Part shown: positions 1 through 64,000 of the stretch, piece by piece | How positions within the stretch are numbered: position 1 is the stretch's first letter | Layout of the letters: each line of letters begins with the position of its first letter | Assembly: GCA_041946735.1 (NCBI GenBank) | Contig: JBHGAY010000014.1 | Span: forward strand, 1 to 64,000 | From: Candidatus Eiseniibacteriota bacterium | GTDB lineage: Bacteria; Eisenbacteria; RBG-16-71-46; CAIMUX01; VGJL01 | Reading direction: 5' to 3' | Length of the DNA stretch: 64,000 nt | Translations under genes and position numbers: made by a program | Notes under the pieces: generated by a model | The model's input: the letters and a program-made list of their open reading frames with translations, nothing else | Told to the model about the DNA's origin: nothing | The model's database searches: none

Positions 1-66
1 CGCTCCGGCGCAAAGCGGCGCCGCCGCTCCGGCGCAAAGCAGCGCGCGCTCCGGCGCAAAGCAGCG
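1..66. repeat. Short direct repeat CGCTCCGGCGCAAAGC(A/G)GCG, 3 copies (may continue left of the window)
   Basis: Copies start at 1, 25 and 47, just downstream of the minus-strand HD-GYP gene. Confidence 0.8.
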
Positions 67-72
67 AGCGGC

Positions 73-1635
73 CTAGGGCAGATCGAGGAACACGCGCACG
101 AGATCGGGATCGAACTGCTTCCCGGCCCTCGCGGCGATCACCTCCCGCGCTTGCGCATCGGAGTACGAAGAGCGGTGGGGCCGCTCGCTCCGCAGCGCGT
201 CGTAGGCGTTGGCGATCGAGAGGATCCGGGAGCCGAGCGGGATCACGGTCCCCTTGAGCCCGTCGGGAACGCCGCTTCCGTCCCAGTACTCGGCCTGATG
301 CCGCAGGATCTCGGCGATCCCCTCGTGATGCCCTTCGCGGAAGAGCCGGCCGGCCGCCTCGCTCGCTTCCTGCTGGCGCAGCTTCCGCTCCGCGGGCGAG
401 AGCACCGCCGCATCGCGCAGCAGCGACTCGTGCCGCTCGACGGCACCAAGATTGTGGAGCAGCGCGGCGGTCGCGAGCGTGTCGAGCCGCTCTGCTTCCA
501 GCCCGACGGCGGCTCCGAGCCGGATGCACTGCTGCTTCACGCGCTCCGAGTGGCCGGCGAGCCATTCGTGGCGGGCCTCGAAGGCGGCGAGCAGCGAGGT
601 GATCGTCTCGAGGAACGAGGACTGGGTGCGATCGAACGCCTCGGCGTTCGCGAGCGAGGTTCCGACCGAGGCGGCAAGCGCCTCGACGAGGCGCAAGTCG
701 AACCGGTCGAGCGGACGGCGATCGGACCGCTCGCCGATCGAGAGCACGGCGCGCAGCGTCCCTCCGACCCGGACTCCCACGTTCCAGATCAGTCCGGCCG
801 TCGCGAGCAGACCCGCTTCACGCTGGCATTCCGACCGGAGCGCCAGCTCCTCCGTCGCGACCGCGTGGTCGTGCGATCCGAGGATCTCGCCGGTGAGTCC
901 GCCGGGATCGATCTGCAACGTGCCCGGATCGTGGAGCTTCAGCCCCCGGTGGATTCTGGGGAGCAGGACGCCGTCCTCGGCGACGAGCAACGCGACGGCG
1001 TCGAAGTCCATGATCCCGACGGCCGTCAGGATGAAGCGGTCGAGGATCTCGGAGATCGAGCGATGGCGGTTGAGCTCCTGGATCCTCTCGAGGATCGTGC
1101 CGAGGCGCTCGATGTGCGCCTGGAAGTCGGTACGGATCTCGCGCAGCCGGTCCCGCTGGCGGCGCACCTCCTCCTCGAGCACCTCCGCGCGCAGGGCGAG
1201 GACGTCGCGGTCGTGATTGCGCTCGAGGATCCTCTGCATCTTCATCAGGAGCTCGCGCGGGGAGAACGGCTTCGTGAGGTAGTCGTCCGCGCCGGAGCGG
1301 AGCCCCTGCAGCCGGCTCTCCGTCGCCGCGTTGCCGGAGATCAGGATGATCGGGAGGGTGCGGAAGCGATCGTCCTTGCGGAGCGTCTCGCAGACGTCGA
1401 GCCCGCTGCGGCGGGGCAGGCGAACGTCGAGGACGAGGAAGTCGGGATGGTTCGAGTCGACCGAGGCGAGCGCCTCTTCGCCGTCGTGAGCGGCCAGGAC
1501 GCGGAAGCCGCGACCTCCGAGGGTGATCTGAAGCAGCTCCACGACGCGCGAGTCGTCGTCAACGACCAGCACGGTGGGGCTCTTCTCATCCTTCACGTGA
1601 TCGGATCCCGGCGGTTGCGGCCGGACCGTTTCCAT
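73..1635 (-). CDS. Response regulator with REC, coiled-coil, GAF and degenerate HD-GYP domains
   Basis: N-terminal VLVVDDD...LVLDVRLP...GADDYLTKPF receiver domain. C-terminal HSERV...LLHNLG...HQAEYWDGSGVPDGLKG...IANAYDALRSERPHR. Confidence 0.9.
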   Translation of the reverse strand: METVRPQPPGSDHVKDEKSPTVLVVDDDSRVVELLQITLGGRGFRVLAAHDGEEALASVDSNHPDFLVLDVRLPRRSGLDVCETLRKDDRFRTLPIILISGNAATESRLQGLRSGADDYLTKPFSPRELLMKMQRILERNHDRDVLALRAEVLEEEVRRQRDRLREIRTDFQAHIERLGTILERIQELNRHRSISEILDRFILTAVGIMDFDAVALLVAEDGVLLPRIHRGLKLHDPGTLQIDPGGLTGEILGSHDHAVATEELALRSECQREAGLLATAGLIWNVGVRVGGTLRAVLSIGERSDRRPLDRFDLRLVEALAASVGTSLANAEAFDRTQSSFLETITSLLAAFEARHEWLAGHSERVKQQCIRLGAAVGLEAERLDTLATAALLHNLGAVERHESLLRDAAVLSPAERKLRQQEASEAAGRLFREGHHEGIAEILRHQAEYWDGSGVPDGLKGTVIPLGSRILSIANAYDALRSERPHRSSYSDAQAREVIAARAGKQFDPDLVRVFLDLP

Positions 1636-1752
1636 TCCCGCTCCTTTCGTTCACCGGCGCGGCGGCTCGTGACCGGCCGCCGTCCCCGGCAACCCTCGGC
1701 CTTCGCCAGGGCCTCCGGCCCCTCCCCCTCTTTCGGCCGCCCGCCGCCTCGT

Positions 1753-3372
1753 CTAGACGCCCGCGCTTTCTCCGAGCCCGGCCAGGATCCGGTCGATCTC
1801 GGACTCCGCGAACGGGAACATCAGGAAGGGACCTTCCTGGCTCGGCATTCCCGACAGCCGCGAGCCGACCCGGACGATGGGGATGCAGTGCTCCCCCGCT
1901 CTCCGGAGCAGCGTCGCTTCGGTCTCGTCCCCGCTCCCGTTCGGGGAGGGCTCGAGGAAGAAGACGTCCCATCGTCCGAGATCGAGCGAGACGGTAGCCG
2001 CTTCGAGCCCCGCCGCCTCGCCCACCTGCCATCCGCGCCCGCGCAGGTGGCGGCAGATCGCCACGCGAGCGGGGAGGTAGCGGACGGCGACGAGCGCCCG
2101 CAAAGGCCCCTTGCGGTCCCGCTCCTCATCGGCCGGGAGCGGCCGGTCCTCCGCGGCCTCCGCCGGACCGCCGCTCGAGCGGCCCGTCGGGTCCGCGGGC
2201 CTGCCGAACGCCTTCAGGACCGGCACGCGCAGCACTTCGATCCGGCCGCCCTCCTGCTGCCTCGCCAGGTTCGCGAGCTGTCCGAGGCCGAGCATTCTCT
2301 CGCAAGCGACCGCGACCTGCTCCCCCTCCTGGGCGAGCACGACGAAGTAGTTCTCTCCTCCGCAGCGACCGTGCAGGAGCTGGCCAAGGCTGAGGAGCTC
2401 GAGATCCCCGTGCTCGGTCTCGATCCTTGCCGGCACATCGGCGGCGGTCAGCGAACCGATCTTCTGCACCTGATCCCAGAGGACGGCGACCTTCGCTCCC
2501 TTGGACTCGAGCACGAGGACGGTGGCGTCCTCGCTCGCGCCTTCCTCCCCCTCCTCCTCCTCGCCCGCCTCCTCCGCCGCGGAGGCCGGCCCGCTCGCCT
2601 CGAGTGCGGGCGCGGGCGCTTCGGGGGCTGGCGCTTCGCCGGCGGGCGCATCGGATGCGGGCGCATCGGATGCGGGCACATCGGACCTGACTGCCTCGGC
2701 CGCCGGCGTCTCGGACACCGACGCGGGCGCCGCCGTCGCGATCCCAGTCTCCAGGCCGGCCTCGATCTCGGTCTCGGCACCGGCCTCGATCTCGAGGATC
2801 ACTGGCTCCGGGGACGCAGCCTTCACCTCCGGCCGGCCGCCATTTCGCGGCGCGGTCGATTCCGCCGCCGGCTCCGGCTCGGGCTGCGGCTCCGGCTGGG
2901 GCCTCTGTTGGGTATCGGGCTCCTGCTGGGTCGCTGGCTCTGTGTCGGGCTCGGTCTTCGTCTTCGTCTCCGACTCCGACCCCGGCACGGGCTGCGCGGC
3001 CGGCTGCGGCATCGCCGGCTCGTTCGCCTCCACGGCAGACGCGGGCGCCTGCTCCTCCGCTCCCGAAGTGGTCTCCTGCAATGCCTCGCGCGTTTCCCGA
3101 TCGGCGATACCCGGCTGCGCCTCCGCATCCCGCCCCGAACCCGCGGCGGCCATCGTCGGCCCCGCGGCGCCCGTTTCCGCCACCACCCGGCTGCCCGGTT
3201 GGATGGTCGAGTCCTGGAGCCTCTCTGCCAGGCGCAGGAGGCGATACGACAGACGCGCCTGCGCATGGGAGAGGGCGGCCAGGTCCCGGAGCATCTCCTG
3301 GATCAGCCGCGCCGGGTTCTCGTCACGATGATCTTTCGAACGATCTTCGTCCCGGCTCGATCTCGTCATCAC
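1753..3372 (-). CDS. Protein with a long acidic Pro/Ala linker, a CheW-like domain and a degenerate receiver domain
   Basis: VLVLESKGAKVAVLWDQV...LLSLGQLL...VVLAQEGEQVAVACERMLG is CheW-like. RALVAVRYLPARVAICRHLRGRGWQVGEA...WDVFFLE is REC-like. The start overlaps the upstream stop. Confidence 0.65.
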   Translation of the reverse strand: MMTRSSRDEDRSKDHRDENPARLIQEMLRDLAALSHAQARLSYRLLRLAERLQDSTIQPGSRVVAETGAAGPTMAAAGSGRDAEAQPGIADRETREALQETTSGAEEQAPASAVEANEPAMPQPAAQPVPGSESETKTKTEPDTEPATQQEPDTQQRPQPEPQPEPEPAAESTAPRNGGRPEVKAASPEPVILEIEAGAETEIEAGLETGIATAAPASVSETPAAEAVRSDVPASDAPASDAPAGEAPAPEAPAPALEASGPASAAEEAGEEEEGEEGASEDATVLVLESKGAKVAVLWDQVQKIGSLTAADVPARIETEHGDLELLSLGQLLHGRCGGENYFVVLAQEGEQVAVACERMLGLGQLANLARQQEGGRIEVLRVPVLKAFGRPADPTGRSSGGPAEAAEDRPLPADEERDRKGPLRALVAVRYLPARVAICRHLRGRGWQVGEAAGLEAATVSLDLGRWDVFFLEPSPNGSGDETEATLLRRAGEHCIPIVRVGSRLSGMPSQEGPFLMFPFAESEIDRILAGLGESAGV

Positions 3373-4517
3373 GTCCCTCCTTCCCTCCCCTCCTGCTTGG
3401 AGGCGGGGAGGGATGCATCGATCAGGATCGTCCTGGCGGCGGGATCGCTTCCCAGCCAGCGATCGATCTGTGCACGTAGCGCTTCCGTCTCGGCGCGCAC
3501 CACGCGAGCCTCGCCCCTCGGAAGCGGTTTGTCCGCGAACCGTCCGCGCAGCGCATCGAAGCTGCGCTGGAATGCGTGGAAGCAGTCGCCGAGCGATCCC
3601 GGCAGATCCGGGACGGCGCGGCGCGCGCGCTCGATCTCGAGCGACCAGACGGTGGCCAGGCGTTCCAGATCGGCGAACTCCTCAGCGGCCGGGCGCGTGC
3701 CATTGCCCCGCCCGCTCGCCTTCTCCGCCGGCGCCTTCTCCGCCTGCACCTCCGCCGACTGCACCTCCGCCTGCCCCTCGGCCGCCTGCCCCTTCTGGGC
3801 CGGCCGCTCCTCCGCCTCGGTCGCCGCCGCATCGAGGAACTGCGCGATCCGTTCGGCCCTCGCCGCCATCCCGGTCAGGTCGTCCCGCAGGTGCTGCCAG
3901 TAGCGGTCGATCTCCTCACGCAGGTCGCGCCCGAGGTCCGACGCGACGCCTGAGATCGGAGTGGGAGCAGTTCCGGGCGCCGGCACCCGGTCGCCCGCCT
4001 CGCGCAGTCTCGCGAGCACTCCCTTCGCCTCGTCACGCAGCGCCTCGAGTTCCATCATGGCCCGAGCGCCCGACCGGTTCTGCTGCACCAGGGTGTGAAT
4101 CCTCAGGGACAAGCGCCGCAGATCGGGATCGGGTTCGAGGATCGGAGAGGGAGGATCGACGGCGAGGTGAAACCCCTCAGCGACGTGAAGCAGCGCGCGG
4201 ATGGGACGCACCGTCCGCTCCGCCAGATACGAGCCGCAGGCGAGGGAGGCCATCGTGAAGAGAAGAACCAGCAGGATCGACCCGTAGCGGAGCCACGGGG
4301 TGACGGCGCCGGTCGCGCCGCCTTCGCGCAGGCCGAACTCGACGAGCAGGATCAAGCTGACACCGAGAAGGAACACCGGCAGGGCGCAGAGCAGCAGCGC
4401 CTGGCTGCGGATCGACCTGCGCCCGGCTGCGCTGCGAAGATGCGGATGATCGTCCAACCGGCTCCCCCCGTGCGGATGGACTGCAGGCTGCAAGGAAACC
4501 GTCGCCTGCGATTGCAC
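3369..4517 (-). CDS. Membrane protein with two TM helices, a HAMP-like region and coiled coil (chemoreceptor-like)
   Basis: Two hydrophobic helices followed by ERTVRPIRALL and a helical cytoplasmic region. Translationally coupled to the next gene. Confidence 0.6.
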   Translation of the reverse strand: MQSQATVSLQPAVHPHGGSRLDDHPHLRSAAGRRSIRSQALLLCALPVFLLGVSLILLVEFGLREGGATGAVTPWLRYGSILLVLLFTMASLACGSYLAERTVRPIRALLHVAEGFHLAVDPPSPILEPDPDLRRLSLRIHTLVQQNRSGARAMMELEALRDEAKGVLARLREAGDRVPAPGTAPTPISGVASDLGRDLREEIDRYWQHLRDDLTGMAARAERIAQFLDAAATEAEERPAQKGQAAEGQAEVQSAEVQAEKAPAEKASGRGNGTRPAAEEFADLERLATVWSLEIERARRAVPDLPGSLGDCFHAFQRSFDALRGRFADKPLPRGEARVVRAETEALRAQIDRWLGSDPAARTILIDASLPASKQEGREGGT

Positions 4518-4886
4518 CGTGCATCCTGCCGAAGCCGCCGTACCCCTCGAGACGAGGCATCCGGCACGGCCGGATGGGCCGCTTCTGGCAGACCACGAGC
4601 TTCGTCACCTTTCGGAACATCGGTCGCCAAGAGAGTCCGAGTCGCCGGCGACAAGGTCCGATCGGATCGAGCAAGTGATTGCGGCCGCGAGCGCTCATCG
4701 ATCAGATCGGCGATGCGGTCGACCTCCTCGCGGAGGCTCGGGGGGAGTCGATACGTCCCGCGCGACGACGAAACGTGGCACAGGCCTTGCACCTCCCCCT
4801 CTTCGCAGACGGCACGATAGCACGCAGCGCGGGGGGAAGGGAATTCGTTTTCGACTCCCCTCATCGTTGTGAACGGGAGTGAGGAC

Positions 4887-5672
4887 ATGGAAGCTCGCAG
4901 CCGTTACCTGGAGATCCCCACCGGCGTCGTGGAATCTCGCCCAACGTACCATTTCGTGATGAAGTGCCTGCTCTACTCACGGATGGAGACCGGGCTGCTG
5001 TCGAACGAGGATTTCTACGACGAGGACGTGAACGTCTACATCGCGCACTTGCTCGACTCAATGATCCATCCGGAGAACGTGGACCGGGCGCGGCGATTCC
5101 TGTCTCCGTACGACTCCGACGTCTTCCGTATGCTCCAGGCGAGCAAGGACGCGCGGCTGCGCTACACGATCTATAAGACGAACGCCGACTTCCTGCTACT
5201 TTCGCTCGGCATCTTCGACAACCCCGAGGCGATCGCGAACCCCGGTCAAAATGGCGCGGAGCATCAGACGCACCGCCCGTCCGAAGAGGCGTTCATCGGT
5301 CGCGGCCGGACCTACTATCGATTCGCCTACACCTACAGCCAGCTCGTCCACGGCAGGACCTCGGGCATCTCCGACGTGCTCGAGAAGCTCTCGATCGGTT
5401 TCGAGAAGTACTTGCGGATCCTCGCCCACATGCGAGGCGAGTACCTCGATCTGATGCACCGGCTGTCGACCGGCGAGGTGTACCACCTCGAACGAGTGGC
5501 GAACGAGCAGCAGAGGCGCGAATCGCTGCGCGAGAAGCAAGACGCGTTCCTCGATCTCTACCTCGACTGGAAGAAGACCGGCGCCCAGGACGCGCGCGAG
5601 AGGATGTCGCAGATGGTGAAGGAGATCCGAGCGCTCGATCCGGAGTTCCGCTTCGAGGCGTCCGAGCCCTAG
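4887..5672 (+). CDS. Hypothetical helical protein
   Basis: Normal codon bias, with a GAGGA RBS before the ATG at 4887. No family confidently recognised. Confidence 0.8.
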   Translation: MEARSRYLEIPTGVVESRPTYHFVMKCLLYSRMETGLLSNEDFYDEDVNVYIAHLLDSMIHPENVDRARRFLSPYDSDVFRMLQASKDARLRYTIYKTNADFLLLSLGIFDNPEAIANPGQNGAEHQTHRPSEEAFIGRGRTYYRFAYTYSQLVHGRTSGISDVLEKLSIGFEKYLRILAHMRGEYLDLMHRLSTGEVYHLERVANEQQRRESLREKQDAFLDLYLDWKKTGAQDARERMSQMVKEIRALDPEFRFEASEP

Positions 5673-5826
5673 CGGCGAGGGCAGCAACCGCCACGTCTTC
5701 CATCGCCGCCGGTCCCCTCCCTCCCCATCCCCTCTCCGGCCTGCCGGGAGGGGACCGGTCATTTTGGCCCGGCCCATTCGGAATTGGAATCCGTCGGGGA
5801 ACCTCGGTCAAAGTCAGAGGAGCTTG

Positions 5827-8209
<2,383 letters not shown>

Positions 8210-8297
8210 GGTCCACTCCTTGCCTTTGCTTGAGGCCTGTCCCGGCGGCACCCCGGCAGCCGCCTTGCCATCGTCGGTGAGACGGGGGACATGCGTG

Positions 8298-8327
8298 ACG
8301 ATAGTTTCTGCCCGAGGAGACTGTCAA
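8298..8327 (-). promoter_or_regulatory. Putative sigma70 promoter (TTGACA-N18-TATCGT) for the OMP-guaB unit
   Basis: Perfect -35 hexamer on the minus strand, divergent from the tRNA promoter. Confidence 0.5.
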
Positions 8328-8335
8328 GACGACGC

Positions 8336-8365
8336 TTGCGCCGCCCGGAGGGGTCGACCTACACT
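8336..8365 (+). promoter_or_regulatory. Putative sigma70 promoter (TTGCGC-N18-TACACT) for tRNA-tilS
   Basis: Hexamers lie about 30 nt upstream of the tRNA. Confidence 0.4.
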
Positions 8366-8394
8366 GCTTCCCTGTCCCGCAGGGCTTCGCAGAT

Positions 8395-8467
8395 GGCGGC
8401 GTAGCTCAGCTGGTAGAGCAGGAGAATCATAATCTCTGTGTCCGGGGTTCGAGTCCCTGCGCCGCCA
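8395..8467 (+). tRNA. tRNA with anticodon CAT, most likely elongator tRNA-Met (CCA not encoded)
   Basis: Cloverleaf: GGCGGCG/CGCCGCC acceptor stem, GCTC/GAGC D-arm, GGAGA-ATCATAA-TCTCT anticodon arm and TTCGAGT T-loop. Confidence 0.95.
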
Positions 8468-8642
8468 CATCCTCACCTCCTGCCCGGCGCCGCTCGGTTC
8501 GGCAGACTCGACTCTCTCGAAAGGTCCCCGGCATGTGCTCGAACTCATACTTCGCGCTAAGGCCCGGCCCCGCCGCCCGCCCGCTGGAAGATCTCCGGCT
8601 CCGGGCCCACGGGGGAGGCGGGAGCGGACCGAGGATGACCCG

Positions 8643-10289
8643 ATGAGCCTCGCCCGCCGGCTCGAGGACGAAGTGGTCTCGTTCCTCAGGGCGACCCGAC
8701 GCGCGCCGGACCCCATCCCCGAGGCAGGGCCTCCGCCATGCCTGCTCGTCGCCGTCTCCGGGGGAGGCGATTCAACGGCTTTGCTGAAGCTTCTGCACGC
8801 GACCCGCTTGCGCCACGGCTTCGGGCTGATCGCCGCGCACGTCCATCACGGTGTGCGGCCGGACGCCGACGAAGAGGAGCGCCGGGTGGCCAGCCTCTGC
8901 GGCCGGCTCGAGATCCCGTTCGAGGTGGCACGGCTGGACCGCCGAGGGGGACGCCCGAGCCCTGGCGAAGCGACCCTGCGGGAGCTTCGCTACGCGGCGC
9001 TCCGGCGCATCGCTCGCGACCGCGGGTGCCGTGCCATCGTCCTCGGCCATCAGCGGGACGATCAGATCGAGACCGTGCTGATGGCGCTCATGCGCGGCAC
9101 GGGGATCGAGGGGATCGCCGGAATGCGTCGGCGGCGCGGCGACCTGCTGCGGCCGCTGCTCCACGTGCCGCGGTCGGTCTTGCGCGATTACCTGCGGGAG
9201 GCCGGCGAAGCTTGGGTCGAGGATCCGACGAACGAGGATCCGACCCGCGCTCGCAACCAGGTGCGCGCCCGCCTGCTCCCGCTGCTCGAGGATCTCCGGC
9301 CGGGATCGTCCGCGGCCGTCGCCCGCTCGGCCCGCGCGCTGGGCGACGCCCGCGCCGCCCTCCGGCGCCTCTCGGGGGAGGCGCTGGAGCGTCTGCGCAT
9401 GCCGGCGCGGGAAGGGACGATCGTGCTCGACGCGACGGCCCTCCGCCGCCAGCCGCGCGCCATCGTCCACCTGACCCTGAAGCGGGCAGCCGAGGAGACC
9501 CGCGCGGTCGCCGGCTGCTCCCGCACGGACATCCCCGCCTCCGCGTGGCGCGCCATCCTCCGCGCGGTCGCCAAAGGAAAGCCGGCCTCGTTCCGGCTCC
9601 CGGGGCCCATCGTCGTGGATGTCACGGGACGCGCGGTCCGGCTCTCCCCCGCTCACGCCGAAGCGGGCGCCGGGAAGGGCGATTTGACGGGCGGAACCTC
9701 CTCATCCGATCCGCCGTTCGTAGAGTTCGTGCTTCCCTGGTCGGGCGAGATCTCCGTCCCGCTCGAGGGCGGCCTGCCTGGCCGCCCGGGTTCCCCTTCC
9801 CTTTGCGAGAGCCGTCTGCGGGCCGAGCTGATGGACAGGCCGGCGGAATCGAAGTGGATTCTGCGCGGGACGACCCGCATGCAGATCTTCGACGCCGATG
9901 GGCTCGTTCCGCCGGTTCGGATGCGACCGATGCGTAGCGGGGACCGCGTGGCGGTCGAGTGGACCGGGCCGCCGCGCAGCCATGAGTCGCCGGCGGGGCG
10001 AACGTCGCCGGGAGGCAGAGGCGGGGACCGCCCGGAATGCGAGGATTCTTCGGCGTCCCGGAAGCTATCCGACTTATTATCGGAGCTGGGAGTGCCTCGA
10101 TCCGCTCGGCGCACGCAGCCGGTGATCGAAGATCGCGACGGAATCCTGTGGGCGCCTGGGGTTCGACGAAGCGCGCGGGCGCGGGTCGGGGGCGCCACCC
10201 GGAGGATCTGGGTCCTCCGGTGGAGCGGCCCGCTCCCGGTGGACGAGGCGTTGACCGGGGGAGGATCGCGACGATGGCCGAACGGGTGA
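8643..10289 (+). CDS. tilS: tRNA(Ile)-lysidine synthetase
   Basis: VAVSGGGDS PP-loop, HVHHGVR, GHQRDDQIET, RPLL, EDPTN, RNQVR and C-terminal RKLSDLL...VP. Confidence 0.95.
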   Translation: MSLARRLEDEVVSFLRATRRAPDPIPEAGPPPCLLVAVSGGGDSTALLKLLHATRLRHGFGLIAAHVHHGVRPDADEEERRVASLCGRLEIPFEVARLDRRGGRPSPGEATLRELRYAALRRIARDRGCRAIVLGHQRDDQIETVLMALMRGTGIEGIAGMRRRRGDLLRPLLHVPRSVLRDYLREAGEAWVEDPTNEDPTRARNQVRARLLPLLEDLRPGSSAAVARSARALGDARAALRRLSGEALERLRMPAREGTIVLDATALRRQPRAIVHLTLKRAAEETRAVAGCSRTDIPASAWRAILRAVAKGKPASFRLPGPIVVDVTGRAVRLSPAHAEAGAGKGDLTGGTSSSDPPFVEFVLPWSGEISVPLEGGLPGRPGSPSLCESRLRAELMDRPAESKWILRGTTRMQIFDADGLVPPVRMRPMRSGDRVAVEWTGPPRSHESPAGRTSPGGRGGDRPECEDSSASRKLSDLLSELGVPRSARRTQPVIEDRDGILWAPGVRRSARARVGGATRRIWVLRWSGPLPVDEALTGGGSRRWPNG

Positions 10290-11017
10290 CGCCCGACGCG
10301 GGGATGGCTCCGGCCGGCTGTCGTCTCCTGCGCAGCGAGGATCGGATCGGCCGGGACGTCGATACGATCGCCGCGGCGATCCGAAAGGCGGCTGCGGGCA
10401 GGGTCCCGGTCTTCATCGGTCTCTTGAAGGGTTCGTTCGTCTTCCTCGCGGATCTGATCCGCGCGTACGGCGCCCCGCACGAGATCGAGTTCCTTTCCGT
10501 GACTCGTTACGATCCGACGCGGAAGGACCCTTCGTCGGTCCGCGTTTTGCATGATCTGACCACGAACATCGGAGGACGATTCGTCGTCCTCGTGGAGGGG
10601 ATCCGGAGCCGGGGAACGAAGATCGTCTACGTCGACCGGTTCCTGCGTCTGCACAACCCCCAGGATATCTATTACTGCGCGCTCGTCGCCCAGCAGGGAG
10701 CCGCGGCGAGCGAAGTTCCTCTTCATGCCTGGGGCTTCGAGATCGATCCGGAAGAATATGTCCTTGGCTATGGCCTGGACGTCGGGGAGCGATACAGGAA
10801 CCTGCCTTTCATCGCCGTGAGCGGGGAGGGTTTCGCAACCGGGGACACCGCACGCGGGCAGTCGATCGAATCGAACGACCGAGTCGAATCGAGCGAACCG
10901 GTCGGATCGAACGAACGAGTCGAATCGAACGAGCCGATCGGTTCGGGCGAGTCGAGCGCGTCGACCGAACGGATCGAGCCGATCGATCCGATCCAGCGCG
11001 GCGGAAGAGACGGTTAG
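10274..11017 (+). CDS. hpt: Hypoxanthine phosphoribosyltransferase-like protein with a degenerate PRPP-binding motif
   Basis: IGLLKGSFVFLADLIR and YVLGYGLDVGERYRNLPFI, in the usual tilS-hpt-ftsH synteny. Confidence 0.85.
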   Translation: MAERVTPDAGMAPAGCRLLRSEDRIGRDVDTIAAAIRKAAAGRVPVFIGLLKGSFVFLADLIRAYGAPHEIEFLSVTRYDPTRKDPSSVRVLHDLTTNIGGRFVVLVEGIRSRGTKIVYVDRFLRLHNPQDIYYCALVAQQGAAASEVPLHAWGFEIDPEEYVLGYGLDVGERYRNLPFIAVSGEGFATGDTARGQSIESNDRVESSEPVGSNERVESNEPIGSGESSASTERIEPIDPIQRGGRDG

Positions 11018-11044
11018 CCGGTGGGACCGGTTAGAAAGGATCGC

Positions 11045-13120
<2,076 letters not shown>

Positions 13121-13188
13121 AGAGGCGGCCGCCAAGGACGACGGGAAGGAACGACGAGAAGGACGACGGGAAGGACCCGGCGAACGCG

Positions 13189-14139
13189 ATGATGGCGCCG
13201 CAACACCCTTGGCCGGCCCGGAGGACAAGCCTCTTCCGGGCCGGTTCGCTTCGCGTGGAGATGGGACGGACGACGCGCGTCATGGCGATCGTCAACTGCA
13301 CGCCCGACTCGTTCTCCGACGGTGGCGCCCTCGCCTCGCCGCTCGCCATCGAACGCCGGATCGCCGAAGCGCTGGAGGACGGCGCGGACTTTCTCGACAT
13401 CGGAGGCGAGAGCACGCGGCCGGGCGCGCCGCCGGTTCCCGCCGAGGAGGAGTGGGCGCGTGTCGCGCCTGCGTTCGAGGCGGCCCGGCGCCTCGACTGC
13501 GGCATCCCGATCAGCATCGACACGACGAAGCTCGAGGTCGCCAGGCGCGCGCTCGACGCCGGGGCGACGATCGTCAACGATGTCTCCGCCCTTCGGTTCT
13601 CCCCGGGGATCGCCGCGCTCTGCGCGAAGACCGGCGCCGGGCTGGTGCTGATGCACATGCGAGGCGATCCTCGCACCATGCAGGACGATCCGCGCTACGA
13701 CGACGTCGTCGCCGAGGTGCGCGAGGCGCTCGCGGCAACGGTAGCGACCGCGCGCGCCGCCGGAGTGGCGAGCGATCGCATCCTGGTCGATCCGGGGATC
13801 GGGTTCGGCAAGACGGTCGAGCACAACCTCGAGCTGATCCGCCATGCCGCCGCCCTAGACGGGCTCGGGGCGGGAATCCTGATCGGGTCCTCCCGCAAAG
13901 GATTCATCGGCAAGCTGCTCGACCTCCCGGTCGGAGAGAGGCTGGAAGGATCGCTCGCCACGTTCGTGTGCGCCGTCTTGGCCGGAGCGCACGCGGTTCG
14001 CGTGCACGACGTCCGGGCGGCGGCGAGGGCGGTGCGGATCGCAGATGCCGTCCGTGGGGACGCGGCCCACGGAGACGATGCGGGCGGCACGCGCGAGGAA
14101 GGAGACACGGGCGAGGAGGGCGGCGAGAGCGGAAGCTGA
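13189..14139 (+). CDS. folP: Dihydropteroate synthase (alternative start 13261)
   Basis: MAIVNCTPDSFSDGG, DIGGESTRPG, DPGIGFGK, SRKGFIG and RVHDV. Confidence 0.97.
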   Translation: MMAPQHPWPARRTSLFRAGSLRVEMGRTTRVMAIVNCTPDSFSDGGALASPLAIERRIAEALEDGADFLDIGGESTRPGAPPVPAEEEWARVAPAFEAARRLDCGIPISIDTTKLEVARRALDAGATIVNDVSALRFSPGIAALCAKTGAGLVLMHMRGDPRTMQDDPRYDDVVAEVREALAATVATARAAGVASDRILVDPGIGFGKTVEHNLELIRHAAALDGLGAGILIGSSRKGFIGKLLDLPVGERLEGSLATFVCAVLAGAHAVRVHDVRAAARAVRIADAVRGDAAHGDDAGGTREEGDTGEEGGESGS

Positions 14140-14162
14140 CCCGCTGGGCTACCTCTTCTGCT

Positions 14163-14290
14163 GTCCCTTCGTCCGTCCCTTCGTCCGTCCCTCCCTCCCT
14201 CCCTTCATCCCTCCCTACGTCGCTCCCTTCGTCCGATCCTCCGTCCACTCCTCCGTCCGTCCCCGCGCCGGTTCCTCCGCCGGTCCCTCC
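14163..14290. repeat. Pyrimidine-rich degenerate 12-bp tandem repeat (CCCTTCGTCCGT-like)
   Basis: Visible in the folP-cdaA intergenic region. Confidence 0.6.
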
Positions 14291-14297
14291 CGGCGTC

Positions 14298-14326
14298 TTG
14301 GCCTGCCTTGCTCGATCGGATACGAT
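14298..14326 (+). promoter_or_regulatory. Putative sigma70 promoter (TTGGCC-N17-TACGAT) for cdaA
   Basis: 17-nt spacing, upstream of a GAGGAGG RBS. Confidence 0.4.
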
Positions 14327-14368
14327 CGCCACGAACCTGCGCTACGGGAACGAGAGGAGGATCGTGGG

Positions 14369-15175
14369 GTGGCCAGCCCTCTACGCCTCGTGCTGGACGT
14401 CTTCGACGTTCTCATCGTCGCATTCCTCTTCTACCGCGTGCTCGTGCTCGTCCGCGGCACGCGCGCCGCGCAGATGTTCCTCGGCCTGGCCCTCCTCGCG
14501 ATCCTCTCCGTCGCCGCCGAATGGCTCCAGCTCTCCTCGCTCGACTGGCTGCTTGGCAGCTTGAAGACCGTCTGGGTGATCGCGTTCCTGATCCTCTTCC
14601 AGCCGGAGCTTCGAAAGGGACTGACACAGCTCGGCCAGAGCCGGCTCTTCAAGCAGTTCCTGCAGGTGGGGGACGGCGCGAGCCTCGGGGAGATCCAGAA
14701 GGCGCTCGAATCGATGTCGCGCAAGGGGCTCGGGGCGATCATCGTGCTGGAGCGCAACGTCGGCCTCCGCTCCTACGTGGAGACCGGCACTCCGGTCGAG
14801 GCGGTCGTGACGGCGGAGCTGATCGAGACGATCTTCACGCCTCCCTCGCCGCTCCATGACGGGGCGATGATCCTGCGAGGCAACCAGATCGTCGCGGCCG
14901 GATGCATCCTGCCGCTGTCGCAGAACCCTTCGCTCGACCGCAGCCTCGGGACGCGGCACCGCGCGATCGTCGGCCTGTCGGAGGAGACCGACGCGGTCGC
15001 CATCGCCGTGAGCGAGGAGACGCACCGGATCTCGGTCGCGGAACGCGGCGCGCTCCGGCAGCTCGCCAACGCGGCGGAGCTGCGCAGCTATCTGGGTGGG
15101 CTGCTCAAAGGAGGGGCGGGAGTAGGCACCGGAACGGGCTCGGACGACACGCACGCGAGCGCCGCGATGCTCTGA
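14369..15175 (+). CDS. cdaA: Diadenylate cyclase CdaA/DacA
   Basis: Three N-terminal TM helices, ILFQPELR, catalytic SPLHDGA and LGTRHRA, and AVSEET. GTG start after GAGGAGG. Confidence 0.95.
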   Translation: MASPLRLVLDVFDVLIVAFLFYRVLVLVRGTRAAQMFLGLALLAILSVAAEWLQLSSLDWLLGSLKTVWVIAFLILFQPELRKGLTQLGQSRLFKQFLQVGDGASLGEIQKALESMSRKGLGAIIVLERNVGLRSYVETGTPVEAVVTAELIETIFTPPSPLHDGAMILRGNQIVAAGCILPLSQNPSLDRSLGTRHRAIVGLSEETDAVAIAVSEETHRISVAERGALRQLANAAELRSYLGGLLKGGAGVGTGTGSDDTHASAAML

Positions 15176-15199
15176 CGCCGGTCATCCGCGCAGCCGTCG

Positions 15200-16144
15200 C
15201 TAGAACTCCTCGATCCGGGTGACGACGATCCCCTTGAACAGCCCGACCTCGTCGAGATAGCTGCGCAACGGGATGCGCTCGATCTTCCCCCCCTCGTAGT
15301 GGCCGGCCAGCCCCTTGGCCGCCGCATGGATCAGGTAGACATCGTCCCCCTGCCGGTCGATGACCCCGAGGTGGCGAATGACCGTCCCCTTCGCCCGCTC
15401 CTCCTTCCCCTTCGGGTGGTTCTCGTCGAGCAGGAAGAAGACCTGATCCCCTGGACGGAAGGCGGCGTAGTCGATTCGCCCCTTCGGAACGAACCGGAGA
15501 TCGCCGGCCGGGAGACGGCCGTTGCCGGGATCGGCTTCGGTCCCGCCGAAGTCGGCGGTGACGTCCTTCCCCCAGATTCCGCTCTTCACGATCTCCTCGG
15601 AGTACTCGAGGTGGGCGGGATGCTCGTAGTCGACCCTCCCGTCCGGACGGATCGCCTCCTCGACCGCCGCTCCATAGAAGCGGGTGCCGAAGGCGAACTG
15701 GACCGCTTCGCGCGCGGTCGTCGAGCGGCCCAACTCGGTGGTCCGGTAGAGGAAGAGCACGCAGTCGAAGTGGAAATCGTCGACGAGCCGCCCTTCGGCG
15801 ACGTACCCGCCTGGATCGAGCCCGAAGAGGTAGGTCGACTTGCCTTCCTGTTGGAAGAAGCGCGCCCAGGCCGCGATGCGGTCGCCGAGCGAAAGGCCGT
15901 CGAGAGTGGCCATGACCGAGTCGATCCGGGCGCTCGGGAGGGTGTAGGGCTTGTCGAGATTGTAGGAGACCATCGTCTCGAACCGGGACAGAAGGGCCTC
16001 GCCCGAGGCGTCCTCCCCCCACGCCGGCCGGATCATCGCGCACCCCCCGAGGAGAAAACCCGCCGCCATCGCCAGCGCGCCAAGCCGCCGGGCGGTGCGA
16101 GGCGGACGGGCGAATCCCGCGCATCTGTCGTTTCTGCCTGCCAC
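15200..16144 (-). CDS. DUF1460 / N-acetylmuramoyl-L-alanine amidase-like (NlpC/P60 superfamily) lipoprotein
   Basis: Lipobox LLGGC, FDCVLF (catalytic Cys), HLGVI and LIHAA. Confidence 0.7.
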   Translation of the reverse strand: MAGRNDRCAGFARPPRTARRLGALAMAAGFLLGGCAMIRPAWGEDASGEALLSRFETMVSYNLDKPYTLPSARIDSVMATLDGLSLGDRIAAWARFFQQEGKSTYLFGLDPGGYVAEGRLVDDFHFDCVLFLYRTTELGRSTTAREAVQFAFGTRFYGAAVEEAIRPDGRVDYEHPAHLEYSEEIVKSGIWGKDVTADFGGTEADPGNGRLPAGDLRFVPKGRIDYAAFRPGDQVFFLLDENHPKGKEERAKGTVIRHLGVIDRQGDDVYLIHAAAKGLAGHYEGGKIERIPLRSYLDEVGLFKGIVVTRIEEF

Positions 16145-16463
16145 AGCGATGGATAGTACGGGATTTCACGCGGGGATCGTCAAGACGCATGCATCGAATC
16201 GAAGTGGGCTCGGCGGGACCGCCCAGCCGGCGCCTCGCGCCCGCAAGACACCGGCTCCCCCCGGAGCGAGGAGCGGCCAAGCCTCCGATCGGCCTCTCCC
16301 GCGAGCGGTCCCGGCCTCGCCCGCGCATGCGAAGAGCAGGAATGCGGCCAACGCAGGAGTCTGCGAGCGAGGAGGGGCGTAGGCGCGATACGCGGGGCGG
16401 TTACGTCAGCGAGAGCGAGCAAGGGCGGCGCGTGAAACGCGACCGATCCGAGGGTAGGCGACA

Positions 16464-16493
16464 CGAGCCGGCGACACGAGTGTCGCCGGCTCG
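16464..16493. terminator. Perfect 13-bp GC hairpin downstream of the DUF72 gene
   Basis: CGAGCCGGCGACA-CGAG-TGTCGCCGGCTCG. No clear U-tract. Confidence 0.45.
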
Positions 16494-16590
16494 CGCCGGT
16501 TTGCGCCGGTTCGTGCCGCCGCGGTTCGCGCCCGTTCGCGCCGGTTCGTGATCCGTGCGCGCGTGAAGTATCGCGGAGTCGCGCGGCCGC

Positions 16591-17382
16591 TCAGTCGTGA
16601 AGCGGCAGGCCGAGAAGCTCCGACATCCGCATGGCGTTGCGGGCGGCCCGTCCCGCATGACAGTTGTTGAAGAAGAGGTAGGTATCGGTAGTGCGCGAGC
16701 TGAAATCGCGGACGCGCTCCACCCATTCGAGCAGCTCCTTGTCGGGATAGTCGTAGTCGTAGCGGTCGGGGCGTCCCGCCCCCCTCTCCTTCGACCACCA
16801 GGTCTGCGCGTTGCGGCCGTGGAAGCGAACGTACCCGGTGCCGTCGGTCTCCTCGAGGATCCGCGGGAACAGGCCGGGAAGTCCGGGCTCGTCGACCGAG
16901 ACGAAGCCGAGCCCAAGCCCGCGCAGCCGCGCGAAGGTCTCGCGCGTGGCCCAGGAGGAGTGGCGGAATTCGATGTAGACCGGCAGGTCCGCAAACCCGG
17001 CACGAATCGCCTCGAGGTGCTCCCAGCTCGCGGGCGACGGCCGGAAGGCCCAAGGGAACTGCCCCAGGAGGCCGTGGAGCTTCTCCGTCTCGAGCAGGGG
17101 CTCGATCGAGTCGAGGAACGACTGGAAGGCTAGGGGCGTGTGCACGCCGCCGTGGGTGACGTCCTTGTGCATCTTGACGAAGAAGCGGAAGCCGGCAGGT
17201 GTCTTGCGCTCGATGTTGCGGATCACGACCGGATGCGGGAGCCGGTAGTAGGTCGAGTTGATCTCGACGCAGGAGAAGTGCTGGACGTAGTAGTCGAGCC
17301 GCTTGCCGCGCGCGAGTCCCGGCGGATAGAAGACGCCCCCCCAGTCCTCGAAGGAGTAGCCCGAGGTCCCGATCCAGATCAT
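16591..17382 (-). CDS. DUF72 family protein (YecE-like)
   Basis: MIWIGTSGYSFEDWGGVFYP, VEINSTYY, EFRHSSW, YVRFHGRN, YDYDY and FFNNCH. Confidence 0.93.
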   Translation of the reverse strand: MIWIGTSGYSFEDWGGVFYPPGLARGKRLDYYVQHFSCVEINSTYYRLPHPVVIRNIERKTPAGFRFFVKMHKDVTHGGVHTPLAFQSFLDSIEPLLETEKLHGLLGQFPWAFRPSPASWEHLEAIRAGFADLPVYIEFRHSSWATRETFARLRGLGLGFVSVDEPGLPGLFPRILEETDGTGYVRFHGRNAQTWWSKERGAGRPDRYDYDYPDKELLEWVERVRDFSSRTTDTYLFFNNCHAGRAARNAMRMSELLGLPLHD

Positions 17383-18713
17383 CGCGTTCCCTCGCCCGGC
17401 TGCGGGTGGCGGCGAGCCGAGGCCGCTTCGGAGCCGCTGCCCTGGCGCGCCTGACTCCCCCGCCGGGCAGGCGACCGCGACTCGGCGAGCAGGCTCGCGC
17501 GACGGATCGATCCGCGTCCGAAACTCCCGCGGATGCGGTCCGCGGCAGACTCGAGCGCGCTCTCCTTGCCTTCGTCGAACAACTCCTGCTGCTCGGAGGA
17601 CCGGACCTCCCCCAGGTCGAGCCCGGACCTTTGGAGATCGGAGACCGAGAGGCCGAGCAGGCGGACCGGCTCCCCGGTGTCGATCGCCTCGAGCAACGCG
17701 CAGGAGACGCGATAGAGGTCGCGCGTCGCGTCGGTGGGACGGGCGAGCTTCGTCTGCCGGCCGATCGTGCGGAAGTCGGACCATCGAAGCTTCAGGTGCA
17801 CGGTCCCTCCACGCCATCCTTCGGAGCGGAGATCGAAGCCGACCTCCTCGCTCAAGCCCAGCAGGAGCCGGCGGAGCTGCCGGCGATCGCGCTCGTCCTT
17901 CGGCAGAGTGTACTCGTGCCCCAACGACTTGGCTTCCGGCGTCGCGTGATGCGGGACGACAGGACTGTCGTCCTCGCCCCGCGCGGCAGCGCGACGCACC
18001 GGACCCCAGACGCCGAACGCGGCGCGCAGCGCCCCCTCGGGAGCGCTCGCGAGCTGCGAGACGGTCGTGATGCCCATCCGGCGAAGCTTCCCTCCGGTCG
18101 CGCGGCCGACCCCGTAGAGAGCCTCGACCGGCTCGGGGCCGAGCCGGCTCCGGAATCCCTCGATGTCGAGGACCGTCCGGCCCCGCGGCTTTCGCAAACC
18201 GGAGGCTGTCTTCGCGAGCAGCTTGTTCGGCCCGATCCCGATGCTGCACGTCAGGCGGAGGCGCGAATGGATCTCGTTTTGGATCGATGCGGCGAGCGCC
18301 TCCCCTTCCGCGAGGCCGCCACGCCCGACGATCCCGCTCGCATCGAGAAAGGCCTCGTCGATGCTCGCCATCTCGACCAACGGGGTCCTCCGTAGGAGGA
18401 GGGCGAGGATCCTCGCGGAGTGGTCGAAGTAGCGGGAGGAATGACAGGGTACGAAGACGGCGACAGGACAGAGCCTGGCCGCTTCGGAGAGCGGTATTCC
18501 GGAGCGGACACCCCAGGCCCGCGCCTCGTAGGAGGCGGTCGCCACGACGCCCCGTTGCCCCGGCGAGCCTCCGACCACGATCGGCTTCCCGCGGAGGAAG
18601 GGGTAGGCGAGGGTCTCGACCTGGGCGAAGAAGGCATCCATGTCCACGTGCAGGATCGTTCGCGAGGGAGCGCCCCCGACCGGGAGCGCGGAGTCCGATT
18701 TCGAGGAGAGCAT
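17379..18713 (-). CDS. dinB: DNA polymerase IV (Y-family)
   Basis: ILHVDMDAFFAQVE, ASYEARAWGV, SIDEAFLD and GIGPNKLLAK. Confidence 0.95.
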   Translation of the reverse strand: MLSSKSDSALPVGGAPSRTILHVDMDAFFAQVETLAYPFLRGKPIVVGGSPGQRGVVATASYEARAWGVRSGIPLSEAARLCPVAVFVPCHSSRYFDHSARILALLLRRTPLVEMASIDEAFLDASGIVGRGGLAEGEALAASIQNEIHSRLRLTCSIGIGPNKLLAKTASGLRKPRGRTVLDIEGFRSRLGPEPVEALYGVGRATGGKLRRMGITTVSQLASAPEGALRAAFGVWGPVRRAAARGEDDSPVVPHHATPEAKSLGHEYTLPKDERDRRQLRRLLLGLSEEVGFDLRSEGWRGGTVHLKLRWSDFRTIGRQTKLARPTDATRDLYRVSCALLEAIDTGEPVRLLGLSVSDLQRSGLDLGEVRSSEQQELFDEGKESALESAADRIRGSFGRGSIRRASLLAESRSPARRGSQARQGSGSEAASARRHPQPGEGTR

Positions 18714-18871
18714 GGGCGAATCCCTCCTTGGCACTCCCCGAAGATACCAGATGTTCGTTCGGTCAAGAAGGCCCGCTTCGGGAGGTCGCATCGACCCGAA
18801 GGGGGCGGGAAAGGGGCGCGAAGGGAGGCGGGAAAGTGGCGCGAAGGAGGCGCGAACGAGGCGCCGAGGAT

Positions 18872-20191
18872 CTACGGACCGCCGAACAGCTTGGGAAGGA
18901 AAAGCGACAGATCCGGCCAATAGGTGATGACGAGCAGCGCGATGCCGAGGACCACGAGGAACGGCACCGTGGCGCGATACACCTCCGTCACCGGGCGCCC
19001 GAACCGGAACGACGAGATGAAGAGGTTCAGGCCGAACGGCGGCATCAGATACCCGATCTCGAGGTTGGTCAGGAAGATGATCCCGAGGTGGACCAGGTTC
19101 ACGTCGTACTCGAGCGCGATCGGCACGATCAGCGGCACGACGATCATCGCGGAGAAGATCTCCATCAGCGACCCGACGATCAGCAGCAGCACGTTGAGGG
19201 CGAGCAGGAACGCGATCTTCGAGGTGATGAATCCGCGGACCCAGTCGAGGATCCGCATCGGTACCTCGGCGTCGATCAGGAAGTTCGTGAGCCCCAGCGC
19301 CGAGCCGAGGATCAGCAGGATGCCGCCCACGAGCGTCATGCTCTCGATGACGATCGCCGGGACCTTCCGCCACGGGATGTCGCGGTAGGCGAAGACCTCG
19401 ATCAGCAAGGCGTAGAGCGCCGTCACGGTCGCCGCCTCGGTGACGGTCAGCTTGCCGCCGTAGATGCCTCCGAGCACGAGGATCGGCAGCGGGATCTCCC
19501 AGGCCGCCCCCTTCACCGCCGGCCACAGATCCCGCAGCCCTTCGCGGATCGGCACGCGCCGCACCGGCGCGCTTCCCTTCCCCTGGCGGAAGGCGAGGAC
19601 CGACAGTGCGAGGATCAGGAAAATCCCGGGGAGCAGTCCGGCGAGAAAGAGGCGGTTGATCTCCGGGGCCGTTCCTTCCGGGACGGCCAGACCGCTCGCC
19701 GCCTGCGAAGCGACGTAGCTGTAGAGGATCATCGGCAGGCTCGGCGGAAAGAGGAAGCCGAGGCTGCCGGAGGTCGTCATCAGTCCGAGCGAGTAGGAGC
19801 GGCTGAAGCCCTCCTTGAGGAGGGCGGGCATCAACAGTCCCCCCATCGCCACGATCGTGACACCGCTGCCGCCCGTGAAGGCGGTGAAGACCGCGCACGC
19901 CACCATCGCGACGAGCGCGAAGCTGCCCGGAATCCAGCCGAACATCGCGCTCGTGAGGCGCACGAGACGCTCCGGAGTCCGGCTCTCGGCGAGCAGGTAG
20001 CCGGCGAAAGTGAAGAGCGGAATCGAGACCAAGACCTGCGCGTGCGCGAGCCGAGTCATCTCCGCGATCACCGCGCTTCCGGAGATCCCCTGGAAGGTGA
20101 ACGCGACCAATGCGCCTGCGCCGAGCGCGATGAAGATCGGCAGGCCCAGGACCGCGAGCAGGACGATCAGCAGCCCGGCCAGCAGGCTCAT
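18872..20191 (-). CDS. dctM: TRAP transporter large permease DctM
   Basis: SIPLFTFAG, GSLGFLFPPS and NLEIGYLMPPFGLNLF. Confidence 0.93.
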   Translation of the reverse strand: MSLLAGLLIVLLAVLGLPIFIALGAGALVAFTFQGISGSAVIAEMTRLAHAQVLVSIPLFTFAGYLLAESRTPERLVRLTSAMFGWIPGSFALVAMVACAVFTAFTGGSGVTIVAMGGLLMPALLKEGFSRSYSLGLMTTSGSLGFLFPPSLPMILYSYVASQAASGLAVPEGTAPEINRLFLAGLLPGIFLILALSVLAFRQGKGSAPVRRVPIREGLRDLWPAVKGAAWEIPLPILVLGGIYGGKLTVTEAATVTALYALLIEVFAYRDIPWRKVPAIVIESMTLVGGILLILGSALGLTNFLIDAEVPMRILDWVRGFITSKIAFLLALNVLLLIVGSLMEIFSAMIVVPLIVPIALEYDVNLVHLGIIFLTNLEIGYLMPPFGLNLFISSFRFGRPVTEVYRATVPFLVVLGIALLVITYWPDLSLFLPKLFGGP

Positions 20192-20793
20192 GCGTGCGCC
20201 CCCTCGCCCGCCGGCGCCGGCCACAGCGCCTGCACGAGGAAGCGGTAGCAGAGGAGCGCGAAGCCCCAGAGCAAGATCGACTCCACCGCCCACGCGGGAA
20301 TCCCCAGGACCCCTTCGCTGCCGAACTGCGCTTCCTCCTTCAGGAAGGTTGCGGCCGCGCTGGCGAGCCACGCGCAGACGAGCGCGCTCGCGGCGGAGAG
20401 CACCCGGAGCAGCAGGCGGCGGCGCGCCTCGGGGATCAGGCGGAGGACGACGTCGACGTGCAGGTGGCGGGCGTGCGAAGTCGCCGCCATGGCGCCGAGG
20501 AACGCGAGCCAGAGGACCAGGATCCGCACGAGCGGGTCGATCCAGAGCAGCCCGACGTGGAAGAGGTTGCGAAGAACCACCTGCAACGAGGAAAGAAAGA
20601 TCATCACGACCAGGAAGAGCGTGAAGACCGTGCCCTCCACCCGATTCGTCCAGGTCTGCAGTCGCGCCGGGCCGATCCTCCGCAGGAGGGTCGCATGGAC
20701 GAGGAGCCCGAGAACGACGAGGACGGCGAGGAGCGCGAAGAAGGCTCCCCCGGACGGGAGCCATGTCAGCGCGGCCGGCGCCTCTTCGTTCAC
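20188..20793 (-). CDS. dctQ: TRAP transporter small permease DctQ
   Basis: QVVLRNLF...LWLAFLGAMAAT...HLHVDV. Coupled to dctP and dctM. Confidence 0.88.
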   Translation of the reverse strand: MNEEAPAALTWLPSGGAFFALLAVLVVLGLLVHATLLRRIGPARLQTWTNRVEGTVFTLFLVVMIFLSSLQVVLRNLFHVGLLWIDPLVRILVLWLAFLGAMAATSHARHLHVDVVLRLIPEARRRLLLRVLSAASALVCAWLASAAATFLKEEAQFGSEGVLGIPAWAVESILLWGFALLCYRFLVQALWPAPAGEGAHA

Positions 20794-21881
20794 GGCTTCC
20801 CCGCAGGATTGCCGGCCGATGCCCGATACTGCTCCACGGCGGCGAGCGCGCGATCCAAGATCTCCCGCGTGTAGAGCTTCCCGGCCAGCTCGTCGCGAAC
20901 CTGCTTGCCGATCGCGTTGAACGATCCCGCCTGCCCCGGCTCGAGACTCACGATCTGGATCCCCTTCTGCTTGAGGACGCCGATCGACTCGGCGTTCTCG
21001 CGGGCCGTCTCCTCGCGCAGCCGCGCGAACGCGTCGTTGGCGAGCGCGTGGACGGTCTGCTGCGCGGCGGGACTCAGCTGCTCGAACGCCTTGCGCGAGA
21101 CGACGACCGCGCCGGAGGCCTGCGTGACCGGCAGGTCGGTCATGTAGGAGATGCGCGTGTACCACTGCAGCGCGATGCAGGCGAGCGGCCCGTTGTAGAC
21201 CGCGTCGATCAGACCGGTCTGGAGAGAGGTCACCACGTCGGTGATCGGGAGCGGGACGGGCGAGACGCCGACCGTCTGGAGAAGCTTCTCCGCGATCGGG
21301 TCCCCCTCCCACAGCCACATCCGCATCTTCTTCAGGTCGTCGATCTGGTGGACCGGCTGCTTGGTGAAGAGATAGACCGGACCGACATCCGCCCAGCCGA
21401 GGATCTCCCAGCCGTCCTCGCGGAGCATCGGCTCGAACGTCGGATCGAGCGCGCGGTGCACGGCGGCGATCTCCGCCTCGTTTCGGAAGGTGAACGGGAC
21501 CTCGAGGACGCGGAGATTCGGCTCGATCTCGCCGAGGCCGACGCCGGTGAACCCTCCGCCCTGGAGCTGGCCGGCGCGGATCTTCCGCAGGACGACCAGT
21601 TCATCGCCCTGCACTCCTCCGGCGTAGAACTTCAGCCCCGCTTCCCCCTGGGTCTTCTCGCGGATCTGCTGGTCCAGCTCGTCCATGATGCGCATCCAGG
21701 TCGAGCCTTCCGGGGCGATCGTCGCGATCTTCAGCTCGACCTTCGCCTTCGGGCGAGCGGCGGACGAAGCGGGATCCGGCAGGACGATCGAGGCCACGCA
21801 AGCCATGGCGACGGCGGCGAGAATCGCCGCCGCGGCGGGGAGGACGGGGAGCCGCGATCCACGCGATCTAGAACAACTCAT
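20790..21881 (-). CDS. dctP: TRAP substrate-binding protein DctP/TatP
   Basis: LKIATIAPEGSTW, FYAGGVQGDE and SLQTGLIDAV. Confidence 0.92.
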   Translation of the reverse strand: MSCSRSRGSRLPVLPAAAAILAAVAMACVASIVLPDPASSAARPKAKVELKIATIAPEGSTWMRIMDELDQQIREKTQGEAGLKFYAGGVQGDELVVLRKIRAGQLQGGGFTGVGLGEIEPNLRVLEVPFTFRNEAEIAAVHRALDPTFEPMLREDGWEILGWADVGPVYLFTKQPVHQIDDLKKMRMWLWEGDPIAEKLLQTVGVSPVPLPITDVVTSLQTGLIDAVYNGPLACIALQWYTRISYMTDLPVTQASGAVVVSRKAFEQLSPAAQQTVHALANDAFARLREETARENAESIGVLKQKGIQIVSLEPGQAGSFNAIGKQVRDELAGKLYTREILDRALAAVEQYRASAGNPAGKP

Positions 21882-22746
21882 CTTTACGCTCCAGGAGCTG
21901 CGACGCCTTGCGCCGCGCCACCTCGTTCAGCAACCGATAGTCGGGAGCCAGATCCTCGGGGGCTTGGAGAACGCTCTCCAGCGACTGCGTGAAGCAGTCC
22001 TCGTCGAGCACCTGGCGACAGTAGTACTGCGCGTACAAAACCCGAAAGATCAGCAAGTGTCCCTCGGAGATCTCGAACGCCTCCTCGAAGTGGCGCTTGC
22101 CGGCCTCCGGGTCTCCGCCCATGAGCACAGGGGTGGAGGCCAGGAGCGTCCCGGCCATCACGTGCGGCATGCCGAGGAAGAAGCGGGGGTCGAGCTGGAG
22201 GACCCGGTCGAGCACAGCTCGGGCGTACGGAAGATCGGCGACGGCGGCGGGATCCTCCTTGCTCTGGTTGATCCAGGCGACCCAGTTCGCCGCCGTCCAG
22301 AACAGCAGCGGCACGTCGTCCTTGCCTGCCTTCCGCAGGCGCTTCTCGAACTCCGGGAACGGCTTTTGGGGATGGAACCAGCCGCGCCTCTCCAGAGTGC
22401 GGCGCCCCAGCGCGAGTCCTTGCGCGTAGAGCAGGCGCGCCTGGGCGGGGTCCTCGTCCTCCACGAAACCGATGCCGTAGTAGAAGTAGAGCTGAGCGGC
22501 GAGGGACCCGAGGTCGCGGTTGCCGGGCTCGCTCTCGGCGAGGCCACGGACGAGGAGGAGGTTGGCCGGAATCCCGGCGCGGACCGTCTCGACGTCCTGG
22601 TCCCGGTAGACCGCGTCGACCGTGGTCTCCAGGATCGGCTCCATGCTCGAGATCGCGACCTTCCTGCCGATCCCGCAGCCGCTCCCCTGCATGCCGAGCC
22701 ACAGCAAGAGCAAGAACATGACGAGTTTCGAGCGGTCGCGGTCCAT
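21868..22746 (-). CDS. TRAP transporter T-component (TatT, TPR-like lipoprotein)
   Basis: Lipobox GSGC, DVPLLFWTAANW and GGDPEAGKRHFEEA, immediately upstream of dctP. Confidence 0.85.
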   Translation of the reverse strand: MDRDRSKLVMFLLLLWLGMQGSGCGIGRKVAISSMEPILETTVDAVYRDQDVETVRAGIPANLLLVRGLAESEPGNRDLGSLAAQLYFYYGIGFVEDEDPAQARLLYAQGLALGRRTLERRGWFHPQKPFPEFEKRLRKAGKDDVPLLFWTAANWVAWINQSKEDPAAVADLPYARAVLDRVLQLDPRFFLGMPHVMAGTLLASTPVLMGGDPEAGKRHFEEAFEISEGHLLIFRVLYAQYYCRQVLDEDCFTQSLESVLQAPEDLAPDYRLLNEVARRKASQLLERKDELF

Positions 22747-23009
22747 GGGCCGGCATTGTACGGGAGGGGACGGGAAGGCGCCAGGGAGGGGCCGGCGAGT
22801 GCGCCCGGGCCGGCTTCGCCGCAGGCGCCGGCTTCGGCGCAGCGCGTAGGCTTCGGTGCAGGCGCCCAGCTTCGGCCCTCGTGACCGCGGTTCCAGGTCG
22901 GCGGCGGCCCGCCGGACCGCGCAATGTCGAGAACGATCACGCCCGCCCGGAACTTTTTGTGACACAGGCGGGTACCCGCCCGGGGTCGGAGACGGACCCG
23001 CCGCATCGC

Positions 23010-23038
23010 TTGACGCGCGCAAACCCGCTTCCTACATT
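23010..23038 (+). promoter_or_regulatory. Putative sigma70 promoter (TTGACG-N17-TACATT)
   Basis: Near-consensus hexamers upstream of the ABC operon. Confidence 0.6.
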
Positions 23039-23130
23039 GCAGTACCGTTGGCGCCGCCGCGCTCGGGCGCGCTGCCCGGGAGTGATGGCGATCCCGCCGG
23101 CCGGCCGGCCGGCCGCAACGGAGGTGAGGA

Positions 23131-24066
23131 ATGATCGAAGTTCGGGGGCTGCGGAAGACCTTCGGCCCCACCGTCGCCGTCGACGACGTCTCCTTCGACG
23201 TCCAGAAAGGCGAGGTCCTCGGCTTCCTTGGACCCAACGGAGCCGGGAAGACGACGACGATGCGGATCCTGACCTGCTACATCCCCGCCGATCAGGGGAC
23301 CGCTCGCGTCGCGGGATTCGACACCGAGACCGAGTCGATCGAGGTCCGCAAGCGCATCGGCTACCTTCCCGAGAGCGCTCCCCTCTATCAGGACATGGAA
23401 GTGACCGAGTACCTCGGGTTCGTCGCGCAGATTCGCGGCCTGCCGCCGGCATCCCGCCAATCGCGCGTGGAGCGGATGATCGATCTCTGCAGTCTCGGAG
23501 ACGTCCGCCAGCGTCCGATCGGCGAGCTTTCGAAGGGGTTCCGCCAGCGTGTCGGGCTCGCGCAGACCCTGATCCACGATCCCGACGTCCTGATCCTGGA
23601 CGAGCCGACGACGGGGCTCGACCCGAATCAGATCGTGCAGATCCGCGAACTGATCAAGCGGATCGGCCGGGAGAAGACGGTCATCCTCTCGACGCACATC
23701 CTCCAGGAGGTCGAAGCGACCTGCACGCGCGTGCAGATCATCAACGACGGGCGGGTCATCGCCCAGGGGACGACGGAGGAGCTGACCCGGCTGGCCACGG
23801 GCGACACGCGCGTGATCGCGCGGCTGAAGGGCCCGATCGAGGGGATGGCCGCGCGCCTGCGGGCGATCCCCGGCGTGACCGCGCTGCACGAGATGGGCCG
23901 GGATGCAGGCGGAGCGCGCTTCGAAGTGATCCGCGCCGAGGGGGCGGGGCTCGAGGAGGAGATCTTCGCGGCCGCGGTCGAGAAGGGATGGGTGTTGACC
24001 GAGCTGCGGCGCGAGGCGGAGAGCCTGGAGCACGTGTTCCAGCGGCTGACGCGCGGGGAGGCATAG
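23131..24066 (+). CDS. ABC transporter ATP-binding protein (GldA-like)
   Basis: GPNGAGKTT, LSKGFRQRVG and ILDEPTTGLDP. Confidence 0.93.
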   Translation: MIEVRGLRKTFGPTVAVDDVSFDVQKGEVLGFLGPNGAGKTTTMRILTCYIPADQGTARVAGFDTETESIEVRKRIGYLPESAPLYQDMEVTEYLGFVAQIRGLPPASRQSRVERMIDLCSLGDVRQRPIGELSKGFRQRVGLAQTLIHDPDVLILDEPTTGLDPNQIVQIRELIKRIGREKTVILSTHILQEVEATCTRVQIINDGRVIAQGTTEELTRLATGDTRVIARLKGPIEGMAARLRAIPGVTALHEMGRDAGGARFEVIRAEGAGLEEEIFAAAVEKGWVLTELRREAESLEHVFQRLTRGEA

Positions 24067-24069
24067 GGA

Positions 24070-24789
24070 ATGGATTCGGTCGCCACGATCTTCCGCAAAG
24101 AGTTCCGGAGCTACTTCCAGTCGCCGATCGCCTATATCTTCCTCACCGTCTTCCTCGTGATCGTCCAGGGCCTTCTGTTCTGGGCGACCGGCTTCCTCGT
24201 CATCGGGCAGGCCGACCTGCGGGACTTCTTCGGCCTGATCTCGATCGTCCTGATCTTCTTCGTGCCGGCGATCTCGATGCGCCTCTGGTCCGAAGAGATG
24301 AAGCTCGGGACGATGGAGCTCCTGATGACATTCCCGGTCCGCGACTGGGAGGCGGTCGCCGGGAAGTTCCTCGCAGCGCTCGCGATCATCGGGCTCGCGA
24401 TCCTCTTGACCCTGCCGCTGCCGCTCAGCGTGGCGCTCGCCGGGCGGCCGGACGCCGGTCCGATCATCGGCGGATACATCGGGGCGCTTCTGCTCGGCGC
24501 CGCCTACCTGGCGGTCGGAGCCTGGACCTCGAGCACGACGTCGAACCAGATCATCAGCTTCATCCTCTCGCTCTTGATCCTGCTGGTCGGCAGTCTCGGG
24601 CTTGATTGGATCCGCCAGTTCTCTCCGTCGTGGATGGCAAGCTTCCTTTCGTATCTCTCCCTCCGGACGCACTTCGACAACATCGCCCGCGGCGTGCTGG
24701 ACATTCGCGACGTCGTCTACTACCTGACGGTGATCGGTTTCTTCCTCTACTTGAACGTGCGGTCGGTCGAGAGCCGGAAGTGGAGGTGA
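24070..24789 (+). CDS. ABC-2 permease (GldF-like)
   Basis: KEFRSYFQSPIAY and MRLWSEEMKLGTMELL, with about 6 TM helices. Confidence 0.9.
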   Translation: MDSVATIFRKEFRSYFQSPIAYIFLTVFLVIVQGLLFWATGFLVIGQADLRDFFGLISIVLIFFVPAISMRLWSEEMKLGTMELLMTFPVRDWEAVAGKFLAALAIIGLAILLTLPLPLSVALAGRPDAGPIIGGYIGALLLGAAYLAVGAWTSSTTSNQIISFILSLLILLVGSLGLDWIRQFSPSWMASFLSYLSLRTHFDNIARGVLDIRDVVYYLTVIGFFLYLNVRSVESRKWR

Positions 24790-24796
24790 GGAGGAC

Positions 24797-26533
24797 GTGG
24801 GAACGATGAGCCCGAAGTCGAAGCGTGGCGTGGCGACCGGCATCTACTCGGCGACGGTCGTCCTGCTGGTCGCCCTGGTCCTCATGGCCGCGAATTTCCT
24901 GACCTCGCGGATCCTCGCGAGGGCGGATCTCACGAAGGACAGGGAGTTCACCGTCTCGAAGGCGACGCGCGAAGTCCTGCGCGATCTCGATGACATCGTG
25001 ACGGTCAACGTCTACTTCTCGAAGAAGCTCCCGCCGAACCTCGCGACGCTGCGGCGCAACATCGACGACGTGCTGCGGGAGTATCAGGCCTATTCGCACG
25101 GCAAGGTGCGGGTCGAGTACGTCGATCCGTCGGAGGATCCGAAAGAGGAGCAGAAGCTGCGCTTCCTCGGGATCCCGCAAGTCCAGCTCAACGTCCTCGA
25201 AAAAGATCAGCTGCAGGTGATCAACGGCTACATGGGGATCGCGATCCTCTACGCGGACCGCCACGAGGCGATCCCGATCGTGCAGGACGTCTCGACGCTC
25301 GAGTACGACCTGACCGCCGGGATCCTGCAGGTGCTGTCGAAGGAGAAGCGGATCGTCGGCTACCTGACCGGGGTCGGGGAGCCGAAGCTCCAGGAGGACT
25401 TCGAGCCGCTCGCGCAGATGCTGTCGAAGACCTACGAGGTGCGCCCGGTCGATCTGCGAGGCGGCGAGCAGCCGGTGCCACCGGAAGTCAACACGCTGAT
25501 CGTCGCCCGCCCGCAGTCGGCTCCGGAGCGCGTGCAGTGGCAGATCGACCAGTTCGTCATGCGCGGCGGGAAAGTGCTTTTTCTCGTGGACCCGGTGAGG
25601 CTCGACGAGCAGATGGGCTTGCAGAACCCGATCCCGGTGCAGAGCGGGCTCGATGACATGCTCGCGCACTACGGGGTGAAGGTCGAGCACGCGCTCGTCC
25701 AGGACCGGTTGAACGAGATGGCAGGATTCAGCCAGGGCTACCTCCGCTACTCGACGCCGTATCCGCTGTGGCCGAAGGTAAGCGGCAAGAACCTCTCCGA
25801 ATCGAGCCCGATCACGGGGAGGCTCGAGTCCCTCGTCCTTCCCTGGACAGCGCCGCTCGACGTGAACGTCGCGCAGGAAGAGAAGAGCGGAAAGGTCGGT
25901 CCGGCTCCCGAGGGGACGCCGCAGCCCGACGTCCACGCGACGATCCTCGCGAAGAGCTCGCCGCAGGCGTGGCTCCAGACGGGAGGGTTCGACCTCACGC
26001 CCCCGAACCCGCTCCAGCCGGTCCGTCCCCCCGAGCAGGGACAGACCTACCCGCTCGCCGTCTCCCTCGTCGGGAGCTTCCGTTCGTACTTCGCCGGCAA
26101 GCCGGCCCCCGGGGACACCTCGGCGGCCGGGTTCGGCGCCGCCCCCGCTCCGGCGGCCGCCGACAGGAAGGACGGGAGCCCGGTCACGCAGATGATCGTG
26201 ATCGGCAACTCGATGTTCGCCTCGGCGAACTTCCTCTCGATGTTCCCCGGGAATCAGGAGTTCATCCTGAACGCGATCGATTGGATGACGCTCGGCGACA
26301 AGCTGATCGCGATCCGGTCGCGCGGGGCGAGCGAGCGCCCGCTCGGCCTCGAGTCCGCCACCACGAAAGCGCTGTTCAAGTACGGCAACACATTCGGGAT
26401 GGCTCTGCTCGTCGCGATCTTCGGAGTCGTCCGCTTCAGCCTGAAGCGCCGCGCGCGTAGCGCGCGAGGAACGCACGCCGCCCCGCTGCCGCCGCCCGTC
26501 GAGCAGCAGAAGGTGGCGGGAGAGAGGTCGTGA
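24797..26533 (+). CDS. GldG-like ABC auxiliary component
   Basis: DLTKDREFTVS, EYDLT, DQFVMRGGK and NAIDWM, with N- and C-terminal TM helices. Confidence 0.88.
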   Translation: MGTMSPKSKRGVATGIYSATVVLLVALVLMAANFLTSRILARADLTKDREFTVSKATREVLRDLDDIVTVNVYFSKKLPPNLATLRRNIDDVLREYQAYSHGKVRVEYVDPSEDPKEEQKLRFLGIPQVQLNVLEKDQLQVINGYMGIAILYADRHEAIPIVQDVSTLEYDLTAGILQVLSKEKRIVGYLTGVGEPKLQEDFEPLAQMLSKTYEVRPVDLRGGEQPVPPEVNTLIVARPQSAPERVQWQIDQFVMRGGKVLFLVDPVRLDEQMGLQNPIPVQSGLDDMLAHYGVKVEHALVQDRLNEMAGFSQGYLRYSTPYPLWPKVSGKNLSESSPITGRLESLVLPWTAPLDVNVAQEEKSGKVGPAPEGTPQPDVHATILAKSSPQAWLQTGGFDLTPPNPLQPVRPPEQGQTYPLAVSLVGSFRSYFAGKPAPGDTSAAGFGAAPAPAAADRKDGSPVTQMIVIGNSMFASANFLSMFPGNQEFILNAIDWMTLGDKLIAIRSRGASERPLGLESATTKALFKYGNTFGMALLVAIFGVVRFSLKRRARSARGTHAAPLPPPVEQQKVAGERS

Positions 26534-27501
26534 TGCGCGCCCGCACCCTCCTCGTCCTTTTCGGAGTCCTGGTCGTTCTCGTCGCGGCGGCGATGCTGTT
26601 CGATTCGAGCCGCCGTCGGGCGACGACGGTCTCCGAGAAGCAGCTCTTTCCGAAGCTCCAGGTCGAGCAGGTCGACCGCATCCGGATCGTCTCGCACGAC
26701 GAAGCGTCCGCAGCGACCGGCAAGGAGACGATCCTGCAGAAGCGCGGGGACGGATGGGTCGTGGAGACCGAGGGAAGCCATCGCGCCGAACCGAAGTTCA
26801 TCGACGACATCCTCCAGCGGCTTCCGCGCTTCTACTACGACAACGTCGTTTCGGAGAATCCGGAGAAGCAGTCGCTCTTCCACGTCGACTCGACCGGCAT
26901 CGAAGTCTGGATCACCCAGAAGGGGACCGACGTGGCGCACTTCTTCGTCGGCAAAGGCGGCCCCGACTTCCTGAGCACCTACGTGCGCGCGGCCGAGTCC
27001 AACCGGGTCATCCAGGTGCCCGAATACCTGCCGAGCCTCTTCACCCGCGGCAATTCCTGGCGCGCCCGGCAGATCGTCGACATCGATCCCGAGCAGATCC
27101 GCCGCATCGAGTACGTCTCGCCTTCGCGCGGCCAGCTTACTCTCGCTCGCGACGAGACCGGCGCATGGATGATCGAGTCGCCGGAGAAGGCGCCGGCCGA
27201 TCCTGCCAAGATGAAGATCGCGCTGCGGAGCGTGGCGAACATGCGCGCGACCGACTTCGGTGACGACGTCACGCCCGAGCAGGCGGGGGTCGCCGCCGAT
27301 ACGACGAAGATCCAGATCACGCTCGCGGACGGATCGACGCAGGTCGTGCAGGTCGGAGGCCCGGCGCCGAGGAATCAGATCTACGTGCGGCGGCAGGGGA
27401 CGGACGAGGTGATGACGCTGCCGAAAGGGCAGATCAACACGATCTTCGTCTCGGCGGATTTCCTGAAGCAGGCGTCGGAGGTCGAGCCGGCGCTGAAGTG
27501 A
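26530..27501 (+). CDS. DUF4340 domain protein
   Basis: N-terminal TM helix and duplicated beta-rich modules. This is the typical fourth gene of GldA/F/G-like operons. Confidence 0.75.
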   Translation: MMRARTLLVLFGVLVVLVAAAMLFDSSRRRATTVSEKQLFPKLQVEQVDRIRIVSHDEASAATGKETILQKRGDGWVVETEGSHRAEPKFIDDILQRLPRFYYDNVVSENPEKQSLFHVDSTGIEVWITQKGTDVAHFFVGKGGPDFLSTYVRAAESNRVIQVPEYLPSLFTRGNSWRARQIVDIDPEQIRRIEYVSPSRGQLTLARDETGAWMIESPEKAPADPAKMKIALRSVANMRATDFGDDVTPEQAGVAADTTKIQITLADGSTQVVQVGGPAPRNQIYVRRQGTDEVMTLPKGQINTIFVSADFLKQASEVEPALK

Positions 27502-27592
27502 CCGGATGCTGAAGTGACCGGAATGCTGAAGTGACCAGGATGCTGAAGTGACCAGGATGCTGAAGTGACCAGGATGCTGAAGTGACCAGGAT
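27492..27592. repeat. Tandem repeat GCTGAAGTGACCAGGAT (16-17 bp) x6
   Basis: Units start at 27492, 27508, 27525, 27542, 27559 and 27576. The last four are identical. Confidence 0.95.
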
Positions 27593-27601
27593 GAGGACGC
27601 C

Positions 27602-28624
27602 CTACGGAACCGGCAACGGACCGGGCGGCACGAGCTCCGCGGCGTAGGCGAAGAGGCTGAAGATCCCGCCCGTGTGGAGGAACAACGCCTCCTCCTCGGG
27701 CGGGATTCGCTCGTTCGTGGCGCCCTGCAACACGTCGGCCATTCCGAGGAACGCCTTGCCGGTGTAGACCGGATCGAGGAACAGCCCCTCGACGGACGCG
27801 ACGTCGCGAATCTCCTCGAGCAGGCGCGGATAGGTCTTCGCGTAGCCGGGTCCGCGATACCCCTCGAGAACGCGAACATCCTGCGCGGCGATCGCCTCTC
27901 CCGCGCCGTACCGCTGGCGGAACGCCTCGGAGATCGCGGTGACACGGCCGCGGAAGTACGCCTCGTTGTCGCACACGGCGACGCCCCAGATCCTCCAAGG
28001 CAGACCGAGAAGGCGCACGCCGAGATGGAGCCCGGCGAGCGTCCCACCCGATCCGGTCGCGCAGAAGAGATGGCAGACCTTCCCTCCCCCTCCGAACCCC
28101 TGCTCCGCCAGCTCCTGGACCATCGCGACGTATCCCCACGATCCGACCTCGTTCGATCCCCCCTCGGGAATGACGTACGGCCGTCGTCCCTGCGATTCGA
28201 GACGGGCCGCCTCCGCGGCGAGAAGCTCGTTGCGTCGCGCGTACTCCTCGGGAGTGATGAAGATCAGGCGCGCGCCGAGCAGGCGGTCGAGCAGAACGTT
28301 TCCCTCGGCCCGTTCCGGCGCTTCGCCGCGGAGGAACAGCACCGAGTCGAGCCCGAGCCGCCGCGCCGCCGAAGCCGTGGCGCGTGCATGGTTCGACTGG
28401 ATGCCGCCGCAGGTGAGCACGACATCCGAGCGCCGCTCCAACGCTTCGGCCATCAGGAACTCGAGCTTGCGCACCTTGTTGCCGGACAGGTCGGAGCCGG
28501 TCTGGTCGTCGCGCTTGATCCAGACGGGCGCCGCGCCGGGAGGACGCAGGCCGAGCCGCGAGAGCGGCTCGACGCGGGTCGGCAGGCAGGCGAGCGACAG
28601 GCGGGGCGGATAGGGGAGCGTCAT
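27602..28624 (-). CDS. D-cysteine desulfhydrase / ACC deaminase family PLP enzyme
   Basis: WIKRDD...SGNKVRKLEF, GGIQSNHAR, IPEGGSN, DPVYTGKA and FLHTGG. Confidence 0.93.
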   Translation of the reverse strand: MTLPYPPRLSLACLPTRVEPLSRLGLRPPGAAPVWIKRDDQTGSDLSGNKVRKLEFLMAEALERRSDVVLTCGGIQSNHARATASAARRLGLDSVLFLRGEAPERAEGNVLLDRLLGARLIFITPEEYARRNELLAAEAARLESQGRRPYVIPEGGSNEVGSWGYVAMVQELAEQGFGGGGKVCHLFCATGSGGTLAGLHLGVRLLGLPWRIWGVAVCDNEAYFRGRVTAISEAFRQRYGAGEAIAAQDVRVLEGYRGPGYAKTYPRLLEEIRDVASVEGLFLDPVYTGKAFLGMADVLQGATNERIPPEEEALFLHTGGIFSLFAYAAELVPPGPLPVP

Positions 28625-28654
28625 GTCGGGACGGGAGCGCGCGCCGGCCTGCCT

Positions 28655-29722
28655 TCAGCGCAGCTTCATGAAGTCGTTGAAGATCACGACCGCGATCAGC
28701 AGGAAGAGCAGGAGCATTCCGATCTGCTGAATCCAGAGCTTCAGCCTCGTGGAGAGCGGGCGGCGCCGGACTCCCTCGATCGCCACCATCAGCAGATGGC
28801 CGCCGTCGAGCGCGGGGATCGGAAGGATGTTGATGAAGCCGATGTTGATGCTGATGAAGGCGAGCAGCTCGAAGAGATCCGCCATCCCCTGGCGGGCCGT
28901 CTCTCCGGTCACGCGCGCGATCCCCACGGGACCGGCGAGGTCCTTCACGGACGCCTGCCCGGCAAACAGCATGTAGACGGTGTGCACGATCTGCTTCAGG
29001 AGGGCCCAGGTCGAGGTGGCGCCGTAGACGATCGCCTTTCCGAGACCGACGCGCTCGTAGGTGAGGAGCGGCCCGATGCCGATCTTCCCGATCTGCTCCC
29101 CCTCGGCGCCTCCCTTCTCGCTCTTGGTGTGCAGCGTGATCTCCTGCCGCTCGCCGTTTCGTTCCAAGTCGATCCGAACGTCGGTGTCAGGGCGGGCGTA
29201 GATCGCCTCGACGAGGTCCTGCCACTTCTCCACCGGAGTCCCGTCGATCGCCACGATCCGGTCGCCTCGCTGGAGTCCCGCATCCTTGGCGGGATAGCCG
29301 GGAATCGGCCGGTCGATCGTCGTTCCCAGGACCTCGGGGAGCGAAGGGACGCCCCGCGTCGCGTAGACCCCGGTCAGGACGACCGCCGCGAGGATCATGT
29401 TCATGATCACTCCGGCCGACACGACCAGCACCTTCTGCCACGGCTTCTTGTTCATGAAGATGTCGGGCGCGGAGGGATCGAAATCGTCGGGATTCTCGAG
29501 ACTCTCGTCGATCATCCCCGCCATCTTCACGTAGCCGCCGAGGGGCACGGCAGCGACGCGGTACTCCGTCTCTCCACGCTGGAAGCCGAACAGGCGCGGA
29601 CCGAATCCGATCGAGAAGCGGTCCACGCGGATCCCTACCGCCCGGGCGGCGAGGAAGTGGCCCAGCTCGTGGACCAGGATGATGATCCCAACGACGAGAA
29701 TGAACGAAAGGACGTAGACCAT
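28655..29722 (-). CDS. rseP: RIP metalloprotease RseP
   Basis: HELGH, PLGGYVKM, a PDZ domain and NILPIPALDGG. Confidence 0.96.
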   Translation of the reverse strand: MVYVLSFILVVGIIILVHELGHFLAARAVGIRVDRFSIGFGPRLFGFQRGETEYRVAAVPLGGYVKMAGMIDESLENPDDFDPSAPDIFMNKKPWQKVLVVSAGVIMNMILAAVVLTGVYATRGVPSLPEVLGTTIDRPIPGYPAKDAGLQRGDRIVAIDGTPVEKWQDLVEAIYARPDTDVRIDLERNGERQEITLHTKSEKGGAEGEQIGKIGIGPLLTYERVGLGKAIVYGATSTWALLKQIVHTVYMLFAGQASVKDLAGPVGIARVTGETARQGMADLFELLAFISINIGFINILPIPALDGGHLLMVAIEGVRRRPLSTRLKLWIQQIGMLLLFLLIAVVIFNDFMKLR

Positions 29723-29828
29723 CAGAACTCCGATCGGTTGCGAGGACGGCCACGAAGTGTCGGAGGAACGACTCCGGTCGACGAACGATTCAGGTTACGG
29801 ATTCCGGGACGCGACGGCAAGGCGCGCC

Positions 29829-29932
29829 GCGTCCCGGAGCCGCATCCGGCGCCTCGTTCGGCGCCGCTTCCGGCGCCTCATCCGGAGCCGCGTCCGGCCC
29901 GCATCCGGCGCCGCACCGGCGCCACCAGCCGG
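29829..29932. repeat. Degenerate 12-bp tandem repeat (TCCGGCGCCGCA-like), about 8 copies
   Basis: Intergenic between the YugP-like gene and rseP. Confidence 0.6.
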
Positions 29933-30001
29933 ACGATCGGAGCGCGGCGGGGCGGGCTGGCTCCACGTCTCCGCGTTGCCCGCCGTTGCCCGCCGGATCG
30001 A

Positions 30002-30694
30002 TCAGTCCCGGCGCCCGCCGAGCAGGCCGGCGCGGAGCAGGAAGTAGATCAGGGTGAGGATCGCCGACGCTGCGGCCGCGATGTAGGTCATCGCCGCCGC
30101 GGTCAGCACCTTCCGCGCTCCGCTCGACTCCTCATCGCTGACGACGATCCCTTCGCTCCGGACGAGCTGCAGCGCGCGCCTCGAGGCGTCGATCTCGACC
30201 GGCAGGGTGACGATCTGGAAGAGGACCGCGAAGGAGAAGAGCAGGATCCCGGCGTACACGAGCCCGAGGGACTGGAAGATCAGCCCGATGAACAGCAGCG
30301 GAAACGCGAGCTGCGAGCCGATCTGGGTCACCGGGACGATCGCCGTCCGGAACTGCAGCAACGCATAGCCCGTCGCATGCTGCAGCGCATGTCCCGCCTC
30401 GTGAGCGGCGACCCCCACGCTCGCGAGCGACCGTCCCTCGTACACGTCGGGAGAGAGCCGGAGAACACGGGTGCGCGGATCGTAGTGATCGGAAAGGAAT
30501 CCGCCGACTCGCTCGACCCGGACGTTCACGCCGGCTCTCTGCAGGATCCGGCTCGCGGCCTCCGCGCCGGACATCCCCGTGCGGAGACCGACCTTCGAGA
30601 ACCGGGAGAAGGCGCTCTTCACCCAGATCTGGGCGATGATCGAAAGCAAGAACGCCGGTCCCACTATCAGCAAGTACATCGGGTCGAAGAACAT
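30002..30694 (-). CDS. Membrane zinc metallopeptidase (YugP / Zn_peptidase_2 family)
   Basis: LSDHYDPR, VAAHEAGHALQH, TLPVEIDASRRA and AAAMTY. Confidence 0.93.
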   Translation of the reverse strand: MFFDPMYLLIVGPAFLLSIIAQIWVKSAFSRFSKVGLRTGMSGAEAASRILQRAGVNVRVERVGGFLSDHYDPRTRVLRLSPDVYEGRSLASVGVAAHEAGHALQHATGYALLQFRTAIVPVTQIGSQLAFPLLFIGLIFQSLGLVYAGILLFSFAVLFQIVTLPVEIDASRRALQLVRSEGIVVSDEESSGARKVLTAAAMTYIAAAASAILTLIYFLLRAGLLGGRRD

Positions 30695-31009
30695 GACCGA
30701 CTCCTTCCCGCACCTCGGCTATTGGGATCGATCGGCGCGCCGGCGGCCCAAGCCACCGCGACGCCCGAGCCACCCGCGACCTGCGACCGGCCGCGGGAAT
30801 CGCGGTCTCGATCTCCAGGGCGTTCGGAATCGCGGGGATCGTTGATCCACACCGGGTCGTCTGTTAGGTTCGACCCGCGAGATGCGGACTCTCCTTAGCT
30901 GCGAAGCTAGCACATTTCTCCGATCCTTCCAGCAGGACACGAAGAATCGGGCGGGGAATCGCGATCTTCGTCGCGACGCGACCCCCGGTCCGACCCGTAT
31001 CGGCCGCCG

Positions 31010-31099
31010 CCTCGGCGCTGCGTCCTCCCTCGGCGCTGCATCCTCCCTCGGCGCTGCGTCCTCCCTCGGCGCTGCATCCTCCCTCGGCGCTGCATCCTC
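31010..31099. repeat. Tandem repeat CCTCGGCGCTGC(G/A)TCCTC (18 bp) x5
   Basis: Units at 31010, 31028, 31046, 31064 and 31082, directly upstream of the GT2 gene. Confidence 0.95.
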
Positions 31100-31120
31100 C
31101 CTCCGCCGTGGTCCCCTCCC

Positions 31121-31954
31121 GTGACCCCTCCGCTCGGAAAGCCGCGCGCCCTGACGGTCGTCGTTCCGGTTCGCGATGCGGCTCCCACGATCCGCCGGTT
31201 TCTCGAGACCCTCGAAGCGCGCCTGCACTTCCTGCGGGACGAAGGGGTCGAGACGCTCGTGGTCGACGACGAAAGCGCCGACGACACGGCTCGCGAGGTG
31301 CTCGCCTTCGGCCGCGCCCGGCCCGATCTCCTGCTGCTCCGCAATCCGGGCCGCCTCGGCCCGGGCGCGGCTGCGCGGCATGGGATCCTGCTTGCCGGCG
31401 GCGGCTCGGTCCTCCTCGCGTCGCCATCGTTTCCGCTGCCGGTCGGCCTGCTGGAAGAGATGGTGGTGGAGAGAGAGCGCGGCGCGGACGTCGTCCTCGG
31501 CTCGCTCGAGCCGGATGTCCGGCGGGCTCTCCGCCCGCTGCTGATCCGGCGTGAAGTCTTCCGGCGGCTGGGACGGCGGGCGCCGGCGCAACCGGCCGCA
31601 GCGCCTCCCCCCTTCTTGCATCTCTATGCCCACCGGACGGCGGTCGAGATCTACAGCCGGCAGCGAATCGAAGGCGAAGCGTTCCTCGCCGAGACGCTCT
31701 ATCTCGTCCGCCGTTTCCGGTACCGGGCTGTCGAGATCGGGGCCGCGAGCGAGCGAGAGCCGCGCGAGACGCTCGAGCTGGGCCGGTCCGACGAGCGGGA
31801 GGCCCGGGCCCACGAGCCGGCGGCCGGACGGTCGGGGCTCGACCCCACCTCGCCTCCGCGCGGGGCGCCGCCCGGTGCAGCCGCCGCGGCCCCGGCGAGC
31901 GTGCGGGAGCTGCTGCGCATACGGATGCACCGGCTCCGGGGGTACTACGGCTAG
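31121..31954 (+). CDS. Family 2 glycosyltransferase-like protein (dolichyl-phosphate glycosyltransferase-like, divergent)
   Basis: LTVVVPVRD, LVVDDESADDT and GPGAAARHG. The canonical DAD motif is absent. Confidence 0.7.
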   Translation: MTPPLGKPRALTVVVPVRDAAPTIRRFLETLEARLHFLRDEGVETLVVDDESADDTAREVLAFGRARPDLLLLRNPGRLGPGAAARHGILLAGGGSVLLASPSFPLPVGLLEEMVVERERGADVVLGSLEPDVRRALRPLLIRREVFRRLGRRAPAQPAAAPPPFLHLYAHRTAVEIYSRQRIEGEAFLAETLYLVRRFRYRAVEIGAASEREPRETLELGRSDEREARAHEPAAGRSGLDPTSPPRGAPPGAAAAAPASVRELLRIRMHRLRGYYG

Positions 31955-32029
31955 GCGGCCGGGGGCGCGCGGCGCAACAGCGGGTACGCCGGTCGCGGCG
32001 GCGGCCGCGGCCGTCGCATCTGATTCAGC

Positions 32030-33572
32030 GTCGAGCCGGACGGCGAAGCTTCTCCGGCGGGACCGGCTGCCGTGGATCCTCTTCGCGATCGCTCTCGCAG
32101 AACGGCTCGCGTCGCTCCTTGGAAGCGCGGACCGAGGTTGGCCCTTTCCGATCTTCTATGAAGGGGACGCGGAGGTCTTCCACCGCTTCGCCGAGGCGAT
32201 CCTCACGGGCCAGCCATTCGACAACGGCATCCCGTTCCATCCGCCTCTCTTCCCTCTGCTGCTCGCCGGGCTTCGCGGAATCGTCGGCCTCTCCGCGCCT
32301 GCCGGCCCGATCCGAGGAATCCTCGCCGTCACGAGCGCCGCCATCCCGCCGATGCTCTACCTTCTGATGCGCGAGCCGTTCGGCCGCGCCGCCGCGCTCG
32401 CCGCCGGACTGCTCGCCGCCTTCTCCTTCGGCCTCGACGTCCTGGGATCGGCGGCCACGAGCGAGGGGCTCTACCTTCTCCTCCTGTTCGGGATCCTCCT
32501 CGCCATCCGCGCACCGGCCGGGCCGCCGAACGGCGGTCGCTCGACGTGGATCCGCGCGGCGGCGATCGGCGTGGGCGCCGGGCTCCTCGCCCTGACCCGC
32601 GCCGAGGGAATCGTCCTCGGGTCCGCGCTCGCGGCGCTCTGGATCCTCTCGCCGGTGGAGGCCCGGCGTCCGGCCGATGCACCGGCGCGCCGGCTCGGCC
32701 GGCTGGCGATCACGCTCGCCTTGATCGCGTTCGCCGCCGCCGCCATCACGCTGGCTCCCTGGACGATCCGCAACGCCCGCAGCCTCCATGCGTGGAACGA
32801 GACGACGGGGCGCTCGATCGGGGTGCGCCTGCCGACCTTCGTGCCGGTCACCTCCTACGGTCCCCTGAACTTCGCGCTCGCGAACAACGGCCTCGCGACC
32901 GGCGGCTTTCAGCGCAAGGCGCTGAGCGAGGGGAGCAGCGCGCCGGTGCTCGACCTGGCGATCCCGCAGCATCGCCACTACTTCCTTCACGGCACGGCGG
33001 AGGGATTGTCGTGGATCGCGCGGCATCCGGGGGACTACGCCGCCCTCGCGCTGCGCAAGCTCGGCATCGCCACGCGAGCGCTCGACCTTGGCTGGACGCC
33101 GTGGAATCTGCCCATGGGCAGAAGCGGCACCCGCCCGCCGGTCGACCTCTTCCGCCCGGACTCCTCCTGGCTCCGGTGGCTGCAGCTCTTGCTCGCCGGC
33201 GCCGGGATCGCTCTCGCGCTGCGCGCCCGCCCGCGTCGCACGCGGGCGATCCTCTCCCTGCTGCTTCCGGTCGCCTCCGTCCTGCTCGCGACCCTCCTCT
33301 TCTTCGGCTATGTCCGGCAAGGGATGCTGGCGGCGCCGTTTCTCTTCGCCTTCGAAGGGATCGCGATCGCCTCGGCCGCGTCGCGCCTCCCCACCCGCGT
33401 GCGCTCTTTCTTCCACCGCAGGACGGCGCAGGCCGCGCTGCTCGTCCTCTGCCTCGCCCTTCTGACCGCCGCCGCCCTGCAGAACCGCAACTACGTGGCG
33501 ACGGGCGAGACGGACCGTCCCGGAGGGATGCTGCTGCGCGACGCGCCGATCCATCTGGCTCCCGCTCGTTGA
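32030..33572 (+). CDS. GT-C fold membrane glycosyltransferase (ArnT/PMT-like), start codon uncertain
   Basis: GDAEVFH, FHPPLFPLLLAG, SEGLY, ALTRAE and PWTIRN, with many TM helices. Confidence 0.75.
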
Positions 33573-33676
33573 GGCCGAAGCCGGCGCCGGTCGTTGCGGC
33601 AGGCGGCGTCTGCCAACAGGGGCGGCATCGCACGCGCCTCAGCGGGAGCTGCGGCAGGGCACGCGCCGCCCAGGCA

Positions 33677-35980
33677 TCAGGGCCGGATCGAGTTCGCCGG
33701 CGCCTCGCGGCCGGCCAGCACCGCGTCGAGGTGCTCCAGATACCCCTCGATCTTCGGATCGGCGGGATGGGAGGCGGCGACGGCCCGGGCGGCGAGCTCG
33801 CGCGCCGCCCGGATCTCCTCCTGCGCAGCGGCCCTCTCCAGCGGAGGCGAGGCCTCCGCGACGCGCGCTTCGCGAGCCGCCGCGAGGGCGTGGAGCACCG
33901 GCGCCTCTCCGCTGGACCGTGACGCGGCGGCGTCGAGGAGCCGGATCGCGACGTCCCAGCGGCGGAGGTAGGCTGCGGCGATCCCGGCGTAGTAGAGCGT
34001 CTGAACGTCCGTCTGACGCTTGCCCGCCTGCTGGAAGGCGGTGAGCGCCTCTTCGTACAGCCCGCTCTCGAGCGCGGCATAGCCGTAGCTGCTCCAGATT
34101 CCCGGATCGTCGGGGGTCATCGGAGCGGCGCGGCGCAGCAGCGGCAGCGCGCCGGCGTAGTCCTTCCGGTCGAACGCGAGGCGCGCCTTCATCTGCATCG
34201 CGAGCCAGCTGTCCGGATCGATGTCGAGCGCCGCGTCGTACTCGCGCTCCGCGTCGTCCCGGCGGCCCATCAGGTACAGCAGCCCGCCGAGCAGGACGCG
34301 GGTGCGCGCGTTGCGCGGATTGATCCGGACCGTCTCTTCGTAGAGCGGCAACGCCTTCTGGTAGTCGCCGCGATCCCGGTAGTACTTGCCCAGCTCCTCG
34401 GCGGCGTACGCGCGCGGCGCCGGGGCAAAGTCCGCTCGCATCTCGTCGAAGCGCGCCAGCGACGCGTCGCGCGACGCGTTGACGGCGAACCACGGCCATG
34501 CGAGCAGCAGCGCGACCGAAACCGCAGCGACGCGAAGGCTGGGCAGCGCGATCCGCGGCGCGCGCGCCGGCCCCACCGGCGCCCGCCCGGCCGGCGCCGG
34601 CTGCGTCGCCACCTCCTCCTCCCACAGGCGGGCCGCGATCCAGGCGAGGCCCACCGCGTGCGGGACGAGGAGGTCCCAGTCGCGCGCCATCCCGAGCTTG
34701 CGGTCGAGCAGCGCGAACGCGAGCAGGAACGCCACCGTGTGGATCCACAGGAACGGGAGGTCCGCGCGGGCCTCCCGAGGAGTGGCCCTCCGGCCGCGCG
34801 CCATCCGCGGAAGAATCCCGAGGACGATCAGGCTCCCCGTCACCGGCGTGACGAGCAGCAGCCAGTTCGCGAGGTCCTTCACGTGAAGGAGCGAGAGGAA
34901 TCCGTGAGGTCCGGTGAGCGGCACGAGGAGCTTTTGCTGGTTGCTCGACTTCAGGAACTCGGTCTCGAACCAGGCGCCGTCATAGCCGGCCGCGAGGTGC
35001 GCGGCGACCGCCACCAGCGGAACGGCGACCGCCGGGACGATCACCTGCGCAAGCCACTTGCCCCGCGGCGCGCGCTCCGGGCCCGGACGCAGCGCAAGCC
35101 ACAGGAGCGCCGGCGCCGCGACCAACGCGATCGTGTGGAAGAAGAGCGCCAGCCCGAAGAACAGCCCCGGCAGCCACGCGGGCGCCCGCCCCCGCTGCGC
35201 CATCGCCCCGCTCCAGAGGAAGCCGAGCAGAGCCACCGTCACGAAGCCGTAGGACTCGACGTAGCCGCAGAAGAGAAGCGTCGAGGGCGCGGCGAGCCAG
35301 ATCGCGAACAGGACGGTCCGCGTGGCGGCCGGCATCGGGCTGCCGCGCAGCAGACGCAGGGCGAGGAAGATCGCGAGGAGCCCCGCGAGCCAGCTTCCGA
35401 TCGCGTAGAGCCGGAAGGAGAGCGCCGGATCGTTCCCGTCCGCGACCGCCCCATAGACGAGCCGGTGGAGCAGGTAGTCCATCGCGTCGTGACCCCGGAA
35501 CTCCGCTCCCCTCGCAACCAGTTCGCCGACGAGGACTCCATCCCCGAGCAGATGCGTCGCCGCCCGTAGCAGGACGAACAGACCGAGACCGGCAAGCGGC
35601 GCCACGACGAGCGGGAGAGGCGAGCGGCCGAAGAGCCAGGACGAGAGGCTGCGCCTCTCTCCGAACAGGACGGCGTCGAGCCGGGAGGCGACCGGCGCGA
35701 GGAGCAGGGTCCCCCAGGCCAGGATCGAGATCGCCCACGCCCATGCCGGCAGATAGCCGGTCAGGTGAACTCCCCAGGCGAGGGTGGGAGAGAGGAATCG
35801 GCCGAGAATCGGTAGCAGCCCCAAGCCGAGCAGGACGAAGACGGCGGTTTGCGCTCGGCGCTGCGCGAGCGCCTCCGCTTCGCCGCGCAGCCCGCTGGCG
35901 TCGTCGGGCGGGCGGTCTGCCGTCGCGGGCGCGCCGCCCCTCCCCTGTCGTCCCGCCATCGCCGTCCTCCCCCGGTCCAT
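33677..35980 (-). CDS. Multi-pass membrane protein with C-terminal TPR repeats (GT-C/TMTC-like)
   Basis: LLGDG, GYVESY, LFFH and RDWDL motifs, about 10 TM helices, then several TPR repeats. Confidence 0.75.
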   Translation of the reverse strand: MDRGRTAMAGRQGRGGAPATADRPPDDASGLRGEAEALAQRRAQTAVFVLLGLGLLPILGRFLSPTLAWGVHLTGYLPAWAWAISILAWGTLLLAPVASRLDAVLFGERRSLSSWLFGRSPLPLVVAPLAGLGLFVLLRAATHLLGDGVLVGELVARGAEFRGHDAMDYLLHRLVYGAVADGNDPALSFRLYAIGSWLAGLLAIFLALRLLRGSPMPAATRTVLFAIWLAAPSTLLFCGYVESYGFVTVALLGFLWSGAMAQRGRAPAWLPGLFFGLALFFHTIALVAAPALLWLALRPGPERAPRGKWLAQVIVPAVAVPLVAVAAHLAAGYDGAWFETEFLKSSNQQKLLVPLTGPHGFLSLLHVKDLANWLLLVTPVTGSLIVLGILPRMARGRRATPREARADLPFLWIHTVAFLLAFALLDRKLGMARDWDLLVPHAVGLAWIAARLWEEEVATQPAPAGRAPVGPARAPRIALPSLRVAAVSVALLLAWPWFAVNASRDASLARFDEMRADFAPAPRAYAAEELGKYYRDRGDYQKALPLYEETVRINPRNARTRVLLGGLLYLMGRRDDAEREYDAALDIDPDSWLAMQMKARLAFDRKDYAGALPLLRRAAPMTPDDPGIWSSYGYAALESGLYEEALTAFQQAGKRQTDVQTLYYAGIAAAYLRRWDVAIRLLDAAASRSSGEAPVLHALAAAREARVAEASPPLERAAAQEEIRAARELAARAVAASHPADPKIEGYLEHLDAVLAGREAPANSIRP

Positions 35981-36079
35981 CCCTCAGCGCCCGTCCGCAC
36001 CCCGGGCAGCCGCCTCCGCCTCGCTCCCCGCCCTCTGCAGCAGCTCGAGACGAGCCGGCCGGCTCAGATCATCGGCGCT

Positions 36080-36679
36080 TCAGACCGATCCGGGGAAGAT
36101 CCACTTCGCGCGCTCGACGAGCGCTCGCTCGAACCACCGGATGTACTGGCGCTCCCCCTCCTCGCGGCGCCGGATCGCCTCCCGCGCCGTCCGGTAGAAG
36201 GCCCAGGGGCTCTCGGGGCGCAATCCGCCCCGCGGCGTGAGATACGCCTCCGGAATTCGCAGATAGACCGGGGCCGCGTCGACCAGCACCTGATCGCGAG
36301 CCAGCGAGAAGAGGTCGCAGCTTCGCTCCCCCATCGGGACCAGGCCGCGCGCCTGCAGCAGATGCACGAGTTCGTGGGAGATCGTCTGGTAGCAGAGCCC
36401 CCGAGGATTCAGCCAGATCCTCGGCTCCTCCAGGCTCGCGTAGCCGTCGGCCCCGCGGGCGATGCCGATGCGCAGTCCTGTCTCGTGCAGCTCGGGGAAG
36501 AAACGCAGCGCGAAATCGACCATTCGGACGATGCGCCGCCTCGACCGATGGGCCTGCAAGGGGCGCGAGAGGGTATGCGCATTCGTCGACGACCGCGGAT
36601 GGTCCCAGACGAGCGCGAGATCGAGCTGGCTCGGCGGAGGAGGCCCGATCCTCTGTGCTGCGTTACGCTTGGCTCGCAT
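36080..36679 (-). CDS. Hypothetical HEXXH (zincin-like) protein
   Basis: TISHELVHLLQ followed by GERSCDLF. Confidence 0.6.
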   Translation of the reverse strand: MRAKRNAAQRIGPPPPSQLDLALVWDHPRSSTNAHTLSRPLQAHRSRRRIVRMVDFALRFFPELHETGLRIGIARGADGYASLEEPRIWLNPRGLCYQTISHELVHLLQARGLVPMGERSCDLFSLARDQVLVDAAPVYLRIPEAYLTPRGGLRPESPWAFYRTAREAIRRREEGERQYIRWFERALVERAKWIFPGSV

Positions 36680-36878
36680 GCGGACAGTGTACCCGATGGC
36701 TGGCTCCCCTCGCGCGGGGGTCGGCTCCCCGCCCTCCGTGACCGTTCCTTCACCGGATCTGCCTCGGCAAGCCAAAGCCGGACCAGGAACCAGGCTGTGC
36801 GTCCCGGAATCATAAGAAGACTGGTAGGTTGGCACCGGATGGCATAAGTTTTCCGAGGAGTTGGGAAGGGGGGTGGGG

Positions 36879-38774
36879 ATGGCGATCGGTCGACCGAAGA
36901 CAGCGGAAGCTCCGCAGCAAGTGCGAACTCCCGAAGAGATCGAACGGGAGTGGTTCGACAAGGTCTATACGGGTGCCGGCGATTCCATGGCGCAGCTCAC
37001 GCTGCGCGCGGTCCTGATGGGATCGGTCCTCGGCGGCGTTCTCTCGCTCACGAACCTCTACATCGGGCTGAAGGCGGGCTGGGGCTTCGGCGTCGCGATC
37101 ACCGCCTGCATCCTCTCCTACGCGATCTGGACGACCCTTCACAAGGCGCGCATCGTCCGCACGCCGATGACGATCCTCGAGAACAACTGCATGCAGTCGA
37201 CGGCCAGCTCCGCCGGCTACTCGACCGGCGGGACGCTCGTGTCGGCGTTCGCCGCCTTCATCCTCCTCAACAACCGGACGATGCCGGTCGGCTTGATGAT
37301 GGGGTGGGTCTTCTTCCTGGCGATCCTCGGCGTGACGATGGCCATCCCGATGAAGCGGCAGATGATCAACATCGAGCAGCTTCGCTTCCCTAGCGGGATC
37401 GCGGCGGCGGAGACGCTGCGCGCGCTGCACTCGACCGGATCGTCCGGGATGCGCTCGGCCCGCGCGCTTGCCTGGGCAGGCCTGTTCGGTCTCGTCAGCA
37501 AGTTCTGGACGGAGGGACTCGTTCGCATCCACGCGTCGCTCGAGCCGCTCCAGATCGGCACCTGGGTCGGCGCGATGAACGACAAGCTCTTCGGTCCGCG
37601 CTGGACCGGCCGAACCGTGATGTTCTCCTGGGAGCCGATGTTCATCGCCGCCGGGGCGATCACCGGGATGCGGGTCTGTGCGAGCATGCTTCTCGGTGGC
37701 GTCCTCTGCTGGATGGTCTTCATCCCGATCCTGCAGGGGCAGGGGATCGTGACCGGGAGCGGCTATCGCGACCTGGTCCAGTGGTCGCTCTGGGGAGGGA
37801 CCGCCTGCATGGTCACCTCCGGCATCCTCTCCTTCGCCCTGCAGTGGAGGAGCGCGGTCCGCGCCTTCAGCTCCATCGGAAGGATGTTCGCCGGCGGCTC
37901 CCGCAAGAGCGCCGCCGATCCGATGGAAGCAATCGAGACCCCCGGGTCCTGGTTCGTGATCGGGCAGCTCGTCGGCTTCGCGGGGTTGGCGTGGCTCGGC
38001 CACGTCACCTTCGGCATGCCGATCTGGGAGACGGCGCTCGCGGTCCTGCTCTCCTTCGCGCTCGCTCTCGTCGCCTGCCGCGTGACCGGGGAGACGGACA
38101 CGACGCCGGTCGGCGCGATGGGAAAGATCACGCAGCTGACCTTCGGCGCCGTGCATCCCGGCAACGTGAACGTCAACCTGATGAGCGCGAACATCACCGC
38201 GGCGTGCGCCGGCGGCTCCGCGGACCTGCTCACCGACCTGAAGAGCGGGTACCTGCTCGGGGCCAACCCCCGTAAGCAGTTCCTCGCGCAGTTCGCGGGG
38301 ATCTTCATCGGGACGCTGATCCCGGTGCTCGTCTTCAACATCCTCGTCCCGAACTCGAGCGTGCTCGGCGGCGATCAGTTCCCGGCGCCTGCGGCCCAGA
38401 CCTGGAGAGCGGTCGCCGAAGCGTTGAGCAAGGGGCTGCGGGCGCTCGGTCCGGTCAAGACATGGTCGATCGTGATCGGAGGGCTGGTCGGAATCGCCCT
38501 CCCGCTGCTCTCGCGCGCCTTCCCGTCCAAGGCGAAGTACATCCCGTCGGCGGCCGGGGTCGGTCTTGCCTGGACCTTCCACTGGTACTACAGCCTTCTC
38601 TTCTTCCTCGGCGCCGTCATCGGCTGGGCGTTCGAGAAGAAGTATCCGAAGGAGTCGGCCGAGTTCACCTTCCCCGTCGCTTCGGGGGTGATCGCCGGGG
38701 AGAGCCTCATGGGGGTCGCTCTGGTGATCTGGCAGAACGGGCCGGAGATGATCCGCAAGATCCTCGGCTTCTGA
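36879..38774 (+). CDS. OPT family oligopeptide transporter
   Basis: QLTLRAV, NLYIGLKAG, ENNCMQS, FPSGIAAAE, DLKSGYLLGANPRKQ and SGVIAGES. Confidence 0.95.
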   Translation: MAIGRPKTAEAPQQVRTPEEIEREWFDKVYTGAGDSMAQLTLRAVLMGSVLGGVLSLTNLYIGLKAGWGFGVAITACILSYAIWTTLHKARIVRTPMTILENNCMQSTASSAGYSTGGTLVSAFAAFILLNNRTMPVGLMMGWVFFLAILGVTMAIPMKRQMINIEQLRFPSGIAAAETLRALHSTGSSGMRSARALAWAGLFGLVSKFWTEGLVRIHASLEPLQIGTWVGAMNDKLFGPRWTGRTVMFSWEPMFIAAGAITGMRVCASMLLGGVLCWMVFIPILQGQGIVTGSGYRDLVQWSLWGGTACMVTSGILSFALQWRSAVRAFSSIGRMFAGGSRKSAADPMEAIETPGSWFVIGQLVGFAGLAWLGHVTFGMPIWETALAVLLSFALALVACRVTGETDTTPVGAMGKITQLTFGAVHPGNVNVNLMSANITAACAGGSADLLTDLKSGYLLGANPRKQFLAQFAGIFIGTLIPVLVFNILVPNSSVLGGDQFPAPAAQTWRAVAEALSKGLRALGPVKTWSIVIGGLVGIALPLLSRAFPSKAKYIPSAAGVGLAWTFHWYYSLLFFLGAVIGWAFEKKYPKESAEFTFPVASGVIAGESLMGVALVIWQNGPEMIRKILGF

Positions 38775-38990
38775 CGCAGCTCGTCGTTCCGGCGACGGCC
38801 GGATGGTCAGGACGGTCAGGACGGCCGGCGCGGTCGGCCCGCGTGAAGGATCGAGCGGAATCTGCGTCTCGCCTGCAGCTTCTTCTTGCGCCGGCGCGAT
38901 CCGGGATCGAGGATCGCGCCGGTCCGCTTCGGGACCGGCATTCCAATGGGTGGAATCGACGGCCTGGCAAGGCCTGGGAGGTGAGGAGCG

Positions 38991-39086
38991 ATGGTTTGCG
39001 GAAAGAAGACGGCGACGGCGGCAGCGAAGAAGGCGACGAAGACCACGAAGAAGGCGGCTCCGAAGAAGGCCGCGAAGAAGAAGTAG
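38991..39086 (+). CDS. 31-aa Lys/Ala-rich histone-H1-like small basic protein
   Basis: MVCGKKTATAAAKKATKTTKKAAPKKAAKKK*, with a strong GGAGGTGAGGAG RBS and a GC hairpin after the stop. Absent from the ORF track. Confidence 0.75.
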   Translation: MVCGKKTATAAAKKATKTTKKAAPKKAAKKK

Positions 39087-39210
39087 CCGCGCCGGGAGCG
39101 GGGCGCGGGTCCGCTGGCCGCGCCCCGGCCCTTCGCCCCATGCGTCTCCCCTCCTGCCTTGCCCCCCCGAACCCGCCTGGGGTATCCTCCGTTCGTCCCG
39201 AGAAGAAACG

Positions 39211-40248
39211 ATGATCAGCACCCACCCACCGATCCTGCGGATTTCCCGGATCCATCAGCTCGTGCAGGCCCGGCGCTATCCGAACGTGACGTACCTGGCG
39301 CGGCAGCTCGAGGTGTCCCGGCGTACGGTGCAGCGCGACATCGAGTTCCTGCGGGACCAGCTGAAGGCCCCGATCGCCTTCAATCCGATCCAGAACGGCT
39401 TCGAGTACACAGAGGAAGGGTTCTCCCTTCCGGAGGTCCAGATGACGGAGGGAGAGGTGCTGGCCCTGATGGTCGCCGACAAGGCTCTGTCGGCGTATCA
39501 GGGAACAGCCTGCGAGGACCTGCTGCGGCAGCTTCTCGGCAAGGCGACGCTGGCCCTCGGGGAGAAGCTCACCATTTCTCCGGAAGAGGTCTCCCAGGCC
39601 TACTCCTTCCAGCACAGCTCGGCCCCCTCCCGCGTCGACGCGAAGGTCTTCGCGACGCTCGAGGCCGCGATCCGCGATCGCGAGACGGTGGAGATCGTCT
39701 ACTACACGCAGAGCCGCAGGCAGACATCCAAGCGCAGGATCGACCCCTATCATCTGGCCAACGTCGACGGGGATTGGTATCTCCTCGCGTTCTGCCACCT
39801 CCATCAGGAAGTCCGGACGTTCAAGCCGGCGCGCGTTCGCGCCGCCGAAAAGACCGGACTCTACTTCGTCCCCTCCCCCTTCGATCCGGCCGAGTTCCTG
39901 CGAACGAAGCTCCAGGCGATCGGCGGGGACAGGATCTTCGAGACGGTCGTCCGCTTCGAGCCGGCGCTCGCGGGTCACATCCTCGAACGGGACTGGGGCG
40001 AAGGGTATCGCGCACAGACGACGACCAACGGCGGCGTCGAGCTCTCGTTCCGCAGCGAAAACGCCGACGCGGTCATTCGCTGGTGCTTGAGCTGGGGTCC
40101 GGGAGCGGAAGTCGTCTCCCCCGCCTGGGTGCGACGGCGCGCCCGTGAGATCCTCCGCCGCATCGGCCGCGCTTACGAGAGCGCGGCGCGACCGGTCCGC
40201 TCGGCCGCCAGGAGGCGGCGCCCCCCGTCCCGCCCTCCATCCGCATAG
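39211..40248 (+). CDS. WYL-domain transcriptional regulator (HTH-WYL-WCX, PafB/C-like)
   Basis: LARQLEVSRRTVQRDI HTH, RRIDPYHL...WYLLAFCH...RTFKPARV and WCLSWG...EVVSP. Confidence 0.93.
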   Translation: MISTHPPILRISRIHQLVQARRYPNVTYLARQLEVSRRTVQRDIEFLRDQLKAPIAFNPIQNGFEYTEEGFSLPEVQMTEGEVLALMVADKALSAYQGTACEDLLRQLLGKATLALGEKLTISPEEVSQAYSFQHSSAPSRVDAKVFATLEAAIRDRETVEIVYYTQSRRQTSKRRIDPYHLANVDGDWYLLAFCHLHQEVRTFKPARVRAAEKTGLYFVPSPFDPAEFLRTKLQAIGGDRIFETVVRFEPALAGHILERDWGEGYRAQTTTNGGVELSFRSENADAVIRWCLSWGPGAEVVSPAWVRRRAREILRRIGRAYESAARPVRSAARRRRPPSRPPSA

Positions 40249-40409
40249 CCGCAAGCGCGAATCCCCCGGTACGAACGCGGCGCCGCGCGACCACATGAGC
40301 GAACGGCGGCGGCGCGCGTCTTGAAGAGAACGCCAACGATCTTGTCGAGGATGGACGTGGGGTGCGGATCGACTCCGGCCGAAACGACCGTCTGGAAGGA
40401 GAAGGAGAG

Positions 40410-40967
40410 ATGATCAACGCGACACAGCTGAGAGTCGGCAACGTCGTCAACTACAACGGCGAGCCGCACCGCATCACGAAGCTGCTGCACATCACGCCGG
40501 GGAACTGGCGCGGCATGGTGCAGGCGCAGATGGTGAACCTGCGCAACGGCAACCGCTACGAGTACCGATACCGCTCCGACGAGAAGGTCGAGGTGCTCTC
40601 GCTCGAGGCGCACCCCCTGAAGTTCCTCTACCGCCAGGGGGACGATTTCCACTTCATGAACAACGAGACCTACGAGCTGATGAGTCTCGACGCCGAGACG
40701 CTGGGAGACACGGTGAACTACATCGTCGAGGACAGCGAGGTGGAGGCTCTCTACTACGAGGGGCGCCCGGTGTCGATCGAGATCCCGAACTTCATCGTCC
40801 TGAAGGTCACCGAGACCGAGCCGTCCCTGAAGGGAGCGACGGTGAGCGCTTCGCCGAAGCGCGCCGTGCTCGAGACGGGGCTCGAGGTGAAGGTCCCGCA
40901 GTTCATCGACGAGGGGGACCGGGTGCGGATCGACACGCGCGACGCGACGTTCGTGGAGCGCGTCTAG
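40410..40967 (+). CDS. efp: Translation elongation factor P
   Basis: FLYRQGDDFHFMNNETYE, TEPSLKGAT...KRAVLETG...VPQFI and RIDTR. The loop reads HITPGNWRG. Confidence 0.96.
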   Translation: MINATQLRVGNVVNYNGEPHRITKLLHITPGNWRGMVQAQMVNLRNGNRYEYRYRSDEKVEVLSLEAHPLKFLYRQGDDFHFMNNETYELMSLDAETLGDTVNYIVEDSEVEALYYEGRPVSIEIPNFIVLKVTETEPSLKGATVSASPKRAVLETGLEVKVPQFIDEGDRVRIDTRDATFVERV

Positions 40968-41264
40968 CCTCGACTGCCACGGTCGATGCGCCCATTGCCG
41001 GCGGCGGGAGCGCCAGTATCCCGCGCCGGCCCCCCGCGACCTGCACGACCTTCGGTGGCGCCACATTCGGGCGAGATTCCCCGCTCGGCGACCGCGCGCG
41101 CGGTCCTTTTCCCCACCCCTCGCAGAGCGCTGCCCGCTAAAGGACGTTTCGCGCTCCGTCGATCCCTCCGCTGACGCCCGTGAACCGGCGAACGGAAGCC
41201 TTTCCGCGACCTTTCGACGTCCGAAAGAAGCGGAGGCAGCGCCGTCCGATCCTCGGAGGGACCG

Positions 41265-42677
41265 ATGCTCACCACACGTCCTCTCGCTATCGTGTTTCTC
41301 GTCGTTCCGCTTCTTCTGGCTGCCTTCACCGTCCCGGCCGGCGCCGGCAAGAACGATCCCGGCGAGCCCGATTGGCATTTCGACCTCGGCTGGCTCCGGT
41401 CGACGAGTCCGGAGGAAGAGCCCAACAACACGTGCGCGACTTCGCAGTCGATGTCGTGCGAGGACATGGCCGATCCCTGCAGCGTGCAGCCGGCAGGGGA
41501 TCTCGACTGGTTCTCGTTCTACGCGGCGCGAGGCGCACTGGTGACCATCGGAACGGACGAGGTGCCCGGCCAGCCGCTCGTCGATACTTGGATCGAGCTC
41601 TACGCGCCCGATTGCGTCACGCTCGTCAGCTACGACGACGACCACGGTCCCGGCAACTACTCGCTGATCTACACCTACCTGGTCCCGCAAAGTGGCATCT
41701 ACCACCTCAAGGTGCGCTCCCACGTATCGGGAGGGACCGGCGGCTACCGCCTCTTCGTCACGTGCGCGCCCCTGCCTATCGGAGCTTGCTGCCTCGCGGA
41801 CGGCTCGTGCGTGGCGATCCAGCAAGTCGATTGCGTCGCGCAAGGGGGCGAGTACCAGGGCAGCGGAACCGGGTGCCAGCCCAACCCGTGCCCTCAGCCG
41901 GTGCAGGCCTGCTGCCTCTCCGACGGATCCTGCCTGCTGCTGACCGGACCGTCGTGCGCGGAGATCGGGGGGACGCCTCTCGCTCCCGAGAGCGTGTGCG
42001 ACCCGAACCCGTGTCAGCAGCCTTCGGCCGCATGCTGCTTCGCTGATGGAACGTGCCGGCTTCTCGCGCCGGAGACATGCACCCAGCAGGACGGCCAGCC
42101 TCTTCCCGAGGGAAGTCTCTGCGACCCGAATCCCTGCCCTCAGCCCCCCCAAGCCTGCTGCTTCCTGGACGGCGGCTGCTCCATGGAGGTCGCTGAGAAC
42201 TGCGCGACGTTGGGCGGCTCCCCACAAGGACCGGGAACGACGTGCGAGGCGAACGACTGCCCGCAGCCCGCCCGCTCCTGCTGCTTCCCGGACGGAAGCT
42301 GCCAGATGCTCGGAACGAACGAGTGTGTCGCCGCCGGCGGAGAACTGGCGGGCACGACCGAGTGCGATCCGAACCCCTGCCCTCAGGCGTGCTGCTACGA
42401 GGACGCCCTCTGTCTCTTCCTGGCCGAAGCGGGCTGTACGGCCGGGGGCGGGACGCCTATGGGACCGGGGACCCTCTGCGATCCGAATCCGTGCCCCGAG
42501 CCGGTCGTGGGCGCCTGCTGCTTCGCGGGCCAGGTGTGCGAGCCGCTCCCCGAGCCGGACTGCGCCGACCAGGGCGGCATCTACCAGGGGGACGAGACCG
42601 CTTGCGACCCAAATCCTTGTCCCCCAACGCCAACCGAGGGAACGACCTGGGGTCGGATCAAGGGGCTGTTCCGATGA
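41265..42677 (+). CDS. Secreted protein: PPC-like domain, 7 Cys-rich repeats, C-terminal TWGRIKGLFR
   Basis: Signal peptide, EEEPNN...DWFSF...DDDHGPGNYSLI, and ACCxxDGxC...CxPNPC repeats. Confidence 0.88.
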   Translation: MLTTRPLAIVFLVVPLLLAAFTVPAGAGKNDPGEPDWHFDLGWLRSTSPEEEPNNTCATSQSMSCEDMADPCSVQPAGDLDWFSFYAARGALVTIGTDEVPGQPLVDTWIELYAPDCVTLVSYDDDHGPGNYSLIYTYLVPQSGIYHLKVRSHVSGGTGGYRLFVTCAPLPIGACCLADGSCVAIQQVDCVAQGGEYQGSGTGCQPNPCPQPVQACCLSDGSCLLLTGPSCAEIGGTPLAPESVCDPNPCQQPSAACCFADGTCRLLAPETCTQQDGQPLPEGSLCDPNPCPQPPQACCFLDGGCSMEVAENCATLGGSPQGPGTTCEANDCPQPARSCCFPDGSCQMLGTNECVAAGGELAGTTECDPNPCPQACCYEDALCLFLAEAGCTAGGGTPMGPGTLCDPNPCPEPVVGACCFAGQVCEPLPEPDCADQGGIYQGDETACDPNPCPPTPTEGTTWGRIKGLFR

Positions 42678-42834
42678 CATCGGCAGCCAGGCGGCCAAGA
42701 AAAAACCACCTGGGTGGGCGATTTCACTTCGTTCATCCAAGGCAGTCTTCTAGAATTGTCATCGCCGATCCAGGCCGCCCAATGACCGGGCTCGCTCGCG
42801 CAAGAAGACACCTTGGATCTCACCAGGAGGAAGC

Positions 42835-44667
42835 ATGCGCATAGCTAACGTGTTCCTGATCCTGTTCGTGTTCGGGTTCTGCCTTGGCAGCCCCGCTTGG
42901 GCGAAGGACACCGAGAAGATGGAGGAGCCGGAGTGGCACTACGATCTCTCCGGGATGGTTCGTAGCGTAGTGCCCGAGGTCGAGCCGAACGACGAATGCG
43001 GCGCCGGATCCCAGGCGATCACGTGCGGAGACGAGGTCAATCCTGCTCAGATCCTCCCCGCCGGAGAATTCGACTGGTTCGCCTTCCAGGCGAACGCGGG
43101 AGACGGCATCACCATCGGACTGGATGCCTCGGATCTCTGCGATCCGGACGTCAACGATACCTACATCTATCTGTACCGGGACGATTGCACCACGATCCTG
43201 GCCCAGGACGACGACTCGGGGCCGGGCTACTACTCGCAGATCACGAATTTCTCCGCGCCCTACACGGGCACCTACTACGTCAAGGTCAGGGGATACAGCG
43301 CCAGCTATGAGGGCTGCTACAAGATGTTCACCACCTGCGCTCCGCTTCCGACCGGCGCCTGCTGCCTGGCCGGCGGCGTCTGCGAGGTGATGACGCAAGG
43401 CGCCTGCACCACGGCCGGCGGGACTTACCAGGGCAACGACACGGTCTGCGAGCCGAACCCCTGCCCGCAGCCGCCTCCGAATGACCTCTGCTCCGGCGCC
43501 ATCGAGCTGCCCCGTTGCCAGAACGGTCTGATCTCGGCGACGACGATCGCAGCGGCCAACGACTACAACCCGGGCGATCCGGGGCCGAGCTGCACCGGCT
43601 ACAACGAGAACGCGAAGGACGTCACCTACTACATGAACCTCCTTGCGGGGGACACGGTGCACCTGGTCTACACGACACCCGCCTACGACGGCGCGATCTA
43701 CATCGTCACGGACTGCGAAAACGAGAGCGCGACATGCGTGGTGGGCGAGGACGATCCCGAGCCGGAGACGATCGACTGGACCGCGACGGCCGACGGGACG
43801 TACTTCGTCATCGCGGACGGCTTCTCGACGAACGGCGGCGGGGACTTCACGCTCGAGTGGTCGATCACCTGCCCGCCCCCCGCGCAGGCCTGCTGCTTCG
43901 TGGACGGCAGCTGCCAGATGCTGACCGCCGAGGTTTGCCTCGAGATGAGCGGGACTCCGCAGGGCGAAGGCTCTGTCTGCGAGCCGAACCCCTGTGAGAT
44001 TCCGCCGACCGCCTGCTGCTTCCCCGACGGCACCTGCCAGATGCTGCCGAGGGAGGAGTGCCTGAACCAGGGCGGCCAGCCTCTCAACGACGTCTGCGAT
44101 CCCAACCCCTGCGACCAGCCTCCGATGGCGTGCTGCTTCCCGGATGGCTCATGCCAGTTCACCCTCGAGGCGTATTGCATCGAGGCCGGTGGCGCGCCTC
44201 AGGGCTACGGCACCAACTGCGAGCCGAACCTCTGCGAGCAGCCCCCGGTCGCCTGCTGCTTCCCGGACGGCACCTGCGAGTTCGTGACCGCCGACATCTG
44301 CGTCCAGATGGGTGGAGCGCCCGGAGCGTACGGCACCGACTGCGAGCCCAACGACTGCCCGCAGCCGCCGGTCGCCTGCTGCTTCGCGGACGGCTCCTGC
44401 GAGTTCGTCCTTGCGGACGTCTGCACCCAGATGGGCGGGACGCCCGGACCGTACGGCACCGACTGCGAGCCCAACGACTGCCCGCAGCCGCCGGCGGAAG
44501 GGGCGTGCTGCTTCACGGGTCAGCTGTGCGAGGTCATGAGCTCCGAGGACTGCATTGCCGAGGGCGGCACCTACCAGGGTGACGACGTCTCGTGCGACCC
44601 GAATCCGTGCCCGCCGACGGCGACGAAGGACGCCACCTGGGGCCGGATCAAGGCCAACTACCGCTAG
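42835..44667 (+). CDS. Secreted protein: two PPC-like domains, 7 Cys-rich repeats, C-terminal TWGRIKANYR
   Basis: Signal peptide, EVEPND and DDDSGPGYYS. Paralogous to its neighbours. Confidence 0.9.
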   Translation: MRIANVFLILFVFGFCLGSPAWAKDTEKMEEPEWHYDLSGMVRSVVPEVEPNDECGAGSQAITCGDEVNPAQILPAGEFDWFAFQANAGDGITIGLDASDLCDPDVNDTYIYLYRDDCTTILAQDDDSGPGYYSQITNFSAPYTGTYYVKVRGYSASYEGCYKMFTTCAPLPTGACCLAGGVCEVMTQGACTTAGGTYQGNDTVCEPNPCPQPPPNDLCSGAIELPRCQNGLISATTIAAANDYNPGDPGPSCTGYNENAKDVTYYMNLLAGDTVHLVYTTPAYDGAIYIVTDCENESATCVVGEDDPEPETIDWTATADGTYFVIADGFSTNGGGDFTLEWSITCPPPAQACCFVDGSCQMLTAEVCLEMSGTPQGEGSVCEPNPCEIPPTACCFPDGTCQMLPREECLNQGGQPLNDVCDPNPCDQPPMACCFPDGSCQFTLEAYCIEAGGAPQGYGTNCEPNLCEQPPVACCFPDGTCEFVTADICVQMGGAPGAYGTDCEPNDCPQPPVACCFADGSCEFVLADVCTQMGGTPGPYGTDCEPNDCPQPPAEGACCFTGQLCEVMSSEDCIAEGGTYQGDDVSCDPNPCPPTATKDATWGRIKANYR

Positions 44668-44690
44668 GAGAAAGGTCCCCCTTTCTCGCG

Positions 44691-44728
44691 GGGAGCGGGA
44701 TCGGCTCGTCCGATCCCGCTCCCTTTTT
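44691..44728 (+). terminator. Rho-independent terminator
   Basis: GGGAGCGGGATCGG-CTCGT-CCGATCCCGCTCCC-TTTTT. Confidence 0.9.
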
Positions 44729-44947
44729 CCCATGATGCGTAGGGCGCTCACGCCAGGTTCGATCACTGACCACGCTTGTCCATTGCAGCGAGAGATGACG
44801 CACCGAACAGCGATGTCGGAGAGTGAGGGCGGAGACCCATCGGCGGCGGGGACGGGGGACGAGGAGCGTCTACCTAAGATCCTGCCCACGAACGGCTTGC
44901 CGCCGGAAGATTCTTTCGCGTCTGAAGTGGTCAAAGACTGATCGTTC

Positions 44948-44976
44948 TTTACAGAAGGGCCGATTCAGAGTAAAAT
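44948..44976 (+). promoter_or_regulatory. Near-consensus sigma70 promoter (TTTACA-N17-TAAAAT)
   Basis: Lies in an AT-rich patch 90 nt upstream of the ATG at 45066. Confidence 0.7.
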
Positions 44977-45065
44977 ACGATTTGCCTGTGAACCATGTCC
45001 CTGCTTGGGATCTGGTCGCGCAGGAGACTTCTGCTAGCAGAAACAGCACTTGCACGGAGGTTCAC

Positions 45066-46136
45066 ATGCGTCTTGTTCTAGCTTTGGTCCTTACGACGAT
45101 GCTCTGTAGCGGCCTCGCCTTCGCTGCCCCCGGCAACGAGGATCCGAAGCCCTGGTCGTACGACACCTCTTGGGCTCGTTCCGAGTATCCCGAGCAGGAG
45201 CCGAACGACACGTGTCCGGGTCAGGCTACGGCGTGCGGTGACGTCGTCACCCCGGCGTACCTCGACGCCGGCAACGAGGATTGGTACTCGTTCACGGTGA
45301 ACGCGGGTGACGCCATCACGGTCGGGACCCAAGAGGTCAACCCTGGCGACTACGCCGACACCTACATCGAGCTCTACTTCGAGTGCGGTGGCACGATCCT
45401 CGCGGAGGATGACGACAGCGGCCCGAGCACCTACTCGCTCATTCAGGAGTGGATCGCTCCGCAGACCGGCACCTACAACCTGAAGGTTCGCGGGTTCAGC
45501 GCGAGCTCCTACGGCCCCTACGAGGTCTTCTTCCAGTGCGGCCAGGTCGTCCTCCCCGAGGGCGATCAGTGCGACACCGCGACGGAGATCACCTGTGGGA
45601 CGGGGACGCTCAATGGCGACCTGACGACCTACCACAACGACTACAACCCGTACGCGGACGGGTACAGCTGCACCGGGTACAACGCGAACGACAAGGACGT
45701 GGTCTTCATCCTCAACATGAACGAGGGCGACAGCATCGACCTCACCTACACGACGCCGAGCTATGACGGATCGATGTACATCATCACCGATTGCGCCGAC
45801 GCGGCTCACAGTTGCGTGATCGGCGAGGACGATCCGGAGCCCGAGCACATCGCTTGGACGGCCACGGCCACCGGCACCTACTACCTGATCCTCGACGGCT
45901 ACTCGGCTGGCGCTGGCGGACCCTGGACTCTCGACTACATCTTCGATTGCGTCACGCCGCCGACCGAGGGGGCTTGCTGCTTCCCCGACGGTAGCTGCGC
46001 CATGCTGCTCCCCGACGATTGCACCCTCAACGGTGGCGATCCTCAGGGCGAGGGCACGACGTGCGAGAGCGTCGAGTGCGAGATCGTGGCGACCCAGGAC
46101 GCGACCTGGGGCCAGATCAAGGCGACCTATCGCTAG
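45066..46136 (+). CDS. Secreted protein: two PPC-like domains, 1 Cys-rich repeat, C-terminal TWGQIKATYR
   Basis: GGAGG RBS, signal peptide MRLVLALVLTTMLCSGLAFA, EQEPND and EDDDSGPSTYS. Confidence 0.9.
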   Translation: MRLVLALVLTTMLCSGLAFAAPGNEDPKPWSYDTSWARSEYPEQEPNDTCPGQATACGDVVTPAYLDAGNEDWYSFTVNAGDAITVGTQEVNPGDYADTYIELYFECGGTILAEDDDSGPSTYSLIQEWIAPQTGTYNLKVRGFSASSYGPYEVFFQCGQVVLPEGDQCDTATEITCGTGTLNGDLTTYHNDYNPYADGYSCTGYNANDKDVVFILNMNEGDSIDLTYTTPSYDGSMYIITDCADAAHSCVIGEDDPEPEHIAWTATATGTYYLILDGYSAGAGGPWTLDYIFDCVTPPTEGACCFPDGSCAMLLPDDCTLNGGDPQGEGTTCESVECEIVATQDATWGQIKATYR

Positions 46137-46160
46137 CATCGAAGCCGTAAGTCTCTGAGA

Positions 46161-46191
46161 AGAGGCCCCGCCCGCAAGGGCGGGGTCTTTT
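46161..46191 (+). terminator. Rho-independent terminator
   Basis: AGAGGCCCCGCCC-GCAA-GGGCGGGGTCTTTT. Confidence 0.85.
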
Positions 46192-46223
46192 CGTTCGGCC
46201 TGGAACCCGCAGAAACGAGCCGA

Positions 46224-46739
46224 AGGGAGCCATCTTCGGAGGATCGAGCAGGAGAACCCCTAAGGGGAGAGTCTCCACCGGGTGCTTCGCGATGAAGAAC
46301 CCCAAGCGGGAGACTCTCGGTTCGGATGTTCACCCTCGCGAACTGGCCTCGCCAGACTCTCGGGCCGAGGCTTCACGTCGGTGAAGGCCTCGCAGGAGAC
46401 TCTCGAGTCGGATGTTCACACCCGGCAACTCGAGACCCGAGATTCTCGGAACGTGGCTTCACGATCGGGAAGGGGCCGGCCGAGAATCTCCGTGCCCCAG
46501 TTCGCATCGGGAGAGATAGGGTCCGAGACTCTCCGCCTACCCCTTCACCGAGTGCAACTCCCCCACGGGACTTCTCGATTCGCAGGTTCACAGCCTCGAA
46601 CCTCCCGGGTCGAAGTCTCTGATCGGCTCTTCACGCCAGTGAACCGGAGGGGCCAGAACCGGGACTCGGTGCTTCACGCCTGTGAACGGGTCTGCCTGGA
46701 CGCTGGGCTCGGGTCTTCGCCTTGGTGAAGCTGCCCGCT
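46224..46739. repeat. Non-coding array with exact 43-bp period: GAGAnTCTC-N10-TTCRC-N4-(GTG)AA-N10, 11 clear units plus 1 degenerate
   Basis: TTC(A/G)C occurs at 46286, 46329, 46372, 46415, 46458, 46501, 46544, 46587, 46630, 46673 and 46716 (every step +43). The TCTC box is in phase in 9 units. Confidence 0.92.
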
Positions 46740-46804
46740 CGGGCTCCGACGGGCGGTTCAGCGCAATCGAATGCGGCGGAGGCTCGGCGGAGACTCAATT
46801 GAGC

Positions 46805-46840
46805 GACGGCGACCGCCCTCCCTGGAGGACGATCGCCGTC
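46805..46840 (-). terminator. Long hairpin downstream of the aminopeptidase gene
   Basis: GACGGCGACCGCCCTCC-CT-GGAGGACGATCGCCGTC. Its two mismatches become G-U pairs on the minus strand. Confidence 0.55.
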
Positions 46841-46876
46841 GACGATCCGGCCGGTCGACTCAGGAACGGTTCGCCA

Positions 46877-49666
46877 TCACCGGACGACGACCAGCCGTCG
46901 GACGCGCCGCTCGCCATCCGCCTGCAGCCGGCTCCAGTAGACCCCCGCCGGGACGTCGTGACCCAGGCCGTCCTTGCCGTCCCAGCGGATCGCGTGCGAT
47001 CCGGCGGCGAGCGGCTGGTCGAGGAGCTCGCGGACCAGGCGCCCGGAGACGTCGACGATCGTCAGCTCCACCGATCCGGCGCGTGGCAGCGCGAACGAGA
47101 GCTGCATCGCGCCGGACGCGGGGTTCGGCCGCGCGGGCGAGAAGGTCAGGGTGCGCGGGAGCGCCTCCGCCTCTTCCGTCCCCGCCGGATCGATCGGCTC
47201 CTCGAAGAAGGTCTCGAGCACGTGCACCATGTTCTGGCGCAGGGAGGCGTGCTCCCAGCGATACGGCCGTCCGCTCAGGAAGACGAACTGCGCTCCGTCG
47301 GGACGGTACATCCCGCCGCCGGCCGGCTTGCGCCAGACGCCGATCCCGCGATCCGGGTTGATGTACTGCTGCGCCTGGTAGATCACGCGGCTGTCGGGCT
47401 GCGAGAGGGTGAGGTTGAAGAGCGAGCAGTAGTTCTGGGTGCCCAGTCGGACGATGTTGGTCAGTCCGGGATAGCTCGCGATGCAGTCGTAGATCGTGCT
47501 GCCGGATTCCCAGGTGATCCCGAGATACGCGCGCTCCTGCTCCGTCAGGTAGTCCTGGCCCATGCGGGTGAGCAGCAGGACGTTGCCGCCCGCCTCCAGG
47601 TAGGGAACGATCGGCGTCGATCTCCACGAGCCGAGGTCGCCGTTGTAGTTGCTGGCGACCCAGACGACGTTGCGGTAGCGGCCGAGAACGTCGGGCGGAA
47701 TCGCTCCGCTGCCGATCGGATCGGGCAGGGTCGAGGGATAGCCGCCGGCCGGCTCCGGGAAGAGGTCCCAGAAGTCGATCACGTAGTCGCCCGTGAACGC
47801 CCGATCCTGGTAGGCGCTCGCGATCTCGTCGCCGTAGGAAGTCCAGTCGACCGCGTTGACGAGGAGCACGCCGCGATCGAACGGCGGATCGTAGATCGGC
47901 TCCGTGACCGTCTTCAGGATCCAGTCGCCCTCGTCGATCCGAACCGATCGGGGCTCGTCCGTCACATGGAAGAGGTAGTCCTGCGTGGCCAGGCTGTTCT
48001 CCACGACGAAGGTCTGCTCCCCGTTTGCCATATGGATCGTCACGTCGACCGGCATCCGGAAGATCTGCCAGGTCTGGGTCTGGTCGATCGTGAGGGCGAC
48101 GTCCCAGCCGCCGCCGCCCGGCGTGAACGTGTAGGAGAGGGAGTACTCCGGGTAGTACTCCCCGTAGATCCACTCCTGGAAGAACCAGTCGAGATCCCGC
48201 CCGGAGACCTGCTCGCAGACGTCCCGGAATTTCTCGGTCGTGGCGACCGAGTAGCGGTACGTCTGGTAGTAGGCGCGCAGGGAGGCGAAGAAATCCTCCT
48301 CGCCAAGGACGTGCCGCAGCATGTGGAGGACCCAGGAGCCTTTGTTGTAGGAGAGGTTCGAATCGAAGATCCGGCCCCAGTCGTTCAGGTCGGGGACGTA
48401 GATCGATCCAGGCCCGAAGTACTTGTTGCCGTCGATGTCCTGGCGGTATCCGTCGGGACCGTAGGCCACTTCGGAGTACAGGGCTTCGCAATAGGTGGCG
48501 AAGCCCTCGTTGAGCCAGACGTGGTGGAAGTCCTCGCAGGTGATCATGTCGCCCCACCACTGATGCGCCAGCTCGTGCGCGACCACCCACTCGCCGAAGT
48601 AGCCGAGGCTGGTGCAGGTCTGGTGCTCCATCCCGCCGCCCCACGGGAACTCGGCGTGCCCGTACTTCTCTCCCTGGAACGGGTAGGCGCCGAAGATGCC
48701 GGAGTAGATCCCGATCATGTCCTTCACCTTCGCGTTGACGGCGGCGTTCTCCTGCACGTCGTCCGGGTACATGAAGAACTTGATCTCGAGGGAGTCGGAC
48801 GGGCTCGCGTGGTACCAGTCCGAGTAGACGGCGAAGGGGTGGACGGCGAGGGAGACCAGGTACGTGCTGATCGGGAACCCTTCATGCCAGCGCGCCACCG
48901 AGGTGATCCCGTTGTCGCTCTGCTCCCGAAGCTCGCCGTTGGAGGCGGTGATCAGCCCGGTCGGCGCCGTGACGCGCACGTTGACGGAGTCGGCCTTGTC
49001 GTCCGACCAGTCCTTGCTCGGCCACCAGGTCCGTCCGCCGAACGGCTCGCTCAGGGTCCAGATCATCGGCTGGCCGAGATGGGTATCCCAGCCCCAGGCG
49101 TCCCCTTGCGGATTGCCGTTGTAGAGCACCCGCACCTCGACCGTCTCGCCGGTCTGGTAGGCGCGGTCGAGCGTCACCGTCAGGACGTCCCCGATGTGGC
49201 TGAAGGTCGCGGCATGGCCGCCGGCCTGCGATCCCGTCACCGTCATGTTGGCGGCGAGATCGAGATCGAAGGTCGCCAGCGGGCCGGACAGCACCCGGGC
49301 GCGGGTCAGGACGTTGCCGGTCAGGACGTGGGCCACCGGGTCGAGGTTCAGGTCGAGATCGTAGAAGAGCGCGTCGTAGGCGAGCTGGTTGGGAGTCGTG
49401 CGGCCGCGCGCCAGCGAGGCGATACGTTCGCTCCTTTCGGCCATCGCGGCCTTGTGGAAGGCGAGGTACGGAGCCGTGTCGCGAGGGTCCATCATGCGGC
49501 CCACCCACCCGGCGGCCGTCGAGGGAAAGAGCACCGGCCCGCTTTCGTCCGCCCGGGCAGGAGCCGGAAGGAGGACGGACAGCAGGAGCGCCGGCAGGGC
49601 GAGCAGAGCGAGCGGGAAGAGAGCGAGCGGGAAGGACGGCGAGAGGGACCGCGGGGAGCGCCGCAT
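46877..49666 (-). CDS. Secreted M1 family aminopeptidase with C-terminal FlgD-Ig (T9SS-CTD-like) domain
   Basis: Signal peptide, GGMEH, HELAHQWWGD...WLNEGFATY and SYNKG. C-terminal PNP...DVSGRLVR...WDGKD...GVY. Confidence 0.93.
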   Translation of the reverse strand: MRRSPRSLSPSFPLALFPLALLALPALLLSVLLPAPARADESGPVLFPSTAAGWVGRMMDPRDTAPYLAFHKAAMAERSERIASLARGRTTPNQLAYDALFYDLDLNLDPVAHVLTGNVLTRARVLSGPLATFDLDLAANMTVTGSQAGGHAATFSHIGDVLTVTLDRAYQTGETVEVRVLYNGNPQGDAWGWDTHLGQPMIWTLSEPFGGRTWWPSKDWSDDKADSVNVRVTAPTGLITASNGELREQSDNGITSVARWHEGFPISTYLVSLAVHPFAVYSDWYHASPSDSLEIKFFMYPDDVQENAAVNAKVKDMIGIYSGIFGAYPFQGEKYGHAEFPWGGGMEHQTCTSLGYFGEWVVAHELAHQWWGDMITCEDFHHVWLNEGFATYCEALYSEVAYGPDGYRQDIDGNKYFGPGSIYVPDLNDWGRIFDSNLSYNKGSWVLHMLRHVLGEEDFFASLRAYYQTYRYSVATTEKFRDVCEQVSGRDLDWFFQEWIYGEYYPEYSLSYTFTPGGGGWDVALTIDQTQTWQIFRMPVDVTIHMANGEQTFVVENSLATQDYLFHVTDEPRSVRIDEGDWILKTVTEPIYDPPFDRGVLLVNAVDWTSYGDEIASAYQDRAFTGDYVIDFWDLFPEPAGGYPSTLPDPIGSGAIPPDVLGRYRNVVWVASNYNGDLGSWRSTPIVPYLEAGGNVLLLTRMGQDYLTEQERAYLGITWESGSTIYDCIASYPGLTNIVRLGTQNYCSLFNLTLSQPDSRVIYQAQQYINPDRGIGVWRKPAGGGMYRPDGAQFVFLSGRPYRWEHASLRQNMVHVLETFFEEPIDPAGTEEAEALPRTLTFSPARPNPASGAMQLSFALPRAGSVELTIVDVSGRLVRELLDQPLAAGSHAIRWDGKDGLGHDVPAGVYWSRLQADGERRVRRLVVVR

Positions 49667-49946
49667 GGAAGATCCTCCAAGGTGTCGGACATCGCGGCCC
49701 GCCCGCGTCGGGGCGCGCGAGCCACGGCTGCTTGCGAAGGACCGCGGCGCAGGCGGAAGAGCCCGCTGCGACCGCGGCCGGGAGACGATACCGGATGATT
49801 GTACCATGGGGAGGGCGGCCCTCCGTGGGCGCGTGTGTGTGCGTGTCGGGCGGTTGTCGGGTGGAAATCGGGGGGGGCCGAGGTGCGGGCCGCGCAAAGC
49901 CGTCCCGAGGAGACCCCGGGACGGCTCGACGGCACGGCGGATAGAG

Positions 49947-50070
49947 GGAGCAAGAGACGGAGCAAGAGACAGAGCAAGTGACGGAAAGAGAGCAGGCGAA
50001 GAGGCGCGGCCGCTCGCCGCCTCGCCGCCTCGCCGCCTCTCCGCCTCTCCGTCGCGCCGTCTCGCCGTCT
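49947..50070. repeat. Adjacent short tandem repeats (12-bp GGAGCAAGAGAC-like and 8-bp CGCCTCGC-like)
   Basis: Immediately after the stop codon of the minus-strand OMP-like gene. Confidence 0.7.
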
Positions 50071-51630
50071 AGTAGGTGCCCTGCCCCATCCTCCAGTCGA
50101 TACCGATCAGAAGCCGCTGGAGGCTGAACAGGTCAACCCCCTGGTGCTCCATGAATCCGGTGAAGTTGCGGAAGTCCTTTCGGAATCCGTAGGAGAGGTT
50201 CAGCACCGCCTGCGTCTGGTCGCGGTCTTCGGGCTTCTCGGAGAAGCTCAGAATGCCGAGACCTCCCTGCAGATACGGGGTCAGCGCGAAATCGCCGCCC
50301 CAGGTGCCGAGGTCGTAGCGCAGGTTCCCCGCGAGCATGAAGGAGCTGTGGTTGAAGAGCCCGATGGCGAGCTCCGGCAGGAACTGGAACGAGGAGCGCG
50401 GCGTCACGGGACCGAGGTTCACGCGGCCGCCGATCAGGCCCTGGACCGGCTCCTCGAGGTTCAGGCCCGTGTACCCCTCGAGAGAGTGCACGGACCATCC
50501 GGTCGATGGCCCGGACGTAGAGAAGCTTGGCTGCCGCTCCTCGACGCCCGAGGTCGGCCGGTTCCCGGTCTCGCCTGAGGAAGCTTCCGGCGCGGGGACG
50601 GTCGAGGTCGCCGGCGTTCGGTTCTCGGCGCTCGCCGTCTCCGAGATCCGCTCGTCGAGCCTGTCGAGCCGGGAGAGCAGACGGTCCTCGAGCGTGCCGA
50701 TCCGCGAGGAGATCATCTCGTCGACCTCCGCGCGGGTGAGCCCGGGCGAAGAGGGCGGCGGCTGCGGCGGCTGGGACTGCGCCTGCGGTTGCGGCTGTGC
50801 CATCCCCGGCATCGGGTGCTCCATCATCCCGGACATCGCCGTCGAAGCGGAGCTACCCCGGGTGATCGTCGTTCCCCCTTCGGTATCGGACGTCGTGAGC
50901 GTCGAGAGGATGTCGACGGCCCCCGGCTCGCCGAAGCGGATGTAGATCTCTCCCTGATCCGGAACCGGGACCATCATCACCCGGTCGCCCTGCGGTGTCC
51001 GGATGGAGCCCGGCTCCACGGTCGCGGCCGCTTCGCCGTTGGGACGGACGCCGATCGCGGACCGCTCGGTCGATCCGATGTCGGGCTCCACCTCGCGCGT
51101 GCCGCTCGTCGGCTGCTCGCGGCTCTCCGTCGCGGGTCCGACGGCGACGTACTCGGTCCCGCTCTCGGTCCTCTCCATCGTCTCGCGACGGGAGAGCGGA
51201 CGCCCGAGAGCGTCGATGTCCCGCGATTCCGACGTGCCCCCGATCGCGAAGGTGAAGCCGGCCGCGTAGAGGATGTTGTGCTGAATCTGATCGGGGTTCG
51301 ACGTGCGGTCGAGATCGGTCTCGCTGAACATGAAGTCGCGCACCGAGGCGTTGATGCGGAATCGGTCGGCGACGGAGAAGCCAAGCCCGGCGCCGGCAAT
51401 GAGCGACGTCTTGTCGTCGGGCGTGTTGCCCTGCCGGTCCTTGTAGGCATTGCGGAAGTCGATCTGCCCCGCGCCCGCCAGAAGGTACGGCAGCACGCCC
51501 GGACCGCTGTTGAGGTTGAACTGCGCCTCTCCGCCCCATCCCTGGATCGGATCGGTATCGCCGAAGTCGGACTTCATGCCATGCCAGTAGAACGCGCGGA
51601 GGCCGAGCAGGCGTCCGAAGTTCGTCGCTT
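50069..51630 (-). CDS. Outer-membrane protein (partial beta-barrel, linker/coiled coil, C-terminal beta-barrel), apparently 5'-truncated
   Basis: Beta-strand segments (PYLLAGAGQIDF, AGAGLGF, PYLQGGLG, LLIGIDW). No signal peptide or credible start upstream of NFGRLLGLRAFYW. Confidence 0.6.
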
Positions 51631-52154
51631 GCGTGCTTTTGGTGATCCGAGCGAGCGCAACGGGCGAGAAGAATGGCGCGTCTGCGCGCTTCTCCTGACG
51701 AAAAGAGCGGATTCCGAGTGCTGGATTCGGGGCCGGCCCGCTGGCGCTCGCTCGCACTCCTCGCCGGGATCCAGTGCTCTTCCGTATACCCCGATCCAAG
51801 TTCCAAACTATCACCCCGCCTTGAAACGTGCAATGAACAGCCGCCATGCCGCCCGCATCACCATTGATTGAACATTCGGATAATGTATCGAGGAGCAACC
51901 CGCGGAATGAACCAGGCGTCACTACGGCACCTTCACGTCGCGTGCCGTGGCGGGGATCCTTCGGCACCCCCGCGCCGCGACCGGCTCTCTGCCGCCGACC
52001 CTCGGACTTGGTGGCGGACGAGCGTCGTTCCCCGCGCCCGTTCGCGCCTGCTACCATCGGCGGGGTGGAATCGCGGACGCGCCGGGAGAGAAGGGTGGGA
52101 CGGCCCGCGGCCCGACGACGAAGCAGGAGAGGAAGCAGGAGATAAGGAGGAACG

Positions 52155-53048
52155 ATGCGCACCAGGGCGGACGGCGATCGGCAGCCGATCCCCGCGCCGT
52201 CGCTTGCGCACGTTCCGCGGAACCCGAGGCTTGCGCCGGCCCCTCTTCTCGCCCTCCCCGCCCTTCTCGCCCTCTGCGTCCTCCTCGCCCTCTTTGCCGT
52301 GCTGTCAGCCGGCCGGGCGGACGGAAGGCCGGTCCGTCCCCTTCTCGTCTCCGCCGCCTCGAGCCTGCAGGATGTGCTTCGCAATGTGGCGGCCGCGTAC
52401 GAGCGAGGCGGGCGGGACGTCGAAATCGAGGTGCAATCGGGATCCTCGGGCATGCTCGCTGTGCAGATCATGCGCGGCGCTCCGGTCGATCTCTTCGTCT
52501 CGGCCGACGAGGAGACGGCGATCGATCTCGCCGGGAGGGGGAAGCTCGAGATCCCGCTCTCCGTTCTCGCCCGCAATCGGGTCGTCCTCGTCGCGCCGGC
52601 CGGCCGGCCCGTCCCGATCGATCGCTACCAGGATCTCCTCGGACCTCGCGTTCGCCGCTTCGCTCTACCGGACACCACCGTCCCGATCGGCCGCTACGGG
52701 CAGCGCTTCCTCCGGGCGACAGGTCTCGAAGCCTCGCTCGAGGAGCGCCGGATCCGGACAGAGAACGTTCGCGCGAGCCTTGCGGCCGCCGAGACCGGGG
52801 CGGTCGACCTCGCGTTCGTCTACGCGACCGACGCGCGCCTCTCGGATCGGGTCCGCGTCGTCGCCGAGATCCCCGACAGCCTGACGGGACCGGTGCGGAT
52901 CGTCGCCGGCGTCGTGAGCGGAAGCGTGCTCTCGGCCGCCGCGCGCGACTTCCTGCGGTTTCTCCTCTCCGAAGAGGGACAGACGGAGTTCCGGCGGGCG
53001 GGCTTCTCGAGCGCCGCGCCGGCCCGCGCCGAAACCGCGCCGCGATGA
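52155..53048 (+). CDS. modA: Molybdate ABC transporter substrate-binding protein
   Basis: VSAASSL, GSSGMLAVQI...GAPVDLFVSA, VPIGRYG, ENVR and FVYATD. Confidence 0.93.
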   Translation: MRTRADGDRQPIPAPSLAHVPRNPRLAPAPLLALPALLALCVLLALFAVLSAGRADGRPVRPLLVSAASSLQDVLRNVAAAYERGGRDVEIEVQSGSSGMLAVQIMRGAPVDLFVSADEETAIDLAGRGKLEIPLSVLARNRVVLVAPAGRPVPIDRYQDLLGPRVRRFALPDTTVPIGRYGQRFLRATGLEASLEERRIRTENVRASLAAAETGAVDLAFVYATDARLSDRVRVVAEIPDSLTGPVRIVAGVVSGSVLSAAARDFLRFLLSEEGQTEFRRAGFSSAAPARAETAPR

Positions 53049-53719
53049 CCTCCATCGAGATCGCCTCCACCGTCCGCATCACGCTTCGCGTCGGGATCGC
53101 CGCGGTCCTCTTCGACCTCCTCCCCGCGATCGCCGCCGGCTGGTGGATCGCGCGCGGGCGCTTCCGCGGCAAGGCCCTGTTCGAGGCGTTCGTCTCGCTC
53201 CCGCTCGTGTTGCCGCCGGTCGCGGTCGGCTATCTGCTGCTGCTCCTGCTCGCGCCCCGCGGTCCAGCGGGGAGGCTCCTCGAGCCGCTCGGAGTCTCGC
53301 TGCTGTTCACCTGGGAGGCGGCCGCGCTCGCCTCGGCCGTGATGGCCTTCCCGCTTCTCGCCCGCGCCTCGGCGATCGCGTTCGCGGAGGTGCCGCCGCG
53401 CCTCGAGCAGGTGGCGCGCACGCTCGGCGCGGGGCGGGCGCGCTGCTTCTGGACGGTCACCCTTCCCCTCGCGCGGCGCGGCCTCGCCTACGGCGTCCTC
53501 CTCGCCTTCCTTCGCGCGCTAGGCGAGTTCGGCGCGACCGTGCTCGTCGCCGGCAACATCCCCGGGCGCACGCAGACCCTCGCGCTCGGCATCTACGACG
53601 CGGTGCAGACCGGGCGGGACCGCGACGGGCTCATGCTCGCCGGCATCTCCATCGCCTTCAGCCTTCTCGCCGTCTTCCTCGGGGAGCGCTGGGCTCATCG
53701 CCAGCGCGGCACGGCATGA
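53045..53719 (+). CDS. modB: Molybdate ABC transporter permease
   Basis: LPLVLPPVAVGY and RALGEFGAT...AGNIPGRTQT. Confidence 0.95.
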   Translation: MTSIEIASTVRITLRVGIAAVLFDLLPAIAAGWWIARGRFRGKALFEAFVSLPLVLPPVAVGYLLLLLLAPRGPAGRLLEPLGVSLLFTWEAAALASAVMAFPLLARASAIAFAEVPPRLEQVARTLGAGRARCFWTVTLPLARRGLAYGVLLAFLRALGEFGATVLVAGNIPGRTQTLALGIYDAVQTGRDRDGLMLAGISIAFSLLAVFLGERWAHRQRGTA

Positions 53720-54807
53720 CGGCCTCCTGCGAGATCGCCGCGCGGCAGGAGCTGCCCGGCTTCGTCCTCGATCTCGAGATGGGCTGGTCTTCGCGGGCCG
53801 TCGCGATCTTCGGGCCGTCGGGCGCGGGGAAGAGCTCGCTCCTCGAGATCCTCTCCGGCGTGCGCCGGGCCGACTCGGCGCGGATCGTCCTCTACGGCCG
53901 CCTGCTCGAGGACAGCGCGGCGGGTGTCTCGCTCGCGCCCGAGCGGCGGCATCTCGGCTGGGTCCCCCAGGACGCCGCGCTCTTTCCCCACCTCACGGTC
54001 GAGGAGAACGTGCGCTACGGCACGCGGCGCGGCGGAGGACCGGCACCAGGGCGGGCGCCGTCGCTCGAGCGGGCGATCGAGATGCTCGAGATCGGCCGGC
54101 TGCTGGAGCGGCGCCCGGCCGAGCTGAGCGGCGGGGAGCGGCAGCGCGTCGCCTTCGCCCGCGCGCTCGCCCGTGATCCGGCGGCTCTGCTGCTCGATGA
54201 GCCGCTCGCCTCTCTCGATCTTCCGCTCCGCGCGCGGATCTTTCCCTACCTGCTCCGGATGCGACAGGAGGCCGACGTGCCGATCCTCTACGTGACGCAC
54301 GACGCCGGCGAGGCGCTCGCGCTCGCCGATCATGTCGTGGTCCTCGAAGGCGGGCGGTGCGTCGCGGCTGGGCCGCCCGAACAGCTCCTCCGCACGCCGG
54401 CAACCCTGCGCCTGCTCGATCTGCTCCGCCTCGAGAACCGTCTCGTCGTGGCGACCGCGCGGGAGCAGCCGGAGAGGGGCTGGACAGCGATCGAGATCGA
54501 GGGAGGGCTGAGGATCGCCGGACCGGCCGGCGCCGGCTTTCGTGAAGGCGAAGCGATCGGCATCCGCGCGGAGGACATCCTCGTCGCTCGCGAGAAGCCG
54601 GGGGCGATCTCGGCGCGGAACATCCTGCCCGCTCGCCTTCTGGAGATGCAAGACGAGGGGGAGAGGATTCTTCTCTCGCTGGAAAGCAGCGGCGTCGCGC
54701 TGCGAGCGACGATCACGCGCGATGCCGCCGGGGATCTCGCGCTGGCTCCCGGGCAAGGGGTCTGGCTCGTCTTCAAGGCGCAGGCGGTGCACCGGCTGAT
54801 CGAGTGA
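53716..54807 (+). CDS. modC: Molybdate ABC transporter ATP-binding protein
   Basis: GPSGAGKS, LFPHLTV, LSGGERQRV and a C-terminal TOBE domain (ISARNIL). Confidence 0.93.
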   Translation: MTASCEIAARQELPGFVLDLEMGWSSRAVAIFGPSGAGKSSLLEILSGVRRADSARIVLYGRLLEDSAAGVSLAPERRHLGWVPQDAALFPHLTVEENVRYGTRRGGGPAPGRAPSLERAIEMLEIGRLLERRPAELSGGERQRVAFARALARDPAALLLDEPLASLDLPLRARIFPYLLRMRQEADVPILYVTHDAGEALALADHVVVLEGGRCVAAGPPEQLLRTPATLRLLDLLRLENRLVVATAREQPERGWTAIEIEGGLRIAGPAGAGFREGEAIGIRAEDILVAREKPGAISARNILPARLLEMQDEGERILLSLESSGVALRATITRDAAGDLALAPGQGVWLVFKAQAVHRLIE

Positions 54808-54811
54808 CCGG

Positions 54812-54885
54812 GCCATCCGACCGAGCCATCCGAGCGAGCCATCCGAGCGAGCCATCCGAGTAGCCGTCCCGGCCAGTCATCCGAG
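54812..54885. repeat. 13-bp tandem repeat (GCCATCCGAGCGA), 4 copies plus 2 degenerate
   Basis: GCCATCCGA at 54812, 54825, 54838 and 54851, right after the modC stop. Confidence 0.85.
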
Positions 54886-54895
54886 CGATCCACTG

Positions 54896-54936
54896 GAAGG
54901 CCCGCCCCCGAATCGGGAGCGGGCCTTCGTTCGTTC
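54896..54936. terminator. Hairpin terminator between convergent genes
   Basis: GAAGGCCCGCCCCCG-AAT-CGGGAGCGGGCCTTC followed by GTTCGTTC. Confidence 0.7.
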
Positions 54937-54989
54937 ACCCGACCTCGTCGATCGGGCTCCGTTCGGTCAGGTTCGTGCGACTCGCCGGT

Positions 54990-57146
54990 CTACCGGAAGG
55001 TCGCCTTCACCTTGCCCCACGAGGTCTTCTCGGTGGCCACGTAGGCGCAAGGCGTGTTGCCCTCGTTGTCCGGCTCGCAGTTCGTCCCATCGCCGATGTA
55101 GTTCTCGGGATGGTTCGGATCGATCGCGAGGCAGCCTTCCAGGGTGAGGACCTGGCAGGTCCCGTTGCCCGGGCAGCACGCGCCGAAGCAGCTGGTCGCC
55201 GGATCGCAGACCGTCTGGTCCTCGTGATACGTCCCGCTGACCGCGCCGCAGTCGTCGGGCGAGTTCACGAGGAGGCAGGTGCCGTCCGCAAGGCAGCAGA
55301 CCCGCGGCTGCGGGCAAGGATTCGGATCGCACAGGGTGCCGCCGCCTTGGAAGACGCCGCCACCGGTCGTGCACTCCTCCTCCGTCGCCGCGATCGTGCA
55401 GCTTCCGTCCGCCGCGCAGCAGGCGCCTTCCGGCACCGGCGTGCACGGATTCGGATCGCAGACCGTGTCGGGACCCTGGAAGGTGCCGCCCGCGGTCTGG
55501 CAATCCGCGAAGTTGGACAGCGTGCAATCGCCGTTGTCCGCGCAGCACGCTCCGGTGCCGCAAGGAACCGGATCGCAGACCGTCCCGGCGCCGAGGAACG
55601 TGCCGGCGCAGTCGGCCGCGAGCACGTAGGTGCAGGCGTTGTTCTCGGCGCAGCACGCGCCGTACTCGCCGCACGGCGTGGGATCGCAGACACCGCCCTC
55701 GACCCAACCTCCGGCGAGCGTCGTGCAGTACGCCTCGGTGTAGACCGCGCAGGTGCCGTCGGGCAGACAGCAGGCTCCGGTGCCCGGACACGGATCCGGA
55801 TCGCAAGACGTTCCCGCGCCCTGGAAGACGCCGTGCTGCGTGTTGCAGTCGGTCTCGCTCAGCAGCTGGCAGCTCCCGTCGGGCAGGCAGCAAGCGTACT
55901 CAGGCTGATCGCAGTCGTTCGGATCGCACACCGTGTCGGCGCCCTGCCACTCGCCCTGCTGGCTGGCGCACTGCTCTTCCGTCCGGAGGATGCAGTTGCC
56001 GTTCGCCAAGCAGCACGCTCCCGTCGGAGGCTGCGGGCACTCGACCGTATCGCAGGTCGTCCCGGCGCCCTGGAACGTTCCACCGGCCGCCGTGCAGGCC
56101 GCTTCATCCGGATAGACCGTGCACGATCCGTTCGGGAAGCAGCAGGCTCCGTTCTGGTTCACGCAAGGGTTGGGTTCGCAGTCCGTCCCCTCGCCCAGCC
56201 ACTGCTGGTCGAACGACTCGCAAGCGTACTGGGTCTGGATCGAGCAGAGGCCGCCCTGCGTGCAGCAGGCGCCGGTCGGCGGCTGCGGGCACTCCACCTG
56301 ATCGCAGCTCGACGGGTAGCCCTGGAACACGCCTTCGAGAGCCGCGCAGTCGACGATGTTCACCGTCTGGCACTGGCCGGTGGCGGGAACGCAGCAGGCC
56401 GCGGTGCAGGGGTTCGGGTCGCAAACGGTGCCCGGGCCCTGCGGAGTTCCGTTCTGCGTGAGGCAGTCCGCGGCGAGGATCAACTGGCACGAACCGTCGC
56501 TCAAGCAGCACGCTTCGTTCTCCGCGACGGGGCACTCGTTGTATCCCTGGTCGGAGAACCAGTAGACGCGTCCGAACTTGGTCACCAGATCCTCGATCGG
56601 CGGCACGCTGTCGTCGGCGAACTTGGCGTTGCCGTAGCGGGGATCGACGTTGGCGCCGAAGTAGGAGTTCGCATCCACTCCATACGCGGCGAACCAGTAG
56701 AACGGGAAGAGGGTGGTGGTCATCGACTGTCCCTCTGTCAGGGACCAGAAGTTTCCCGAGGGAGAGGTGTCGGGGAACCCAGGTTGCGGAAGCTCCAATG
56801 CGCTCGGCGGACAGGCATCGAACGCCTCGATGTATCCCTGTCCCTGAGGCAGGTTGTGCTCGACACCGAACTGGATGCCCGCCACCACGGGCTCCGCGGT
56901 CGGCACGAACGCGGCGAGGAACCAGATCACCGCAGCGTGATTGACGTCCACATCGCTGCGAACTCCGGCCACCTCGCAACTAGCCGGTTTGTTGGCCTCA
57001 TAGACCGTGCCGCAGTAGTCCTGGCCTACGGAATAGGCCAGGGTCGGGTTCGTGTGGACGATGAGAGCCCCGTTGGCATTCTTGCCAGCCCACGCGGGAC
57101 ACGTGGCGAGGGCAAGAAGCCCCAGAGCCAGTAGAAGCCTTTTCAT
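54990..57146 (-). CDS. Secreted protein: unknown N-terminal domain, 12 Cys-rich repeats, C-terminal SWGKVKATFR
   Basis: GGAGG RBS, signal peptide MKRLLLALGLLALATCPAWA and GACCxxxGxC repeats. Confidence 0.9.
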   Translation of the reverse strand: MKRLLLALGLLALATCPAWAGKNANGALIVHTNPTLAYSVGQDYCGTVYEANKPASCEVAGVRSDVDVNHAAVIWFLAAFVPTAEPVVAGIQFGVEHNLPQGQGYIEAFDACPPSALELPQPGFPDTSPSGNFWSLTEGQSMTTTLFPFYWFAAYGVDANSYFGANVDPRYGNAKFADDSVPPIEDLVTKFGRVYWFSDQGYNECPVAENEACCLSDGSCQLILAADCLTQNGTPQGPGTVCDPNPCTAACCVPATGQCQTVNIVDCAALEGVFQGYPSSCDQVECPQPPTGACCTQGGLCSIQTQYACESFDQQWLGEGTDCEPNPCVNQNGACCFPNGSCTVYPDEAACTAAGGTFQGAGTTCDTVECPQPPTGACCLANGNCILRTEEQCASQQGEWQGADTVCDPNDCDQPEYACCLPDGSCQLLSETDCNTQHGVFQGAGTSCDPDPCPGTGACCLPDGTCAVYTEAYCTTLAGGWVEGGVCDPTPCGEYGACCAENNACTYVLAADCAGTFLGAGTVCDPVPCGTGACCADNGDCTLSNFADCQTAGGTFQGPDTVCDPNPCTPVPEGACCAADGSCTIAATEEECTTGGGVFQGGGTLCDPNPCPQPRVCCLADGTCLLVNSPDDCGAVSGTYHEDQTVCDPATSCFGACCPGNGTCQVLTLEGCLAIDPNHPENYIGDGTNCEPDNEGNTPCAYVATEKTSWGKVKATFR

Positions 57147-57545
57147 GAGTACTCGACCTCCCTTGACGACCGGACTCGGCTCCCGAGCCGACAACCTAGA
57201 CCGAAACCGTGCCCGCCCCTTTCGACACGGAGCCAACTGCCGGAATCCTCCGTCCTTGATCCGGCCCACGCGGCCGCTTTCCGGCGAAGCTATTCTAGCC
57301 CGATGAGTTGCGGTGTTCAGCCGTGAAAAGTTCCGGCTGCCTTGCTCTCCTCGAGCCTCGAATCGTGGGCGGACCTTCGAGGACCTGATCCATTGGGCTC
57401 CCCCAAAGGAGTCCCGGCTGAAATGTAATGCCTGCGCGGGAACGGCGCCACAGAACTTCCTGTCACCCGGACGGACCCGAGGGACCGGATGCGCGCGAAT
57501 TGGGCGCCGGGAAGGATCGTGGCCGTGCGCGAACGTTCGAGTGGG

Positions 57546-57602
57546 AAGCGGGACGGGGCCGCCCATGCGACGCCCGTCCCGCTTGCAATGCCCGTCCCGC
57601 TT
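57546..57602. terminator. Hairpin with a duplicated right arm, downstream of the BNR-repeat gene
   Basis: AAGCGGGACGGG can pair with CCCGTCCCGCTT at either 57573 or 57591. Confidence 0.5.
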
Positions 57603-57620
57603 ATCTCGAGGATCAGAGGA

Positions 57621-59312
57621 TCAGTGGATGCGAACAATGCTCGACCCGATCCCGGGTCGGTCACCGTCGACGCGAACATAGTAGACGCCCGGCGAGAGCG
57701 GACGTCCCTGCTCGTCTCGCCCGTCCCAGGAGAGGATGGTTCCCTCTCCGGCTCCGGTCGCGCGAAGCCTGCGCACCTCCCGCCCGGAGACGTCGAGGAT
57801 CGAGAGGATCGAGACCGCGCCGGCGGGGAGCGACATGTGGAAGCGAGCCTCGGAGCCGACGGCCGAAGGGTTCGGGAGGACGTCAAGGCGCGGGGCCGCT
57901 GCGATCGCCGCGCCGCCTCCCGCGACGGATGCAGGAGCGCGCAGCACCGAGGCGTAGGTGTCCTGATCGCCGTTGCGCGTGTCGGTCCACACCGGATGGA
58001 TCACACCCGCGCCGACCGCCACGCCGCTGTACTCCCCGATCAATCCCGCGCGTGTGCCTGCGAGAGGAAGACCGGGCCGGGGATCGGGCAGTCCCGCCTC
58101 GCCCGCCGGCATCCAGCTTGGGACGCCGGCGCCGTTGGCAGCGTCTCCCGGGCTCGAAGGGACCGTGGTGATCCGGAGGTTCGTCTCCCACGTCAGCCCC
58201 CCATCGGTCGAGCGCGAGAGATAGATGTGCCAGAGATAGTTCGCCGGGTCGTCGCGCCGGTCGTACCAGGTGGCGATCAACGCCCCCTGCTCGTCGCACG
58301 TGACCCAGGGATGGAACTGGTCCCGGAGGAGACCGGGGGCGTCGTCGTTGATGCGGACCCGATCGCTCCACGTCTGGCCGTCGTCGGTCGAGCGCCGGCA
58401 CCAGACGTCCATCCCGTTGGCCGGGATCGCGCGATCGGCGTAGACGCAATAGACGGTCCCCGCGCGCGGGCCGTCCGTCTCATCCATCGCGAGGCTCGGG
58501 TACGGGAAGACGGTGATCGCTCCGTTGATGTCCTCTTGCGGCTGCGTCGTCGTGGTGGTGAGCGTGCGATCGACTCCCCAGGTCGCGCCGCCGTTCGTCG
58601 AGATGTCGAACGCGATGCGAGGGTTCGAGTAGACGCACCATGCGACCAGCAGGTTGCCGTTGCGCAGCACGATCGGCACCGGCCACTGCGCCGCAACACC
58701 GGCGTCCGACACCGGGACGGGCGAGGTCCACGTTTCGCCCCGGTCGCTCGAGGCGACGCAGTGGATGCGCATCTCATAGAAGCGCGACCAGGAGATGTAG
58801 AGGTTGCCGTCGCGTGGCCCGCCGGTCCTGTCGGCCGCAATCCACTCCTTGTCCTCGAAGGTCGCCCCGTTGGACTGCACCGCCTGGAACGGCCCTTCCC
58901 ACGAGGCCCCTCCGTCGGGCGAGCGGTGGACGGAGATCTGATTCGCCCCTCCGTCCACGTAATTGATGACGACGAGGTAGAAGGTGCCCTCGCGATCGGT
59001 GACGAGCACCGGGTCGCTGTCCCACGGGAGGACGCCGCCGATCAGATGGTCCGTCCAGGTGAGGCCGCCATCGAACGACGCGCCGACGCCCACCTGCCGG
59101 TACCCGAGGCGGAAGTCGCGCCACGCGGCCACGACGTTGCCGGCATCGAGCGGATGGACGCGGATCTGCTGTTCGTTCTGAAGCTGATGGCTGTCGTCGG
59201 TGTTCAGGCGGATCTGCGGATAGTCGGCTCGCGCGGCAGGAACGAGGAGCGCGAGCAGCGCCACCGAGAAGAGCATGGATGCGAAGAATCCGGGCGCCTT
59301 GCCTCCGGGCAT
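57621..59312 (-). CDS. Secreted BNR/Asp-box beta-propeller (sialidase-like) protein with C-terminal FlgD-Ig domain
   Basis: Six SxDxGxTW-type Asp boxes (SFDGGLTW, SPDGGASW, SSDRGETW, STNGGATW, STDDGQTW, STDGGLTW). C-terminal PNPS...DVSGREVR...WDGRD...GVY. Confidence 0.88.
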   Translation of the reverse strand: MPGGKAPGFFASMLFSVALLALLVPAARADYPQIRLNTDDSHQLQNEQQIRVHPLDAGNVVAAWRDFRLGYRQVGVGASFDGGLTWTDHLIGGVLPWDSDPVLVTDREGTFYLVVINYVDGGANQISVHRSPDGGASWEGPFQAVQSNGATFEDKEWIAADRTGGPRDGNLYISWSRFYEMRIHCVASSDRGETWTSPVPVSDAGVAAQWPVPIVLRNGNLLVAWCVYSNPRIAFDISTNGGATWGVDRTLTTTTTQPQEDINGAITVFPYPSLAMDETDGPRAGTVYCVYADRAIPANGMDVWCRRSTDDGQTWSDRVRINDDAPGLLRDQFHPWVTCDEQGALIATWYDRRDDPANYLWHIYLSRSTDGGLTWETNLRITTVPSSPGDAANGAGVPSWMPAGEAGLPDPRPGLPLAGTRAGLIGEYSGVAVGAGVIHPVWTDTRNGDQDTYASVLRAPASVAGGGAAIAAAPRLDVLPNPSAVGSEARFHMSLPAGAVSILSILDVSGREVRRLRATGAGEGTILSWDGRDEQGRPLSPGVYYVRVDGDRPGIGSSIVRIH

Positions 59313-59597
59313 CGGGAAACCTCCTTGGCGGGCGCGGCGCGATGCGCGCGCCCGCGGTCCCTGAGGGTGGACGCGGCCGGGAACAATCGTATCAGCCCCG
59401 TGTTCTGTTTCCTTCGGATTCCCGACGGCGACGCCTCTGCTACGCTTCGAGGTAGACCGAACGGACGCATGTGCGGAGGATCGAGCCGCGGCATCCCCCA
59501 TCCCTCTCGCGGCGTCCTCGCTCGACGTCCCGGCTCGCTTTCGACGTTCCGGCTCGCTCGACGTTCCGAAGTGCTTTGCTTCTGGAGGAGGTGGCGG

Positions 59598-60914
59598 ATG
59601 TCCCACAGGGGACGGATCATCCTCGGCGCGATCGTCCTCGTGATCGCGGCGATCGTCGTCTGGCGGATCGTCGCGAGGGACGAGGCGCAAGCCACGACGT
59701 TCCGGACCGAGGAGGTGCAGCGCGGCGACGTGCGCGTCACGGTCAGCGCGACCGGCACGCTGAATGCGGTCACGACCGTCCAGGTCGGAAGCCAGGTGAG
59801 CGGAACGATCAGCGCCCTGTACGCGGACTTCAACAGCCCGGTCCACAAGGGCCAGGTGCTCGCCCAGATCGACCCCACGTTTCTCAAAGCGCAGGTGTCG
59901 CAGAGCGAGGCCGACCTCGAGCGGGCGCAGGTCACGCTGCGCCAGGCGGAGCGGGACTACGACCGGCAGAAGCCGCTGCGCGAGCAGGGGCTCGCCTCGC
60001 AGGCGGAGATCGATGCGGCGGAGACGGCGCTCGACGCGGCGCGCGCGGGAGTGAAGTCGGCGCAGGCGGCGCTGTCGCGGGCGCAGACGAACCTGCGCTA
60101 CGCCACGATCACCTCCCCGATCGACGGCACCGTGATCTCCCGGGACGTCGACGTCGGCCAGACCGTCGCCGCCTCGCTCTCGGCGCCGACCCTCTTCACG
60201 ATCGCGCAGGACCTGAGCCAGATGCAGCTCGAGGCGTCGGTCGACGAGGCGGACATCGGGCAGATCCGCGTGAGCCAGCCGACGAGCTTCACGGTCGACG
60301 CCTATCCCGACCAGATCTTCCACGGCGTGGTGGAGCAGATCCGTCTCGCTCCGCAGACGGAGCAGAACGTCGTTTCCTATACCGTCATCGTCCGTGTCGA
60401 CAATCCGGACGGGAAGCTGCTCCCGGGGATGACCGCGAACGCGACGTTCCTCGTCGCGGAGGAGACGAACGTGCTCAAGGTCCCGGTGGCGGCGCTTCGC
60501 TTCCAGCCGAATGGGGCCCGCGGGCCGAGTCGGCCGCCGAGCGGAGGTACCGCTTCTGCGGCGCCGATCGGGCCGGGAGGGCCGGCAGCCGGAGGGCAAG
60601 GCGGGGCAGTGAACGGCGGGCGCCAAGGCGGAAGGATGGACGGGCCGGCTGGCGAGGGGGGGATGAACCATCCGGGAGCGGGCGGCCGCGGAGCGAGGGT
60701 CTGGGTGCTGCACGGAGAGAAGCCTCGGGCGGTGCATGTGGTCCCTGGCCTGAGCGACGGGACGTTCACGGCGGTGCGCTCGGACTCGCTGAGCGAGGGG
60801 ATGGAAGTGATCGTCGGGGCACAGCGGCCGGGCGGCGGGCAGCCGGAACAGGGGCAGGTGAATCCGTTCCTGCCGTCGCCGCGAGGAGGGCGGAGTGGTG
60901 GCGGCCGTCGCTGA
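59598..60914 (+). CDS. Efflux periplasmic adaptor (MacA-like)
   Basis: VSATGTL, VQVGSQVSG, ITSPIDGTV, GQTVAAS and VDEADIG. Confidence 0.93.
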   Translation: MSHRGRIILGAIVLVIAAIVVWRIVARDEAQATTFRTEEVQRGDVRVTVSATGTLNAVTTVQVGSQVSGTISALYADFNSPVHKGQVLAQIDPTFLKAQVSQSEADLERAQVTLRQAERDYDRQKPLREQGLASQAEIDAAETALDAARAGVKSAQAALSRAQTNLRYATITSPIDGTVISRDVDVGQTVAASLSAPTLFTIAQDLSQMQLEASVDEADIGQIRVSQPTSFTVDAYPDQIFHGVVEQIRLAPQTEQNVVSYTVIVRVDNPDGKLLPGMTANATFLVAEETNVLKVPVAALRFQPNGARGPSRPPSGGTASAAPIGPGGPAAGGQGGAVNGGRQGGRMDGPAGEGGMNHPGAGGRGARVWVLHGEKPRAVHVVPGLSDGTFTAVRSDSLSEGMEVIVGAQRPGGGQPEQGQVNPFLPSPRGGRSGGGRR

Positions 60915-61629
60915 TCCGGTCATTCGCGTGACCGACCTCGTCAAGGTCTATGGCGAGGGGGAGAGTCGCGTCGAGGCGCTCCGCGGGATTTCCTTCGAGA
61001 TCCGCCGCGGAGAGATGGTGTCGGTGATGGGGGCTTCGGGCAGCGGAAAGTCGACGCTGATGAACATCCTCGGATGCCTCGACCATCCCACCTCCGGACG
61101 CTACGAGCTGGCCGGGCAGGACGTCTCGAAGCTCGACCGCGACCGCCTCGCCGAGATCCGAAACCAGCTCATCGGTTTCATCTTCCAGAACTTCAACCTG
61201 CTGCCCAGGACCAGCGCGCTCGAGAACGTGGAGCTGCCGATGCTCTACGGCGCCAACGGCGGCGGTGGAATCGCGGAGCGCGCGAGGAAGGCGTTGGCCC
61301 GCGTGGGGCTCGCCGATCGCGCCAACCATGCGCCGAATCAGCTTTCGGGCGGGCAGCAACAGCGGGTCGCGATCGCCCGCGCGCTCGTCAACGACCCGGA
61401 GCTGCTGCTCGCCGACGAACCGACCGGCAACCTCGACACGACGACGTCCTATGAGGTGATGCGGGTGTTCCAGGAGCTGAACCGGGCGGGAATGACGATC
61501 CTGCTGATCACGCACGAGCCGGACATCGCGGCGTTCGGGCGGCGGGTGATCATGATGCGGGACGGCCGGATCGTCGAGGACCGGCCGGTCGCCGAGAAGG
61601 AGCGGCCGTCGATGGAGACGATGAGATGA
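60895..61629 (+). CDS. ABC ATP-binding protein (MacB/LolD-type)
   Basis: [22 protein letters not shown] and [10 protein letters not shown]. Confidence 0.95.
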
Positions 61630-62849
61630 TGCGATTCTGGCTTCTCCTGCGCGTCGCGCTTCGGGCGATCGCGCGCAACAAGCTCCGCTCCTCCCTGACC
61701 GTGCTGGGGATCATCATCGGCGTCGCCGCGGTGATCGCAATGGTCGCGATCGGCGAGGGGGCCTCGTCGATGGTGAAGTCGCAGATCGCGAGCCTCGGGG
61801 ACAATTTGATCAACATCTTCCCCGGATCGATGACAGGACCGGGCGGACGGCGAGGCGGAGCCGGCTCTGCATCGAGCCTGACCGAAGACGACGCCAAGGC
61901 GATCGCCGAGCAGGTCGATCTCGTGAAGGCGGTGAGTCCTGTCGCGAACTCCGGCGGGCAGATCGTCTACGGCAATCAGAACTGGGCGACGAGCATCGCG
62001 GGCGGCGGGGTCGACTACCTGCAGATCCGCAGCTGGGGCCTCTCGGAGGGGAGCAACTTCTCCGAATCCGCTGTGCGCGGCGGCGCGAAGGTCGCCATCC
62101 TCGGCCAGACCGTCGTGACGAATCTCTTCGGGACGGAGGATCCGATCGGCAAGACGATCCGGATCTCGAAGATGCCGTTTACCGTGATCGGCGTCCTCGA
62201 GGCGAAGGGACAGAACAGCTGGGGGCGGGACCAGGACGACGTGATCGTCGTCCCGTACACGACCGTGATGAAGAAGCTCTCCGGAGCGACGAAGCTGTCG
62301 ATGATCCTCGCGTCGTCGACGTCGATGGAGGAGATGCCGCAGGCGGTCGAGGAGATCACGCAGCTGCTGCGGCAGCGACACCGGCTCCCACCCGGCGAGG
62401 ACGACGACTTCACCGTCCGCACGCAGCAGGACATCTCCGACATTGCCGGCTCCACGGCGCGCGTAATGCGCGTGCTGCTGGCCGCGATCGCCTCGGTCTC
62501 GCTCCTGGTCGGCGGAATCGGGATCATGAACATCATGCTGGTTTCGGTGACGGAGCGGACGCGCGAGATCGGAATCCGGATGGCGGTGGGCGCCAAGGGA
62601 TGGCACGTGCTGGTGCAGTTCCTCTCCGAGTCGGTCGTGCTGGCCTGCTTCGGAGGGCTTCTCGGGATCGCCGTCGGGTTCACGGCCGCGCGGCTCGTCG
62701 CCCGCTTCGCGCGCTGGCCGATCCTGATCTCGCCCGAGGCGGTCGCGCTCGCGTTCCTCTTCGCCGCGGCGATCGGGGTCTTCTTCGGCTTCTGGCCGGC
62801 GAGGAAGGCCTCGCGCCTCGATCCGATCGAGGCGCTGCGCTACGAGTAG
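61626..62849 (+). CDS. ABC permease (MacB/FtsX-type)
   Basis: RSSLTVLGIIIGV, VGGIGIMNIMLVSVTERTREIG and DPIEALRYE. Confidence 0.95.
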   Translation: MMRFWLLLRVALRAIARNKLRSSLTVLGIIIGVAAVIAMVAIGEGASSMVKSQIASLGDNLINIFPGSMTGPGGRRGGAGSASSLTEDDAKAIAEQVDLVKAVSPVANSGGQIVYGNQNWATSIAGGGVDYLQIRSWGLSEGSNFSESAVRGGAKVAILGQTVVTNLFGTEDPIGKTIRISKMPFTVIGVLEAKGQNSWGRDQDDVIVVPYTTVMKKLSGATKLSMILASSTSMEEMPQAVEEITQLLRQRHRLPPGEDDDFTVRTQQDISDIAGSTARVMRVLLAAIASVSLLVGGIGIMNIMLVSVTERTREIGIRMAVGAKGWHVLVQFLSESVVLACFGGLLGIAVGFTAARLVARFARWPILISPEAVALAFLFAAAIGVFFGFWPARKASRLDPIEALRYE

Positions 62850-62899
62850 CGCGCTGGCGGCGCGGCAGCGCGGCGGCGCGGCAGCGTCGCCGCCCGGCT

Positions 62900-63607
62900 T
62901 CAGGCCCTGGGCTTGCGGGCGATCGCCGCCACGTAGTCCCCGCGATCGTGCCCCGGGACCGGCTCCTGCACCAGGTCGTTCGAGTACTTCGGGTGCGTCA
63001 GGAGCGTTTGCAGCGTCTGAACGTCGACGAAGCCGGCCGCCTCGAGGCCCGCGAGGATCTCCTCCGTCGCCCGCCAGTTGGCCGCCCCAACGAACTCGAT
63101 CGGGTAGGGCTTCGCGGGGGCGATCTTCTTCAGCTGCGGATCGTCCCAAGAGCCGATGCGGGCGGCGAGCTGGTAGAGCATCCCATAGGAACCGGAGGCG
63201 GGAACGTCGGCGACGACGATCTTCCCGCCGGGACGAAGCACGCGGTTCGCCTCACGCAGGGCCTTGCCGAGATCGGCAAGGTACGCGGGGATGCCGTTCA
63301 GGAGCACCGTGTCGAAACGTCCGTCGGGATGGGGAATCGCCTCGGCCGAGCCCGAGACGACGTCGAGGCCGCGCTTGCGAGCGATCTCCGCCATCGGCTC
63401 GGCCGGCTCGACGCCGTGGCGGACGATGACTCCCGCCTCGCGGAGGATCGATTCGAAGAGCCCGCTGCCGCAGCCGACGCTCAACGCCTCCCCCGGGTCG
63501 CCCAAGGCGATCTGCACGAGGCGAACCTCGCTCGCGAGCACGTTGCGATTCTCGAGGAACCAGGCGTCGTAACGGTCCGCATACTGGTCGAACACGATTC
63601 CCGCCAT
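62900..63607 (-). CDS. Class I SAM-dependent methyltransferase
   Basis: FDQYADRYDAWF, LSVGCGSG and RVLRPGG. Confidence 0.9.
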   Translation of the reverse strand: MAGIVFDQYADRYDAWFLENRNVLASEVRLVQIALGDPGEALSVGCGSGLFESILREAGVIVRHGVEPAEPMAEIARKRGLDVVSGSAEAIPHPDGRFDTVLLNGIPAYLADLGKALREANRVLRPGGKIVVADVPASGSYGMLYQLAARIGSWDDPQLKKIAPAKPYPIEFVGAANWRATEEILAGLEAAGFVDVQTLQTLLTHPKYSNDLVQEPVPGHDRGDYVAAIARKPRA

Positions 63608-63883
63608 CCTTCGCTCACCTCCTGCCATCCGCTTCTGCGGCCGGCCGCTCGGGGACGATCGGGCGACCTCCGGCCTGGCGAAGACCGAGCATACACCGGG
63701 AAGCGCTGGACGGGAGCCGGGCGGGGCCGGGCCGGTAAGCACGCGGCTGAACACGCTTCCAGGCACGCCTCTGAGCACGCCTCTTGCGGCCGCGAGGGTC
63801 GTCCGTTACGAATTGACCATTGGTGCCGAGGGGCGCAAAGAGAGCTTCTCATTCCCCCGATCGAAGGAAGGAGGATACTCGCC

Positions 63884-64000
63884 GTGAAGTATCGACCTGT
63901 TCCCGGGATCGCGCGAAGTGTTCGCGCCCCGCTGGCAACTCTCGCCGTGTTCGGGATCGCTCTCCTGTTCGCCGGCCTGGGCTGCTCCGATGACAATGAA
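63884..64000 (+). CDS. Lipoprotein, N-terminal fragment (runs off the window)
   Basis: GGAGG RBS and GTG start. MKYRPVPGIARSVRAPLATLAVFGIALLFAGLGCSDDNE contains a lipobox. Confidence 0.65.
   Translation, partial: MKYRPVPGIARSVRAPLATLAVFGIALLFAGLGCSDDNE

Follow-up and report, generated by a model that had tools for sequence, protein, structure and literature searches.

The array and its surroundings

The window, a stretch of 64,000 nucleotides from a Candidatus Eiseniibacteriota genome, contains a tandem array located between two convergent genes. As stated in the initial annotation of this DNA, the array is bounded by an intrinsic terminator on one side and a hairpin on the other. Both structures were confirmed, and an additional terminator-like hairpin was found on the minus strand at the left end of the array. 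The features of the region are the following:

44823 to 46136, plus strand: left flanking gene, whose product is secreted and contains a PPC domain and a Cys-rich repeat as well as a TWGQIKATYR tail
46159 to 46192, plus strand: intrinsic terminator of the upstream plus-strand gene, with a T run and 15-nt arms that are 87% complementary
46220 to 46239, minus strand: terminator-like hairpin at the left end of the array, a 6-pair stem followed by a T-rich tail
46224 to 46266, no strand assigned: possible degenerate leading unit, in register, with 21 of 43 letters matching the consensus and overlapping the minus-strand hairpin
46267 to 46739, no strand assigned: eleven 43-bp units, recognized by register, per-segment identity, and sequence model R1
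46740 to 46796, no strand assigned: decayed right edge, with a TTCAG motif shifted by 2 bp against the register and a GAGACTC, resembling box A, shifted by about 7 bp
46804 to 46841, no strand assigned: hairpin past the stop codon of the M1 peptidase gene, with 18-nt arms that are 89% complementary and no minus-strand T run
46877 to 49897, minus strand: right flanking gene, encoding an M1-family peptidase with a FlgD_ig / Por_Secre_tail (T9SS-type) C-terminal domain

The minus-strand hairpin, read from 46239 to 46220, would end any minus-strand transcript crossing the array. The motifs at the right edge, being off register by 2 and 7 bp, show that indels do occur at the edge of the array. No DNA-binding gene flanks this array or the sister array described below, and the two ParB_N genes of the genome are located on other contigs (C56 and C28).

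Architecture of the repeat unit

When the region from 46267 to 46739 is cut at 46267 + 43k, it yields eleven units of exactly 43 bp with zero indels. Among lags of 1 to 139, an identity above 0.36 was observed only at 43 (0.447), 86 (0.454), and 129 (0.431), in agreement with the period proposed previously. Each unit is composed of box A (9 bp), slot A (10 bp), box B (5+4+5 bp), and slot B (10 bp). The consensus of box A is GAGAnTCTC and that of box B is TTCRCn4GTGAA, with dyad centers 21.5 bp apart, as had also been noted. The sequence TTC[A/G]C is present at columns 20–24 in all eleven units and TCTC at columns 6–9 in nine of them. The description of both boxes as palindromic is correct for the consensus but not for each unit: GAGAnTCTC is perfect in units 1, 2, and 4–7, unit 3 reads CAGA, and only five units have a perfect 3' half of box B. 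Slots A and B are not reverse complements of each other, and the orientation does not alternate from unit to unit.

TRF picks up the best-kept part alone (46309–46419 with period 43 and 46309–46473 with period 86), while sequence model R1 recovers nine of the eleven units on the plus strand and misses units 6 and 7. The degenerate unit proposed at 46224 is in register with the others but is not detected by this model. Contigs of four DNA runs (X3, X4, X5, and X7) contain pieces of the array with 0 or 1 differing letter at low depth; these confirm the array sequence and show only that the same strain occurs elsewhere. No RNA run containing the stretch was found.

Graded conservation within the unit

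Mean pairwise identities between units were 0.91 for TTCRC, 0.65 for box A, and 0.62 for the 3' half of box B. Slot A was more similar between units than expected (0.405 vs. 0.304), while slot B (0.34 vs. 0.345 from its own composition) and the loop of box B (0.29 vs. 0.28) were close to expectation. The highly conserved columns are clustered (4, 7, 8, 20–22, 24, 32, and 33). All 22 ten-mers are distinct, as had been claimed, but slot A keeps a consensus. Over all comparisons, 12 ten-mer pairs agree in 7 or more of their 10 letters (null 6.9 ± 3.2), and eight of these are pairs of A slots. The G+C content also differs along the unit, with 9 of 19 positions in the box consensus, 74% in the rest of the unit, and 68% in the genome.

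The variance between columns was 0.067, compared with 0.038 ± 0.009 in equal-rate coalescent simulations, and was reached in 2 of 1000 of these; this null model presupposes a coalescent tree with equal rates, and the data tested here had also served to define the boxes. Neutral decay at equal rates does not fit, since linker and loop are at random identity while the boxes are kept and no indel occurred in 473 bp. The earlier inference that strict length conservation despite sequence divergence points to constraint is thus supported by the segment identities, the simulations, and the absence of indels in eleven units.

A sister array and the distribution of the sequence family

The array had been described as an orphan, but units of the same sequence family (F7) were found on two other contigs, at C55:10399–10560 and at C43:1–172 and 603–688. 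This sister array is younger and is interrupted by two insertion-sequence hits. Its layout is identical (9+10+14+10), and its slots are near-identical between units (non-box identity 0.69), which indicates that the 10-mers are a diverged repeat and not acquired spacers. At both F7 loci the array lies 3' of a minus-strand gene whose product has a T9SS-type tail, and the relative orientation is the same. A blastn comparison of the window locus with both sister pieces gave only unit-to-unit matches and matches in the coding region of the C-terminal domain; the two loci thus have no common flanks and no MITE-like leader or tail. Searching the genome with the array pattern at up to one mismatch resulted in 8 forward and 8 reverse matches, and the backwards control in 0, so that the pattern is more frequent than by chance. 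Strict box B occurs nine times in 4.9 Mb, seven times inside the two arrays.

The repeat search suggested for the genome and its relatives thus succeeded in the former and not in the latter. The family was absent from 60 relatives by pattern search, and sequence model R1 gave only scattered single matches with E ≥ 0.002 in 34 relatives of the order. The exact box pattern had 51 single matches and no tandem ones in the genome collection, where a profile re-scan of these loci found only overlapping opposite-strand matches or matches more than 1 kb apart. The two-unit pattern had one match in the metagenome collection, in sequence that looks coding by eye and in which the profile finds no tandem units, and the one-unit pattern had four matches in the viral collection, all single. 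The family is species-specific, with two loci in this genome.

Coding capacity, RNA structure, and guide-array readings

The period of 43 is not a multiple of three, no open reading frame that overlaps the array meets the filter on codon-position G+C, and the four frames across it gave no Pfam match, in line with the earlier view that the constraint is not on a protein. The array is real and non-coding; its spacing and its two boxes are kept, and the remainder has mutated beyond recognition.

For each of the 43 rotations and for either strand, RNAalifold returned 0.0, i.e., no consensus fold. The covariation check proposed earlier was likewise negative, with 81.9% of cells able to pair compared with 81.2% in shuffles and with 184 of 500 shuffles reaching the observed value. 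No sigma-70-like promoter was found, and the best Rfam match (E 0.015) was not noteworthy, as it scored 17.9 bits where the gathering score is 88.

A rival reading is an element acting at the RNA level. The array could be transcribed, e.g., as a minus-strand 3' UTR of the M1 peptidase transcript ending at 46239–46220, and would then serve as a sponge for protein or be processed to RNAs of unit length. The terminator-like hairpin lies exactly at the left end of the array on this strand, the hairpin behind the peptidase gene has no T run, so that read-through is conceivable, and the orientation relative to T9SS-tail genes is the same at both F7 loci. Moreover, TTCGC occurs three times together with GTGAA (an A-to-G change in column pair 23–30 that gives a G-U pair on the plus strand), and the reciprocal combination never occurs. 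However, besides the missing consensus structure, covariation, promoter, and Rfam match, the boxes are strand-symmetric and GAGAnTCTC is unable to fold on itself, because its loop would be 1 nt. We consider an RNA-level function improbable.

The initial annotation had compared the layout to the arrays of TIGR-Tas systems. In these arrays (Faure et al., 2025, PMC12045711; Xu et al., 2026, preprint), two short repeats alternate with fixed gaps of about 10 nt, the number of units is about 5–15, and one end carries a terminator, all of which resembles the window array. The repeats are given as 8–12 nt and the spacers as 9–12 nt, and the repeats begin with UG (box D) and finish with CCA (box C) (PMC12045711). 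The window array has the order repeat/10 nt/repeat/10 nt and a unit length within the range that these sizes allow. A 5-bp stem between spacers is described for one stem-loop system (preprint 10.64898/2026.09.09.750476). However, box B with its 14 nt exceeds the repeat range given in PMC12045711, the boxes are palindromic and strand-symmetric, UG/CCA motifs are absent on either strand, and the slot ends are not conserved. The suggested search for Nop-domain, IS110-like, and RAYT proteins was negative: the genome, estimated to be 94.8% complete, has no PF01798 (Nop) match at E up to 1 and no IS110-type gene, and there is no Nop-domain protein among the neighbors. The suggested comparison of paired 10-mers with the genome, in TIGR geometry, gave no matches at 0–1 mismatch and nine at two mismatches, compared with 9–15 in three shuffled controls. 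As slot A is conserved and the sister slots are near-identical, the spacers are not hypervariable. A TIGR-type guide-RNA array with dual spacers, served by a Tas protein encoded elsewhere, is thus largely refuted and in our opinion barely conceivable. CRISPR was rejected as well, since a period of 43 bp is too short for repeats of about 23–50 nt with spacers of similar size, and the only Rfam hit of this kind was a chance partial 17-bit match to CRISPR-DR9 in the terminator.

Arrays of period 42–43 bp and a helical protein family

Beyond the window, and thus out of reach of the initial annotation, the array belongs to a genome-wide class. The genome contains 12 intergenic arrays with a period of 42–43 bp, which form at least seven families without detectable similarity between them, and the window array shares the features of the class: an exact period of 42 or 43 bp, an intergenic location, and a locus-specific unit sequence. 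In this order, such arrays would typically be located 80–320 bp upstream of genes of one uncharacterized family of helical proteins of about 230 aa. Of the eight paralogues of this genome, four have an array of period 42 or 43 about 1 kb or less upstream. In relatives, 10 of 26 loci have a 42-bp or 83-bp array upstream, while an array overlapping the gene end or lying downstream was seen in at most one of these 26 loci. The gene-linked array on C21 has a period of 43, like the window array. The distribution of the protein family is patchy, with members in 11 of 35 genomes, and multi-copy, with as many as 12 copies and several of them at contig starts, and a sampled relative without the gene showed no such arrays in 800 kb. 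Relatives of the family also occur in Myxococcota and Acidobacteriota, and none was found in five unrelated genomes of these two phyla. The 236-aa protein encoded after the array on C46 was rejected as a member (hhalign probability 0.04%).

No significant common k-mer was found in the gene-linked arrays (the best 5-mer is present in 7 of 11, with a shuffle maximum of 7, and ACGCGT in 4 of 11, with a shuffle maximum of 5), so that only period and position define the class. An arrangement of two palindromes at a distance of 21.5 bp was seen only in families F7 and F2, and the consensus dyad scores of most array families are no better than those of shuffles. The helical protein has no recognizable DNA-binding, RNA-binding, or Nop-like fold and resembles generic helical bundles (Foldseek E ≥ 0.09, VIA Z 10.3).

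Comparison with known DNA repeats

A geometric precedent is sopC, the centromere of plasmid F, which is described as 12 direct repeats of 43 bp that each contain an inverted repeat bound by SopB (PMC3177203); the inverted repeat is 16 bp long. Both arrays have the same period, a similar copy number, and tandem direct repeats with an inverted-repeat motif in otherwise dispensable sequence, and the presumed logic of phased sites for a dimeric binder is the same. Unlike sopC, the window array is chromosomal, lies between convergent genes without adjacent sopA/sopB or parA/parB, contains two different boxes per unit, and has diverged to saturation. BrickBuilt of Porphyromonas gingivalis, a 23-nt minisatellite within a MITE (PMC4596501), is likewise a species-specific, intergenic, and multi-copy tandem array, from a host of the same superphylum with type IX secretion. 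According to the features described, BrickBuilt has no variable parts and a shared leader and tail with inverted repeats, whereas the window unit is longer (43 bp), contains free linkers, and has no flanks in common with its sister.

The REP/BIME elements of Enterobacteria and Pseudomonas are palindromic, species-specific, and extragenic, often located 3' of genes or between convergent genes; they sometimes form tandem clusters that bind architectural proteins, and they occupy hundreds of loci. The earlier suggestion of a REP/BIME-like element holds insofar as the window array is extragenic, 3' of genes, species-specific, and palindromic in consensus. It fails in that there are only two loci, a strict 43-bp register, no alternating orientation, and no RAYT (Y1 transposase; PF01797 gave no genome match with E up to 1). 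Plasmid iterons, Rep-binding repeats of about 17–22 bp with a period of roughly 22 bp, similarly combine a conserved site with a short free linker and keep whole helical turns, about 21–22 bp, between sites; unlike them, the window array has two alternating palindromic boxes and no rep gene or origin context.

Discussion

Among the three options put forward in the initial annotation, a phased protein-binding platform is the best fit. Our leading, though tentative, reading is that the array works, or worked until recently, as phased double-stranded DNA sites for a putative binding protein. Such a sequence-specific and probably oligomerizing protein would recognize a segment of about 33 bp, made up of GAGAnTCTC, the semi-conserved 10 bp, and TTCRC-n4-GnGAA, followed by a 10-bp linker whose sequence would be free and whose length would be fixed. 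Since the box centers are 21.5 bp and the units 43 bp apart, i.e., about two and four helical turns, all sites would face one side of the helix, and the spacing may have been selected for this phasing. The sole candidate for such a binder would be a paralogue from the helical protein family found next to other arrays of the class, which would then have to act in trans. The gradient of conservation from TTCRC over box A and the 3' half of box B down to slot A, with linker and loop at random identity, argues for DNA binding, as do the intact register in a unit with saturated free columns and in the sister, the AT-richer boxes in a G+C-rich genome, the strand symmetry together with the lack of coding, RNA-fold, and covariation signals, and, by analogy, the geometry of sopC.

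On the other hand, no DNA-binding gene flanks the array, no other searched genome contains the family, the sister tolerates two insertion-sequence hits, and the palindromes of single units are imperfect, with the 3' half of box B often lost. Composite half-sites outside the arrays gave 61 matches at the N10 spacing compared with 60 at N7 and 66 at N13, the other codon-phase spacings, so that there is no genome-wide enrichment and no regulon. Speculatively, box B may resemble parS half-sites with a 4-bp insert, or a Rex operator in inverted order. A derivation of box B from abutted insertion-sequence ends was rejected, since only about 4–5 letters coincide with the TGAACC... end present in seven copies of a multi-copy element, which we treat as chance; box A, which contains GANTC, was rejected as a methylation or restriction site, as GANTC is not avoided (observed/expected 1.30).

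The main rival to DNA binding is a functionless or selfish minisatellite, in a lineage that readily makes and spreads 42–43-bp duplications and of which the window array would be the oldest copy. The boxes would then persist because the amplification mechanism needs them, or because quasi-palindromes are subject to biased mutation or gene conversion. The genome is generally rich in tandem repeats (163 loci of period ≥20, an average of about 27 in every 800 kb, compared with 5 in an 800-kb sample of a relative of the same family), which makes a functionless mutational origin plausible, and the 12 loci of period 42–43 in at least seven dissimilar families, the species-specificity of the array, the interrupted sister, the indels at the decayed edge, and the likeness to BrickBuilt, the closest analogue described (PMC4596501), all point in this direction. 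Two observations on flanks and composition do not: the two loci lack a MITE-like leader or tail, and the AT-richer boxes survive against the mutational drift expected in a G+C-rich background. Indel-to-substitution ratios are roughly 1 in 10 to 1 in 20, and at these ratios tens of indels would be expected in 473 bp with free columns at random identity, where none is found; the column variance likewise exceeds the equal-rate null. We regard this explanation as a doubtful but serious one. A relation to the helical protein family could take two forms. The array may be an ancient member of an undescribed Eisenbacteria array-protein system in which each array is read by a helical-hairpin paralogue of its own of about 230 aa, which seems unlikely to us at present. 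In such a system the arrays would be intergenic, the period would be locked at 42–43 bp while every locus had its own sequence, the paralogue would usually be encoded just downstream, and in the window array selection on the register and the two boxes would have outlasted complete turnover of the linkers. Alternatively, the array may be a relic or trans-acting member of a cassette of array and downstream helical protein gene, having lost its gene or serving a paralogue encoded elsewhere. The upstream arrays at 4 of 8 own and 10 of 26 related loci, the patchy, multi-copy distribution of the gene, the relative lacking both, and the period of the C21 array favor such a cassette. However, no family member or remnant was found beside the window array (C6) or its sister (C55 and C43), sequence model R1 gave no F7-like match at 12 loci of other paralogues and arrays, the gene-linked arrays share no significant k-mer, and the protein lacks a recognizable nucleic acid-binding fold, so that we judge this origin to be quite unlikely.

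To our knowledge, few tandem arrays in bacterial intergenic regions have maintained an exact register over such a long time. The few arrays that are understood, such as centromeres, iterons, CRISPR, and TIGR, have each revealed a dedicated protein machine. What is notable here is that in one array the spacing and two short boxes have outlived the remaining sequence, and that a dozen arrays of unrelated sequence have the same 42–43-bp period, several of them linked to a protein family of unknown function across an uncultured order. If the array-protein system exists, it would be a new cognate DNA (or RNA) array-binder module, possibly mobile, without a counterpart among CRISPR, TIGR, REP, or partition systems. 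If there is no binder, the genome would still be of use as an example of a bacterial lineage that forms minisatellites unusually readily and in a length-specific way. With a binder, the arrays would provide a natural set of cognate site-protein pairs and a handle on the organization of the chromosome or of gene expression in a phylum without a cultured member.

Layout and setting of the window array

When the window sequence was cut at 46267 + 43k, 11 units in perfect register were obtained (46267-46739), each made up of box A (9 bp), slot A (10 bp), box B (5 + 4 + 5 bp) and slot B (10 bp). Columns 20-24 read TTC[A/G]C in 11/11 units and columns 6-9 read TCTC in 9/11, and the consensus boxes GAGAnTCTC and TTCRC-n4-GTGAA are both palindromic, with a dyad spacing of 21.5 bp. 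Over lags 1-139, the array identity exceeded 0.36 at lags 43, 86 and 129 only; TRF run on the window detected the best-kept units alone. With at most one mismatch, the box pattern gave eight forward and eight reverse matches in the genome (control, 0). The array of 11 43-bp units described in the initial annotation is thus real and above chance, and the terminator and hairpin placed there on either side of it, between convergent genes, are present.

Features bounding the window array
end 46136: left flanking gene, PPC-domain, Cys-rich secreted protein, convergent with the right gene
46159-46192 (+): intrinsic terminator
46239-46220 (-): terminator-like hairpin at the left end of the array
46804-46841: hairpin
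end 46877: right flanking gene, M1 peptidase with a FlgD_ig/T9SS-type tail, convergent with the left gene

By eye, the hairpin at 46804-46841 resembles one at about 9960-10000 of contig C55 (GGCGAYCG...CGGTCGCC, then ATTGAG). Each lies 3' of a different T9SS-type-tail gene, and the two may represent a common terminator or a small repeat family. The window also encodes four paralogous secreted proteins (41265-42677, 42835-44667 and 44823-46136 on the + strand, 54990-57566 on the - strand). All four have a domain of PPC type and Cys-rich repeats in tandem (ACCFPDGSC...C.PNPCP), and they end in a common C-terminal tail (TWG.IKA.YR). An ORF some 6 kb before the array (39159-40248, +) shows by eye an HTH at its N terminus together with a WYL-like motif, and may be a PafBC/BrxR-type regulator.

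A sister array in the same genome

The genome was searched with a profile of the 11 window units and with R1, a sequence-only covariance model of the units. Both located four further units at the end of contig C55 and four at the start of C43, and two more degenerate ones lie at C43:603-688; of the 21 R1 matches in the genome, 20 fall in the window array and this sister array, so the array is not the orphan it had been called. The sister array is broken by a truncated IS256-like transposase fragment and by a multi-copy insertion sequence, the same end of which closes six other contig ends. As the assembly breaks here, the unit count seen is a lower bound.

Copies of the insertion sequence (inverted ends start TGAACCGCCCCGGG; at least seven contig ends closed; end presumably of the IS3-family type)
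contig ends: C6 (130683-130732), C39, C48, C55
contig starts: C9, C53, C31
C43:166-600

Outside the boxes, pairwise identity is 0.69 in the sister array versus 0.36 in the window array, and the sister units are young. Because both of their 10-mers are almost unchanged from unit to unit, the variable segments of the window array represent a diverged repeat and not acquired spacers.

The sequence family was found in no other genome among those searched. The box pattern with at most one mismatch gave one chance match in 60 relatives, R1 gave scattered singletons only across 34 order relatives, and exact patterns gave single matches, none in tandem, in genome, metagenome and viral collections. Identical array pieces occur at low depth in contigs of four other DNA runs; they confirm the sequence, and represent the same strain elsewhere only. 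Among RNA runs, none was found to carry the array.

Constraint on the repeat unit

Pairwise identity in the window array was 0.91 for TTCRC, 0.65 for box A, 0.62 for the 3' half of box B and 0.41 for slot A, the remainder being random. Slot A reached 0.405 versus 0.304 expected, while slot B (0.338 versus 0.345) and the box-B loop (0.291 versus 0.282) were at random levels. Over all comparisons, 12 pairs of 10-mers had at least 7/10 letters alike (null 6.9 ± 3.2), eight of them A-A pairs, and slot A of the window array retains a consensus. The conserved columns are clustered (4, 7, 8, 20-22, 24, 32, 33), and the between-column variance of 0.067 was reached by 2 of 1000 simulations of an equal-rate coalescent matched for mean identity (0.038 ± 0.009); this null is simple, the boxes were defined from the same data and individual units carry imperfect palindromes. 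G+C accounts for 9/19 positions of the kept boxes versus 74% in free columns (genome, 68%).

Despite saturated free columns, there are no indels in 473 bp, while the decayed right edge of the array is off register by 2 and 7 bp. With one indel per 10 to 20 substitutions, tens would be expected under neutrality, a rough rather than computed figure. That the array is a functionless or selfish minisatellite is possible but, in our judgment, rather unlikely.

Coding, RNA-level and mobile-repeat readings

A coding array was rejected, as 43 is not divisible by 3; no ORF over the array passed the codon-position G+C filter and the four ORFs spanning it had no Pfam match. Structured RNA, for which a covariation check had been proposed, was likewise rejected. 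The RNAalifold energy was zero in 43/43 rotations on both strands, and 184/500 shuffles equalled or exceeded the array in palindrome pairing (81.9% of cells; shuffle mean 81.2%), with a double change at one pair only. No Rfam score came near the gathering threshold, and an element acting at the RNA level is accordingly improbable.

The initial annotation had compared the layout with TIGR arrays. These are described as repeats of 8-12 nt with a UG start and a CCA end, hypervariable spacers of 9-12 nt and an adjoining Nop-domain Tas gene (PMC12045711). By that account, the window boxes differ in having neither UG nor CCA motifs and a box B of 14 nt, and the slots in that slot A is conserved and the sister array is without spacer diversity. 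The proposed protein search gave no match to Nop (PF01798) or IS110 (PF01548) in the 94.8%-complete genome. Paired slots in TIGR geometry had no genomic match at 0-1 mismatch and nine at two mismatches versus 9-15 for shuffled slots, that is, no excess. A TIGR-type guide array is therefore hardly credible. The suggested REP/BIME-like element was discarded because the genome has no Y1 transposase, only two loci exist and unit orientation does not alternate, and a BrickBuilt-like minisatellite carried on a MITE (PMC4596501) because the two loci have no common flanks.

Phased DNA sites as a putative mechanism

We tentatively favour, as the most likely mechanism, a phased row of putative double-stranded-DNA binding sites. 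Each unit would comprise a recognition segment of ~33 bp and a 10-bp linker of fixed length. With 21.5 bp between successive box centres and 43 bp per unit, presumably two and four helical turns, all sites would therefore lie on one helix face. The strand symmetry of the box matches would suit dimeric DNA binders and not RNA. A precedent for the geometry is sopC of plasmid F, where a 43-bp sequence is directly repeated 12 times and SopB binds an inverted repeat in every copy (PMC3177203). Against this reading, no partition genes were found near the array, ParB_N genes lying on C56 and C28 instead, and composite half-sites outside arrays were not enriched in the genome. The constraint features fit such putative sites, and the phased platform suggested in the initial annotation survives as a tentative reading.

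A genome-wide class of 42-43-bp arrays

Whole-genome TRF returned 12 loci of period 42 (seven) or 43 bp (five), including the window array, a sharp peak given 0 loci at periods 38-41, 0 at 44 and two at 45. On unit sequence, the arrays divide into seven or more unrelated families: consensus units from different families matched no better than shuffled ones in any rotation and on either strand, while within families z was 7-16. By the codon-position filter all but one are intergenic. A FlgD_ig/T9SS-type-tail gene, of which the genome has at least 150, is the immediate neighbour at 7/13 array loci or contig-end pieces. Several arrays break the assembly at contig ends.

Further arrays of 42/43 bp
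C11:45057-45463, intergenic
C5:115775-116202, intergenic
C19:1-312, intergenic
C7:129935-130073, intergenic
C46:4367-4552, intergenic
C16:15563-15784, overlaps the start of one stop-to-stop frame passing the filter
C7:17962-18103, intergenic
C12:107715-107862, intergenic
C4:136026-136246, intergenic
C14:94359-94504, intergenic
C15:39346-39428, intergenic
C21:71457-71549, intergenic

Eleven short arrays have a period of 22 bp, half of 43-44 (window 1-70 and 18797-18864, C71:13812-13929, C71:19867-19998 and others), versus 1-6 loci at periods 20, 23, 25, 26 and 28; their sequences seem mutually unrelated. The contig end C17:76818-78714 carries 37-nt repeats with a period of ~74 bp and eight Rfam CRISPR-DR16 matches (26.4 bits; gathering score, 35), and is probably a CRISPR array.

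A helical protein family downstream of some arrays

Two uncharacterised proteins, each encoded beside an array of a different family, turned out to be paralogous to one another. The genome has eight such genes, and a 42- or 43-bp array lies within ~1 kb upstream of four.

Helical-family genes
C11:45715-46479 (P0001/P0003)
paralogues at C15:39910, C65:4473, C7:18998, C40:7562, C21:70460, C24:7467 and C27:52696

The family is patchy in the order (11/35 genomes, up to 12 copies), several copies lying at contig starts. At 10 of 26 loci fetched from relatives, an array with a period of 42 or 83 bp, unrelated in sequence, lies just upstream of the gene, and at no more than one locus does such an array overlap the end of the gene or follow it. 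Across the family, a 42/43-bp (or 83-bp) array often precedes the gene by 80-320 bp. One linked array, in the relative G015, consists of 16 indel-free units, all exactly 42 bp long. G004, a relative of the same taxonomic family, has no helical-family gene, and its 800-kb sample has no 42-43-bp array and five tandem-repeat loci of period ≥20 (163 in the window's genome, ~27 per 800 kb). The gene-linked arrays have no significant k-mer in common, so the class is defined by period and position only.

The protein (~230 aa) is modelled by AlphaFold as all-helical with two ~55-residue helices (pLDDT 92.4, pTM 0.78). It had no match among Pfam and PDB sequences, and fold searches returned generic helical bundles only (best Foldseek E 0.09; VIA Z 10.3, below the meaningful level for such bundles). 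All its database relatives are labelled "hypothetical", and as far as these searches show it is not Nop-fold.

No helical-family gene lies beside the window or sister array, and no unit of their sequence family near the other paralogues. The window array is therefore an independent member of a lineage-specific minisatellite class, a relic whose gene was lost, or a trans site of an array-less paralogue; a cassette relic or a site read in trans is, taken together, unlikely. On its own the window array is moderately interesting, and the 42-43-bp class with its link to an uncharacterised protein family is a more promising lead than the single locus.
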